Origin: Carcharhinus amblyrhynchos
Lineage: Eukaryota
Reading direction: 5' to 3'
DNA length: 64,000 nt
Assembly (NCBI GenBank): GCA_965287045.1
Contig: OZ336888.1
Span: 35,464,001-35,528,000 of the forward strand
The notes below the pieces were generated by a model. The model saw only the letters and a list, made by a program, of their open reading frames with translations. It did not search any database and had not been told where the DNA came from. The position numbers and the translations under genes were made by a program. This document shows positions 1 to 64,000 of this stretch, one piece after another; position 1 is the stretch's first letter, and every line of letters starts with the position of its first letter.

Positions 1-224
1 ATTGGAGCTTGATCTGCCATTATAGTTGGGAGTTCAGTTATGTTTCGGTTTTCTCATGGGCTAGGAGTAACAGAACTGCTTCCCAGAATCCCACACAGAA
101 TCCCTGAACCATCCCGACTTGGGATTCATCTCCCGCCTCGGGATTCATCTCCCACCTCATTTCGGATTCCAACATCATCCCCAACTGCACCATCTGTATC
201 TCCATTATCACCCATGGGAACACA

Positions 225-1560
225 AAGCTAGCTCTACATACCGACAGCCTATAGCTGTACCTGCACCTATATACAGACAGCCTATAGCTGTACCTGCACC
301 TATATACAGACAGTCAATAGCTGTACCTGCACTACATACAAGCAGCCTATAGCTGTACCTGCAATTATATATAGATAGCCTGTAACTGTGCCTGCAACTA
401 CATATAAACAGCCTATAGCTATGTCTGTATCTATATATGGATAGCTGATAGCTATTAGCCTTATTAGCCTGTATCTGCATATAGACACACTACAGTTATC
501 TATCTTTATCCACATATTGTGATGTTAGTGCAGCTTTAAGAGATTTTTTAAATTCATGCTTACAGCCTGAGGTGATGTCATTGTTGGGAGGAGAAAAACT
601 GTGGTCAGCTGACACGGATTTCATTTCAGTTTCCATTTGGAACTCAGGTTTGAGATTTTAGTTTTAGAAGGGAAGCAAGTTAAAAAGAAGTGTTTTCCCT
701 CTCTCCCTTTTGTTTTGAAAACTCTGTTGATTTCCCAAAGGGTGAAAACCTGCTGTTGTTGGGGGCCGGACCAGAGTGTCTCTGGTGTTTTGGGAAGCTG
801 TCTTGTCTTCAAACTGTTCTGAATCTCAAGAGCACTTGACTGCAGAATTCAACTAAAGACCTCAATCCCACTATGACGTGAGCAGTAGACTTTGTTGAGT
901 TGAGCCTGTTTAAAGGGTTTTGTCCACGGCAAGGGTTTTGGTTTGATTGGAACACATTAAATATCTTTATTAGGGGTTATACATTATCATAATTGTTTAT
1001 TTCTTATTTGTAATTGATAAAAGTTCTTGCTAATTTTCTTATTATACATGTTAACTATATTCTTAAATAAACTTATTTTGATAAAAGCTCCCTAGTGGGT
1101 CATTTGAATTATATCTGAAGTGAAACATCTCATGCTTATCCTTGCCAAATTCAAAATGCAAAACTTATGATCCAGACGGGCTTCATAAAATACTTTGGAG
1201 TTTCTAACCTGAGCCTTAGCAATATAGACACCTATAGATATGTCAGTATCTACATATAGACTCTCCATAGTTATGTCTCTGTATCTGCAAACAGACACAC
1301 TATACCTGTGTTCATATCATCCCATAGCTTTATCTGTATCTGTATATAGGCAGCCTACAGCTATATCTCTATCCACATATAGACACACCTCATATTTGTC
1401 TGTATCTACATATAGGCATCCTATAACAATTTCTCTATATCCAGATATAGACCCCCCCCCCCCACCTGTAGGTGTGTCCCTGCACCCATACATCTACACA
1501 TTTACACCCTGTGATCTATGTATATCTACATCCTATACCTAAGTATCTTTACCCCTAGAC
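225..1560. repeat. Degenerate ~33-bp minisatellite (AGACAGCCTATAGCTGTACCTGCACCTATATAC-like), split by a solo LTR
   Basis: Tandem units at ~225-517 (11-aa periodic translation IYRQPIAVPAP) resume, more decayed, at 1222-1560. Confidence 0.85.
518..1221 (+). mobile_element. Solo LTR (probably Gypsy/ERV type), 704 bp
   Basis: Starts TGTGATG, ends TAGCA, flanked by a 4-bp ATAT duplication (514-517 / 1222-1225). AATAAA near 1066. Termini resemble the reverse LTR at 8022-8894. Confidence 0.85.
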
Positions 1561-2159
1561 TTATGGCTGAACCGCGATATGTGTGTATCAATACCCAGGA
1601 TCTACATGTCTGGAATTATGTCCATATTTTTTGGAGAATTTATCACCTTGTTTCCAGCTGCTCTGTGTCACACCCACCATTTTCCTCACAGTGATCTCCA
1701 TGTCATAAAAACCTTACAATCAAACTGAAAGTGGCAGTACCCACTGCCCGCCAGAGGGAGGCAGGAGACACACATTACTGCTTCCCCTCATCCCACACGG
1801 CATTCCATTTGTTTCCTGTTCTCTCACTCGTTTCTGTCTGAACGTCTCCCCTGAGAGCAAATGACTTGTAAAATAAAAATTCCCCACAAACCATGAGAGA
1901 AATTCAAAAATAAGATTCCTCTAGCACAGGTCCCCTAGGAATACTCCATTCATTGTCAGTGATACGATCAACTCCGCTGAGACAAGCGAGCAGTGAACTA
2001 ACAACTGCAGAGCCTCAGAAACATCACAAACCACAGTGTACACGCAGAGTAATAGGAACCTGGGACTGTCAGCTAACAATCTAACCCAATGTTTCACACA
2101 CATCAATATACATTAATAATATCCTACCTCTGACTCGTAGCCTAGAACTCAGCAAGGTA

Positions 2160-2330
2160 TTTGAGTTCTTTATATATAGAACAACAGATACCCAGGAAGT
2201 GAGTCAGAGTCTGGAATCTAATGAAGGGGTTGAGGTGGTTTATCTATAGAATAACATCTGCCAAATAGTGAGTTACGGCCTGGAATCTAATTGAGGGCTT
2301 AGAATGGTTTATATATAGAATAGGAAATAT
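2160..2330 (+). repeat. Short array of a ~68-bp shark tandem repeat (GAGTTACAGACTGGAATCTAATCGAGGGG...TTTATATATAGAATAACAG type)
   Basis: 2-3 decayed units; related reverse-strand units at ~43480-43700. Confidence 0.65.
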
Positions 2331-2949
2331 TCACGTGTCTGCTATATTCTGGGAACATGGGCATCGCTGGCTAGGAGGGAGTGTTAGTTGCCCAAATTTA
2401 AAGTTGTAAATTTATAAATGAAGGGGAATTTGGCTTTACTTGTCTAAGTTGGTTGTGATCGGAAAGCGCTGCCTGATAGAGTGGGGGAAGGAGGAAGGCA
2501 AGTCATTTTCAAAAGGAAGTTGGATAAATATGTGAAAAAGAAAGGCTTGTAGGTCTGTGGGAAACGAGCTAGGGAATAGGACCAACTGGATGTCTCTTTC
2601 AGTGAGCTAGCACAGATAGGCCGAATGGCTTCTTTCTGCGTTGTATGATTCTATAGGCTTGTAAGGCACGGCCCAAACATCCAAAAGTCATTCGTATTGA
2701 GTTCCTTGAATTTTATTCTCCAATAATAAATGATAAGATCAACTCAGATCAATGAGGGAGTTTTCAGGAATCCCGGCATCATTGTACAGTGGGAGGAGGG
2801 TGAGGGAGATATACTTAGGCTGCTTCTCTCAATGTCATCACTGCAGAAACCCTGTATTCCCCTTTCAGAAAGAGTAAAAAGTGATAGCAATTTAACATCA
2901 TCTGCTCCAATCAAACCTGATCTTCCATCACAGTGCATCAAAGGCTCAT

Positions 2950-4580
2950 TATTTGATTTTGATTTGATTTATTATTGTCACATGTATTGGTACAAGTGAA
3001 AAATATTGTTTCTTGTGTGCTAGATGGATAGAGCATACCACACATAGGGAAGGAGAGAGTGTAGAATGTAGCGTACAGGCATAGCTAGTGTGTAGAGAAA
3101 GATCAACTTAATGTGAGATAGGTCCTTTCAAAGGTCTGATGACAGCAGGGAAGAAGATGATCTTGAGTCAGTTGATACATGGCCTCAGACTTCTGTATCT
3201 TTTTCCTGATGGAAGAAAGTGGAAATGTCCAGGGTGTGTAGGGTCCTTAATTATGCTGACTGCTTTTCTGAGGCAGCAGAAAGTGTAGACAGAGTCAATG
3301 GATTGGAGGTTGGTTTGTGTGATGGACTGGGCTTTGTTCACAACTCTCTATAGTTTATTGCTGCCTTGGGCAGAGCAGGAGACATACCAAGCTGCGGTAC
3401 AACCAGAAAGTATGATTTGTGTGGTGCCTCTGTAGAAATTGGTGAGAGTTGTAGCAGACATGCCAAATTTCCTTAGGTTTCTGAGAAAGTAGAGGCGTTG
3501 GTAGCTTTTTTAACTATAGTGTCTGCATGGAGGGACCAGGACAGGTTAGTTGATGATCTGGACATCTAAAAGCTTGAAGCTCTCAACCATTTCTAATTCA
3601 TCCCATTGATGTAGACGGGGGCATACCCTCCACTACGCTTCCTGAAGTCAATGACTATTTCCTTTGTTTTGTTGACATTGAGGGACAGATTATTTTTATC
3701 ACACCAGTTTGCTAATTCTCTATCTTTCCTGTGCTCTGTCTCATCATTGTTTGAGATCTGACTCACAACAGTGATGTCATCAGCAAACTTGAAAACTGAG
3801 TTGGAGGGGAATTTGGCCACACGGTCATTGATGTATAAGGAGTACAGTAAGGGGCTGAGGACACAGCCTTGCAGAGCACCAGTGTTGAGGAGATTGTGGG
3901 GGAGGTGTTGTTGCCTATCTTTACTGATTGCGGTCTGTGGCGTTAGGAAGTCGGGTCCAGTTGCAGAGGGAGGAGCTGAGCCCCAAGCCACGAAGTTTGG
4001 AGATGACGGTCATAGGAATAATGGTGTAATATATGACTAGGAGTGTGACATAGGTGTCTTTGTTATCTAGATAATCCAGGGTTGAGCGCAGGGCCAGGGA
4101 GATGGTGTCTGCTGTGGACCTGTTGCAGCAATAGTGAACTATAGTGGATCCGGGCAGTCCGGGAGGCCGGAATAGATTTGTGCAATGACTAACCTTTCAA
4201 AGCACTTCATAATGATGAATGTCAGAACCACTGGACGATCGTCATTAAGGCATGCTGCCTAGCTTTTCTTTCGTACCAGGATGATGGCCACCTTCTTGAA
4301 GCAGATTGGAACCTCAGATTGGTGTAAAGAGAGGTTAAAGATGTCTGTGAATATCTCTGCCAGCTGGTCCATGCAGGATCTGAGGGCCCGTCCAGGTACT
4401 CCACCTGGGCCAGTCGCTTTCTGTGGGTTGACTTTCGAGAAAGTTGCTCTGACGTTGGCGATGGTGACCTCGGATACAGGTTCGTCCGAGGCCTCCGGGA
4501 TGGAGGGAATGCTCTCGTTGACCTCTTGCTCAAAATGTGCATAGAATGCATTGAGCTCATCAAGGAGGGTGTATTGGAGC
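2950..4580 (-). mobile_element. Rex1/Babar-type LINE, 5'-truncated, disrupted ORF2 (RT)
   Basis: Minus-strand translation GALQGCVLSPLLYSLY...FADDITVVSQISNNDETEHR...LNVNKTKEIVIDFRK; (AAATC)n tail at ~2950-2975. Confidence 0.9.
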
Positions 4581-4861
4581 TGGCAATTGTACCTGTCTAA
4601 AACTTGGATAACGCTGTTGAAATAAAGGGATTAAAATCTGTTGATGCTTTAACTCTCGTATTGTTTTGATGAAAATAAATGCATTCCAGCCTCAGATGCA
4701 ACATTTTGGAAGCTCAAAGCATTTGGGTTTTTTTCCTTAGAATAGAGAAGAATAAGGGACATTTAACAGAGGTGTTCAAAATGAAGAAAAGTTGAGTATA
4801 ACAGTAAGATGTGGCACAGAGAATGCATTGCATTCATTTTCATTCTCTGTGCTGAGCGGCC

Positions 4862-5459
4862 TTGAAACTGGGACTGTTTCAGATCCGACTTCTAGGCCTG
4901 TTCTCAGGCACCCCCATATATACTCTGCCTAAAAAGAAAGCAGCAATTCTGAATCGCGCTGCAGAAGCCTGTGGGCTGGGCTTATCACGCCTGAAATCCT
5001 GCAGCTCCCAACAGAGCCTTCAACTGCGCATAGAAAAACGCTCCACTCCACATCACTCCTGGACTGGATAATGCCTCCCCCTCACCCCCATGGACATTGC
5101 TCCACCCCCACAACATAACTGAACACCTTATCGCCCCACCACCTGCCACCCACCCAGTCCAATCGTGGGCCCCTCCTCCTCCTCTTCACCTCCCCCCCTC
5201 CACCCCGCACCCCGCCACCGCCCCCCCCCCCCCCCCCCCCCCCCCCAGACTGGTCACAAGCAGAGTGGCAGCAGACGTCCATGCCCATGTAAATGCATTT
5301 AAATTTTCATTGTGCCCATTTTGGGCATTGTCCCAACGGCAGCCATTTTCAGTCCTTGGTAAAGGGGGAACAGACGCGGATCAGGCTCTTCACCTCACAC
5401 CCAATTTTACCAAATTTTTGCACCCGAAAATGGCACAACTTGATGGTAAAATTGGGCCC
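4862..5459. mobile_element. Non-autonomous PIF/Harbinger-like DNA transposon fragment with internal C-rich tract
   Basis: Ends TGGTAAAATTGGGCCC with a subterminal inverted copy CCCAATTTTACCA. 4870-5010 is the reverse-complement homolog of 43310-43435. Poly-C run at 5221-5246. Confidence 0.65.
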
Positions 5460-5974
5460 ATCATGTCAGTGCCAGCTCCATGGCGGAGATATCTAATTAG
5501 TTCCGGCTGTCATACTCTTTCCCAATAGCTTTGTTACTTATTTCCCTTCTTGTACTTATCCAAATTTCTTTTGACAGTTCCTATCAACTCTGCTTCCACC
5601 ACACCTCCAGGCAGTGCATTCTACTAACTTCTAATAACTTGCTGCACAAAAAGTATTTTGAAAAAGGAAATTGGATAACTGTTTGAAAGGAGAAATTTCG
5701 CCCGGCTATGGGGAAAAGGCAGGGATTGGAATTAATTAGATATTTCCTTCAAAGAGCCAGTAACAACATGATGGGCTGAATGGTTACCTTCAGTGATGCA
5801 ACAGTTGTTGAATATTACAAGGAAAATGCTTCTTCACTGAGACCCTTGGCTCATTCTGCTTCTCTGACAGGAACAGGAGGAGGCCATTCAGCCCCTTGAA
5901 CCTGTTCCACCATTCAATGAGATCACCGCTGATCTGTGGCCGAACTCCGTATACCAGTCTTTGGACCAGGCGAG

Positions 5975-6330
5975 AGGCATTAATGAAGTGGTATTGTCAC
6001 TGGATCAGTAATACAGGCACCCAGGCTAATGCTCTGGGGACCTGGGTTCGAATCCTGCTATGACAGATGGTGAACTTAGAATTCAATAAATATCTGGAAT
6101 TAACATTCTAATGATGACCATGAAACCATTGTCAATTGTTGTTAAAAAAAAAATCCCCTCTGGTTCACTAATGCCCTTTAGGGAAGGAAATCTGTTGTCC
6201 TTCCCTGGTCTGGCCTATATGGGATTCCACACCCACAGCAAGCTGTTGACTTTTAACTCCCCTCGTGGATGGGTAATAAATGCTGTCCCAGTTAGCAACA
6301 CCCACATCCCATGAACAGATAAATAATAAA
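5975..6330 (+). mobile_element. tRNA-derived SINE, second family (B box GGGTTCGAATCC; tail ...CCCACATCCCATGAA...AATAAA)
   Basis: Homologous copies at 15358-15710(-), 28650-29000(-) and 39260-39590(+); tail shared with LINE remnants at 35660-37020 and 62040-62480. Confidence 0.8.
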
Positions 6331-6728
6331 TTTATCTATCTCCGATTTAAAACTGACAATTGATCGAGCATCAACTGAGATGAGTGGAAGAGAGTTCTAA
6401 ACCGCTTCCACCCTTTGTGCTTCCTAACATCTGGAGGAGCTGACTCCTGCAAAGATATGAAAGAACAGTTTTATTTCTGTCCTGATTGACTTGAACAGAC
6501 CTTGAAATGAGACTTTGCAATATAACTTCAAGAAGGCAAAAAAACCCTAAATAATTTATCTATTGATTCAAATTACAAAGTAAAATATAATAAACAAGAT
6601 CCTGTAAATACTGGTGAGTACATTAAATTTCAAGTTGATTTCTTACTCATAAGTAAGGTTTACATTAACGCTACAACGATGTTACTCTGAAATTCCCCTA
6701 GTCACCACAGTCTGGTTCAATGCATCTA

Positions 6729-6974
6729 CACAGTAAAAAGTCTGACAACACCAGGTTTTAGTCCAACCGATTTATTTGATAATAGACTTACAAGCTTTCG
6801 GGGTTAGCCCCTTCGTCAGGTGAATGGAGAGTTCTGCCCTCAGACAGAGCACCTGATGAAGGGGCTAACCCCGAAAGCTTGTGAGTCTATTATCAAATAA
6901 ATCGGTTGGACTAAAACTTGGTGTTGTCAGACTTTTTACTGTGTTTACGCCAGTCCAATGCCGGGATACCCACA
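6729..6974. mobile_element. Penelope-like element 3' end (pLTR) as an inverted pair, with 94-bp arms
   Basis: 6729-6822 is the reverse complement of 6850-6943 (3 mismatches), followed by a ~30-nt tail. TCAATGCATCTA is duplicated at 6717-6728 / 6975-6986. Homologous to the ends of the GIY-YIG element at 50097-51856. Confidence 0.9.
6850..6884 (+). ncRNA. Minimal Penelope-type hammerhead ribozyme motif
   Basis: CAC-CTGATGA-A-GGGG-CTAA-CCCC-GAAA-GCTT-GTG: CUGANGA/GAAA core, 4-bp stem II, palindromic AGCT in place of stem III. Mirror copy at 6788-6822(-). Confidence 0.7.
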
Positions 6975-7127
6975 TCAATGCATCTAACCAGCATATCGCT
7001 CAAACTGTGGGAGGAAACTGGAGCACCTGGGGGATACCCAGGCAGATATGGGGAGAACATGAAAATTCCACAGACAGCAACCCAAGCCAGGAATTGAACC
7101 CAGGTCTCTGGCACTGTGAGGCAGTTG

Positions 7128-7665
7128 CCGCACTTACGCAAGGATATTTAGGCCTTGGAGGGAGTGCAGAGGAGGTTTACTAGGCTGAAGCCAGAGTTGA
7201 GGGGGTTGAGCTATGAGGAGAGGCTGAATAAACTAGGCTTGTACTCGTTAGAGTTTAGAAGAATGAGGGACATCTCATTGAGACATATAAGATGATGAAT
7301 GGGATGGATAGGATAGAGGTGGAGAGACTCTTCCCGCTCAGAAAGGACAGTAGGACTAGGGGGCACAACCTCAGGATAAAGGGGGGGCAGTTTAGAACGG
7401 AGTTGAGGAGGAACTTCTTCTCTCAAAGGGTGGTGAATCTCTGGAATTCTCTGCCCGTTGAAGTGGTGGAGGCTGCCTCGCTAAATATTTTTAAGACGCG
7501 GGTTGATGGGTTTTTGATAAGCGAGGGGATTAAGGATTACGGGGAGAGGGCGGGAAAGTGGAACTGAGCCACGACAGATCAGCCATGATCTTATTGAATG
7601 GCGAGGCAGGCTTGAAGGGCTAGATGGCCTACTCCTGCTCCTATTTCTTATGTTCTTATGTTCTA
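7128..7665 (+). mobile_element. Young CR1 LINE 3' end
   Basis: KDSRTRGH...RRNFFSQRVVNLWNSLP ORF2 C-terminus and (TTCTTATG)n tail; near-identical to 27836-28558 and 44305-44720. Confidence 0.95.
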
Positions 7666-8021
7666 AACCACTGTGCCACAATGCCATCCTTGTAACAGCA
7701 ATTGGAAAAGTACTATACTTCTTATACATACGTATGTTTTAAATTCTGTGTGAATCACTTGAAAGGGATCAGGAAACATTCAGCTACCACAGTTCAGGTT
7801 TGAAATGGGAATTGATGGAGTTAAATCCAGTATCAAATGGGGTTATAGTCAGAGGGAGTAAAGTGCTCCAGAATGTGTTGATTCTACCCATCAGTTCAGG
7901 TGGTTTTCCCTCTGTACTGGACTGCATGCAGTCAATCTGTAGCCATCATTATACAATTAGAACTGTCAGTTTTTAGCCTTTTTCACCCTTCTCCTTCCTT
8001 CTATACTTTCCTAGTTCTTAG

Positions 8022-8894
8022 TGTTAGGGACCAGAACAGAAACTCTAAAGTATATTGTGAAGTTAGCCTAGACCCTAACTTTTTTTTTATTTTTGGCATT
8101 AGTGTGAGCATAAGGTGTTTCACTCCACTAGGAAGCTTTTAAGAAAACAAAACATTATTTAACAGTACAGTAACAATATAACAAAAACAATTAGTATATT
8201 TTTTACCAATTGAACTACTTAAATATGGCAAGGTATAATTCATAACTGCTAGCTATCTCTATTAGTTCCAATTAAGCAATATTCCCATAGATATGAACTC
8301 CTATTCAGAATTAGTTAGCAAAAACACAGGCATACATGGGTTGCTAGACTTCCAGCCTTTTAACACCTCTGGACAGAGATACAGAGAGACACCTGTCTTC
8401 AGACTCTTAGCAGCCTCCAGAGAAACATCTGTCTTCACACAGCAGAGCTCCAGTGAGAGAGGGAGAGAGAGAAAATACCTCTTTCCTTTTGCAGATCTCT
8501 GGAAAAAGATATCTTATTCCTAGCAGGTCCCAGACTTCAATTTTCAGAGAGAGAGAGAGAGAAAGGAAGGGAGAAAGAGCTTGTTCCTTTTCAAATTGAA
8601 GCAGCAACTGTCTGATTGTCTCCATAAGCCTAGCACCTCCAATTAGCACATGGCACACACATAGCAATCAACCCAACTAAACCCTACTCTGAAACACCAG
8701 AGAACAACCCAAAGAATAATAAGACTGCATTAACTCAGATTAAAACAAACACTCTGCTAACTTGGAGGAATTATTTCTCTACATTCTCAGCAGGTGGGCT
8801 GTTGGCTGCACCGTAATCAGAGCTGAAGTATAAAGCATTCCCTTCACAAGAAACAGAATGCAAATACATTTCTTAAAGGCACAGTATCATCACA
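8022..8894 (-). mobile_element. Solo LTR, 873 bp
   Basis: TGTTAGG...CATCACA flanked by a TTAG duplication (8018-8021 / 8895-8898); its reverse-complement termini resemble those of 518-1221. Confidence 0.85.
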
Positions 8895-9091
8895 TTAGAA
8901 CACAAGGTTTTCACTCCTTAATGTATCCCCTCAGTTCTCTCATTCAGAGGAACAAGTGAAACTTTTGACTGGTACAAAATTAGGAATGGCTTTCTTCAGT
9001 GACACAATGACGGAGATGACTTGGATAATTCAGTGAGATTTGGAGAATTTAACCAGCAATGAGTTTGTTCCATCTTTAAATTGATCGATGA

Positions 9092-11905
9092 AATCTTACC
9101 AAAAGTGTGCCAGACTGTTGGTTCTGGCAGGGAAAATGACATGATCCCCGTTGACGATGCCAGCATGATTTCAGACTCAATCTTATGCCTTGTTAGTAAT
9201 TATTTTTTATGCCCATGGGAATCATACCACTCCTACAGCATGTTCTCTCTGATTGGCCCACCCCACAACAACCTAACCTCTGCAATCACTGGGCAGTGCC
9301 GTATAAACAGCTTCCCAGCACTTGCTCCATAACTGCAGGGAACGGCAGCCAAGAATTCCACATCTTACCTTTTGGAGGGAGCCTCTGCCAGGATACTGGA
9401 TGGAGTGCAGCAAAGGCAGGACACAGTCCACCCCACTCCAGGGAATGGCATTCCAGGTCACCCCTGCCTGGGAAGCAGTGGCAGCCCTGGTCAGTGCAAG
9501 GACACTCCAGAAGAGGATGGGGCAGCAGTGTTGGAAGAAGATGAAAGATCTTCTTCATTCAGCCAGGGTAAGTAAACCACCCCCAGTCTCCCACTCGATC
9601 CCCTTGCACCCCCCTCACACCCCCACTCCATCTCTCACCCAGCCACCTCTAGGCGTCAGGCCCCACCTCCCTCCCTCAATTGCCACCTTCCTCCCAGTAA
9701 CTACCATGCTCCTCACACTGCCGCTCCCACTCAAGCCCCAACCTCATCACCATCTTCAATCTTACCGCTCCCACCTACACTCTCCCTTTCTATGTCATTG
9801 CAGGACAAACCCAACCGCAACAAGTGGGAGTGGGCACAGCCAGCTGGAATCCACTAGTGTCAGCGCCAGCAGATGGCAGGGCTTCTGGGTCTGACTAGAA
9901 TTTCCCCTCCATCCCAGGGAGGACTACAGGGGCCCCTGGGAACCTAAAGGGAAAAGGATCAGCTGGAGTACAGCCCGGGGCCCTCTAGCTAGGGGACCCT
10001 GGGCATCTCCGTCTGATACCACCCTTCCCTGTGAGTGACACATCTTCAGCCCTTGGCACTGAGGAGGAAAGCTGCCAAGGTCATCTCGGACAAAGGGTGT
10101 AGAGGCCAGCAGAAGAACTCAACCTCAGCTGTGGATCCTGAGGATACACTTAGACACAGTGGGAGAATCAGGAAGATTCGGAAACCGTAGGCACATAGGG
10201 GGCACAGGTGAATTTCAGCATTAGTGTAGGTAGGTCATCATTGTATTAAATGTTTGTCATCAAATTTCACTTTGTTCACCCACAGAGCTTTCACTCTGTC
10301 TGTTCACCATGGTCACCCAGCATCTCATCCCCGTGAGTGTGAGGATGGCAGCGCGATGTCCCCCCTACACTGGAGATGCAATGAGGAGACTCTACTGCTA
10401 GCATTCCCCCACCAATCCTGGAGCCCATCCCTCAAACTCCAAGCCCTCATTCCCTGTCCAATAAATCTCACTCTCCTCATGTCTCAGAGTATTTTCTCGA
10501 GGTGCTGCCAGGCTGCTCACCTCAGCTGGATGTGAATTCCAGGAGCCCGAACATGAGTGAAGCCTGTAGTGGTTGATGCTGCGCATCCCATGATTCTGAG
10601 TCCTACAATAAGCCTGTTCTATGGCTGCACACGTTAAACTCTCTGCCAGGCAGGAGTCAGACATACCGCTGAGGATGAGAGGGGCATCACTCCAGGATCA
10701 TAGTTTCACCAAACACCCACATTTCCCCAGCCCCCAAACCCCCACTCAAAGAAACCTGGAGTCACATTAGAGGGCAATCGAGTGGCTGCGTGTGACCAGT
10801 GTTTTCACCCTGATGGGACCCTCGCTGAGACGCTCCATCATGACCTCGATTGGAGTGTGTGGTACTGGATATCACCATCACACCTTGCATAGGGTCTGCG
10901 TCAGTGCCATCTGTGCAGCCTTTCTGGGAATGTCAGCTCAATGCCTGGGACATCGGCTTGCAAAGGGTTAACAGATAGCCTCCACTTGTGAGGGAGGCTG
11001 GGATGGATTTTCAGCCAAGCGTCTGCCTCTTGTGGGGGACAAGGCCCAGCTGAATCATGAGGGCATCAATGAGCATGTCCAGTGCATTCCTACCCGGCGC
11101 TCTGTTTCTCCCGGGTCACAGAGTTGAGCAACCTTCCGAGACGCACTGAAATCTATGTTACACCAAGCACCCTGATAATTATTTTGAGATTCCTGGGCAG
11201 CTTTTCCCTTTTGCCCTGACACTGCTGCTTGAGTGAGGGTTCCAACCACACTGCGGTCATCCTCCCCCAAGTGCGAGGCCCTTCAGGCCGTGTGAGGCGA
11301 GGCACAGCCCATTCCTGAATCCCCCGTTCTGCCCTGACAAACTAGCCTCCTGTGGGACCCCACTCGGGGAGCCCACAGTCACCCCCAAGTGCTGAGCCTC
11401 TTATTATCAAGCCCCTCCCATCCTCTGGCCATTCCTCATGAAGGAAGGGCACTCCCTCAGCTGCAATATGGACAGGAACCCAAGGAAGGCAGGCACAGGA
11501 AGCACTGCCTACACACCAGCTTTCAGAGGCCCTTTGAAGCAAGGGACTTGAAGGGACGGTCAGATCAGCGAGTGATCCCTCCCGACTCCTCTTCCCAGTA
11601 TGATGACTGTGGGAGCCCAATCTCCGGCAACTTATCTGTGCACTTATCTGCGTCCCTCGAGTCCTCACCCTTGCCCCCTGAGCAGGGAATGTTCCAGAAG
11701 GTGCTGCCTGCTCACCTCTGAAAGCCCTCTTGGAGCTGAGGAAGCCAGCTTCATGTTTGTGTAGACCTGTCGCAAATAGTGCTGGCATGATGTCACGCTA
11801 GCTTCTGCTGAATATCTGGTGAGGGGGCCGGTGGGGACAAGTCCCAGAGAGAGTACTTGTTAATGATATGCTAATGTATTAAAATGAGCATCCTGAGGTC
11901 ACAAA
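9092..11905. mobile_element. Decayed PIF/Harbinger DNA transposon
   Basis: GC-richer block containing the Myb/SANT-like gene remnant on + and a weak transposase-like motif (TCAAIEQA, ~10610-10635) on -; ends are approximate. Confidence 0.65.
9400..9850 (+). pseudogene. Harbinger Myb/SANT (trihelix, NAIF1/MSANTD-like) DNA-binding gene remnant, two exons
   Basis: PAWEAVAALVSARTLQKRMGQQCWKKMKDLLHSAR, then donor AGG|GTAAGT (9567/9568); acceptor TTGCAG|GACAAA (9803/9804) gives DKPNRNKWEWAQ, resembling EKxxHNKRERxQTGGG. Confidence 0.75.
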
Positions 11906-12974
11906 ATCATAGAATTCCTACAGTGCAGAAGGAGGCTATTCAGCCCATCAAGCCTGTACCGACCACAATCCCACCCAGGCCTTATCCTCGTAACCCCATG
12001 TATTTACCCTGCTAATCCCCTGACACACTGACCCTAAGAAATCGGAAACTCGCCTGTGCGTATCATGTTTTTCGAATCTCTTCTGATTTTGAGCGTGTGT
12101 TGCAATTCCCAGGGGTGGAGATTGCAGAGTTAAAATTACCCTCAATGTGTTGAAGTTAAAATGGGAGAATTGGTTGCAGCAGACATGCTGCTGAGATTGG
12201 AGCCTGTAAGTATCATTAGAAAAGCCTGTTGAATGACAACAGGAGGGCCCCAGTTCCCCAGGTTGATCCTTTACCCGAAAGAGTTGCAAGATTCATGCAA
12301 AAGAAAGAAAACCTTTGAATCAAAACATTAGAAAGAAAGCAGCCAAGGCAGATTTCTGCATGGATTCCCCCGATTGGATGTTGTTTCCATGGAGATTTGT
12401 ACTGTTTCCTCAAGGTTCCCACAGGTCTTCCATCAAAATTGCAGTGGATGTGAAAATTAATTATATTTTTACTTCATGCATTGAGAAGAGGCGGTGATGA
12501 AACTCCCAGGCAACACGTATATGAAAAGAGGAACCTTGAAATACACAAAGAGACTTTAAAATTAGAAACAAAATAGAAGGGGCTGGAGAATCTCAGCAGG
12601 TCTGACAGCATCTGCGGAGAGAGAATCAAGCCAACGTTTCCAGTTCCAGTGACCCTTGGTCAGACGTTTAAAATTAGAGTTTGGTTGCTGAGGGCAGTGG
12701 AAATCCCAAACTCTTCCACAAAATGTGAATGAAAGAAAGGCCAGCTCAGATGTAAAGATGGTTGAAGGAATCTTCATACTGTTCCCTTCAATTTTCTTCT
12801 CAACGTCAATTAGTGTTGGCCTGGGTGGGATTATGGTCGGTGTGGGTTCGATGGGCTGAATGGCCTCTTTCTGCACTGTGGGGTTCTCCAGATTCTATGA
12901 AATGGTTGGGAACGGTGGAGGCCAGTTGAATTTTTCAAGACCGAGATCATTTGTGTTGAAGAAGTGCGTCATAT

Positions 12975-13091
12975 GGAGGAATTTTCCCATCCAACCCACC
13001 ACGGGAGTCGCAGTGGGCAGGGAACGGAGACCTGTTGATCTGGGGCAGGATTTTCTGGTTTTGGGGTGAGCTCGGCCAGATAAACTCACCC
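12975..13091. mobile_element. Harbinger-type MITE (~120 bp)
   Basis: Starts GGAGGAATTTTCCC; reverse-complement homolog at ~32232-32360. Confidence 0.65.
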
Positions 13092-13129
13092 ATGGAGTTG
13101 AAGTGTGGATTAACTGGAGGTCATGAAGA

Positions 13130-13522
13130 AAAGACTGACTTGTATTGTGTGGGCTCCAAACAATGCAAAGGGTTACACAAATAATGAAGTATTTTTTAAG
13201 CAAGGTTGTTGTTGTAATGTAGAAAAACTCAGCAGGCAATTTGTACACCAAGTTCCCGCCAACAGCAAAGTGTTCACAAACAGATCGTCTGTTTTAGCGA
13301 TGGCTGAGGTATGAACATTGGCCACAGCATTAGGGAGATCTCCCCTGGCCTACTTCAAAGTGACCTCAGCCTGTTGCCACGTCTGACAGTGCCTCCGTCC
13401 GTCACTACTGCACATACAGAAGTAGCAGCCTAGATTATGCATTCAGGTTTCTGGAGTGGGACTTGAACCCATAACTTTCGGATTCAGAGGCAAGAGCACT
13501 ACCCACAGAGCCAAGGCTGAGG
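13130..13522 (-). mobile_element. tRNA-headed SINE resembling Deu-domain SINEs (SacSINE1/AmnSINE1-like)
   Basis: Minus-strand head ...GGGTTCAAGTCCCACTCCAG; related copies at 21250-21350, 22955-23232 and 57878-58205. Confidence 0.7.
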
Positions 13523-14959
13523 CAACGCCAGAGCAGGCTCAAGGAGCTAAATTGGCTTTCCCCTATTGCTGCATTTCTAAGTGAGTTTGACACAGACAGG
13601 TTGAATAAATGAAGATAACACACTAAAGGGAAATAAAGATCATTGCCGGGGTTAAAAAAAAAACTGATGAGGTTAACTCGGTGCTGCAGAAAATGCTGAC
13701 TGCAAATGAGTGTGACTCAAACGCTGACAGCATCAGTGCTTCACAGTGTAATAAGGAGCAGATAGACTAATCAGGTAATATATGCACCCAGGGGCACCTG
13801 CAGACAAGTCCTGGTCACGCTGCAGTAATGTTAGGATCAGATGGCTCCATGGGGGATAGAGGTTGGACATTAATAAATGTTAATTGCTTTACTAACAGTT
13901 TGAAATGATTCTGCTTTGTTGGGTTCAAGTCGAGCCAGATTGAATCCACCAAAGCGGCTGGAGTTCATTTTCCTGTTGTCACTGCATTGTGTGCCCAACA
14001 GTTCAAGAGGCCATGATCAGTAACCCCCTCATTCCATCCCTCCTGTCTATGATGAATTTTACCAGTGGGTGAGCAGGCGTGTCTGAGACACAGTCACAGC
14101 ACGGGAATAATACATTGGCGACATTCCACATCATGTTGTGGTCTTCATGCTAGGTGCCAGTCGCCTCCAAGCCCTGCCTAGGTAGAATGGCCTCTCAGGG
14201 TTGCCCAACGCTAATCAACGTTCAGAAGAAAATTGAAGGGAACAGTATGAAGATTTATATCAGAGTTGGCCTTTCTTTATTAACATTTTTTGGTTTTTCC
14301 TTAGAGGCTGGTGAATTATCGCAAGCCTTTCTGCCGGATGTTTTTAAAAAAAAGATTTTGCCCCCAGCCACATAGGTGGAAGGGTAGTGACATGAGGTGA
14401 AGAGCTGGAGGGTTGCCAAGGGGAAAAGGGTGGGGTGATGGAATGAGGGAGGAGGGGCTTGAGGGATGTAAGGACAATGGGGCACCTGAGAAGGTGCCTG
14501 CTCCAACTTCCCTCAGCAATACTGTCTAATGTCAGGATGTGCCATTGGGGTTGTTGGGATTGTCTAAATTGGGAGACTTCTTCAATATCACCTCCCAAAC
14601 CTAGAATTTCCAGCACCTAGAAGCTCAAGGGTAGCATGAGAACATCATCACCTACAAGTTTTTCCTCAAAGTCATTCACCATCCTGCCTTGGAAATGTCT
14701 TGCTTTTCCTGCGTGATCGCTAATTCAAAATTCTGTACACAACAGCCTTTATTGGCTGGGCTGCAGCCATTCAGGGCAACCTTGTGAGCTCAATACATGC
14801 TGCCTTTCCAGAAACACCCACATCCTGGGAATAAACCATAAAAAATAAATTGCGCCAATTAAAATTGTTGGACCTGTAATACCAGGCATCTCTTGAATTC
14901 AATAGAAGGTAGACAGAAGATAGTGAGGACAACAACACTGTGTATTAATATAGTTGCTG

Positions 14960-15350
14960 CATTGGAGCATTGACCCTGGACCAGAGAAAGGATATCAGGA
15001 CAGGTGATCAAATGTTTGATCACAAGAGTCGGTTTCAAGGAGTGTCCTACAGAAGAGAGATGTAGAGAGTGAGCTGAGGGAATGTCTGAGCTCAGAGTTA
15101 GATAGCTCAAGGCAGGCGTGCCGAGGTGGAACAAAGAAATTCAGGGATGTGCAAGTAAGAGGAATTGGAGAAGCACAGCAGGGTTTTATATGTTTGGGGC
15201 AGTTATAGAAATGGGGAGCCGTGATGCCGTGGAATACAGGAATGAGGATTTTGAATTTGCAATGTTCAGGATTGGAGGTTGGTATTAGCCACTGGAATGA
15301 TAAATGACCAAAACTTGGTGCAATGTAGGATATGGCCAGCAGAGTTTTGG
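14960..15350 (-). mobile_element. Old L2 LINE 3' fragment
   Basis: Minus translation FQWL...CKFKILIPVFHG..APHFY resembles the L2 LHWLP..RI.FKIL...AP.YL motif; similar copy at 23830-24200. Confidence 0.7.
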
Positions 15351-15357
15351 AGAATTT

Positions 15358-15710
15358 TTTATTCATTCATGGGACATAGGCATCACTGGCTGGCCAGCAT
15401 TTATTGCCCATCCCTAGATGCCCTCGTTCAGAGGTCAGTTGAGAGTCAATCATTACTCTGGCTCTGGAGTCATGTGTAGGCCAGCACAGATAAGGACAGC
15501 AGATTTTCTTCCCTAAAGGATATTAGTGAACCAGATGGGTTTTTCCGACAATTGACAGTGGCTTTATGGTCATCAGTAAATTCTTAATTCCAGAATTTTT
15601 TTATTGCATTCATCTGCCATGATGGGATTGAAACATGGGCTCCCAGAACATGAGCTGAGTATCTGGATTAATAGTCTAGCAATAATACCACTTGGCCATT
15701 GCCTCTCCCA
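15358..15710 (-). mobile_element. tRNA-derived SINE (second family)
   Basis: Reverse-complement homolog of 5975-6330 and 39260-39590. Confidence 0.8.
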
Positions 15711-17670
15711 TGTTTATGGAGCTTGGTAATCTCTTTGATGTAATCCAGGGCTTGAGTGACACCTTATTACCAATTAAAATCAAGCATTAAAAACTATTTC
15801 CGTTGTCATGAAACATCAAGGTATTTCCTGTTTTATAGACTTGGAGGAAGATTGAGTAATTTAGTATAGGTACAAGAAGAAGCTATCATTATCCAAATCT
15901 CTTGTGTCTTACTTTCCAATTTGGGGACAGGGCACACTAGGAGGAAGACTAGGGGAAGACATATTCAGGATACACAAGTGAATGGATGCAAACAAAGTAA
16001 AATAGCAGACTTTGAGGAAGGTAATAGTGAGGAAAAAAAACCTGAGTAGTTCAAAATTATGGGTCTTGTAAAGTGGGAGTGATAACAAATAGGTCAGGAA
16101 GTCAGCAACTGGTGATTGTGGGTTTTGTATGTTGAGAGGATGTGTATAAAAGCAAGGAAGGGATCCTCAATTTGCACAGAATGAGAAGATAGCTTTCACA
16201 GAAGAATGGGTCACACCAGGGAACAGTAATGATTAGTATGACGAGAGGCTGGAGTTAAAGAGACACAGTTCTTCACATTTATTTTCTCTCAATGCAACAG
16301 ACACGATTACAATCCGGCTCCACCACAACCTTGGCAAATGTGATGAGCTATTCAAATGTCCACTGACTTCAATGGGACCAGAAGATTCAACGGGGGGAGA
16401 GATAAGGACATTCCAACCAAAAGAATTTTGGTGATTGTCGCATTAAGAAAGGTTTTGAGAGGGTAAATAGTGAAAAGCTGTTTCCACTGGTTGTTGATTC
16501 TGTAGGAAAGGGACTACGGACTGAGGGCTAGCAGTGGAACGGTGAAGTGGGTGGTGAGAAGAAATACTTACATGTTGCAAATTAGAACAGAGATTGTTTT
16601 GCCACATGGGGTGACTAAGGCTGAGATGATATCATTTAATAGGAACATATTAAAGAATTTTTAATAGAAGCCTTGAATAATACAGCCCATCACACTTGTG
16701 TCAGCTCTCAAAAGAGCTACTCATTAGTCCCACTTTACCCATTGCCCAGTAAAGGAAAAACATAAAATAATTTCAGGAAAGGGCATGGATGATAGCAGCA
16801 ATCTCCAATTAAAGGACTGACACCAGCTGAGCAATAACATGCTGAATGACCTCCTCCTGTGCTTTAGTTTCAATGGTTTGAATTCCTGTATATGTTTTGT
16901 TGGTACCATGATAATTGCTCAGAGAGAATGCTGTTGGACTCAGTATATGAGCAACGAGCTGGAGGGCACAGCTTCAGCATTATCAAGCTTCAAGCAAGAC
17001 TGGAGATTAGGAGAATGCTTTTCCCAATAGACAGGTGAACGTGCAGAGCAGACGCGCAGCAGAGGAACATGACCTTCAGGGAAGATTCAGATAGATATGC
17101 AGGAGCAACAATATCTAAAGGTCACAGGAATAGGTACAAAAGCAGGAATAGGTACAAGACCAGGATTGAACCAGAGATGTCTACAGAATGAGGGATAGAA
17201 TCAACATTATGTATGGAACCTTAAACAGAACCACAGGTACTTCGAGAAACAGATACCTAATGCAATATAATACATCTAACAAAAATCTATCACTTTGTTT
17301 TGAATTTTATTAATTGACCCCCATCCTGTCCCCAACGTTTTTTTTCAGGGAGAGATTTCAGGTTTCCTCTGAGTAATTTAGTTCTAATTTTAATGCTATA
17401 CACCCTGACCCAGACTCCTGAACCAACCAATCCTTCAAGGGTACAGTGGTTATCACTGCTGCCTCACAGTGCCAGGGACCTGGGTTCAATTCCAGCCTCG
17501 TGTACCTGCCTGTGTGGAGTTTGCATGTTCTTTGCATGTCTGCATGGGTTTCCACTGGGTGCTCCAGCTTCCCCCCACAGACCAAAGATGTGCAGATTAG
17601 GTGGATTGGCCGTGTTAAAATTGCCCCTTTGCATCAGGGGATTAGAAGGGTAAATACAGAGGTTATGGGG

Positions 17671-18006
17671 ATAGAACCCTACAGTGCAGAAAGAGGCCCT
17701 TCAGCCCATCGAGTCTGCACCAAACACAATCCCACCCAGGCTCTACCCCCGTATCCCCACATATTATACCCACTAATCCCTCTAACCTACACATCCCTGG
17801 ACACTCCGGGACAATTTCTTAGCATGGCCAATCAACTTAACCCGCACATCTTTGGACTGTGGAAGGAAACCTGAGCACCCGGAGGAAACCCACGCAGATA
17901 CGAGGAGAATGTGCAAACCCCACACAGTGACCTGAGCTGGGAATCAAACCCAGGACTCTGGAGCTGTGAAGCAGCAATGCTAACCATTGTGCAACTGTGC
18001 CGCCCC
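17671..18006 (-). mobile_element. Full-length HE1-like V-SINE forming the 3' end of the NFX1-bearing insert
   Basis: Head GGGCGGCACAG..., V-domain GTGTGGGGTTTGCACATTCTCC...GGTTTCC, CR1-type tail ...CACTGTAGGGTTCTAT. Confidence 0.9.
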
Positions 18007-18009
18007 AAG

Positions 18010-18150
18010 GGGCTATAAACATGTACCCCTAGACCTCTTTGTTCTGTAACTCTCTCCAATGCCCTACCATTAACTGAGTAAATCCTGCCATGGGTCACTA
18101 ATTTTTCTTCCTACTTGCAATACTTTACACCTGCTCATACCATGCTTCAT
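18010..18150 (-). mobile_element. Internal CR1 ORF2 fragment
   Basis: Minus translation YSVNGRALERVTEQRGLGVHV resembles CR1 Y..NG..L..V..QRDLGV.V. Confidence 0.7.
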
Positions 18151-18411
18151 TTGTCGTTCTTCCAATAATTTCTCGCAGCTCAAGTTTGGGAAGCCTGAAG
18201 TCCCCAGGAGAATGCTATTTCTCAGTCCCATTTCCAATCCCAAGTTATTCTGTAGGTCTTTAGCCTCCCTTTCTTTAACATCCTCTGCAAATTTATGTTG
18301 CTAAATTGAACTTTGCATTTTTAAACAAGTATGCTATGATCACTGTTCCTACAATAAAAACAGCAAAATGCTTTTGATTTAATGAACAAGGTGGCAGAGC
18401 TATTCTCTCAC

Positions 18412-18547
18412 TTGGATGATCACATTCATGATCCCTGATGCAGGGGTTTTTGCATTCTGGAGGTCTGGTGCCACATGGTACTGGAGGATAGATCACCGAT
18501 TTGCCACAGTGACATGTTAGCTCATCGAAACTACTTTGCCAGCAAGG
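18412..18547 (-). pseudogene. NFX1: Isolated fragment of NFX1 (NF-X1-type zinc finger region)
   Basis: [45 protein letters not shown] closely matches recalled vertebrate NFX1 ([31 protein letters not shown]...HECDHP). Followed by donor-like GTGAGA. No other NFX1 exons seen in the window. Confidence 0.9.
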
Positions 18548-19579
18548 GGCCTGGGTGGGATTGTGGTCGGTGCAGACGCAATGGACCAAATGGCTTCCTT
18601 CTTCACTAAGGATTCTACGGGATTCTATGATCATGCTAAACCCATCAATAAGATCACCCCTTATCTTCCCTGAGAAAATGAATAGAGACCTACACCGTGC
18701 AGCCTAATTTCATAATTTAATTCTTATAGTCCAAGTATCATTGTGGCAAAATTGTTAAATCAGCACACTTCTCATCAAAATTATCTAATCACCTTTCCCT
18801 GCATTACCACAGTAAGTATACTTTGAAAGTTCTTCCGTGGCTGTAAACACCTTGAGGATGTTGTGGAAGGCTTGTCAGAGATGGGTTTTGTTTCTATAAA
18901 CTTTCAGCATCAGCAGGTAACTGCTCACAGACTGAGGGAGGCTGATCTGCAGACAGACCCATTCTTACACGCAGTCTGGGTGTTGGACATGCTAAACCTC
19001 CGGGAATGAGAGGTTAATCTCTCAGACATGACTGCAAAAAAAAAGCCAGGAGAAAAATCATAAGGGCATGAAAAAATACTTTGTGTCTTAATTTATTTCA
19101 TTTTACTTGAACACTTCTGTCCTTGTTTATATGAACAAATAGAGATGGGAAGAACCAGGCTACCTGACTGTAGGACAGGCATCATCCAACTGGGTAATGG
19201 AAAGTCTATTTGTTTTCTGATTGGCTCTGGGAGAGAAGGACATGTTGGGTATCCGATGGCAGGAGTAAGGAGGCTCTGGGGCAAAGCCTAGAGTGTGTCC
19301 AAACAGGATTGACAGCATTACCGTGTGTAGAGGAGGCTGCCCACTTCGACTCTAAAAATGATCTTAGAAGGACAGCCAAGCTTTCTATCTTATCTCTCCA
19401 TATTCTGTGCTTGGCATTGCACCAATTGTTACTCCAGTTAACGCAATATTTCTCTCCCCAGATTGCTAACATTTTCCCCTAATCATTGTAGCAAATTCAC
19501 TTCAATTCCTTCTGCCCTGACTGCAGTACTCTGAACTTCCACACTGCTCACGATTGCTTGCTTCTGTCTCTCACACCTT

Positions 19580-20150
19580 TCATAGGATTCCTAGAGTGCA
19601 GATTCTTACTTTGCACCAACTCTCTAACAGAGCATCCCACCCAGGTCCTAACCCCATAACCCCACATATTTACCCCGCTAATCCTCCTAATCTACACATC
19701 TTTGGACACTAAGGGCCAATTTAGCAATTCATCACACTCCACAACAACAGGATGTCCCAGCGCTCTTCACAACCAATGAAGGGTTTTTTTTGAGTGTTGT
19801 TGCTGTTGTTATATAGGTAAGGGAGGGAGGCCCTCCGCAAAGTGGAGGATGGGGGCTGGAACTTTAGATGCTGCAAGTTCAGAAAGTTCTATTGAATTCA
19901 GTATCTCTCTGGATTTGGAGAACCCCAGTAGGGGTTTGTGATCTTTGGATTAGATTCAGAAACCAGGGTTAATGAACAAGTTAAGCGGCACATTTTTGGA
20001 CTGAGAGAAGAAACTGAAGCACCTGGAGGAAACTCACACAGACACGGGGAGAATGTGTGAACTCCACAGAGACAGTGACCTGCGGCAGGAATTGAACCTG
20101 GGTCCCTGGAGCTGTGAGGCAGCTGTGCAAACCACTGTGCTGTCGATGCC
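19580..20150 (-). mobile_element. HE1-like V-SINE interrupted by a 240-bp local duplication
   Basis: Tail at 19580-19728, body and head at 19986-20150. Confidence 0.85.
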
Positions 20151-21515
20151 ACCTATAAATCTTTCACAAACCAACCACACTATCCTACACTTACTGTAAC
20201 ATTGATAGACTTCTTTCTTATTAAGGTGAAATGGCACACAGTAATTAGAAGGAACAGCCAATCACAGGAGCTCAGCCAGTATTTGTTATACGTTGTCCTC
20301 ACACAAGCAGCAGGACATGTTCAGGAGTGACTGGCAAGGGTTTTAAACCGTTCTTCCCTCCTCCCCTTCACACTTCAATGTCACCCTTACACGTAATGCT
20401 TTGAGAAGCCAAGCAGCCGCCTCGTGTTCACAAATTCCCTGCCTCTTCTCCACTAGAATGCTCTCAAAGAGCGTAGCCACACGCTCCTAGCCGGGCAGGA
20501 AAAGCAAAACAGGACTGGAAATGTAATCAGTCACTTGGATGAGCCAAAGATCACTGTCCAGGGAAGTTTGCATCACTTGGTTTGTGTTATTTAGGCAGTC
20601 AGCTTTTATTAGCCAGTAATGAAGAGAGAGGAGCTTACCCTGATATTTTCAACTCCAGCTTCTGTCTGAAGGAGGATTATTGAGATCGGTCGATGAACAT
20701 GTTTCTTCAGGCCAGTCAGTGCAAATATCTGCTAAAATACACATTAATCATCTTGCCCATCCTGTGCACTCAGTGCTGACTGTAAGGATTGATTCGATTT
20801 GTTGAAGGGTGAATGGCCAACATTACAGACATTCCAACAGCAAGAGGCAAACACCCTTTATCACCCCCACACGTGTTACATAGTTTGCCCAGTTTCCCAT
20901 ACCCACTTCTCCCGAAGGTGCTAACCTCTGTTGGGGCACAATTCAAATCTGGGACCTTTGCTCAAATGTTTATTCTTTATCTCTGAGTCTTTGCACAGAG
21001 GAGATTGTTGATATTCTAACCCTCCCAGCAAATAACTGATGGGATCGGCTAGGCTTTCCATTTTAGACCCCCCTCACCATTTTACTTTCCACAGACGTTT
21101 GAAAGAGGTATTTGAGGAAGAATTGAGGAGAATTCCAGATGCAAGTGTGGGGGGATTGGCTGACATGGCTGTGGGGTGGGGTGGAGGGGCGGAGGGAGGG
21201 AGGGGGGATGATCCCAGGGCTGGACTCAAAATTGAGTGACATGAAGAAAAGACTTGCATCTACATGGCATCATCGCAACAGGATGTCCCAGCGCTCTTCA
21301 CAACCAATGAAGGGTTTTTTTTGAGTGTTGTTGCTGTTGTCATATAGGTAAGGGAGGGAGGCCCTCTGCAAAGTGGAGGATGGGGGCTGGAACTTTAGAT
21401 GCTGCAAGTTCAGAAGGTTCTATTGAATTCAGTATCTCTCTGGATTTGGAGAGCCCCAGTAGTGCCTTGGGATCTTTGGATTAGATTCAGAAACCAGGGT
21501 TAATGAACAAGTTAA
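19745..21515. repeat. 240-bp direct duplication (19745-19984 = 21276-21515)
   Basis: Colinear match with only a few substitutions, from CAACAGGATGTCCC to GAACAAGTTAA. Confidence 0.95.
20639..20728 (-). other. Candidate 90-nt exon in non-repetitive DNA
   Basis: Acceptor TATTTTAGCAG| and donor CAGG|GTAAGC; phase-0 frame open (IFALTGLKKHVHRPISIILLQTEAGVENIR), protein not recognised. Confidence 0.2.
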
Positions 21516-21852
21516 TTTTAGGAAAGCAAAACTAAGAAATAAAAAGAACTGTGCTGACATGCCCAGTCAAGTCATCTCATTGACATAACTTTAAATATGG
21601 ACTGTATTCAATACAACAATTTATTTTTAAAGTGGACATTAAAAGGCTGGTAAGATGGCTGCTGAGGGTCAGGTGACTATGCAATTTCTGCATTGAAGTA
21701 TCTCAAGTTTCTGGAAAGTTGCTAACTGAATGACAATGACTGGAGTGCATCCCTTGAGACAGCATATCAAGGAAAAACCATTTGTGGACTTCACACTTCC
21801 TATTATTTATGGTTTTACTAAAACTCAAAGTCTTTGGATTCCTAGACTTACT

Positions 21853-21978
21853 GGCTGGAATTCTCCGGTCTTGTACTGCTGCCAGGGAGGATGGAAAATT
21901 TCCTGCTCAGCCAAATCCCCATCCACAGCAGCAGGACTGGAGAATCCCAGCCGTAGACAAGGTTGTTAAATTCTGGTC
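21853..21978. mobile_element. Harbinger-type MITE
   Basis: GGCTGGAATT...AATTCTGGTC with a 3-bp ACT duplication; internal inverted repeat at 21853-21870 / 21935-21952. Confidence 0.75.
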
Positions 21979-22348
21979 ACTATCTCCGCATTCGAAACTT
22001 AACAATGAGAACCGTGAAAAAAACAGTCAAATCAAAAATAGGTGTAAATAGAGACTATCCCTTCTCCATGATATAGTAGTGGCTTCTAACTTTAAATCAT
22101 TCTGATTGGACAATAGATCTCTTGATCAAATTTGTCCTCAGATAATGAATCTTAGTACCTTCAGACCAGGGGAGAAACCAGTTAGTCTGAAAAACAAACA
22201 GCAAAAATATGGCAGCAGCCAAGGTATCAACATCTATACCTTCAAAACTGGAGACTGTAACATTATAGGATCTCCAGGCTTGTTCCTTTTCAAGTCTATC
22301 AGTGCAGAAACATGACCTCTTGGTACGAAGACTACAAATAACCACACT

Positions 22349-23355
22349 AATGCAGGTTGCTATTTTTCTAGTTGAAGGATCAGAGAGGTTGCCTCCTCCA
22401 GGGGTAGAGGTATTGAAGCAGACAGGTTTGGTGCTGCAGTAGCACAATAAAATTCTTATCAAAATGGGCCTTTCAGGTGAATTATTAAACTGTGAGCCTG
22501 TCTGTTCTCTCAGGTAAACTGCTGAAAATCTTTCTCTGTTAGGGAATCCGGCAATAATCCTAACATATAAATCTGACTACTGAATCCTTCAAGACTACCC
22601 TTCAGGAATAAAAATACCTCCTTCACCAGGCCTGAAACACATGCTTTTTATCCACAATAAGTCAAATATGTGAATTACAATTATTATTTTATTTCTGTCT
22701 GGTAGAAGTGCAGAATGCTCTTTAACTGTATGTTTGCTTGCGTGAGGACTGAGTGAGTGACATAGTGTTAGACTTTCAGATTGAACGTGTGAACAAATAA
22801 TCCTCTTTATTTAAACCCACAAAAGCTTGCTACTTGTTATTCAAATTGACCAACATATATTAAGAAATATATGATCCTACCTTTTCAAAAGCGCACCACT
22901 TATGGAGAATAAGGGAATTGGGGTTTCAGTTTTCGCTCACCCCTGTCCATAATACCTGCATTTATACAGCACCTTTCACAAAATCAGGACAGTCCAAAAT
23001 GTTACACGGCCAATGAAACACTTCGTGTAAGGTCAGTAACCCAGAACCAAACTGTGCACAGCAAGCTGCCACCGACAGCAATTCAACAATGCCTTGGTTT
23101 ACTAATGTTGATTGAGGGGTAAATTTGTGCTAGGATACTGGTGAGATCTCCCCTGCGCTTCTTCAAAATGGGGTTGTTTACATTTACCTGAGAGAACAGA
23201 CAGGCTCACAGTTGAATAATTCACCTGAAAGGCCCATTTTAATAAGAATTTTATTGTGTTAATGCAGCACCAAACATGTCTGTTCCAACACCTCTACCCC
23301 TGGAGGAGGCAACCTGTATTAGCATAACCCTCCAACCAGAATAGCAAATTGCATT
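22349..23355. repeat. ~170-bp inverted duplication (22349-22518 vs 23183-23355)
   Basis: AGGTTGCCTCCTCCAGGGGTAGAGG...CTCTCAGGTAAA is the reverse complement of TTTACCTGAGAG...GGAGGAGGCAACCT. Confidence 0.9.
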
Positions 23356-23369
23356 TATATAGCACCTCA

Positions 23370-23565
23370 TGTAATGATGCACTTTCAGAGACTTCATTAA
23401 TGAACAAAAAGGGATTTATTTAGTGATCTTCAGGAACAGCAGCATGTTTGCAGCTGGCTGTAAAATCCCTCTGTCTCAGAGAACTCCTACCCCTGGGGTG
23501 ATTCCCCACACTGAGTCCCAGTTGTTCAGCCAGGCCAGGTGACCCTTACTCTACTGTGTTTCTCA
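23370..23565 (-). mobile_element. Short LTR-like interspersed repeat, interrupted by an HE1 SINE (23566-23805,-)
   Basis: Begins TGTAATGATGCACTTTCAGAG with TTTATT (minus-strand AATAAA); homologous copy at 59470-59690. Confidence 0.6.
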
Positions 23566-23829
23566 TAGAATCCTTACAATGCAGAAGGTTGTCATCCGGC
23601 CCATTAACTCTGCACCAACTCTCCAATTGAACACGTTACCGTGCCCCAATCCCCGTAACAACACATATTTACCCCGAGCCTACAAACTCCGGGACACTAA
23701 GAGGCAACTTAGCATGGCCAATCCATCTAACCTGCACGTCTTTGGACTGTGGGAGGAAATCGGAGCAGTTTGTGCAATGTGAGAATGTGCAAACTCCACA
23801 CAGTTGACTTTGTTGCCTTGAAAGGGACA

Positions 23830-24200
23830 ATCACAGGAGTGCAATCAAACAAAATTTGACACTGAACCACCTATGGCTGTATTGGGGCAGGTGACCAAAC
23901 ATCTGGTCCAGGAAAGTTTTGAATAAAGGGAATGAGGAAGAGGGGCTGAGGGAGGGAGTTCTAGAGCTTCAGGCCTAGGGAGCTGGTGTCAGGGCTGCCT
24001 CGTGTGCAGCAATGAAAATTGAGGCTGTAAAAGAGGCAGCAATTGGAAGAGCACAGAAATGTCCAATGGAGGAAATTATAGAGATGGAGAATGACAGAGA
24101 TCATTGAAGAATTTGAAAAAGAACAGTAACATTTTTCAAGTTTGATGAGCTAGCAGCAAACACAAAGTTAATGGGCAGATGGGGCTTGGTGAAAGTTAGG
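23830..24200 (-). mobile_element. Old L2 LINE 3' fragment
   Basis: Homologous to 14960-15350. Confidence 0.6.
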
Positions 24201-24799
24201 ATATGCTTCAGCCCATTCACCCCACAGTCCAGCCACTGGTAGTTGAACTTCAGCAACTCCACAGAACGCTGACCATCCTGCTCCCATCCCCCATGCAGTC
24301 AACTCATCGCTTACAATTTCTCCTCCTTCCTCAGATGTTTTATTCACTTCTCTCTGAGCTGCTGTGATCGCCTGGGTTTCAATGGTCATTTGTGCCAATG
24401 GATTCTATACTCTGCAATGATAACAAATTCTGATTGTGAGCTCTGACAGCTCCATCACCACTTTTTTTTTAAACTATGCAATGTTTCTGCACTTAAGGCA
24501 GCAAAATCGATACAAAAGGAAGTGTTAAGTATGGAGGTCAGAACAAGAGGCCTTGTTAAAACCGAGAAAAGTCTGAAACCTCCAGATGTCCGGAGTCTTT
24601 ACCAGCTCTCTAAGGCCACTGAAACTCATCGATAGAGTCAACATCTCTGCCCCTCAATAGCTGATTCCTGCAATTCACTACCAAAGGACTTCACTTCTGA
24701 AACGTGTACGGCTGAACATTCATTAATATCTCGAATCCCTTATTTTATATTCTGAAGCACAGGCAGCCAGAATGCGGACAAATTACTTCTCTCACATTC

Positions 24800-24955
24800 T
24801 GTGTGGAAAAATGAGAGGGATAGTGCATCTGGAAAGAAAAAGCGAGGACGAAAGGAGGAAGAGAGGGAGGAAGGAGGGGAGGGAGAAGTGGAGGAGAGGC
24901 AAGAGGAAAGAGACAGAAAGGAGGGGAGGATGAGAGAAGAAAGAGGAGGGGAAGG
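24800..24955 (+). repeat. Polypurine (GA-rich) low-complexity tract
   Basis: Nearly pure G/A from ~24830 to 24955. Confidence 0.85.
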
Positions 24956-24999
24956 AATTCGACTCTGACCGGTCACATCTCCCAAACGTGTTGCACCCC

Positions 25000-25270
25000 A
25001 TTCACTGACACACTTTCCTCTATCTTGCAGGACAAGGTGGCACACACAACAGGAGCTAACCAGGGCAGGATGGAGGAGACAGTGTCAGCCATGACTGGAG
25101 CAGCCATTGATGATGATGTGGTCGTTGGCAGGGCTATGATATCCTCAAATAGAATTTGCCTTCTCACATCCCGTGCCTCCTCATCCCACAGTCTCTTGTG
25201 ATTTACAAGTTGCAGATAGTGTCAGCATGCACCTTTCAATTCCCCAATCCCCACCTCAAACCACAACCTT
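25000..25270 (+). mobile_element. Second Harbinger Myb-like gene remnant (exon-2 region)
   Basis: CTTTCCTCTATCTTGCAG|GACAAGGTGGCACAC..AACAGG (DKVAH-NR) parallels the acceptor and exon at 9803/9804. Confidence 0.5.
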
Positions 25271-26214
25271 ATCTTGATGCCTTTCATTTTGCATAAGGTC
25301 ATAACATGTAAGAGTAGGGATGGGCCATTCAGCCCATCGGGCTTGACTGATCTGATTGTAACCGTAACTCTACTTTCTGGCTTGCCCCCCCATAACTCTT
25401 GTAGATCAAAACTCTGTCAAAATCAGCCATGAATATATTCAATTCCCAGGCTACACTGCATTCTGGGATAGAGAAATCATACCCAATTCAGAATTCCTGT
25501 ACGTGAAAGGTGCAACCTGGCCGGCTATAGGAGGAACAGCAATGAAACAGTGTTGACAGCGGAGGGCCCAATGACAGCTCACGAGAGGCGCAAGGGGGAA
25601 CGCGATGGTAACGGACCCAATAAGAGTTTGAAAGTTGCTCAAGGGGGAAGGAGAGGTTGGTGGACCCAGTGAGAGGTTAAAGGTGAGAGGCCAGCCTGTG
25701 GACCAGCCATATTCTGAGAAAAATCATGTGTGACTCTACAGGGGAACAGGGGAGTGATTGGTTGGTATTATCTCATTTATCTTTCAAAATATGGGCGATT
25801 TATTTAAAATTGTAAGGTTTTATTAGTCGCAATATAGTCTACTAACAGCATTGAAGCTCATTAGGAGTTGCAGGGTTTATTAATTATAAATTAATTAAGA
25901 AATATAAATTAATTAACACATAATAACGATGGCTATATCTGCACTAAGTGTCTGTGGCTCAATGAGCTTTGGCTCAGAGTTAATGAGCTGGAAGCCGGGT
26001 TGCAGACACTATAATGCATCCAGGAGGGAGAACAGCTACCTGGACACTTTGCTCCAGAAGATAGTCACCCCCACTCAAGATAGGATCATTTGATTTGGTC
26101 AGTGGCCAGGGAGAGGAGGATGACACAGGTAAGGGGACCCAGAGGTAGAAGTGGAGGAGACGCGCATTTGCAGTTTATCAATATATTGGTGGCTCTTGCA
26201 ACCTGTGCAACCTT

Positions 26215-26495
26215 GGGTGGCATGGTAGTACAGTGGTTAGCACTGCTGCTCCACAGTGCCAGGGACCTGGGTTTGATTCCTGGCTTGGGTCACTGTCCAA
26301 GTGGAGTTTGCATGTTCTCCCTGTGTCTGCACAGTTTCCTCTGGGTGCTCCAATTTCCTTCTGCAGACTGAAAGATGTGCGGGTTAGGTGCATTGACCCG
26401 GACAGGAGCCAGACTGTGGCGACCAGGAGAATTTCACAGTAACTTCATTGCAATGTTAATGTAAGCCTTACTGTGACTAATAAATAAACTTTTTA
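26215..26495 (+). mobile_element. HE1-like V-SINE with alternative 3' tail
   Basis: HE1 head and V-domain followed by ...ATTTCACAGTAACTTCATTGCAATGTTAATGTAAGCC...AATAAATAAAC. Confidence 0.85.
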
Positions 26496-27835
26496 TTTTA
26501 TAATAAAATAAGAGAGAGGGCTGCAAGATGGAGTTTTCTTATTCATTCAGCGGATGTGGGTGTCGCTGACTGGGCCAGCATTTATTACCCATCCCTAATT
26601 GCCCTTGAACTAAGCACTAGACCATTTCAGAGGGCATTTAAGAGTCAACCACATTGGGCAAATTAACCATGGCACCCTGGTACAGGGAGCCATTCAGACT
26701 GGGGTGGGGGGTGCAATAGGAATGGGGCAATAGGAGTATGGTCAGGGAAAGACACCGTTCTCTTGCAGTCGAGAGCAGGGGTTCACCCAGTTGTGTTGCC
26801 TGCCCAGTGGCAGGGTTCGCAACATCTGCTCTGGGCTGGAGAGGAACTTGCATTGGGAAGGGGGAGGATCCAGTTGCAGTATGGATACCAAAGACATAGA
26901 TAAGATTAGGAGGCAGGTTCTGCTTAGGGATTAGAGGCTAAATGAAGAATTAGAGTCTCAAAGGTAATCACCTCTGGATTGTTACCTTAGCCATGAGCAA
27001 ATTGGTGTAGTCTAAACGCAATTAGAGAGGTGAATATGTTTCTCAAGGACTGGTTTGGGAGAAATGAGTTTCAATTTATGGGACAGAGACACTAGTCCTG
27101 GGGAAAGTGAGAGCTGCAGTGGGATAAGTTTCAGCTGAATGGTGTTGGGACCAGTGTTCTGGCAAATCAGATAACTAGGGCAGCAGAGAGAGCTTTAAAC
27201 CAAATAGTGGGAAAGGATCATGTGAGAGGAGATATAGCAGTTCAAAGGGAAACAGCGAGGTACTAGCGGATTAATGTTTCAGGGAAAGACAACCAAAGTG
27301 TGGCAGGAAGGAGAAAATGTACAAGCTTAAGAATTTATAGGCAGATAAAGCCAGAGATTGCAAAAATGGTAAAAATACAGAATTAAAGGCTCTGTATCTG
27401 AATGTCCAGAATTCATGACAAAGTGGATGAATTTGTAGCACAGATAGGAATAAATATTTATGACCTAATAACCTAATAGACTGATATGGTTGCAAGGTGA
27501 CCAAGTTTGGGATCTGAATATTGATGAATATTTGATATTTCAAACTGATAGGAAGCTAGGTAAAGATGGTGGGGCAACTCTGTTAATTAAGGTTGACCTT
27601 AGATCAAAAGATAAGATATAGAATCAGTTTGGGGCAGAAATAGGGATGGTAAGAATTCACTTGTGGAAGTAGTTTACAGACCGCCTAACATTATAAGATA
27701 TACCAGAAGAAATAAATGGGGAATGTAAGAAAGGTACAGCAATAATCATGGATAACTTTAATCTACATGTGGACTGGATGACTCAGATTGGCAAAGGTCG
27801 CCTGGAAGTAGTCTATATTCAGGACAATTTCTGAG

Positions 27836-28558
27836 AGAAATAAGAACATAAGAACATAAGAACATAAGAAATAGGAGCAGGAGTAGGCCATCTGGCCCTT
27901 CGAGCCTGCCCCGCCATTCAATAAGATCATGGCTGATCTGTCGTGGCTCAGTTCCACTTTCCCGCCCTCTCCCCATAACCCTTAATCCCCTCTCTTATCA
28001 AAAACCCATCAACCCGCTTCTTAAAAATATTTAGCGAGGCAGCCTCCACCACTTCAACGGGCAGAGAATTCCAGAGATTCACCACCCTTTGAGTGAAGAA
28101 GTTCCTCCTCAACTCCGTTCTGAACCGCCCCCCCTTTATCTTGAGGCTGTGCCCCCTAGTCCTACTGTCTTTTTTGAGCGGGAAGAGTCTTTCCACCTCT
28201 ATCCTATCCATCCCATTCATCATCTTATACGTCTCAATGAGATCTCCCCTCATTCTTCTAAACTCTAACGAGTACAAGCCTAGTTTATTCAGCCTCTCCT
28301 CATAGCTCAACCCCCTCAACTCCGGTATCAGCCTAGTAAACCTCCTCTGCACTCCCTCCAAGGCCAAAATATCCTTGCGCAGGTGCGGCGCCCAAAACTG
28401 CACACAGTACTCCAGCTGCGGCCTCACCAATGCCCTATACAGCTGCAGCAAGACCTCCCTACTTTTATATTCAATCCCCCTCGCTATGAAGGCCAGCATC
28501 CCATTCGCCTTCCTGACCACCTGCTGCACCTGCAGGCTGGGTTTTTGCGACTCATGCA
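27836..28558 (-). mobile_element. Young CR1 LINE 3' fragment with an uninterrupted ~200-codon ORF2 C-terminus
   Basis: KANGMLAFIARGIEYKS...LVRPQLEYCVQFWAP...RRMRGDLIETYK; (TTCTTATG)n tail; CpGs retained. Confidence 0.95.
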
Positions 28559-28649
28559 ACCAGGGAGCAGGTTATTTTAGACCTAATAATGAGTATTAAC
28601 ACTGAATTAATCTATAACCAAGTGGTGAAGGAACCTTTAGTTATTTTTT

Positions 28650-29000
28650 CTTTATTCTTTCATAGATGTGGGTGTTGCTGGCAAGGGCAGTATTTATTAT
28701 CTGTACCAAAAGGCCCTCGAACTGAGAGGATTGTTGAGAATCAACCACATTGATCTCGAGTCGCATTTAGGCCAGACCAAGTAAGGATGCAGATTTCCTT
28801 CCCCAAAGGACATTAGTGAATCAGATGGGCTTTTACAATAACCAACAATGGTTTCATCATCACTGGATTTTTAATTCCAGATTTTTATTCATTTCAAATT
28901 TCATCATCTGCCATGTTGGGATTTGACCCTGGGTCCCCAGATCATTGACCTGGGTCTCTGGATTATTCGTTCAGTGACAATACCATGATACTACCTCCCT
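28650..29000 (-). mobile_element. tRNA-derived SINE (second family)
   Basis: Homologous to 15358-15710. Confidence 0.8.
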
Positions 29001-29140
29001 GCAGTTGAGGGACATCATAATCCAATAGAATTTTATGCTCAGTTAGAAGTGGAAAAATATGGACGTGAGACTAGTATTTTAAATCAAGATAAAGGTAATT
29101 AAAAGGACACTAAGGTAGAGCTAGCTAAAGTGGGAAACTA

Positions 29141-29329
29141 GGGTGGAATTTTTCAGCCCTTCCTGCCAGCGAGGTCTTCCAGTACCAAAGGTGTATCCCA
29201 CCTCCTTCCACACATGTCCCTTGGGACGGGAGAGCCATATAAATATGCTGTAGACATCCTGCCAGCGGCAATGGTGAACAACTTTCACCACTGGGAACAT
29301 GCCATTGGGGGAGCTGGAAAATCCCACCC
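29141..29329. mobile_element. MITE with 17-bp TIRs inserted in the old CR1
   Basis: GGGTGGAATTTTTCAGC ... GCTGGAAAATCCCACCC; the CTAG site is duplicated (2-4 bp depending on where the ends are placed). Confidence 0.85.
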
Positions 29330-29432
29330 TAGATTGAAAGGTAGGCCAGACTTCTAAGAAGATATTTAATAACTCTCAGCAAAGATTTATCCCAATGAGA
29401 AAGAAAGGCTCTTTGAGAAGCATGTATCTTCT

Positions 29433-30047
29433 CATGGAGTTTAAAAACAGTGAGATTATGTTGCAGCTGTATAAGGTGCTGGTGAGGCCACATCTGGAAT
29501 ACTGTGTACAGTTTTGGTCCCCTTACTTGAGAAAGGATATACTGGCACTGGAGAGGGTGCAGTGGAGATTCACTAGGTTGATCCTGGTGTTGAGAGGGTT
29601 GGTTTATGAGGAGAGATTGAGTAGACTGGGGCTATACTCATTGGCATTCATTGGAAGAATGAGGGGAGATCTTATAGAAACATATAAGATTATGAAGGCA
29701 ATAGATAAGAAAGAAGCAGGGAAGTTGTTTCCACTGGTGCGTAAGACTAGAACTAGGGGGCATAGCCTCAAAATAAGGCGATTTAGGACTGAGTTGAGGA
29801 GGAACTTCTTCACACAAAGGGTTGTGAATCTGTGGAATTCGCTGCCCAGTGAAGCAGTTGAGGCTACCTCATTGAATATTTTTAAAGCAAGGATAGATAA
29901 ATTTTTGAACAGTAAAGGAATTAAGGGTTATGATGAGTGGACGGGCAAGTGGGGCTGAGTCCCCAAAAAGATCAGCCATGATCTTATTGAATGGAGGAGC
30001 AGGCTCGAGGGGCCAGATGGCCTAGTCCTGCTCCTAGTTCTTATGAT
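29433..30047 (+). mobile_element. CR1 LINE 3' fragment (second subfamily)
   Basis: LYKVLVRPHLEYCVQFWSPYLRKD...NFFTQRVVNLWNSLP, followed by a CR1 tail. Confidence 0.95.
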
Positions 30048-32231
30048 AGATAAAAACATAAGAACATTTTGTGCCTAACTGAGGAAGCTAAGGATGTTTC
30101 AAATTGAAAGAAATACTATACAAATCTGCAAATATTACAGGTAGGTCAGAAGATTGGCCAGGTTTTAAGAAACAGCAAAGAATGACTAAAACTAGAAAAG
30201 AGAGAACTTAGTGTAAACTTGCTAATAATACAAAAGCAGACGGTACAAGTTTCTACAAGTATTTAAATAGGAACAGAAACACTGAAGTTTGTGTTGGTCC
30301 TCTAGACAGAGAGTCTTGGGAATTCACAATGGAAAATAAGAAAATGGCAGAGTTGTTGAACAGGTATTTTCCATCTGTCTTCATTCTGGATGAAAAAGTT
30401 CCCAAAGATTCTTGAAAGTCAAGAAGAGAAAAATTTCAAACAATCATCCTCAAAAGATGTCGGGAAAACTATTAGACCCAAAGGCTGACAAGTCTCCGGG
30501 ATCTGGGGTCTTAGAAGAAGACAGATAGTGAATGCACTGGTTATAATCTTCCAAATTTCCTTAGGTTCTGGAATGGTCTCAGTCGGTTCCGAAATAGATA
30601 ATGTAACACCTTTACTCAAGAAAGGAGGGAGAGAGAAAGTAGGGAAATTAAGGACTGATTCGTCTAACACCTGAAAATTGCTAGAATGATTCTGAAAGAG
30701 ATGGGAGATCACATGAGACCAGGTTATAGTTCAACTGGTTTATTAGGAATCACAAGCCTTTTTGTGAACTTGTCCACTTTGAGAGGAAGAATGAAAAGCG
30801 ATAGACTATTTAATTGGGGAGAGACCTTAGAACAGGAGAATGTGGATGTTCTGGTACATGAATCACAAAAAGGTTGGTATGCCAATACAGCAAGTGATTT
30901 GGAAGGCAAATGGAATGTTTATTACAAGGAGAATGGAATATAAAAGTCAGGAAGTTTTACTGAGACTGTATGGTCTTGGTGTGACCACACAAAGTGCTGT
31001 GTATGGTTTTGGTCTCTTTATTTGATAAATGGTGTAATTGAATTAGAAAGCAATCGACTCATTCCAGTGATGAAGGGCTGGTCTTACGAAGGAAGGGTAA
31101 ACAAGTTGGGCCAATACCCACTGGAGTTTAGGACAGTGAGAGGTGACCTTATTGAAACATAGACAATTCTGAGGGGAGTGGATAGAGTGGACATCAGGAG
31201 ACTGTTTCCTCTTGTGGGGGAGGAAAGAACCAGGGGACACAAGTTAAGATAAGAGGTCAAGAGGAGAATTTCTTTCTCACAGAGAGTCATTAGCTTTCCT
31301 CAGAAGGTGGTGGAGGTCGGGTCATTGAATTTATTCAAGGCTGAGTTAATCGATGAAAGAGTCAAGAGATATGGAAGGCAGATGGAAAGGTGGGGTTGAG
31401 ACCATAACCAGATGGCCATGATCTCATTGAATGGTGTAGCAGGCTCTAAGGGCTACTCCTGCTGCTGAGTTTAATGTTCTTATGATGCAGACCTGGTGCT
31501 ATCACTTGATTTTGCACTTGCAGCCACATAACAAATTCTGACACTGTGCTAGTCTTAGACAATAGATTAGAGCTGCAATCTGCATATAGTAAGCCACAGG
31601 GCGGTAGGGACAAAGGGTAAGGATAAAACAGTTGCCAATTTATCAGAGGGCAAGATTCTACCGGGGAGAGCTCCGATGGGCTTTGAAGAGGCAGCCTACA
31701 AAAGAACATTGATTAGCATACACAACATAATGCCGGAAGCCTGCAAGGAATCCTACAGTCACTGTCACTGAACATGAAGGAATCCAGCATCAACTTGGCA
31801 TCGTGTTTGATGCAGTGCCTGGAGCCCGTTCTTTCCAATATGCAAGTGCCAACTCTGTTTGCACACTTGTGGATCCCACCATGATGCAGTGACTGATGGG
31901 CAATGTTGCTGCTTCCAGCAGTCTGCCCTCAGGCTGGTCTGCTCCATCACAGTTTGTGCAGCAGGATGATTTTCACTGTATGCCATTGCATACATGCGGA
32001 GGCCACAAAGTGATATGTACGCAGTTAAGGGCACCTTCTAATATACGGAACCCTATAATCCCTAATGAAGCCATGTAATCATTCCACCTGCTTCACAAGA
32101 GAGAATTAATTGGATTAACTCTATTTACATAGGCAGCCTTAATGATCTCTCATATACTGACAGTGGAGGGAAACATATACTGTTAGAAATATTTCCAACT
32201 CCAGTCTGGAAGGAGCCAGACATAGAAACAT

Positions 32232-32360
32232 GGGGGGGATTTTTCGACCGCACTCTCCTCCAAGACTGGAAAATCCTGCCCGAGGTCAATGGACCTTTGC
32301 ATGGTCCATGTCCCACCTGCTACCATTCCCATGGTGAGTGGGATGGGAAAATTCTGCCCA
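32232..32360. mobile_element. Harbinger-type MITE
   Basis: GGGGATTTTT...GGGAAAATTCTGCCC; same family as 12975-13091. Confidence 0.65.
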
Positions 32361-32364
32361 CAGA

Positions 32365-33000
32365 AAATAGGACCACAAATAGGCAATTTGGCCCTTTGAG
32401 CCTGCTATGCCTTTCAACATGATCATGTCTGATTCTCTATCTCAACATAATACACTGGCACTCTCTCCAACCCCTTCACACCCTTAGAGTCTAGAAATCT
32501 ATCTACTTCCTTCTTAAATGTATTCAGTGATACGGCCCCCGCAGTTTTCTGTGGTAGAGAATTCCACCAGATTGCCAGCATTGAATGAAAACATTTCTCG
32601 TCATTTCTTTCTAAATGGCTTTTCCTAAGACTCCTTGCTCTAGACTCTGGCTCCTTGTTTACGACCCTCCAGCCAGAGGAAACAATTAGCCTGTGTCCAG
32701 TCTGTCTACCCCCTGTCAGAATTTTAAAAGTTTCAATTAGGTCCCCTCTCATTCTTCTAAATTTCAGTGAAAATGGGTCCAGTGGAACCAGAAAGACTGA
32801 TTCAATCCTGCCATCCCAGGAATCAGCCTGGTGAACTTTGGCTGCAGTCCCTTCATGGCAAATATGCATTTTCTTAGATAAAGAGACCAAAACTGTACAC
32901 AATATTCCAGATGTGGTCCCACAAGACTGATACAGCAGCTGTAAGACACCCTTGTTCCACAATGCAAACATGTGAATATTCAATCTCCAAATCACCTTTC
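32365..33000 (-). mobile_element. Decayed CR1 3' fragment
   Basis: LVGPHLEYCVQFWS and FRRMRGDLIETFKIL on the minus strand. Confidence 0.85.
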
Positions 33001-33194
33001 ATAACCATTGGCAATGCAGACATATCCGGATATGTCTCAGGCTGTAGAGGTGCCAGATTTTGAATGTGCCCTTACTGAAACACTGCTGTCTCAAACATAG
33101 CTCCACAATGAAGTTCAAATAGGAGAATTGCTCCATGATCACTTTGGTAGGCATGATCTCCTGCTGAGAGCCTTTCTCCTCCTTTATGTACCAG

Positions 33195-33525
33195 AATCAT
33201 AGGATCTTGGAATCCTTCAGTGCAGAAGGAGGCCACTTGGCCCATCGAGTCTGCACCAACCACAATCGCACCCAGGCCCCATCCCCACAACCCCATGCAT
33301 TTACCCTAACTAATTCCCCCGACACGAAGGGGCAATTTAGGATGGCCAATCCACCTAACCCTGCACATCTCTGGACTATGGGAGGAAACTGGAGCACCCA
33401 AAGGAAACCCATGCAGACGTGAGGAGAATGTACAAACTCCACACTGACAGTGACCCAATCTGGGAATCGAAGCTGGGTCCCTGGTGCTCTGAGGCGAAAG
33501 TGCTAACCACTGTGCCACCGTGCTG
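33195..33525 (-). mobile_element. HE1-like V-SINE
   Basis: Complete head, V-domain and CR1-type tail on the minus strand. Confidence 0.9.
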
Positions 33526-33934
33526 CACCTAGTAGTTTATCATGTTCTGTCTGGCCTCTGTTCATTTTCTAATACATGCTGTATTCCTTCATTAAATCCA
33601 TGTTTTGGGGGCAACTGGTTTTGAGGAGAAGCCTTGACATCAGCAAAATGTCCTTCAGTGCCTGCCACACCATCCCTGTAGACTTTTACAGCTTGGGAAA
33701 ACTGTAGAATGAACAAAACACTTACAGAATGTAGTCACAGCCAGAGGCAATCAATCAGCATTGAAGCTGAAAGTAAGAAATAATCCTTGTAAATAATGTT
33801 GGAGAGAATCCTGTCGCCTGGTGAACGTGTGTTTAACTGTGTGAGGTTGGCTGACATGTTAAGCTCAAAAATAGCATGGCTGTTGTAGTGATTGCAAGCT
33901 GATTGAAATCACAATCTGCCTGCTCTGCATACTA

Positions 33935-34422
33935 CATAGATCACAGAGTCCCTACAGTGCAGAAAGAAGCCACTCAGTCCATCGAATCTGCACTAACTCT
34001 CCTACAGAGCATCTTATGCAGACTCACCCCCTGCTCTATCCCAGTAAGCACAGTAAGAAGTGTCATTCACCTGATGAAGGAGCAGTGTTCTGAAAGCTTG
34101 TGGCTTGTGCTACCAAATAAACCTGTTGGGCTTTAACCTGGTGTTATGAGACTTCGTACTGCGCCCACGCCAGTTCAATGCCGGCATCTCCACATCATAG
34201 CTATTCCCGTAAACCCCCATATTTATCCCCCACCCTATACTTCTTGGGACACTAAGGGGCAACTTAGCATGCCCAATCTACCTAACCTGCACATCTTTTG
34301 GACTGAGGGGGGAAACCGGAGCACCTGGAGGAAACTCACGCAGATGCACAGAGAACATGCAGAGTCCGCAAGGCAGTCACACAAGGCTGGAATCAAACCC
34401 AAGTCCCTGACACTGTGAGGCA
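33935..34422 (-). mobile_element. HE1-like V-SINE interrupted by a Penelope fragment
   Basis: Tail at 33935-34047, body at 34201-34422. Confidence 0.8.
34048..34200 (+). mobile_element. Penelope pLTR fragment with a short inverted head and a hammerhead motif
   Basis: GCACAGTAAGAAGTGTCA is an inverted copy of TGAGACTTCGTACTGCGC; TCAC-CTGATGA-AGGAGCAGTGTTCT-GAAA-GCTT-GTG at ~34067-34102; imperfect 12-bp duplication CTATCCCAGTAA / CTATTCCCGTAA. Confidence 0.85.
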
Positions 34423-35659
34423 CAAATAACAAGGAAATACATTCTGAGAAAGAGACCTGTAATGTTTGGAATAGAAGGCAGAACTTGCAGCTGACAAGGA
34501 AGAACCCAGTTCCCAGGAATTCCACCAGTTTTCTGGATAAAATGACCACAACCGGACTTGAACTTCTGATGGACATTCACTGCATGCACAATAATGGCAA
34601 CACCACCCCAGGAGATTGTGTGCCACTGCCATTTTGGAGGTCTAAGGGCACTCAGAACACCCAAAAAGTGGCAACAAAGAGCCCACATTCCCGGCAATGA
34701 TACCTTATGCTGATGTCTGTTATAATTATCAAGCTCACTTCAGACTGTGTTCAAAAACGATTCAATCACTGCACATTTATTTCCTCCATGCCTTCTGTTG
34801 TAGCTATCCAACATTTCAAGGGTAGGTTTCTTGTCATGTTTTTGGGCAAGGGAAATCAGTAACTCTATCTGATCCCTTTCTAGGCTGCACGTTGAACTTA
34901 ACAAATATTCCAGGACTCAGATGGAACTTGTGTACATCCTACATGGTGCAACCATCTGGAAGAAAGGGTGGACAAAGTCAAGGACTGAAACCACACGTCG
35001 ATCATTGCACCTCATAGCAAGAATGTTCTTCCAAAAAAAGGTTGGTTTAATTTGTGTGTGACAAACACATTCCCCTAAACAACTCTTAATTCTGTAAAGC
35101 TCAGCTCTGTTGAAGACTTGAATCCTATGCCCACTTGTGAAAGTCTATTCCACATCACTCTCACATTCCCAGACAAATACAGGTTAAAAAGCTCAACAGC
35201 TGATTACTTCTGAGATTCAATCTTTAAATATTCCGACTCTACCAACATTGCAAATTCCTATTCCAATCAAACAGCTGTTGTCATTTGTCTGCTGAACGAC
35301 CGCCCTCCTTTCTCAGTAACTTCAAATAATTCATCGTAAGAGATCTGATCTTTTTCTCATCAATCACAGTGCACTTGTAACTGTGGAGTTCCTCAGTTGC
35401 CTCCATCTTCCTTTCCTTCAGCAATCGCCATGGTTTCAAATTCCAAGCCTACCCGCCTGTTGAACTAATTTCAGCTCTCGGCTTGCTTTATGTGCCTGGG
35501 CCACAAGTTGCTGCATCAAAGACCACTGCAGGGGGAACTCCAGCACTTCCTACATGTGGAACTTGCTTGCAAACAGCGTGGCACTTTATACACTGCCCTT
35601 TCACTAGGGAATTGAAATGCAGTTAACCATCACTTGCTGAGAAAACATTGGTGTGCCAA

Positions 35660-37020
35660 TCTGTTTTATTCATTCAGGGATGCAGACATCGCGGTGTTGT
35701 CAATATTTATTGCTCTTGTGAATCTGATGGTGAATCATTTTCTTGAACTGCTGCAGTCTGTGTGGTGAAGGTAGGCCTATGCTGCTATTAGGGAGTGAAT
35801 CCAGGATTTTGATCCAATGATGATGAAGGAACAGTGATACATTTCCAAGTCAGGGTGATGTGTGACTTGACAGGAAAATTGCAGGTAGTGATGTTCCACA
35901 TGGGTCTGTTATTCTAGTCTTTCTAGGCAGTAGAGATCACAAATTATGGAGGAGCAATCAAAGGAGCCTTGAAAAAAATGCTACAGTGCCTCTTGTACAC
36001 ATGGTAGCTACTCTAGAGGCACGGTGGGCCTGTGATGGAGAGAATGAATGTTTAAGGTGAAAGATGGATGTCGAACAAGATGGCTGCTTTGTTTGTCGGT
36101 GATGTCAAGTTTCTTGCATGTTGGATCTGCTCTCATCCAGGAAATAATTTTGAGGAGTCAAGAGATGAGTCATTCAGTGCAGAATACACAGCCCTTGATG
36201 GACTCTTGTAGCCACAAATTTATGTGGCTGGTCCAGTTAGGTTTCTAGTCAATGGCAACTCCTAAGATGTTGATGGTTGGCAATTCAATGTACTCTTGCA
36301 GAAGATGGTCACTGCTTGGCACTGGTGTAGTGCAAATTTTACTTGCCAGCAATATTCCTTCTCAAAAGTTTAGATGCAGGCCTCAACAAGTTGGCTGTAT
36401 TTTGTGTTACCACAGGTGTGGGCCATGCAGAGAAATATAAATGCCCTTTAGTGCACTTAAACTAATTGTCCATGTTCTTCTCATAAAAAATAGAGGATAT
36501 GTTGCCTTTTCAGTCCAAACCTGAATATTGTCCAGATCATAGTCGGCTTAGTATATGAGAGGCTGACAGTGGAACTGAACACTGTACACATTAGTGAACA
36601 TGTCCACATTTGACCTTGTGATAGAGAGAAGGTCAGTGAACATGCTTGGGCTGAGCTGCCCTGAGATATTTCTGCAGGGCTGTCCTGAGTTTAAAACAAT
36701 TAGCCTCTGATGCTCACATCCATCTTCCTTTGTGCCAGTGCAGTGTTTTGCCTAATTCCCACTGACTTCAATCTTATTACAGCTCCTTGATACTTGGTCA
36801 AAAGTTGCCTTGATGTTAAGAACAGTCACTCACCTCACCTATTAACTTCAACTTTCCTGTGTACATTTGGACCAAGACTATAATGAGGATTGGAGGGGAT
36901 TGGTCTTGGCAGAGTATCAGGGAGAGGGTTATTGGTGAATAAGAGCTACTTGATAGCTCTGTCAGCTTCCATCAATTGCTGATGTTTGAGAGTAAGCTAA
37001 TAGCTGGTTTGCCTTTATGT
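35660..37020 (-). mobile_element. Old non-LTR retrotransposon remnant (partner LINE of the second SINE family)
   Basis: Its 3' end is homologous to 62040-62480(+) and to the SINE tail; heavily decayed. Confidence 0.6.
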
Positions 37021-38884
37021 TACCTTTTCATGATAGAACACGCCTAAAAATTTGGAAGTATTCTTCGAAATTTCATTACATACCATTGGTTGTCCAACAT
37101 GACCATCCTCCTGGCATGCAATTTCCCCACACCAATTGAAAAACACTTTCCAAATCAATTGAAAGATCTTTGCCTGTGAAACAGCCACTTTCCTCCCTTC
37201 ATTAAAGAAATTACCAAAAGAAATTGAAAAACAAGCACATTTTTAAAAATATCCTGTAATTGTTCTGTGTTTTTATTGCCAATGATTTTCTTGTTAGGAA
37301 TAGTGTTCAGGAGATTAATACTCAATTCCTGGAGACTTTGGGGCAATCCTGGAAGATTGACAAATCTCTACATGCGTTAGGTCCTGGGTCTGTCTGCTGC
37401 TATTTGACATTAGCACTCCAGTTCAGTTTGGCTCTGCCAGCAGCTGTCAAGGTCAATGCCACTGGACATCTGGCGTAGTCACCGCTTTCTGTATTCTATT
37501 GTTGCATCACTTAATACAGAAAACAATCCTAAGCAGCTGGGCCAGACCATTTGAGAGGAGACAATTACACAATCCTGAGGGGCTGGATGACTTTTCAAAT
37601 CACTAGAGCTTGGCACTCATGCCTTATGACAGCTAGATTGTTGTTAAGAGGGCTTATAACGGGACCAATCTGAGCAATTATTCTTTACCATCGATGCCAG
37701 CCAGACTGCTGCCCTCAGAGCATTGATAGCCCATTGGATCGTCAAGGCCTGAAGGTTAAACCAGGGCCCAGGCAAATCCAGCGACAGAAGGAAGCTGAAC
37801 AGATCGTAAGTTTTCTCACATCTCGTTCATCAATTTGGCTCGACACCTCCTGTGGAAACCAGCATCAACCTCCCCCATCCCCTACGCAACCCAGAAGGAC
37901 ATATATGGTTTGAACCGCAGAGGACAAGTCAGAAGAGATTATACTGCTGCTGTGTAACACACTGATTACATCCCATCTGGATATTTTACGGAGCTGTGAT
38001 CACCTTGCCACACTGAATAACGTTACTTCTTGAGAGAGACAGAGCCAATCAACAAAAGCAATTTCTGGTACTGCAAATGATGAGGAAAGGTTAAAGGAGA
38101 GTTGAACTTGTTTCTTTGGGATAGAGGAGTCCTCGAGCACAATTTCAATTCAAGCTTTCAGTAGGAGTAGATCACCTTTGCCATTGTTCATTGGTGATCA
38201 GGAGGACATGTCTGAATGCTTTAAGGTCGCTGCTCCAAATAAGGAAATCCAAAGGGTTGTTAGCTGCTGAACTCTCTCACAGGGCAGGTGTGTGAACATA
38301 GAGTCAGCACAGGAAATTAAAAACAAAGATTCATGATTTGCTGAGAGTGAATGGGGGATATGATGTTCTGTAATAACAGGGACATTTAGCTATGTAAATG
38401 TATTGTCAAGACCACAGACTTAGAGACATTGAATGATTCCAATTCGATATTTATTACACGCTGTGGTGGGATTTTAATTGATCCATAGAGTTTATTTGCG
38501 CCAATCCAGTCTCTAAGCCAACTCTCAAACCTCTCAAAAGTTAAAGTGACCATGAAGTTAACAGATTCTTGAAAAAACCCAACTGGTTTACCTCTTTAGG
38601 AAAGGAAACCTATTGTGTTAAGTGGCTCGGCCTATAGGTGACTCCAGTCCCAAACTCAATGTGATTGATTCTTAACCATCCTCTGAATTCCCAATCAATC
38701 CTTTCAGCTGTATTTAAACTGTGACTCAATTACCCATCATTACCTTGTCAGGGATTGGCCTTGCCTATGACACCCACATCCTGAGAATGAATTTTAAAAA
38801 TAAGAAGATATCAAATCAAGGTTGTATCTGATCTCTACCCGTGCCATATCTTCACATATGGAACTCCATTTCTTTTCTTCCATC

Positions 38885-39262
38885 TCATGCCCAACTGTTC
38901 CTTGGGGGGGGGGGTGGGGCACAATTCCAAGGGGCAGCCTACAATGGAGATTCTTGTCACATGCTCATCTACTCAGTACCTGGCTATGGTAAAACAAATT
39001 GGCTGCTCTGATAACCCCCAGCACTTGCACAGGGAATCATTGATTGACTTCCCCAGAAGACTCGTAGAATATGAGCTTCCTGGTGATTGGTAATTACCTT
39101 ACCAGGTGGATCTTGTATACTGAACCCTTTATAAAGCAGACCCCTGAGTGGATCCATTATTATATTGTACCGGTTGGGACCTGTGTGTTCATCACAGATT
39201 TGTGGTTTAGTTTACTTCATTTTGTGCAATAAAGCACTGTTCCTCTGCAGCTGACTCCTGGA
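38885..39262 (+). mobile_element. LTR-like remnant
   Basis: TATAAA at ~39130 and AATAAA at ~39228 in LTR-like order; ends unclear. Confidence 0.4.
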
Positions 39263-39590
39263 GTCGTGGCCTAGTGGTATTCTCGCTAGACTATTAATCC
39301 AGAAACTTGGCTAATATTCTGAGATCCCGGGTTCAAATCAGACCACTGCAGATGGGGGAGTTTGAATTCAATAAAAAAATTCTGGAATTAAAAATCTACT
39401 GATGGCCATGAAACCATTGTTGTAAAAACCCTAATGTCCTTTAAGGAAGGAAATCTGCCATCCTTATTTGTTCTGGCCTTTCTTTGACTCCAGAGCCACA
39501 GCAATGCGATTGACTCTCATCTGACCAAGAGCAATAGGGATGTGCTAGGATGGCCATCCAGCAGTGCCTATGTCCCTCGAATGAATAACA
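39260..39590 (+). mobile_element. tRNA-derived SINE (second family)
   Basis: GTGGCCTAGTGGTA...GGGTTCAAATC head; homologous to 5975-6330. Confidence 0.8.
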
Positions 39591-39953
39591 AAAGTGCCCA
39601 GTCGCTTATTAGCTGCCACCTTGGCATGCTGTTTGTATCCTGAACTTACACCCCTTCAATCTTCCTTTACAGTAAGTGTGGTAGAAATAAGGAACTCTCT
39701 TTGACAAAAAGCATTGGTTGCTAGCTCAATTAACAATTTAAAATCTAATGAAAGGATCTGGAGCCAAGGCAAGTGGATGGAGTTAGAATACAGGATAACA
39801 GGCTCGAGATACTCATTGGCCGACTCCTGCTCCTATGTTCTCAAGATTACTTCTTGTATGACAAGATGGCACAACGGGCACAAGCCCAACTGGAAGAAAG
39901 ATCACCTTAGTGATAGATACATGGCAGGCTTGCCCCAGAGAGCGACAGTTGAA

Positions 39954-40149
39954 TTTTTTTGATTCCTTTCAGTATTTTTATTCCAGTCAATAAACCCAAT
40001 GCAAATTATGTGCAAACATGGTCCCCACACGAGGGACAAAGAAGACAAGCTAAGACATTGCATCCCATCTTGGGCTTGATCAGACAAGATCCAAGCTGAC
40101 AGAATGAGGCATTGAACCCTCCCCCTGGCTTGATCTTAGCCAAAAGGCC
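39954..40149 (-). mobile_element. U2-snRNA-headed short retroposon (SINEU-like or U2/LINE-3'-end chimera)
   Basis: Minus strand: GGCCTTTTGGCTAAGATCAAG (exact match to U2 nt ~11-31), ~150-nt body with a GTCCC-n7-GGGAC hairpin, AATAAA (39977-39982) and an A7 tail. Confidence 0.65.
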
Positions 40150-41549
40150 TTGACGGTTTTGAAAAATTGTATCAGGTAAAGTCTCTGTTTAATCTCATTG
40201 GCAACCCTAATCCTTTACTCTACCCTAGCTGAGGCAAACCACAATCACAGGCGATGACACGCACTACGTGCAATGGGCTAGCTTCATCCTCTGTCTGATC
40301 ACAGGTTCAGCCCTGCCAGGGCAGGCTTGCCCCTTGTAATTTATGGGCACACGTAGCCTTGTTATGCTGGGACCTGACTCTGGTAAAGTATGAACTCAGC
40401 AACTTTCTTCTGGACCTCCTCTTCTCTCTCCAGCTAGCTGCAAATGGCAGGAATTTCCAGGACAAGCTAACACGTCAGAGCTTTTGAAGGAGTTTTAGTA
40501 GAATTGTATAGCAGCGGAGAAGGTCACTTGACAGATTGAACACACATTGGCTCTTGGAAACAACAGCCCAAACCGTTTTACACATCCACTTCACATTCCC
40601 CAAAGTCCTGCAATGTTATAATATATAAATTAAAACAAAGACCCATTGAAATAAATGCAAAAATTGCCTTTGAGAAAAGCAATTATTTCTGAAACAATCT
40701 GAACCAGAACAGTCGAGGTGGTGATGGTGGTGGGGGGGGGATTACGATTACGTGTCTGGACAATTATCCACACCTTTCACAGGCTAACTTGGCTACTGCA
40801 GGGCAGATGATCATGAATAATGTTTGACTTTGTGCAGAGGCTGGAGAGCTCACTGTCAGTGTGAGCTACAGCACTCCCAGTGCAGCCTGGCTGTGTGAAT
40901 GGAATTTGATGAGTCCCTGACCACTCAGGCCCCAGCTTGCCTGTCAACATGCGTGTGCAACCAGCGAATCAGTTTTCAAAGTCAGTCTGACACTAACACT
41001 TCAGCACATTCACCTCCCCCCGTCGCCACCGTGTCCTTTTATAAAATGTGGAGTCACTCACTTAATCTCCATTTCTGATCTCCCAGCTTTAATACAGTGA
41101 CTAATCTCCCCTGGACCGCTTTCCATCACAGCCCAATCTGTCCACATGGACAGTTCCTCACACTCATGCGACATGTATGTCACCATCACACATTCTCTGT
41201 GCCGTGACACCTTGCTTGGTAATTTATGTTGGCTGTTATATAAGAAGAAATTTCTGTCAGAAAACAAGTGTCAAGTCCTGATGGTGATACAGCTGTCTGG
41301 TTTCAATCAGTATTCCTCTTACACCATTGTGAGAGTCCAATTCTGGTTCCCCATCAGATTCATTCCTTCAGTCCTGGGCCACCCGATCAATCAGGTTTAT
41401 TCACTTCCTCCCACAGCTCCTGTCATTCAGACTCAGAGCCTTACTGACTAAGGATCAGTCCCTGTCACTCTTCCTCACACCCTCAGCCCCATCACTCACT
41501 ATCACCTGAGTCCCTCAGTTAGATTCCAGCTGATAACTCATCCCCAGCT

Positions 41550-41990
41550 AGCCACACTTAGAATATTGTGTACAGTCCTGGTCACCCTATTATAGAAATG
41601 AAATGATTAAACTGGAAAGAGTGCAGAAAAGTTTTACTAGGATGTTACTGGGACATGACGGTTTGAGTTAAGAGATGCTGGATAGACTGGGACTTTTTTC
41701 CCTGAAGCATAGGAGGCTTAGGGGTGATCTTATGGAGATCTATAAAGTAATGAGGGGCATAGATCAGCTAGATAGTCAATATATTTTCCCAAAGGTAGGG
41801 GAGTCTAAAACTAAAGGGCATAGGTTTAAGGTGAGAGGGGAGAGACACAAAGGGTCTAGAGGGGCAATTTTTTCACACAGAGGGTGGTGAGTCTCTGGAA
41901 CAAGCTGCCAGAGGTAGAAGTAGAGGCGGGTACAAGTTTGTCTTTTAAAAAGTATTTAGATAGTTGTATGGGTACAATGGGTATAGAGGG
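41550..41990 (+). mobile_element. CR1 3' fragment
   Basis: LGLFSLKHRRLRGDLMEIYKVM...KTKGHRFKVRG. Confidence 0.9.
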
Positions 41991-41994
41991 ATAT

Positions 41995-43473
41995 ACCCAT
42001 TGCGTTTGCCTGGCAGCTCTCTGCTCACCTCTCTGATTCAGATCAGTGGGGGCAGGAGGTGGGAGGACGGGTGGGGGGAGGTGGGTCTGATGGCTCTCTG
42101 GTGGGGGGGAGGGGGAGGTGGGTCAGATAGCTCTCTGGTGGGGGGGAGGGGGAGGTGGGTCAGATGGCTCTCTGGTGGGGGGGAGGGGGAGGTGGGTCAG
42201 ATGGCTGTCTGGTGGGGGGGAGGGGGGAGGTGGGTCAGATGGCTCTCTGGTGGGTGGGGAGGGGGGAGGTGGGTCAGATGGCTCTCTGATTGGGGGGGGA
42301 GGGGGAGGTGGGTCAGATGGCTCTCTGATTGGGGGGGGGAGGGGGAGGTGGGTCAGATGGCTCTCTGGTCGGGGGGGAGGGGGGAGGTGGGTCAGATGGC
42401 TCTCTGGTGGGGGGGAGGGGGGAGGTGGGTCAGATGGCTCTCTGGTGGGTGGGGAGGGGGGAGGTGGGTCAGATGGCTCTGATTGGGGGGGGGAGGGGGA
42501 GGTGGGTCAGATGGCTCTCTGATTGGGGGGGGAGGGGGAGGTGGGTCAGATGGCTCTCTGATTGTGGGGGGAGGGGGAGGTGGGTCAGATGGCTCTCTGA
42601 TTGGGGGGGACGGGGAGGTGGGTCAGATGGCTCTCTGGTGGGTGGGGAGGGGGGAGGTGGGTCAGATGGCTCTCTGGTGGGGGGGAGGGGGAGGTGGGTC
42701 AGATGGCTCTCTGGTGGGTGGGGAGGGGGGAGGTGGGTCAGATGACTCTCTGGTGGGTGGGGAGGGGGGAGGTGGGTCAGATGGCTCTCTGGTGGGGGGG
42801 GAGGGGGGAGGTGGGTCAGATGGCTCTCTGGTGGGTGGGAGGGGGGAGGTGGGTCAGGGCTCTCTGGTGGGGGGGGAGGGGGGAGGTGGGTCAGATGGCT
42901 GTCTGGTGGCGGGGGAGGGGGGAGGTGGGTCAGATGGCTCTCTGGTGGGGGGGAGGGGGGAGGTGGGTCAGATGGCTCTCTGGTGGGGGGGAGGGGGGAG
43001 GTGGGTCAGATGGCTCTGGTGGGGGGGAGGGGGGAGGTGGGTCAGATGGCTCTCTGGTGGGAGGGGAGGGGGTGCAGGGGAGCTCCACTGCCACTCTGCA
43101 TGCAAATGGTGGAGGGAAGGGGGATCCTCTGCCTCTCTGCATGCGATCAGTCTGAATGATGGAGGGGGATAGGGGGTGAATTATGTTGTGGGGGTGGGAC
43201 AATGTTTGTGCGGGTCAGGGGACAGGCATTATCTGGCCATGGAGTGATGTGACAGGGGAGCCTCTTCCTAACGTCTTTTTGTTGTGCATGTGCGGTTGGA
43301 GACGCTGATTGGAGCTGCAGTGTTGCGGATGTGGTAAGCCTCACCCACAGGCTGTTGCAGTATGATTCAGAATCACTGATATTTCTGCATGGGAGCGTCT
43401 GAGAACATCTAAAAGTCTGATCTCAAACACTCCCAGATTCAGCACTTAGAATCAAAACGGTGAAATTGGGCCT
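41995..43473. mobile_element. Non-autonomous Harbinger-like element hosting a minisatellite
   Basis: 43080-43470 is the reverse-complement homolog of 4862-5280; ends GGTGAAATTGGGCC. Confidence 0.65.
42055..43075. repeat. G-rich minisatellite, ~36-39-bp unit (GGGGGAGGTGGGTCAGATGGCTCTCTGGTGGGGGGGA), about 27 copies
   Basis: Direct tandem array with variable G-run length. Confidence 0.97.
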
Positions 43474-44304
43474 AATGACACTACTCTACACTTAAACCAC
43501 CCAAACCCTTCAATTAGATTCTACTGATAACCATTACTCTATATAGAAAATACTGAAACTGTTGATTAGACTCCAGCCCATACCTCAGTCTTGGGTACCT
43601 GTTATCCTGTATATACAGCACACAAACTTCTTGATTACATTTTATTTTTAACCTTATCCCTGGGTATCTGTTATTTTATATATAAGCCACTTGACACAGT
43701 AACTAGATTGATGTTGGATGTGGGGTTAATATTGGTCAGGAGATGAGAAGAGATCCTTTGTTCCACCTCATACAATATAAGTAAAACAAAGAGAGACCAC
43801 GAGGAAAGATTGTTGGGAAAACACAAAAGAGAACCTGAAAATCTTCCTTAGACATCGAAAAGGTAAGAGAATTGATAAAAGAAGGGGAGGCTCAACCTGG
43901 GACTGGAAAGGAAATCTTCTACTGGCAGAGATCTGAGCGACTGATTGGGTACTTTGTCAGAATGCAAAGTGGATGAGGTTAGTGTCACAGGAGGAAGAGG
44001 AAATAGATGAAGAGGATAAAAAGCAGAAAGGAACTCACTCAAAGTTAAAAGGCACCCTGTCCAGAGGGAACAGGGTTGTTCAGGAAAGCGAAGATGGAGA
44101 TAGCAGAGGCACTGACCACAATCACACAAGTTTTCTTCAATATGGGAGAGGTGGCCGAAGACTGGAAGATTATAAATATTAACCACCTGATTTGAAAAGA
44201 GTGGAGGGATAAACCTAGTAGCCAGGTGCCAATCTGTCTAACCTTGGTGTTGGAAAATCCACTAGAAAGCAATATTCCCTGTTAGCTGTGTACATACTCA
44301 GCCC

Positions 44305-44720
44305 AAGAATGAGGGGAGATCTCATTGAGACGTATAAGATGATGAATGGGATGGATAGGATAGAGGTGGAGAGACTCTTCCCGCTCAGAAAGGACAGTAG
44401 GACTAGGGGGCACAGCCTCAAGATGAAGGGGGGGTGGTTTAGAACGGAGTTGAGGAGGAACTTCTTCACTCAAAGGGTGGTGAATCTCTGGAATTCTCTG
44501 CCCGTTGAAGTGGTGGAGGCTGCCTCGCTAAATATTTTTAAGACGCGGGTTGATGGGTTTTTGATAAGAGAGGGGATTAAGGGTTATGGGGAGAGGGCGG
44601 GAAAGTGGAACTGAGCCACAACAGATCAGCCATGATCTTATTGAATGGCGGGGCAGGCTCGAAGGGCTAGATGGCCTACTCCTGCTCCTATTTCTTATTA
44701 TGTTCTTATTATGTTCTTAT
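44305..44720 (+). mobile_element. Young CR1 LINE 3' end
   Basis: RMRGDLIETYKMMNGMDRIEVERLFPLRKDSRTRGH; near-identical to 7128-7665. Confidence 0.95.
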
Positions 44721-45005
44721 TAAAAGGTGCTGTGCAGAAGTTGCCTCTTTCAGACAACAATGTGGGCACAGCCAAACGAAATAAATTAAAGACACCGCAA
44801 TCAGCGCGCACATTGGAAAATGTTTAGAGGGAACATTGTGACAGATCACTATCAAAGTCAAAATTATTCTCACTTGGAGAAGAATGATTAAGAAAGAAAC
44901 AGCAGCATGGATTTGCTGAATGCAAATTGTCTTTAATTAACCTGATTGACTTCTTTGATAAAGTAACAGAGAAGATTGGTAAAGGTGATGGAGTAAATAC
45001 ACATG

Positions 45006-45500
45006 GGGCGAGATTCTCTAGCCTTCCAGCTGTGTGTTTCCTGCCGGACAGAGGTGGTACGTTGTTTGCTAGCAGCGGGATTCTTTGTATTTCCCCCCCG
45101 ACAATGGGAATTCTCATTCACATTGCCCCATGCCAGGCGGCACAATGGTTAGACCTGCTGCCTCACAGCGCCAGGGTCCCAAGTTCAATTCCTGGCTCGG
45201 GTCATTGTCTGTATGGAGTTTGCACATTCCCCCCCTGTCTGCATGGGTTTTCTTTGGGTGCTCCGGTTTCCTCCCTCAGTCCAAAGATGTGCTGGTTAGG
45301 TTGATGATAAATTGACCCTAGTTTCAGGGGGATTAGCAGGTTAAATATGTAGGGTTACAGGAATAGGGTAGGATTGTTGCTAGATGGGCTGAATGGCCTC
45401 GTTCTGTACTGTAGGGATTCTCTGTCGGCAGGAAACCCATGGGTGGGGGTACACTGCCAGTGGGACCAGAGATCCTGTGAACTGCTGAACAATTCTGGCC
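45006..45500. mobile_element. Harbinger-type MITE with a nested HE1 SINE (45135-45425,+)
   Basis: GGGCGAGATT...AATTCTGGCC flanked by a 3-bp ATG duplication (45003-45005 / 45501-45503). Confidence 0.75.
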
Positions 45501-48224
45501 ATGGACTTTGATAAAGGGTCAGCTAACTGGCGTACTCGGAAAATACAGACACAAAATATTAACACAAGAACAGAAAGTTGCGTATTTAAATAGCTTCAGG
45601 ATAGGAAGTCGAGAGTAGCAGCTTTCAAACAGGAGAGAAGCGTAGCGAGGAGTTTGGTGTTGGGACCATTATTTTTCTTAGTATGTATAAATTGCCTTAG
45701 GTATAAAGAGTACAGTCTTGAAGTGTGCAGTGAAAGAAACCCTGGCAGTGTAGTAAATAATGAGTAGGACAGTAGCAGAGTTCAGGAGACACATGCAAGA
45801 TACAATTTAATGTTGATAAGTATGAATGGTTGCACTTTGGGAGCAATAACATGGAGAGGTAGAATAATATAAATGGAACTATTTTGAGAGGGTCAAGAAC
45901 AGAGGGACCTGCTGCTGTATATTCAGAAATCCTTGACAGTGGGAAGACAGGTTGAGAAGGCAACAAAAAAAAAATGTGATACTGGGCTTTGAATAGAAAT
46001 ATTTCCAATTCACTTGTTAGATCTCAACTGAAGTGTTGGGCACAACAGATTATGAAGGATGTCAAGATTTTGGAGAGAGTATAGAGGAGGATGAGACCAG
46101 GGGTGAGAGACACCAGTAATGGGGGAAAACAGAGAATATCGTCCTTAAAACAGGGAAGGTAGAGGTGAACCTGAGGGATTCAAAATTAGGAGGGATTTTG
46201 AAAGAGCAAATAGGGAGAAACTGTTTCCATTGGCAAATATGTCAGTGTCACAAGAAATAATATATTTAAAATACTGGTAATTGGTGAAAGAGCTAAAAGC
46301 AAAATGAGAATTTTTTTTTTCACACACAGGGTTGATAAGATCTGGAATGCATTATCTGAAAAGGTGGCAGGAACAGATTCCATATGAACTTTGAAAAGGC
46401 AGTTGGTCATGTACGTGAAGAGGATTAATTTGCAGCTTTGTTGCAGATAAAGCTGGGGTCTAGGACATGTTTGAACAGCTCTTTCAAAGAGTGAACTCAG
46501 TCAGGATGCACCAAATGTTCTCCTTCTGTGCTATTTCTGTTCAGTCTCTGGAGCGTGACTGGAACCCAAAACTTTCTGACTCAGAGGACAAAATGCTACC
46601 AATTAGTCAAGCTGCGCACAAGGTTGAATTTAATGCATCCTGATAGGGCAGCAGGAAACATGGCTGCCAGGCCCAGTAGGAGGGGCTTCACATCATTCTC
46701 CTGCCATCCTTACTCATCTTTTGCTCGGGGGCCCCTTGGTGACCCAGGCACTCTGGTGGAGGCATTCTCAACAGATACCACCACTCCCAATGCCACTGAT
46801 GGCCATGAGGAGCAGCCAGCCTCTGATTCGTCAAAACTCTTGAGAGGCAGGATTGCCACCCCAGGGATCCTGTCTTGCGAAAGACCCAACAGTGGCCAGT
46901 TAAATGCCTGATGGACATTTAACTCATCAGGCTTTTCCCATTGAAATGATGGAGTTTCCTCACTAATTCTCCAAGCAAAGGGCAAGACCCCCAGCAGGGA
47001 GTGTTTGATTGGGACAGTGTCGAGGGAGCGTTACTCTGTATCTAACCCCATACTGTACCTGTCCTGGGAACATTTGATGGGAACAGTGTAGAGGGAGCGT
47101 CACTCTGTATCTAACCCTGTGCTGTACCTATTCTGGGAGTATTTGATTGAAAGAGTGTAGAGGGAGCATCACTCTGCATCTAACCCCATGCTGTACCTGT
47201 CTTGGAAATGTTTGATGGGAGGCAGCGCAGAGGGAGATTTACTCTGTATCTAATCCCCTGCTGTACCTATTCTGGGGGCATTTGATGGGGATAGTGTAGA
47301 GGGAGTGTCACTCTGTATCTAACCCTGTGCTGTATCTATTCTGGGAGTGTTTGATGGGGATAGTGTCGAGGGAGCATCATTCTGTATCTAACTCTGTGCT
47401 GTACCTATTCTGGGAGTGTTTGATTGGGACTGTGTAGAGAGCTTTACTCTGGATTTAACCCCGTGCTGTACCTGTCCTGGGAATGTTTGATTGAGACAGT
47501 ATCGAGGGAATATCACTCTGGATTTAACCCTGTGCTGTACCTGTCCTGGGAGTGTTTGATGGGGATAGTGTAAAGGGAGTGTCACTCTGTATCTAACCCT
47601 ATGCTGTATCTATTCTGGGAGTGTTTGATGGGGATAGTGTCGAGGGAGCATCATTCTGTATCTAACTCTGTGCTGTACCTATTCTGGGAGTGTTTGATTG
47701 GGACTGTGTAGAGAGCTTTACTCTGGATTTAACCCCGTGCTGTACCTGTCCTGGGAATGTTTGATTGAGACAGTATCAAGGGAACATCACTCTGGATTTA
47801 ACCCTGTGCTGTACCTGTCCTGGGAGTATTTGATGGGGATAGTGTGGAGTGAGCATCACTGTGTATCTAATCCCGTGCTGTACCTATTCTGGGAGTGTTT
47901 GATGGAGATAGTGTAGAAGGCTTGTCACTCTATGTCTAACCCTGTGCTGTACCTGTCCTGTAAGTGTTTATGGGGACTGTATAGAGGGAACTTCACTCTG
48001 TATCTAACCACGTGCTGTAGCTACTCTGGAAGTGTTTGATTGAGACAGTGTTGAGGGAATGTCACTCTATATCTAACCCTGTGCTGCACCTATGCTAGGA
48101 GTGTTTGATGAGGACAGTGTAGAGGGAGCTTCACTAAGTATCTGACCCCGTGCTGTACCTGCCCTGGGAGAGTGTACAGTGTAGAGAGAGCTTTACTCTG
48201 TATCTAATCTATGTTGTATTTAAA

Positions 48225-48530
48225 GTCATAGAAACCCAATGGAGCAAAAAGGGGGCCATTCAGCCCATTGAGCCTGCACCGACAACAATCCCACCCAGGC
48301 CCAAGCACCTTAACCCTATGTATTTATGTATTCACCCTGCTAACCTCCCTGACACTAAGGGTCAATCAACCTAACTGCACATTTTGGACTGTGGCAGGAA
48401 ACCAGAGCACTCAGAGGAAACACATGCAGACACGAGGAGAACATGTAAACTCCACACAGTCAGTCACCCCTAAGAATTGGGTCCCACATGCTATGAGGCA
48501 TCAATGCTAACCACTGCGCCACCGTTACTG
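48225..48530 (-). mobile_element. HE1-like V-SINE inside the satellite
   Basis: Tail, V-domain and head all present on the minus strand. Confidence 0.85.
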
Positions 48531-48691
48531 CCCTGCAAATGTTTGATGGGGATTGTGTCGGCGGAGTTTCTCTCTCTGCCTAGACCTATGCTATATCTTT
48601 TGTGGGAATGTTTCATGAAATAACATCGAGGGAACTTTACTGTGTATCTAACCCATGTTATACCTGTAATGGGAGTGTTTGATGGGACAGT

Positions 48692-49497
48692 TGTTATAAA
48701 TATGAAACGTTATATGACAGTTATGTTTATAACTGTCTTCTTTAAATTTAAGGTAAAATGGAATGTCCTGTTATAGGGGATGGTAACCATACCGAAATCT
48801 GCCAATAGACATGTCTATGTGATTTGGTTGCCATGGAGGTAGAGAACAGGTCGAAACTCTTCAAGTGCTAATTTTCACACCTTGATACGAAATAAGGACA
48901 GCTGGTCCAGCTGAACACAAACTCACAGTCTCTGTCAGACTGAGAACCTTGAAGAGAGAAACTGAAAATGGCTGTTGTTCTGTCAGGCAAGGGAAATGGC
49001 TGCTTTGGGTTAACAACCAAGCAGAATAATGGTGGGAATGGATTCTCTGTTTAAAGAGATGGGATCTGTCTAGATTTGAAGATATAGGCATGGCCAAAGG
49101 ATGCTTTGCTGCTGGAAGTCATTTAGCAGGATTGAGTAAAGGGGTTTTTAATGGATATTGAAAGACTCTTCCCAGCACAGCAGGGAGGAGACAGTATGTT
49201 AAATCACCAGGACAAATTTGGGACTTTATCAGAAGACTACAGATCTACTGGGAGCGTGACATAAAGTATAAACTAGGTTGTTTTCAGCTGTGCTAATTGG
49301 TTAATGAGGAAGGGGCAGTACCTTTTCTGTAGATCAGTCTATTAGTTGCCTACTAAGTAATATTCATTTGTTGTTGCTTTTAGTTTGTTTCTTATAATAA
49401 AAGTCTTAAAAAGTGAAATCTTGTACCATTCTTTGCACTGGGCACTAGGAAATTCATACCTCCTTTTATAAGATACTGATCGCTACAGGCATTCATT
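48692..49497 (+). mobile_element. Solo-LTR-like insertion in the satellite
   Basis: Starts TGTTATA directly after the satellite sequence GGGACAGT; AATAAA at 49396-49401; 3' end decayed. Confidence 0.6.
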
Positions 49498-50096
49498 TTG
49501 GATTGGACTCTTCTGAATCTATGTATCTGCTCTGGGAGTGTTTGGTGGGACAGTGTAAAGGGAGCTTTACTCTGAATCCAACCCATACTGTATCTACTCT
49601 GGGAGTGTTTGATTGGACAATTGAAGGAACTTTACTCTGTATCTAACCCCATGCTGTACCTATCCTGAGAGTGTTCGATAGGACAGCCTAGAAAGAACTT
49701 TATACATATCTATATATCTCTAACCTTTTGCATATCTGTTCTGGAAGTGTTTGATGGGACAGTATTGAGGGAAGTTTACTCTGTATCTAACCCTGTGCTG
49801 TACCTGTCCTGGGAATGTTTGATGGGACAGTATTGAGGGAAGTTTACTCTGTATCTAACCCTGTGCTGTACCTGTCCTGGGAATGTTTGATGGGACAGTA
49901 TTGAGGGAAGTTTACTCTGTATCTAACCCTGTGCTGTACCTGTCCTGGGAATGTTTGATGGGACAATATTAAGTGAACTTTACTCTGTGTCTAACCTGTG
50001 CTGTAGTTGTCCTGGAAACATTTGATGGGACATTATTGAGAGAACTTTACTCTGTATCTAACCCTCTGCTGTACCTGTCCTGGGAATGTTTGATGG

Positions 50097-51856
50097 TCAT
50101 GATGTGAAGATGCTGGCATTGGACTGGGGTGAACACAATAGGGAGTTTCACAATACCAGGTTATAGTCCAACAGGTTTATTTGGTAGCAAAAGCTGCTAG
50201 CTTTCAGGCCTTTGACCCTTTGTCAGGTGAGTGGAGAGTTCTGGTCATAAACAGGGGATGTAAAGTTTACAGAATACTGATTAGAATGTGAGTTTTTACA
50301 GCTAATCAAGTCTTAAAGGTGCAGACAATGTGAGCAGAGAGAGCATCAGGGACAAGTTAAAGAGATGTGTATTGTCCGCAGGCAGGTCAGTTAGTGAGAT
50401 TTTGCAAGCCCACGAAAGTCATGGGGGTTACAGATAGTGTGGCATGAACACAAGATCCGATTGAGGCCGTCCTCATGTGTGCGGAACTTGGCTATCAGTT
50501 TCTGCTCAGTGACTGCGCTGTCATGTGTTGTGAAGGCCACCTTGGAGAATGCTTACCCGAAGGTCAGAGGCTGAATGCCCGTGACCGCTGAAGTGTTCGC
50601 CAACAGGAAGGGAACAGTCTTGCCTGATGATTGGCGAGTGGTGTTCATTCATCCGTTGTCATAGCATCTACATGGTCTCCCCAATGTACCATGCTTCGGG
50701 ACATCCTTTCCTGCAGTGTATCAGGTAGACAACGGTGGCTAAGTTACAATAGTATGTACTGTGTACCTGGTGGATGGCGTTCTCAAATGAGATGACGGCA
50801 TCTGTGTCGATGATCCGGCATGTCTTGCAGAGGTTGCTGTGGCAGGGTTGTGTGGTGTAGTGGTCACTGTTCTCCTGAAGGCCGGGTAGTTTGCTGCGGA
50901 CATTGGTCTGTTTGAGGTCGTGCGGTTGTTTGAAGGCAAGAAGTGGGGGTATGGGGAGGCCTTAACGAGATGTTTGTCTTCATCAATGACATGTTGAAGA
51001 CTCCAGAGAAGATGCCATAGCTTCTCCGCTCTGGGGAAGTACTGGACAACGAAGGGTACTCTGTCCACTGTGTCCCGTGTTTGTCTTCTGAGGAGGTCGG
51101 TGTGATTTTTGGCTGTGGTGCATTGGAACTGTCGATTGATGAGTCGAGCGCCGTATCCTGTTCTTATGAGGGCATCTTTCAGCGTCAGGTGGTGTCTTTT
51201 GCGAATCTCCTCATCTGAGCAGATCCTGTGTCTACGGAGGCCTTGTCTGTAGGGGATGGCTTGTGTTTAGGGCGGAAGCTGGAGAAGTGGAGCATCGTGA
51301 GGTTATTGGTGGGCTTGCAGTACAGTGAGGTGCTAAGGTGACCATCCTTAATGGAGATGCATGTGTCCAAGAATGCAACCGATTGCAACTTCAGCGGTCA
51401 CGGGCATTCGGCCTCTGATCTTCGGGTAAGCGTTCTCCAAGGTGGCCTTCACACGACACAAAACAGCGCAGAGTCGCTGAGCAGAAACTGATAGCCAAGT
51501 TCCGCACATATGAGGATGGCCTCAACCGGGATTTTGGGTTCATGTCACACTATTTGTAACCCCCGTGACCTGCCTGGGGCTTGCAAAATCTCACTTACTG
51601 TTCTGTCTGGAGACAATACACATCTCTTTAACTTGTGCCTGATGCTCTCTCCACTCACGTTGTCTTTAAGTCTTGATTAGCTGTAAAAACTCACATTCTA
51701 ATCAGTATTCTGTAATCTGAGTGTATGTCTTTACATCCCATGTTTGTAATCAAAACTCTCCACTCACCAGATGAAGAATCAGAGGCCCGAAAGCTAGTGG
51801 CTTTTGCTACCAAATAAACCTGTTGGACTTTAACCTGGTGTTGTGAGACTTCTTAC
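50097..51856 (-). mobile_element. Penelope-like retroelement (RT C-terminus + GIY-YIG endonuclease) with an inverted pLTR
   Basis: Minus: VAFLDTCISIKDGHLSTSLYCKPT, DRVPFVVQYFP. Plus-strand inverted copy at ~51390-51856: FSGHGHSASDLRVSVLQGG...EQKLIAKFRT.EDGLNRD. AATGTTTGATGG is duplicated at 50085-50096 / 51857-51868. Confidence 0.95.
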
Positions 51857-52994
51857 AATGTTTGATGGGACAGTATTGAAGGAACTTTACTCTGTATCTA
51901 ACCCTGTGCTGTACCTGTCCTGGGAATGTTTGATGGGACAGTATTGAGGGAACTTTACTCTGTATCTAACCCTGTGCTGTACCTGTCCTGGGAATGTTTG
52001 ATGGGACAGTATTGAGGGAACTTTACTCTGTATCTAACCCTGTGCTGTACCTGTCCTGGGAATGTTTGATGGGACAGTATTGAGGGAACTTTACTCTGTA
52101 TCTAACCCTGTGCTGTACCTGTCCTGGGAATGTTGGATGGGACAGTATTGAGGGAACTTTACTCTGTATCTAACCCTGTGCTGTACCTGTCCTGGGAATG
52201 TTTGATGGGACAGTATTGAGGGAACTTTACTCTGTATCTAACCCTGTGCTGTACCTGTCCTGGGAATGTTGGATGGGACAGTATTGAGGGAACTTTACTC
52301 TGTATCTAACCCTATGCTACTACTTCACTGAAAATGTTTAATGAGCAGATGAGGACCAGGAAATAGACTCATTTTACACTACTGACTACCCTTCATCTCC
52401 ATAAGCACAAACCTCCTTCATTAAAAGAAATTGAAATACTTAAATTAAATATCATAACATATCTGTGCCACGGATCACAGTGAATTACAGAGGTGCCTCC
52501 TTAATTCGAAACTTGACTTAGCCCATTCATTTCTTCCCCACAGCAGGTATCTGGGGTAATTTAGGAAACCATTAATCTAGCCTTTGTGCAGCCTTGGCTG
52601 CAGCTTTAACCAGTGTAGAGGATGGGTGTAATTCTCTGGGTAGAGACACAGTCATTCATCAGGTGCAGATCTTTCTCTAATTTCCTTTCCAATACGGTTT
52701 ACTTGCGAATTAATGTGTTGCCCTTCGCACTTGCCATTGCAGCATGGTTGAGTCGGGGTAATATTTTATTCAGACATCAGGTAATCAGTTAGGAATTATT
52801 TTCCTTTGCTGCTATACTCCTGAATTTGTTTTGAAGTAATGGTTTGTGAGTCTGCTGCTCAATTTTCATCCAGTGTTGAGACAGGAGGCCATTTGATCGA
52901 TCCTCACCAACTTTCCATTAGAATTCTACAACACCCACCACAGCATCTAAAAGCTTCCTGAATGAATTCTGTGATTCGACTCTGGAGATTTTGA

Positions 52995-54093
52995 GGGCGA
53001 TTCTCCCATCCCACTGAGCTAATTATTTAGTGCAGTGGGCCGTGAGAATCACGTGTCAGCCCATTCACGGGATTTGTGCGTGTGTACCTGCCACACGCCC
53101 ATCTCCCAGCACCAGCTATCCAGCTGCTTTGTACTGGTGCCAACGGGAACACCCACTGTTTAATCTGTTTTTAATGGAATTTAAATGTGATTAGTGGGCC
53201 CGGGACTGAATTCTCCAGGCCTGTTAACCTCTCCCACCCCTCCAGAAATATTTCACTTCAGCGGCATTCAGACTAGCTCCCCACTTTCAAAGAACAAGTG
53301 GGATGGCCCCGGTGGACTGAAGGGGGGCAACTGGGGCTCACCAGTGGGTTGGGCAGCATGGTGGTGGTGCCTCCTGGGCATGGGCACCCTCAGTGCCAGC
53401 CTGTGGCCCTGGCACTGCCCAATGGGCAAAGTGTCCATGCCCAGGGGGCATCTTGGCACAGCCTATCAGGCATGGGGCAAGGTCAAGGGGCAGGGGTTAT
53501 TGGGGCTTGGGCATAGGGGGTGAACCCTGCTGGGGACAGGGCCCAGGGGGTGATCAGCCAGGGTGGGGGGGGGTTTCCTTCTGCCACTCTACCATTGTGA
53601 TCAATGGTGGCTGAGGGAGGCGGTCAGTTAGGGATCTGCCTCCTGGGGGGGTGGGGGTTCTGCCGAGAGTAGGGGGTCCTCCAGAAGTCGGGGGGAGGGT
53701 CGTCACTGCTGGAAGGTGGGGGGGCTGGAGATCGGGCATTCCAGGATGGGGGAGGGGCGTTCGGGGCTGGCCCACGAATCGAATCAGGGCCATAATCAGG
53801 CCATGGGGGGAGGGGGGAGGGTATTGGGGTCCTGGGCTGACCAGCAATTGAGTTGGCCAGCAAACCAGAGGCTGACAGTTCAGGCCCACTGCGCAATGCG
53901 CAAAGACGCGCTGGTTTCAGCCTCCCAGGCGGAATTAGGCCCCATCCCCTGAAATCTAATAATTATCACACTGAGGGCCTCTCCAGTGCACAGAATGTGG
54001 GAAATTCTAGTCCGAATTCACACTGAAGAAACCAGCATGATTTACTCCAGTTTTCCTGCGAGTTTGACACTTAGAATTTTTTTGGGAGAATCC
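52995..54093. mobile_element. Non-autonomous Harbinger-like DNA transposon (~1.1 kb)
   Basis: Termini GGGCGATTCTCCC ... GGGAGAATCC; GC/G-rich interior. Confidence 0.7.
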
Positions 54094-54209
54094 TTTGTCT
54101 TTACTTTGGATGGATATATTACAGGGCCAGGCTACTTCTGAACATAAAGAGTGTGGAATTGATAAAGGTCATGCTGTAGACCCTGTCATTTCCTTCACTT
54201 CAACTCTTA

Positions 54210-55110
54210 GAAGCGTAGAAACTAGAAGCAGGAGTAGGCCATTCGGCCCTTTGAGTCTGCTCCACCATTTATTTTGATCATGGCTGATCATCAAATTCCT
54301 GATCCCACCTTCCCCCCATATCCCTTTAGCCCCAAGAGCTGTATCTAATTTCTTCTTGAAATCAGACAACCTTTTGGCCTCAACTATTTTCTGTGATAGT
54401 GAATTCCACACATTCACCATCCCCTGGGTGAAAAATTCTCCTCATCACAGTTCTAAAAGGTTTACCCCTTATACTGAAACTATGACCCCTACCTTCCCCA
54501 CTATTTTGAACATTCTTTCTGAATCTACCCTGTCTACCCTGATAGAATTTTATAAGTTTCAATGACATTCCCTCTCACTCTTCTAAACCCCAGTGAATAT
54601 AGAACAACGAACAAATAGAAGTACAGTACAGGACAGGCCCTTCAGCCCTCCAAGCCTGTGCTGATTATGGTGCCTGCCTAAACTAAAACCATATGCACTT
54701 ATGGAGTCCATATCCTTCCATTCCCATCCTATTCATATATTTAACTAGTTGTCCCTTACATACCGCTATTGTACCTGCTCCCACCAACTCCCTGGGCAGT
54801 GCGTTCCAGACATTCATCACCCTCTCTGTAAAAAACTTGCCTCACACATCTCCTCTAAACTTTTCCCCACCCACCTTAAACCTATGTTCCCTAGTACGTG
54901 ACTTTTCTACCTGGGAAAGAGCATCTGACTATCCATTCTGTCCATGCCACTCATAACCTTGTATATAATCCTAACTGACTGAGTCTCTCCTCATATGACA
55001 GACCTGCCATCCCAGGAATCAATCAGGTAAAGCTTCGCTGCACTCCTTCTATAGCAAGGACATCCTTCCTCAGATAAGGACAACAAAACTGCAGGCAATA
55101 TTCCAGATGT
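54210..55110 (-). mobile_element. CR1 3' fragment with a second CR1 3' end nested at ~54602-54962
   Basis: VNVWNSLSQKIVEAK on the minus strand; two CR1-type tails. Confidence 0.85.
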
Positions 55111-55769
55111 GCGTGGTTACCATGTTGCTACCCCCCTCACTCACAAGCAGGATATTATGATTCCCTCCCCTCCCCCACCCCATCTTTCAAATCATGGTCC
55201 TGTGTTTCTATGGCAGGGATAATGTGCACCCAGTATTGGTAACCCTATTCTTCAACTATGAATGGAGATTGAGATTTTCAGACGCAAAATAAGATGCTAA
55301 TTGTGACAAAAATGGTGTAAATATATAGCAGTGCAGGAGAAGTGCACAAAAATTGGTTTATAAGAATGATACCAGAACTGAAAGGTTACAGTTATCCGGC
55401 AAGAATGATCAGGCCAGGGATTTTTCCCCTTGAATGGTGGCCTATCAGATTATGAAGGCGTTTGGTAGAGGTAATGTAGAGAAGATGTTCCTACTTGTGG
55501 GGAATCTGTAACCAGGGAAGATCAATATAAAATATTCATTAACAAATCTAATAAGAAATTCAGGAGAAAGATTTTTACTCAGTGAGCAGTTAGAATGCCA
55601 CAGGGAATATTCAGGCAATTAGCATAAAATGCATTTAAAGCTTTTCAGCTGGAGGCGGCGGGGGTGAGGCCAGCACCTTGATGTAAAATTCAGATGCACG
55701 TCTGCAAATGACAGCAGTACAGAATGATTCAGGGGAGGAGGCCAAAGGATGATCCTGGGATCCCTGCGG

Positions 55770-56062
55770 AGGGTGGCACCATGGCACAGTGGTTAGCATT
55801 TCTGCTTCACAGTGCCAGGGGCTTTGGATTCGATTCCCAGCTTGGGTCACTATGCAGAGTCTGCACGTTCTCCCTGTGTCTGCGTGGGTTTCCTTCCACA
55901 CTCCAAAGATGTGCAGGTGAGATGCATTGGCCATGCTTGATTGCCCCTCAGTGTCAGGGAAATTGGCAGGGTAGATTCATTGGGTTGCGGGGACAGGGCC
56001 TGGATGAGATTGTTGTTGGTGTAGGCTGAATGGCCTCTTTCTGCACTGTAGAGATTCTATGG
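55770..56062 (+). mobile_element. HE1-like V-SINE
   Basis: GGGTGGCACCATGGCACAGTGGTTAGC head, V-domain, ...CACTGTAGAGATTCTAT tail. Confidence 0.9.
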
Positions 56063-56754
56063 CTCTGTGGTGATAGTTTAGGGATAGGATGGCAGGTTAT
56101 TGCTGCCAGTCTGGCGACAACAGGGGAGCTCAGACTGGAACTGAATGTGTGGAGTCCCCCAGAACTGGATAATGGAGAAGGACACAAACAACTGACACTG
56201 GCAGGTCAAGAGAGATGAGAATGGAAGGGCTGCAGGCAATGGAATTAAACACTTTTCCACTAATGTTACTCCAGTAGTCTCACCTCTAAATTTTGTTTGC
56301 TTTCTATCCTGGAGAATGCATGGAAGCCCGACAGTGCGGTTGGAGGCCATTTACTCCATCGAGTCAACACCTACCCTCTGAAAGAGCATTGAAAAGTTGG
56401 GATTCCTGTTTCCATCAGTTTAAATTTATGATCAGAACTTTACGCCTGGTAGTCCCCCTCACCAGATTGCTCATTTATGTCCTGAGGGGGACGGGGGAGT
56501 TTCACAAGGCGGGGTGGTTTCCATGGGGGGGGGGGGGGGGGGTAGTTCCGCTATCATGGAGATTAGGTGGGTGAGGTGGGGTGGGGGGTGGTTCCATTGT
56601 TGGGGGGGAATCAATTTTATCCCTTACTTTAGACTGCTCTCTAAAAACAGTGCCCTGATCATTTGAAAAGCTGTTGTTAGGGCAGTGTGAGACCCTGGGA
56701 CCTGCCCCTTTCTCTTTGTTTGGCAATGGGCTGAAAATACAGTGGGTAAAACTG

Positions 56755-57818
56755 GCAGCGCAGTCAGGGAGGGGGGGGTTTACCCCCACAGCGCAGTCGG
56801 GGAGGGGGGGGTTTACCCCCACAGCGCAGTCGGGGAGGGGGGGGTTTACCCCCACAGCGCAGTCGGGGAGGGGGGGGTTTACCCCCACAGCGCAGTCGGG
56901 GAGGGGGGGGTTTACCCCCACAGCGCAGTCGGGGAGGGGGGGGTTTACCCCGGCAGCGCAGTCGGGGGGGGGGGGTTTAACCCCGCAGCGCAGTCGGGGA
57001 GGGGGATGGGGGGTTTACCCCCGGCAGCGCAGTCGGGGGGGGGATGGGGGGTTTACCCCCGGCAGCGCAGTCGGGGAGGGGGGGGGGGGGGTTTACCCCG
57101 GCAGCGCAGTCGGGGAGGGGGTGGGGGGGGTTTACCCCGGCAGCGCAGTCGGGGGGGGGGGTTTACCCTGGCAGCGCAGTCGGGGGGGGGGGTTTACCCC
57201 GGCAGCGCAGTCGGGGGGGGGGGTTTACCCCGGCAGCGCAGTCGGGGGGGGGGGGGTTTACCCCGGCAGCGCAGTCGGGGAGGGGGGGGGGGGTTTACCC
57301 CGGCAGCGCAGTCGGGGAGGGGGGGGGGGGTTTACCCCGGCAGCGCAGTCGGGGGGGGGGGGTTTACCCCGGCAGCGCAGTCGGGGGGGGGGGGGTTTAC
57401 CCCGGCAGCGCAGTCGGGAGGGGGGTTTACCCCGGCAGCACAGTCGGGGGGGGGGGGGGGTTTACCCCGGCAGCGCAGTCGGGGAGGGGGGGGAGGGTTA
57501 CCCCCGCAGCGCAGTCGGGGGGGGGGGGGGGGAGGGTTACCCCCACAGCGCAGTCGGGGAGGGGGTGGGGGGGGTTTACCCCCACAGCGCAGTCGGGAGG
57601 GGGTGGGGGGGGGTTTACCCCGGCAGCGCAGTCGGGGAGGGGGGGGGTTTACCCTGGCAGCGCAGTCGGGGAGGGGGTGGGGGGGTTTACCCTGGCAGCG
57701 CAGTCGGGGAGGGGGGGGGGTTTACCCTGGCAGCGCAGTCGGGGAGGGGGGGGGGTTTACCCTGGCAGCGCAGTCGGGGAGGGGGTGGGGGGGTTTACCC
57801 TGGCAGCGCAGTCGGGGG
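56755..57818. repeat. G-rich, CpG-rich minisatellite, ~30-38-bp unit (CAGCGCAGTCGGGGAGGGGGGGGTTTACCCC..), about 30 copies, within a short Harbinger-like element (56728-57877)
   Basis: Tandem array. The host ends GGGCTGAAAAT...AAAATTGCACCC with AAT/AGT flanks and appears to split a Deu-type SINE. Confidence 0.95.
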
Positions 57819-57877
57819 TCTATCTGCCATTCCCCGCCCGAGATGACACCTTGCCAAAAACTGGCAAAATTGCACCC

Positions 57878-58205
57878 AGTGAATTGGTTTTTGAAGTGGA
57901 TTCACTGCTGTAATGTAACAGACAATTCTCGCACATCAGTCTCCCACAAAGAGATAAGTTATAATTAATGATGTTGATTGAGGGATAAATATTAGCAGGG
58001 ACAACAATGCCACCTTGATCATTGATATCTACCTGAAAAACAGAAGAAGGTTCTGTTTTCATCCAAAAGGCGGCATCTCTGACAGTGTGGCACTCCTTAG
58101 ACTACATGAAAGTCAAAGTCTAGGTTAAATGCTCAAATCTGAACTTGAATTCATAGCCTACGTACTCAGAAGCAAGAGTGATAGTGAGTGAGACATGGCT
58201 CACAC
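57878..58205 (-). mobile_element. Deu-type SINE remnant
   Basis: Homologous to 13130-13522. Confidence 0.65.
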
Positions 58206-58269
58206 AATGCATTAAGCCCAGGATCTCTCTGTCTGGATCTGTTAACACCACAGCGGATGATGGATTTCT

Positions 58270-58735
58270 CCTCCTTACCTAAGAAAGGGAATATTTGCCT
58301 TGGAGGGAGTGCAGCAGAGGCTCACCAGACTGATTCCTGATGACACGGGAGGCTGCATGCTGGAGGTGATTTCCTCTGGCTGGGGTAGGGACTGGGGGCG
58401 GCGGGGGGTGGTGGTTGGGGGAGGGGGCAGTCCAGAAGAAGGAGCCAGAGTCTCAGGATACAGAACAGGCCATTTAGGACTGAGATGAGATGAAATTTCT
58501 TCACCTGGAGGGTGGCGAATCTGTGGAATTCTCGAACACAGAAGACTGTGGAAGCCAAGTCTCAAAACATTTTTAAGAAATAGATAGATTTCAAGACACT
58601 AAAGGTATCAATAAAGGCATCAAGGAGTAGGGAAGAGACTGTGAGTATGACATCGAGATAGAAGGTCAGCACTGATCAGATTGAATGGTGGAGCAGGCTT
58701 GCTGGGCCTACTCCTGCTCCCATTTTCTATGCTTC
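58270..58735 (+). mobile_element. Decayed CR1 3' fragment
   Basis: EGVQQRLTRLIP...RVANLWNS, followed by a CR1 tail. Confidence 0.8.
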
Positions 58736-59469
58736 TGTCTGCACTTCCCGCTGCCTTGGCAAAGCAGTCAGCATAATCAAGGACCCCATGAACCCCAGGC
58801 ATTCTCTCTTCCACCTTCTACCATCAGGAAAAAGATACCAAAGTCTGAGATCACCAACCTTATAATAAGTTGATCTTTCTTGACACCCTGGTTATGACTA
58901 ACACTACTTCTCAATACCAAGTATTGAGTTGTAATACTCTCAGTGTCCATCATCTACAACTTACTGCTACCACGGTATAAAGCCACAGAGGGCTACACAA
59001 ACAGTTGAGTTCGATTTTGCAGCTAAACATATCCCCTCACAGTAAGGATCAGTGATGGGGGGAAATGAGACACAGTGGATTGTAATACACTCCTTGAAAC
59101 TGTCAGGAGGTGCCATTTTAGGGTGGAATCTAACAAATCCTCGATACAATAGTTGCCAGGTTGGGTAAGGATGAAGTTTAGCTGATGAACTTGGTTGAGT
59201 GCTAAGATCACCAAGCCTCCTTGAATGATCTGGGGCTCTCAAAAAAATTAAAATTATTTGCTTGCTGGACGCAAAAGAAAAATCATTGGGGTATTAAAAA
59301 AAAAGACGTTTATTGTTTCCTTTTTTCTGAGCACTCTGTTTATTAGTTATAAAAATGTTGAAGATGTGAAAACACTGTTTGGCTGATATCCAAGTATCAT
59401 CTAAATGGGTAATGGAGAGGAATTCACTGTCCATTGGGAATAGGAAGGTGATGCTTTGTGGATGGATAT

Positions 59470-59690
59470 TGTAATGATGCACTTTCAGAGGCTTCATTAG
59501 TGAACAAAAAAAGAGATTTATTTACAGTGATTTTCAGGAGCACAGCATGTTTGCAGCTAGCTGTAAAAATACCTCTGCCGAGGAAAACTCCTCCCCCCAG
59601 GTCATTCCCCACATTAAATCCTGATTGGTCACCCAGATCAGGTGACCCTTACTCTACTCTGTTGCCCTCAGGAGATAGAACCATCTTCCT
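59470..59690 (-). mobile_element. Short LTR-like interspersed repeat
   Basis: Homologous to 23370-23565. Confidence 0.6.
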
Positions 59691-60034
59691 GCAACTTCCA
59701 GGAAGATGCCCAACCAGTGCTGGCAGGCCTGGGGAGCTTGCCAAGCCAGTGCGCTGGGAGGTCACCAGCCCTGAGTGAGGAGGAATTCTCTCAGAAACCA
59801 GTGTGCTTGAAAATGGAGCTCTTCATCACACAGCCTCCAATCGCCCCACCACATCCCCATCCCCCAAACCCATTATTTCACACCACTGGTTATCTGACAA
59901 GTCCATCATCATTTTGTACTGCCTTCACAAGCTTATAGGAAAGCAAACAGACTCACTGTTACGACTGGATGTTTCTTGACTATTAGAAGAAACAGTTTTG
60001 GTTCCCATTTCCAATAATATTAAAGTCCATGTAT

Positions 60035-60628
60035 ATCAAAGAACAAAGAGAATAAAGAAAATTGCAGCACAGGATCAGGCCTTTCGGCCCTCCAAACCTG
60101 CACCGACCATGCTGCCCGACTTAACTAAAACCCCCTACCCTTCCGGGGACCATATCCCTCTCTTCCCATCTATTTGTATACTTGTCAAGATGCCCCTTAA
60201 AAGTCACTAACATATCTGCTTCTACTACCTCCACCGGTAACGAGTTCCAGACACCCACTGCTCTCTGTATAAAAGATCTGCCTCATACATCTCCTTTAAA
60301 CTTTGACCCTCACATCTTAAACCTGTGCCCCCTAGTAATTGACTCTTTCACCCTGGGAAAAAGGCTTCTGACTATCCACTCTGTCCATGCCTGTCATAAT
60401 CTTATAGACTTCTATTAGGTCGCCCCTCAACCTCCATCATTCCAGTAAGAACAAATCAAGTTTCTCCAACCCCTCCTCATAGCTAATGCCCTTCATAACA
60501 GGCAATACCCTAGTAAATCTTTTCTGTACCCTCTGCAAAGCCTCCACATCCTTCTGGTAGTGTAGCGAACAGAATTGAACATTATATTCCAAGTGCAGCC
60601 TAACTAAGGTTCTTATAAAGCTGCAATA
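60035..60628 (-). mobile_element. CR1 3' fragment
   Basis: LVRLHLEYNVQFCSLHYQKDVEALQRVQKRFTR; (TTCTTTG)-like tail at ~60040. Confidence 0.9.
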
Positions 60629-60629
60629 T

Positions 60630-61290
60630 ATCCCTGTCAGTAAAATGAAGGAGATAGTCATCAACTTCAGAAAATGTATTGGAGGACATGCCCCTGACTA
60701 CATCAATGGAGATGAAGTTGAAATGGTCAACAGCTTCAAGTTTTTAAGGGTCTCTCCACACTGACACTTTGGTTAAGAAAGCCCACCAATGCCTCTACTT
60801 TGTCAGGAGACTAAGGAAATCCGCTGTGACTATCGCCACTTTTATAGATGCACCATAGAAAGCATCCTTTCTGGATGTATCATATCTTGATATGACTCCT
60901 GTTCTGACCAAGACCACAAGAAACTACAAAGAACAATGAAAGTAGTCCAGTCCATCACTCAAGCCAGCTTCCTACCCACTGATTCTGTCTGCACTTCCCG
61001 CTGCCTTGGCAAAGCAGTCGGCATAATCAAGGACCCCGTGCACCCCGGACATTCTCTCTTCCACCTTCTACTGTCAGGAAAAAGATACAAAAGTCTGAGA
61101 TCACCAACCTTATAATAAGTTGATCTTTCTTGACACCCTGGTTATGACTGTAACACTACTTCTGCTACCCCTCCTTTCCTTCTTTCCTATGTACTTTATA
61201 AATGGTATTTTTTGCCCATGTAGCATGTGAGAAACAATATTCACTGTATCCCAATACATATGACAATAATAAATCAAATCAGATCAATTG
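60630..61290 (+). mobile_element. Rex1/Babar LINE 3' fragment
   Basis: KMKEIVINFRK...YINGDEVEMVNSFKFL...RRLRK; AATAAATCAAATC tail; homologous to 2950-3700. Confidence 0.9.
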
Positions 61291-62039
61291 TACTATTGAA
61301 AACTCCCAGAGCAAGTACACTATGGATTGAATACAGAGTAAACCTCCCTTTACATTATTCAATCAAGTATGTTCAGGGCAGATACAGCAAGGGTTAACCG
61401 TGACGGTAGATGAACACCCTCCCTTTCATTTCCCCTCCAGCATCGCCTCAAAGGGAAAGCTGTAAATTTCATACATTTCATTTTTGGTGTTTATTTTCTT
61501 TCACCCTTCTTCCTGAATAGCTTCATTCCTTCCAATCTCAAAGTACACAGAGACAGAATGTGCTCTGTCATTTCTTTTCCTGATTTTAATTGTATTTTTC
61601 CTTTAATCTTTCTGCATTTTCCTGTCCTCTGCTCCCTATTGATCATTTCTGCTTGTGTAGTCTTTTTAAAAATCATTATTCATTTATTCAAACATACTGC
61701 TGTTCTTGCTTGATTGAATATTTAACTCCTTTGCCCCTTTTATCTGAAATAGAAAGTTTCTTGAATTAATGGAACGTTACATCTTAATGATAATCATTAA
61801 AAAAATTACATTTTAAGAAGCATTTCCCATCTTAATGCTTTGTATTACTTGGAAACTATTACCCGGCACATTAAGTGAGAGAATGACAGAGTATTCAGCT
61901 CTTAAAGAAGATTTGCATTCATCACATTTCCTGCAATTCATCTTAAAAACCCTCCACGTACTTTGAAGACCAGTGATTACTGTTATTTAGCAGCTCTGGT
62001 GGCCAATTTACAACTACGTGAAGGACAAGTATTGCCAGA

Positions 62040-62480
62040 TCACCAGGAGCCTGTTTGATTGGCAGCCCATCCACAAAGATTCACCCCCTCCCCCCCATCA
62101 ACGCACAGTGCCAGCTGTGTGTACCATCTACAAGACACACTGCGCAAACTCACCAAGGTTCTTTAAGCAGCACCTTCCAAACCCCCACACCCACAACCAA
62201 CTAGGACAAGAGCAGCAGATACCTGGGAACACCACCATGTGGAGGTTCCCCTCCAAATCGCTCACCATCCTGACTTGGAAATATATCACCATTTCATCAC
62301 TGCTGCTGGGTCAAAATGCTGGAACTCTCCCTCTAGCAGCACTGTAGATGTAATTACACCACAAGAACTGCATGGATTGAAGATGACAGCTCATCACCAC
62401 CTTCTCAAGGGCAATTAGGACTGGGCAACAAATGCCAGCCTAGAAAGTGATGTCCACATCCCATGAATAAATAAAGAATG
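62040..62480 (+). mobile_element. LINE 3' end sharing its tail with the second SINE family
   Basis: HQRTVPAVCTIYKTHC...; ends CCACATCCCATGAATAAATAAA. Confidence 0.75.
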
Positions 62481-63248
62481 ACTCCTTGCTGTTCTTTGAT
62501 TGGTACCATGGGATCTTCGCTCCCCAGTAGATGGAAAGACCAGTTTAACATTCCATCCAAAGAACATCTCCCCCTGCAATGTTACACATTCTCTATATCT
62601 AATCCATACTTCAATTCCACTTACCTGGCATGACCCCACACAACTTCACATCCTTAACCTCCAGCATCCGCAGCATGTTGAGGAGATTTTCAGATTTCCA
62701 GCAGGTTAGAACCTCGCCTGGCAGGAAAGTAGGTCCTGTGGAGACCAGTGGGACTGGGGCTGGGGCTGGGGAAGTGCATTGGTTGTTGGAGGCCAAAACA
62801 TTGGCACATTATTTTACCCACAGGAGTATGGCAACTCGGGGATTTTCACAGTAACTTCATTGCAGTGTTAATATAAGCCTACTTATGACTAATAAATAAA
62901 TAAACGCAGCATTGAATTTGTGCACAGGAAGATCCCACAAACAGCAAAAAAAAAGATGTTTGAAGGATTTCATGGTAAGTGTGGTAATATTAAGATGATT
63001 TTCAGTTACACATGTCAAATCTGCTCCAGAAAGAGCAGTTGCTCGGAGTAATTTCAAAGCATTGGTAGGCCCCGATGCTTCAGACCCCGTACTCTGTCTG
63101 TTCCCTGGAAGAACGAACAGGACAGGTGACAGAGGTAATTATTTATAGTGGGGGATGGGCAGATGGGTGGGATCTTACTGCTGATTTGTCAGGCTGTTGG
63201 TTTGTGATAGGTTGATACTTGTTAACATGACCAATCAGCAATGGAATC

Positions 63249-64000
63249 CTGTCCACATCAGTACCCGAAAGACCACCCCCCCCTCCCTGTCCACATCAGT
63301 ACCCGAAAAACCACCCCCCCTCTCCCTGTCCACATCAGTACCCGAAAGACCACCCCTCCCTCCCTGTCCACATCAGTACCCGAAAGACCACCCCCCCCTC
63401 CCTGTCCACATCAGTACCCGAAAAACCACCCCCCCTCTCCCTGTCCACATCAGTACCCGAAAGACCACCCCTCCCTCCCTGTCCACATCAGTACCCGAAA
63501 AACCACCCCCCCTCTCCCCGTCCACATCAGTACCCGAAAGACCACCCCCCCCCGTCCACATCAGTACCCGAAAGACCACCCCCCCTCCCTGTCCACATCA
63601 GTACCTGAAAGACCACCCCCCCCTCCCTGTCCACATCAGTACCTGAAAGACCACCCCCCCTCCCTGTCCACATCAGTACCCGAAAGACCACCCCCCCCGT
63701 CCACATCAGTACCCGAAAGACCACCCCCCCCGTCCACATCAGTACCCGAAAGACCACCCCCCCCGTCCACATCAGTACCCGAAAGACCATCCCCCCCCGT
63801 CCACATCAGTACCCGAAAGACCACCCCCCCCTCCCTGTCCACATCAGTACCCGAAAGACCACCCCCCCCTCCCTGTCCACATCAGTACCCGAAAGACCAG
63901 CCCCCCCCCGTCCACATCAGTACCCGAAAGACCATCCCCCCCCGTCCACATCAGTACCCGAAAGACCACCCCCCCCTCCCTGTCCACATCAGTACCCAAA
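63249..64000. repeat. C-rich minisatellite, ~33-39-bp unit (GTCCACATCAGTACCCGAAAGACCACCCCCCCCTCCCT), about 20 copies, running off the window
   Basis: Direct tandem array. Confidence 0.97.

Follow-up and report, generated by a model that had tools for sequence, protein, structure and literature searches.

The 64,000-nucleotide stretch of Carcharhinus amblyrhynchos DNA analyzed here (contig OZ336888.1, positions 35,464,001 to 35,528,000; the window in what follows) contains a fragment of the NFX1 gene that was probably generated by an enzyme of the CR1 clade, through the copying of a partly spliced NFX1 transcript back into DNA from the tail of an intronic SINE. The fragment belongs to a minus-strand insert of ~875 bp (17671-18547) lodged inside a tRNA-type SINE of the plus strand, which it splits. 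Read along the minus strand, the insert consists of NFX1 codons, a splice donor, the start of an intron, a decayed CR1 element and a full-length SINE, in that order.

The process that we envisage would have started with an NFX1 transcript from which the upstream intron had been removed and in which the next intron was still present, with an old sense-oriented SINE (the cargo SINE) lying ~400 nt into it; co-transcriptional splicing would leave the upstream intron out and the current one in. The ORF2 protein of a CR1-clade element, presumably CR1 itself, would bind the stem-loop of the SINE tail in trans, and an unrelated SINE copy (the host SINE) would be nicked on the plus strand after ATAG, with the free DNA end at 17674 annealing to the last bases of the tail. 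Copying would then proceed back through the SINE and the CR1 relic to the beginning of the intron, cross a complete exon and come to a stop 13-14 nt into the exon that precedes it, and the 5' end would be joined with two extra bases and a duplication of at most 1-2 bp. The RNA may have ended at the tail or may have been primed internally.

The insert and its junctions

The two halves of the host SINE join back up at 17674|18548, which confirms the original prediction that an insert had split a plus-strand SINE whose halves rejoin. The 5' part of the host (17440-17674, plus strand) corresponds to positions ~17-254 of an intact 337-nt copy, and its 3' part (18548-18631, plus strand), the tail of which is more decayed than that of the cargo, starts at position 255; once the two are rejoined, the alignment of the host with the remaining copies of the window is in register. 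At the left junction, the predicted microhomology between the host and the final nucleotides of the cargo tail is a 4-nt overlap (ATAG, 17671-17674, plus strand) that constitutes the putative priming site, and the chance of a given 4-nt overlap is 0.4%. At the right junction, two extra G (18546-18547) are either untemplated or the product of a 1-2 bp duplication. The target site duplication (TSD) at the insert measures 0-2 bp, in agreement with the predicted absence of a long TSD, and falls short of the 13-15 bp of an L1-type processed pseudogene. The insert has no poly(A), nor any run of six A, and it ends at the SINE tail and not at an mRNA 3' end. Target-primed copying from the cargo tail, primed at 17674, would explain both junctions. 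A young CR1 3' piece of the same window (7127-7664, plus strand), ~96% identical to a copy at 27839-28475, lies antisense inside another SINE and provides a control, with junctions that display 2-nt overlaps and no long TSD, in a style like that of the NFX1 insert. According to PMC4245944, TSDs of 3-5 bp are the most frequent among CR1/L2 elements, and insertions of zebrafish ZfL2-2 often carry extra nucleotides at the 5' end.

Retrocopies with terminal exon junctions are common in cartilaginous fishes, which suggests that a relaxed reverse transcriptase may be active in this group. Microhomology, extra bases and a missing TSD fit the repair of DNA breaks too. Either of these considerations would lend some credit to the notion that the insert arose through RNA-templated patching of a DNA break, or through internal priming by a different reverse transcriptase (Tx1/L1), the SINE tail being irrelevant in both cases. 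We deem this quite improbable, because the insert has its 3' end within a tail's terminal repeat and the chance of it landing inside a tail zone is at most ~0.5% (31 tail-like matches x ~20 nt / 128,000 strand positions), and because there is no A-rich primer site at the insertion. SINEs account for 4.7% of the window.

Homologous recombination of the cargo with the host SINE was considered and rejected, since the two are antisense to each other and joined tail to middle. This antisense disposition generates nested inverted repeats (17443-17990 and 17672-18617, 75-80% identity), which, as a matter of speculation, may have allowed pairing between the cargo RNA and the other target strand close to the nick. 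A separate SINE fragment (12818-12900) and the right half of the host start at one and the same position of the SINE, so that the right-hand breakpoint alone is not unique. This 3' fragment is preceded by a ~100-bp repeat (the two spanning 12716-12900), an inverted partner lies 1.4 kb away (14205-14293), and the start shared with the right half of the host is possibly a preferred break or insertion site. A self-comparison of the 64-kb window revealed no paralogue of 18005-18545.

The NFX1 exon and its splice junction

The NFX1 piece comprises 44 codons (18544-18413, minus strand), the translation of which is identical at 44/44 positions to the NF-X1 protein of Mustelus asterias (XP_078093649.1), with Carcharodon NF-X1 as the top match of the peptide (E 7e-22, 98%). 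The homology put forward in the original prediction is thus upheld, but not its count of 45 codons: the residue before the piece is Asn in 33 of the 33 named chondrichthyan NF-X1 proteins examined, and the initial Pro of the longer reading is therefore junction sequence. The residue that follows the piece is Val in the same 33/33 proteins, and the last base of the exon (18412) is A where the conserved Val needs G, which amounts to one G>A change. By human annotation, we take the 120-nt exon described below to be exon 14 and the preceding one to be exon 13. Pfam misses the NFX1 piece, and a tblastn search with two whole NF-X1 proteins found no other NFX1 exon in the 64 kb. Full identity to a living protein, together with repeats on both flanks, might lead one to suspect an assembly artefact or the real NFX1 gene. 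Nonetheless, the homology stops mid-exon against the antisense half of a SINE, with no companion exon in the window, the host halves rejoin in register, and reads of an intact gene cannot give a spliced junction; we consider both possibilities extremely remote.

Exon borders were read from read-through proteins, left by gene callers on unspliced DNA or RNA. A total of 154 distinct NF-X1 records were pooled (7 plus the best 150 of 288), and five in which the exon equals that of a named primate (one named dolphin protein and four unnamed records) were left out, so that 149 remain. Upstream of the exon, 92 of these 149 records continue in an NF-X1-like manner and 57 break. Gly stands directly before the first Phe/Tyr in 55 of the 57 breaking records, which is the signature of a phase-1 acceptor (AG|GT), and at the next four positions no residue is present in more than 14 of them. 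A Gly after the exon, arising from G|GT, denotes a downstream phase-1 donor in 30/57. All of these counts refer to the pool of 7 plus the best 150 of 288 records. Among the breaking records are some with an exon 35-39/39 identical to that of a named protein from a teleost, an amphibian, a crocodilian or a rodent, and many others are more distant; their taxa are nearest-match labels, and the more distant ones are probably invertebrate. The original prediction had tentatively placed an intron at S|SFDEL and a 120-nt exon at 18531-18412. Judging from the acceptor signature in this pool (7 plus the best 150 of 288), both the phase 1-1 exon of 120 nt (18412-18531, minus strand) and the intron are confirmed as real, and they can be seen in mammal-, reptile-, amphibian- and teleost-like records as well as in more distant ones.

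There is no shark read-through record among the 154 (7 plus the best 150 of 288). Sharks nonetheless fall between lineages in which the upstream intron is present, and should be expected to share it. Some distant records do without this intron, as illustrated by P0170 (on a 34-kb contig), which reads through the site, and no shark record of the 154 displays it; the window copy might conceivably derive at the DNA level from an earlier retrocopy, or from a shark NFX1 in which the upstream intron had been lost. Against this, the intron is present in every bony-vertebrate group sampled and in outgroup-like records. The end of the insert, moreover, coincides with a tail, and a second-generation copy would still need an earlier RNA step, all of which renders a DNA-level origin very unlikely.

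In the window copy, the last 13-14 nt of the preceding exon (18532-18545, minus strand), at the point of 5' truncation, are joined directly to the 120-nt exon, with the donor and intron on the downstream side still in place. The same half-spliced state occurs in P0048, a mouse-like transcript record from which the upstream intron is gone and in which the downstream one remains. A copy that is spliced upstream and unspliced downstream would have passed through RNA; the splice junction and the retained downstream intron thus lend good support to an RNA intermediate, and to the original view of the insert as a semi-processed copy.

The possibility of exon capture and shuffling was also raised in the original prediction, and it fares less well. 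The copy lacks a promoter or a start, and a search for a host gene in its surroundings yielded none: not one of the 246 non-repeat stop-free segments of 55 aa or longer matches Pfam at E<=0.01, this being a weak test that missed the true NFX1 segment too. The fragment is most likely dead and non-functional, and exon shuffling from this copy is no more than possible. A candidate splice acceptor (18552-18551, minus strand) is provided by the antisense host SINE immediately 5' to the NFX1 piece, which lies within a stop-free frame of 136 codons (18703-18296, minus strand).

The retained intron and the cargo SINE

Downstream of the exon, the insert keeps the start of the NFX1 intron (18295-18411, minus strand), which opens with GTGAGA (18411-18406); initially described as donor-like, this motif occupies the conserved phase-1 site. 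The sequence after the exon, which includes a PPC-like word, was also examined as a degraded next exon and discarded, inasmuch as NF-X1 homology stops at the exon boundary and the conserved donor follows. Only ~115 bp of the intron (18411-18295) are non-repeat. The adjoining ~290 bp (~18294-18006, minus strand, sense) are the relic of an old, frameshifted CR1 ORF2, in which three collinear stretches match the C-terminal region of the reverse transcriptase in blastx comparisons against 69 CR1-like proteins. The best E-value is 8e-6, four of the 69 proteins are matched at E<1e-3, and the best single stretch scores 34.3 bits, as compared with a maximum of 28.9 in 100 shuffles; ESM Atlas returned no usable match for the relic. 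The CR1 fragment and intron-like DNA of the original prediction are both there, although with lengths of ~290 bp for the former, instead of ~100, and ~115 bp for the latter, instead of ~260, most of the supposed intron-like DNA belonging to the relic. The relic holds ~57 nt (~18240-18180, minus strand) that are extra relative to CR1 proteins. It runs directly up to the head of the SINE, and the remainder of this CR1 element is predicted to follow the SINE in the parental intron.

The cargo SINE (17671-18006, minus strand) is full length and in sense with NFX1, and it has a tRNA-like head and a CR1-type tail. As had been predicted, it ends at this tail; more precisely, it stops within the first of the terminal repeat units that follow the tail stem-loop. 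The family name given in the original prediction, HE1, is retained as a presumptive label, based on the HE1-HER1 pairing. Alignment reveals A/B-box-like motifs in the SINE head and a tail common to CR1 ends; neither ARAGORN nor Rfam (0 matches) made a call of the head. The cargo tail forms a two-tier stem-loop similar to those found in other tails of the window, both CR1 and SINE; its outer 8-bp stem is intact (decayed in the host), its inner stem contains a mismatch, and its fold is not exceptional with respect to shuffles (z -1.6). The same stem-loop and terminal repeat are found in a CR1 end at ~2480-2655 (plus strand), an old ORF2 end that is a candidate relic of the partner LINE family; young CR1 copies of the window share the stem-loop and differ from the SINE in their terminal unit. 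The original proposal of priming at the SINE tail is backed by where the insert ends, by a stem-loop that is still intact, by the microhomology and by the absence of both poly(A) and a long TSD. Precedent can be drawn from the literature, in which HE1-HER1 is listed as a SINE/LINE pair of sharks and rays (PMC3747384), ORF2 proteins of the stringent type are described as binding the tail stem-loop, as shown for L2-clade elements (PMC4176376), and SINEs with the same tail stem-loop are said to be mobilized by stringent-type LINE proteins (PMC4176376, PMC3747384).

A comparison of the SINE with the exon favours a recent event that carried an old SINE. With regard to a leave-one-out consensus of the window, the cargo SINE shows 47 differences over 307 columns (15.3%), with the 14 other SINE copies at 11-23% and the rejoined host at 16%, bearing in mind that the consensus is built from 15 mixed copies of one window and that a young subfamily absent from it would inflate the apparent age of the cargo. 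The cargo retains six of 16 inferred CpG sites (10/16 lost), which ranks among the higher values of the 11 copies scored, and its B box has lost an invariant C (C>T). The exon, on the other hand, shows no amino-acid change over 44 codons and a single boundary change (G>A) vs Mustelus. In simulations, the probability of at most one change in the exon is 0.21 at 3% divergence and 0.044 at 5%, and no case was obtained in 20,000 at 15%, which would put exon divergence below ~5%, against 15% for the SINE.

This age contrast bears on a further alternative, in which reverse transcription starts on a free SINE RNA and then jumps to a fragment of NFX1 pre-mRNA ending in the CR1 relic, or in which the two RNAs are ligated. 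Chimeras of this kind have been documented for U6/L1, Alu/L1 and mRNA/L1 (PMC4859970, PMC13174262) and for a fungal LINE/SINE pair (PMC2104539); PMC13174262 states that 15 of 17 human mRNA/L1 chimeras have no intronic L1 in the source gene. A full-length 3' SINE would also be expected from an end-to-end jump. Conversely, the SINE is as decayed as the background copies and its B box is mutated, in conjunction with an almost unchanged exon, whereas Alu/L1 chimeras are described as stemming mostly from concurrently active families (PMC13174262). In addition, the SINE head directly adjoins the CR1 relic, as in ordinary nested insertions, and the SINE is not entered through a splice junction. We hence regard a chimeric origin as unlikely. 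A nearly unmutated exon next to a decayed SINE speaks for a tail borrowed from an old SINE of the intron, and we infer that the cargo SINE sat in the parental NFX1 intron.

Known systems and other features of the window

The closest parallels to the proposed mechanism are the 5' transductions and exon-trapping events of SVA and L1 elements (PMC4859970; RAP1GDS1-L1PA2, PMC13174262), in which a host Pol II transcript likewise runs into a resident element and the 3' end of the element retrotransposes upstream, partly spliced host sequence. The NFX1 insert shares with them a full-length element preceded by a sense host transcript, and lacks their poly(A) and L1 hallmarks. SVA/L1 events present poly(A), L1-type TSDs, young elements and, often, spliced joins, and 5' transduction affects ~10% of SVAs (PMC4859970). 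The NFX1 insert has instead a CR1-type stem-loop tail without poly(A) or a long TSD, its SINE is old, and its exon reads through the donor into the intron. Promoter co-option by a disabled intronic L1, as outlined in PMC13174262, is similar to the NFX1 case. Processed and intron-retaining retrocopies (PMC5470649) share with the insert an exon-exon junction, 5' truncation and, presumably, a new location, but the NFX1 insert begins mid-gene inside an intron and not at the mRNA 3' end. The HE1-HER1 pair (PMC3747384, PMC4176376) similarly involves a tRNA-type SINE, a tail matching a CR1 3' end and CR1-type junctions; here, ~540 nt of pre-mRNA from a host gene were mobilized by the tail as well, and the copy that provided it appears to have been a decayed one, not transcribed from its own promoter. 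Template-switch chimeras (U6/L1, Alu/L1, WEIRD/Mg-SINE/MGL), finally, have sense host RNA 5' of a retroelement 3' end as well, yet they are portrayed as joining two RNAs, whereas the age contrast and the nested CR1-SINE arrangement suggest one continuous transcript in the present case. A search of the openly accessible literature gave no report of host-exon 5' transduction by a SINE with a CR1 tail.

Stringent tail recognition is given in PMC5470649 as the standard reason why CR1-type elements should not copy host genes. The original prediction held in this vein that processed pseudogenes are scarce where CR1 dominates, which is contradicted by a survey of 244 VGP genomes that reports 14,081 retrocopies in cartilaginous fishes and proposes that CR1 or Tx1 sustained retroduplication outside mammals (10.64898/2026.06.26.734816). 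Ordinary retrocopies must hence exist in sharks by some route; the main text of the survey makes no mechanistic use of "stringent" or "tail", beyond its poly(A) filter. The survey required one of three terminal junctions, and isoform breaks imply at least three NFX1 junctions downstream of the one described here, so that its filter would miss the NFX1 insert. The locus would represent one concrete way round CR1 stringency, as a single case and with a fragment that is probably functionless. More tentatively, in genomes rich in CR1 and SINEs any sense intronic tail that still folds might serve as an internal entry point for reverse transcriptase on nascent, co-transcriptionally spliced RNA. Were this to be the case, sharks would harbor retrocopies of a mid-gene, half-spliced class that does not depend on poly(A), the parents of which would be determined by where old SINEs sit and not by expression level; long-dead SINEs would move again under host promoters, and pipelines based on terminal exon junctions would be blind to them.

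The window displays several other features. ARAGORN calls a tRNA-Ile(AAT) at 5994-6067 (plus strand) within a repeated stretch (5972-6264), which could be a gene or the head of another SINE. Long stop-free frames with protein-like composition are present on both strands at 24824-25221, adjoining a purine-rich tract; they have no Pfam match, and ESM Atlas gave no usable match for 24976-25221. A frame at 50739-51266 (minus strand), without a Pfam match, resembles what we take to be a Penelope-like element. A further reverse transcriptase fragment (3485-4561, minus strand; RVT_1, E 2e-11) does not look like CR1. Satellite-like arrays of 68-69 bp and three G- or C-rich minisatellites with units of 33-39 bp are located at 46997-52318, 42069-43072, 56754-57817 and 63248-63997.
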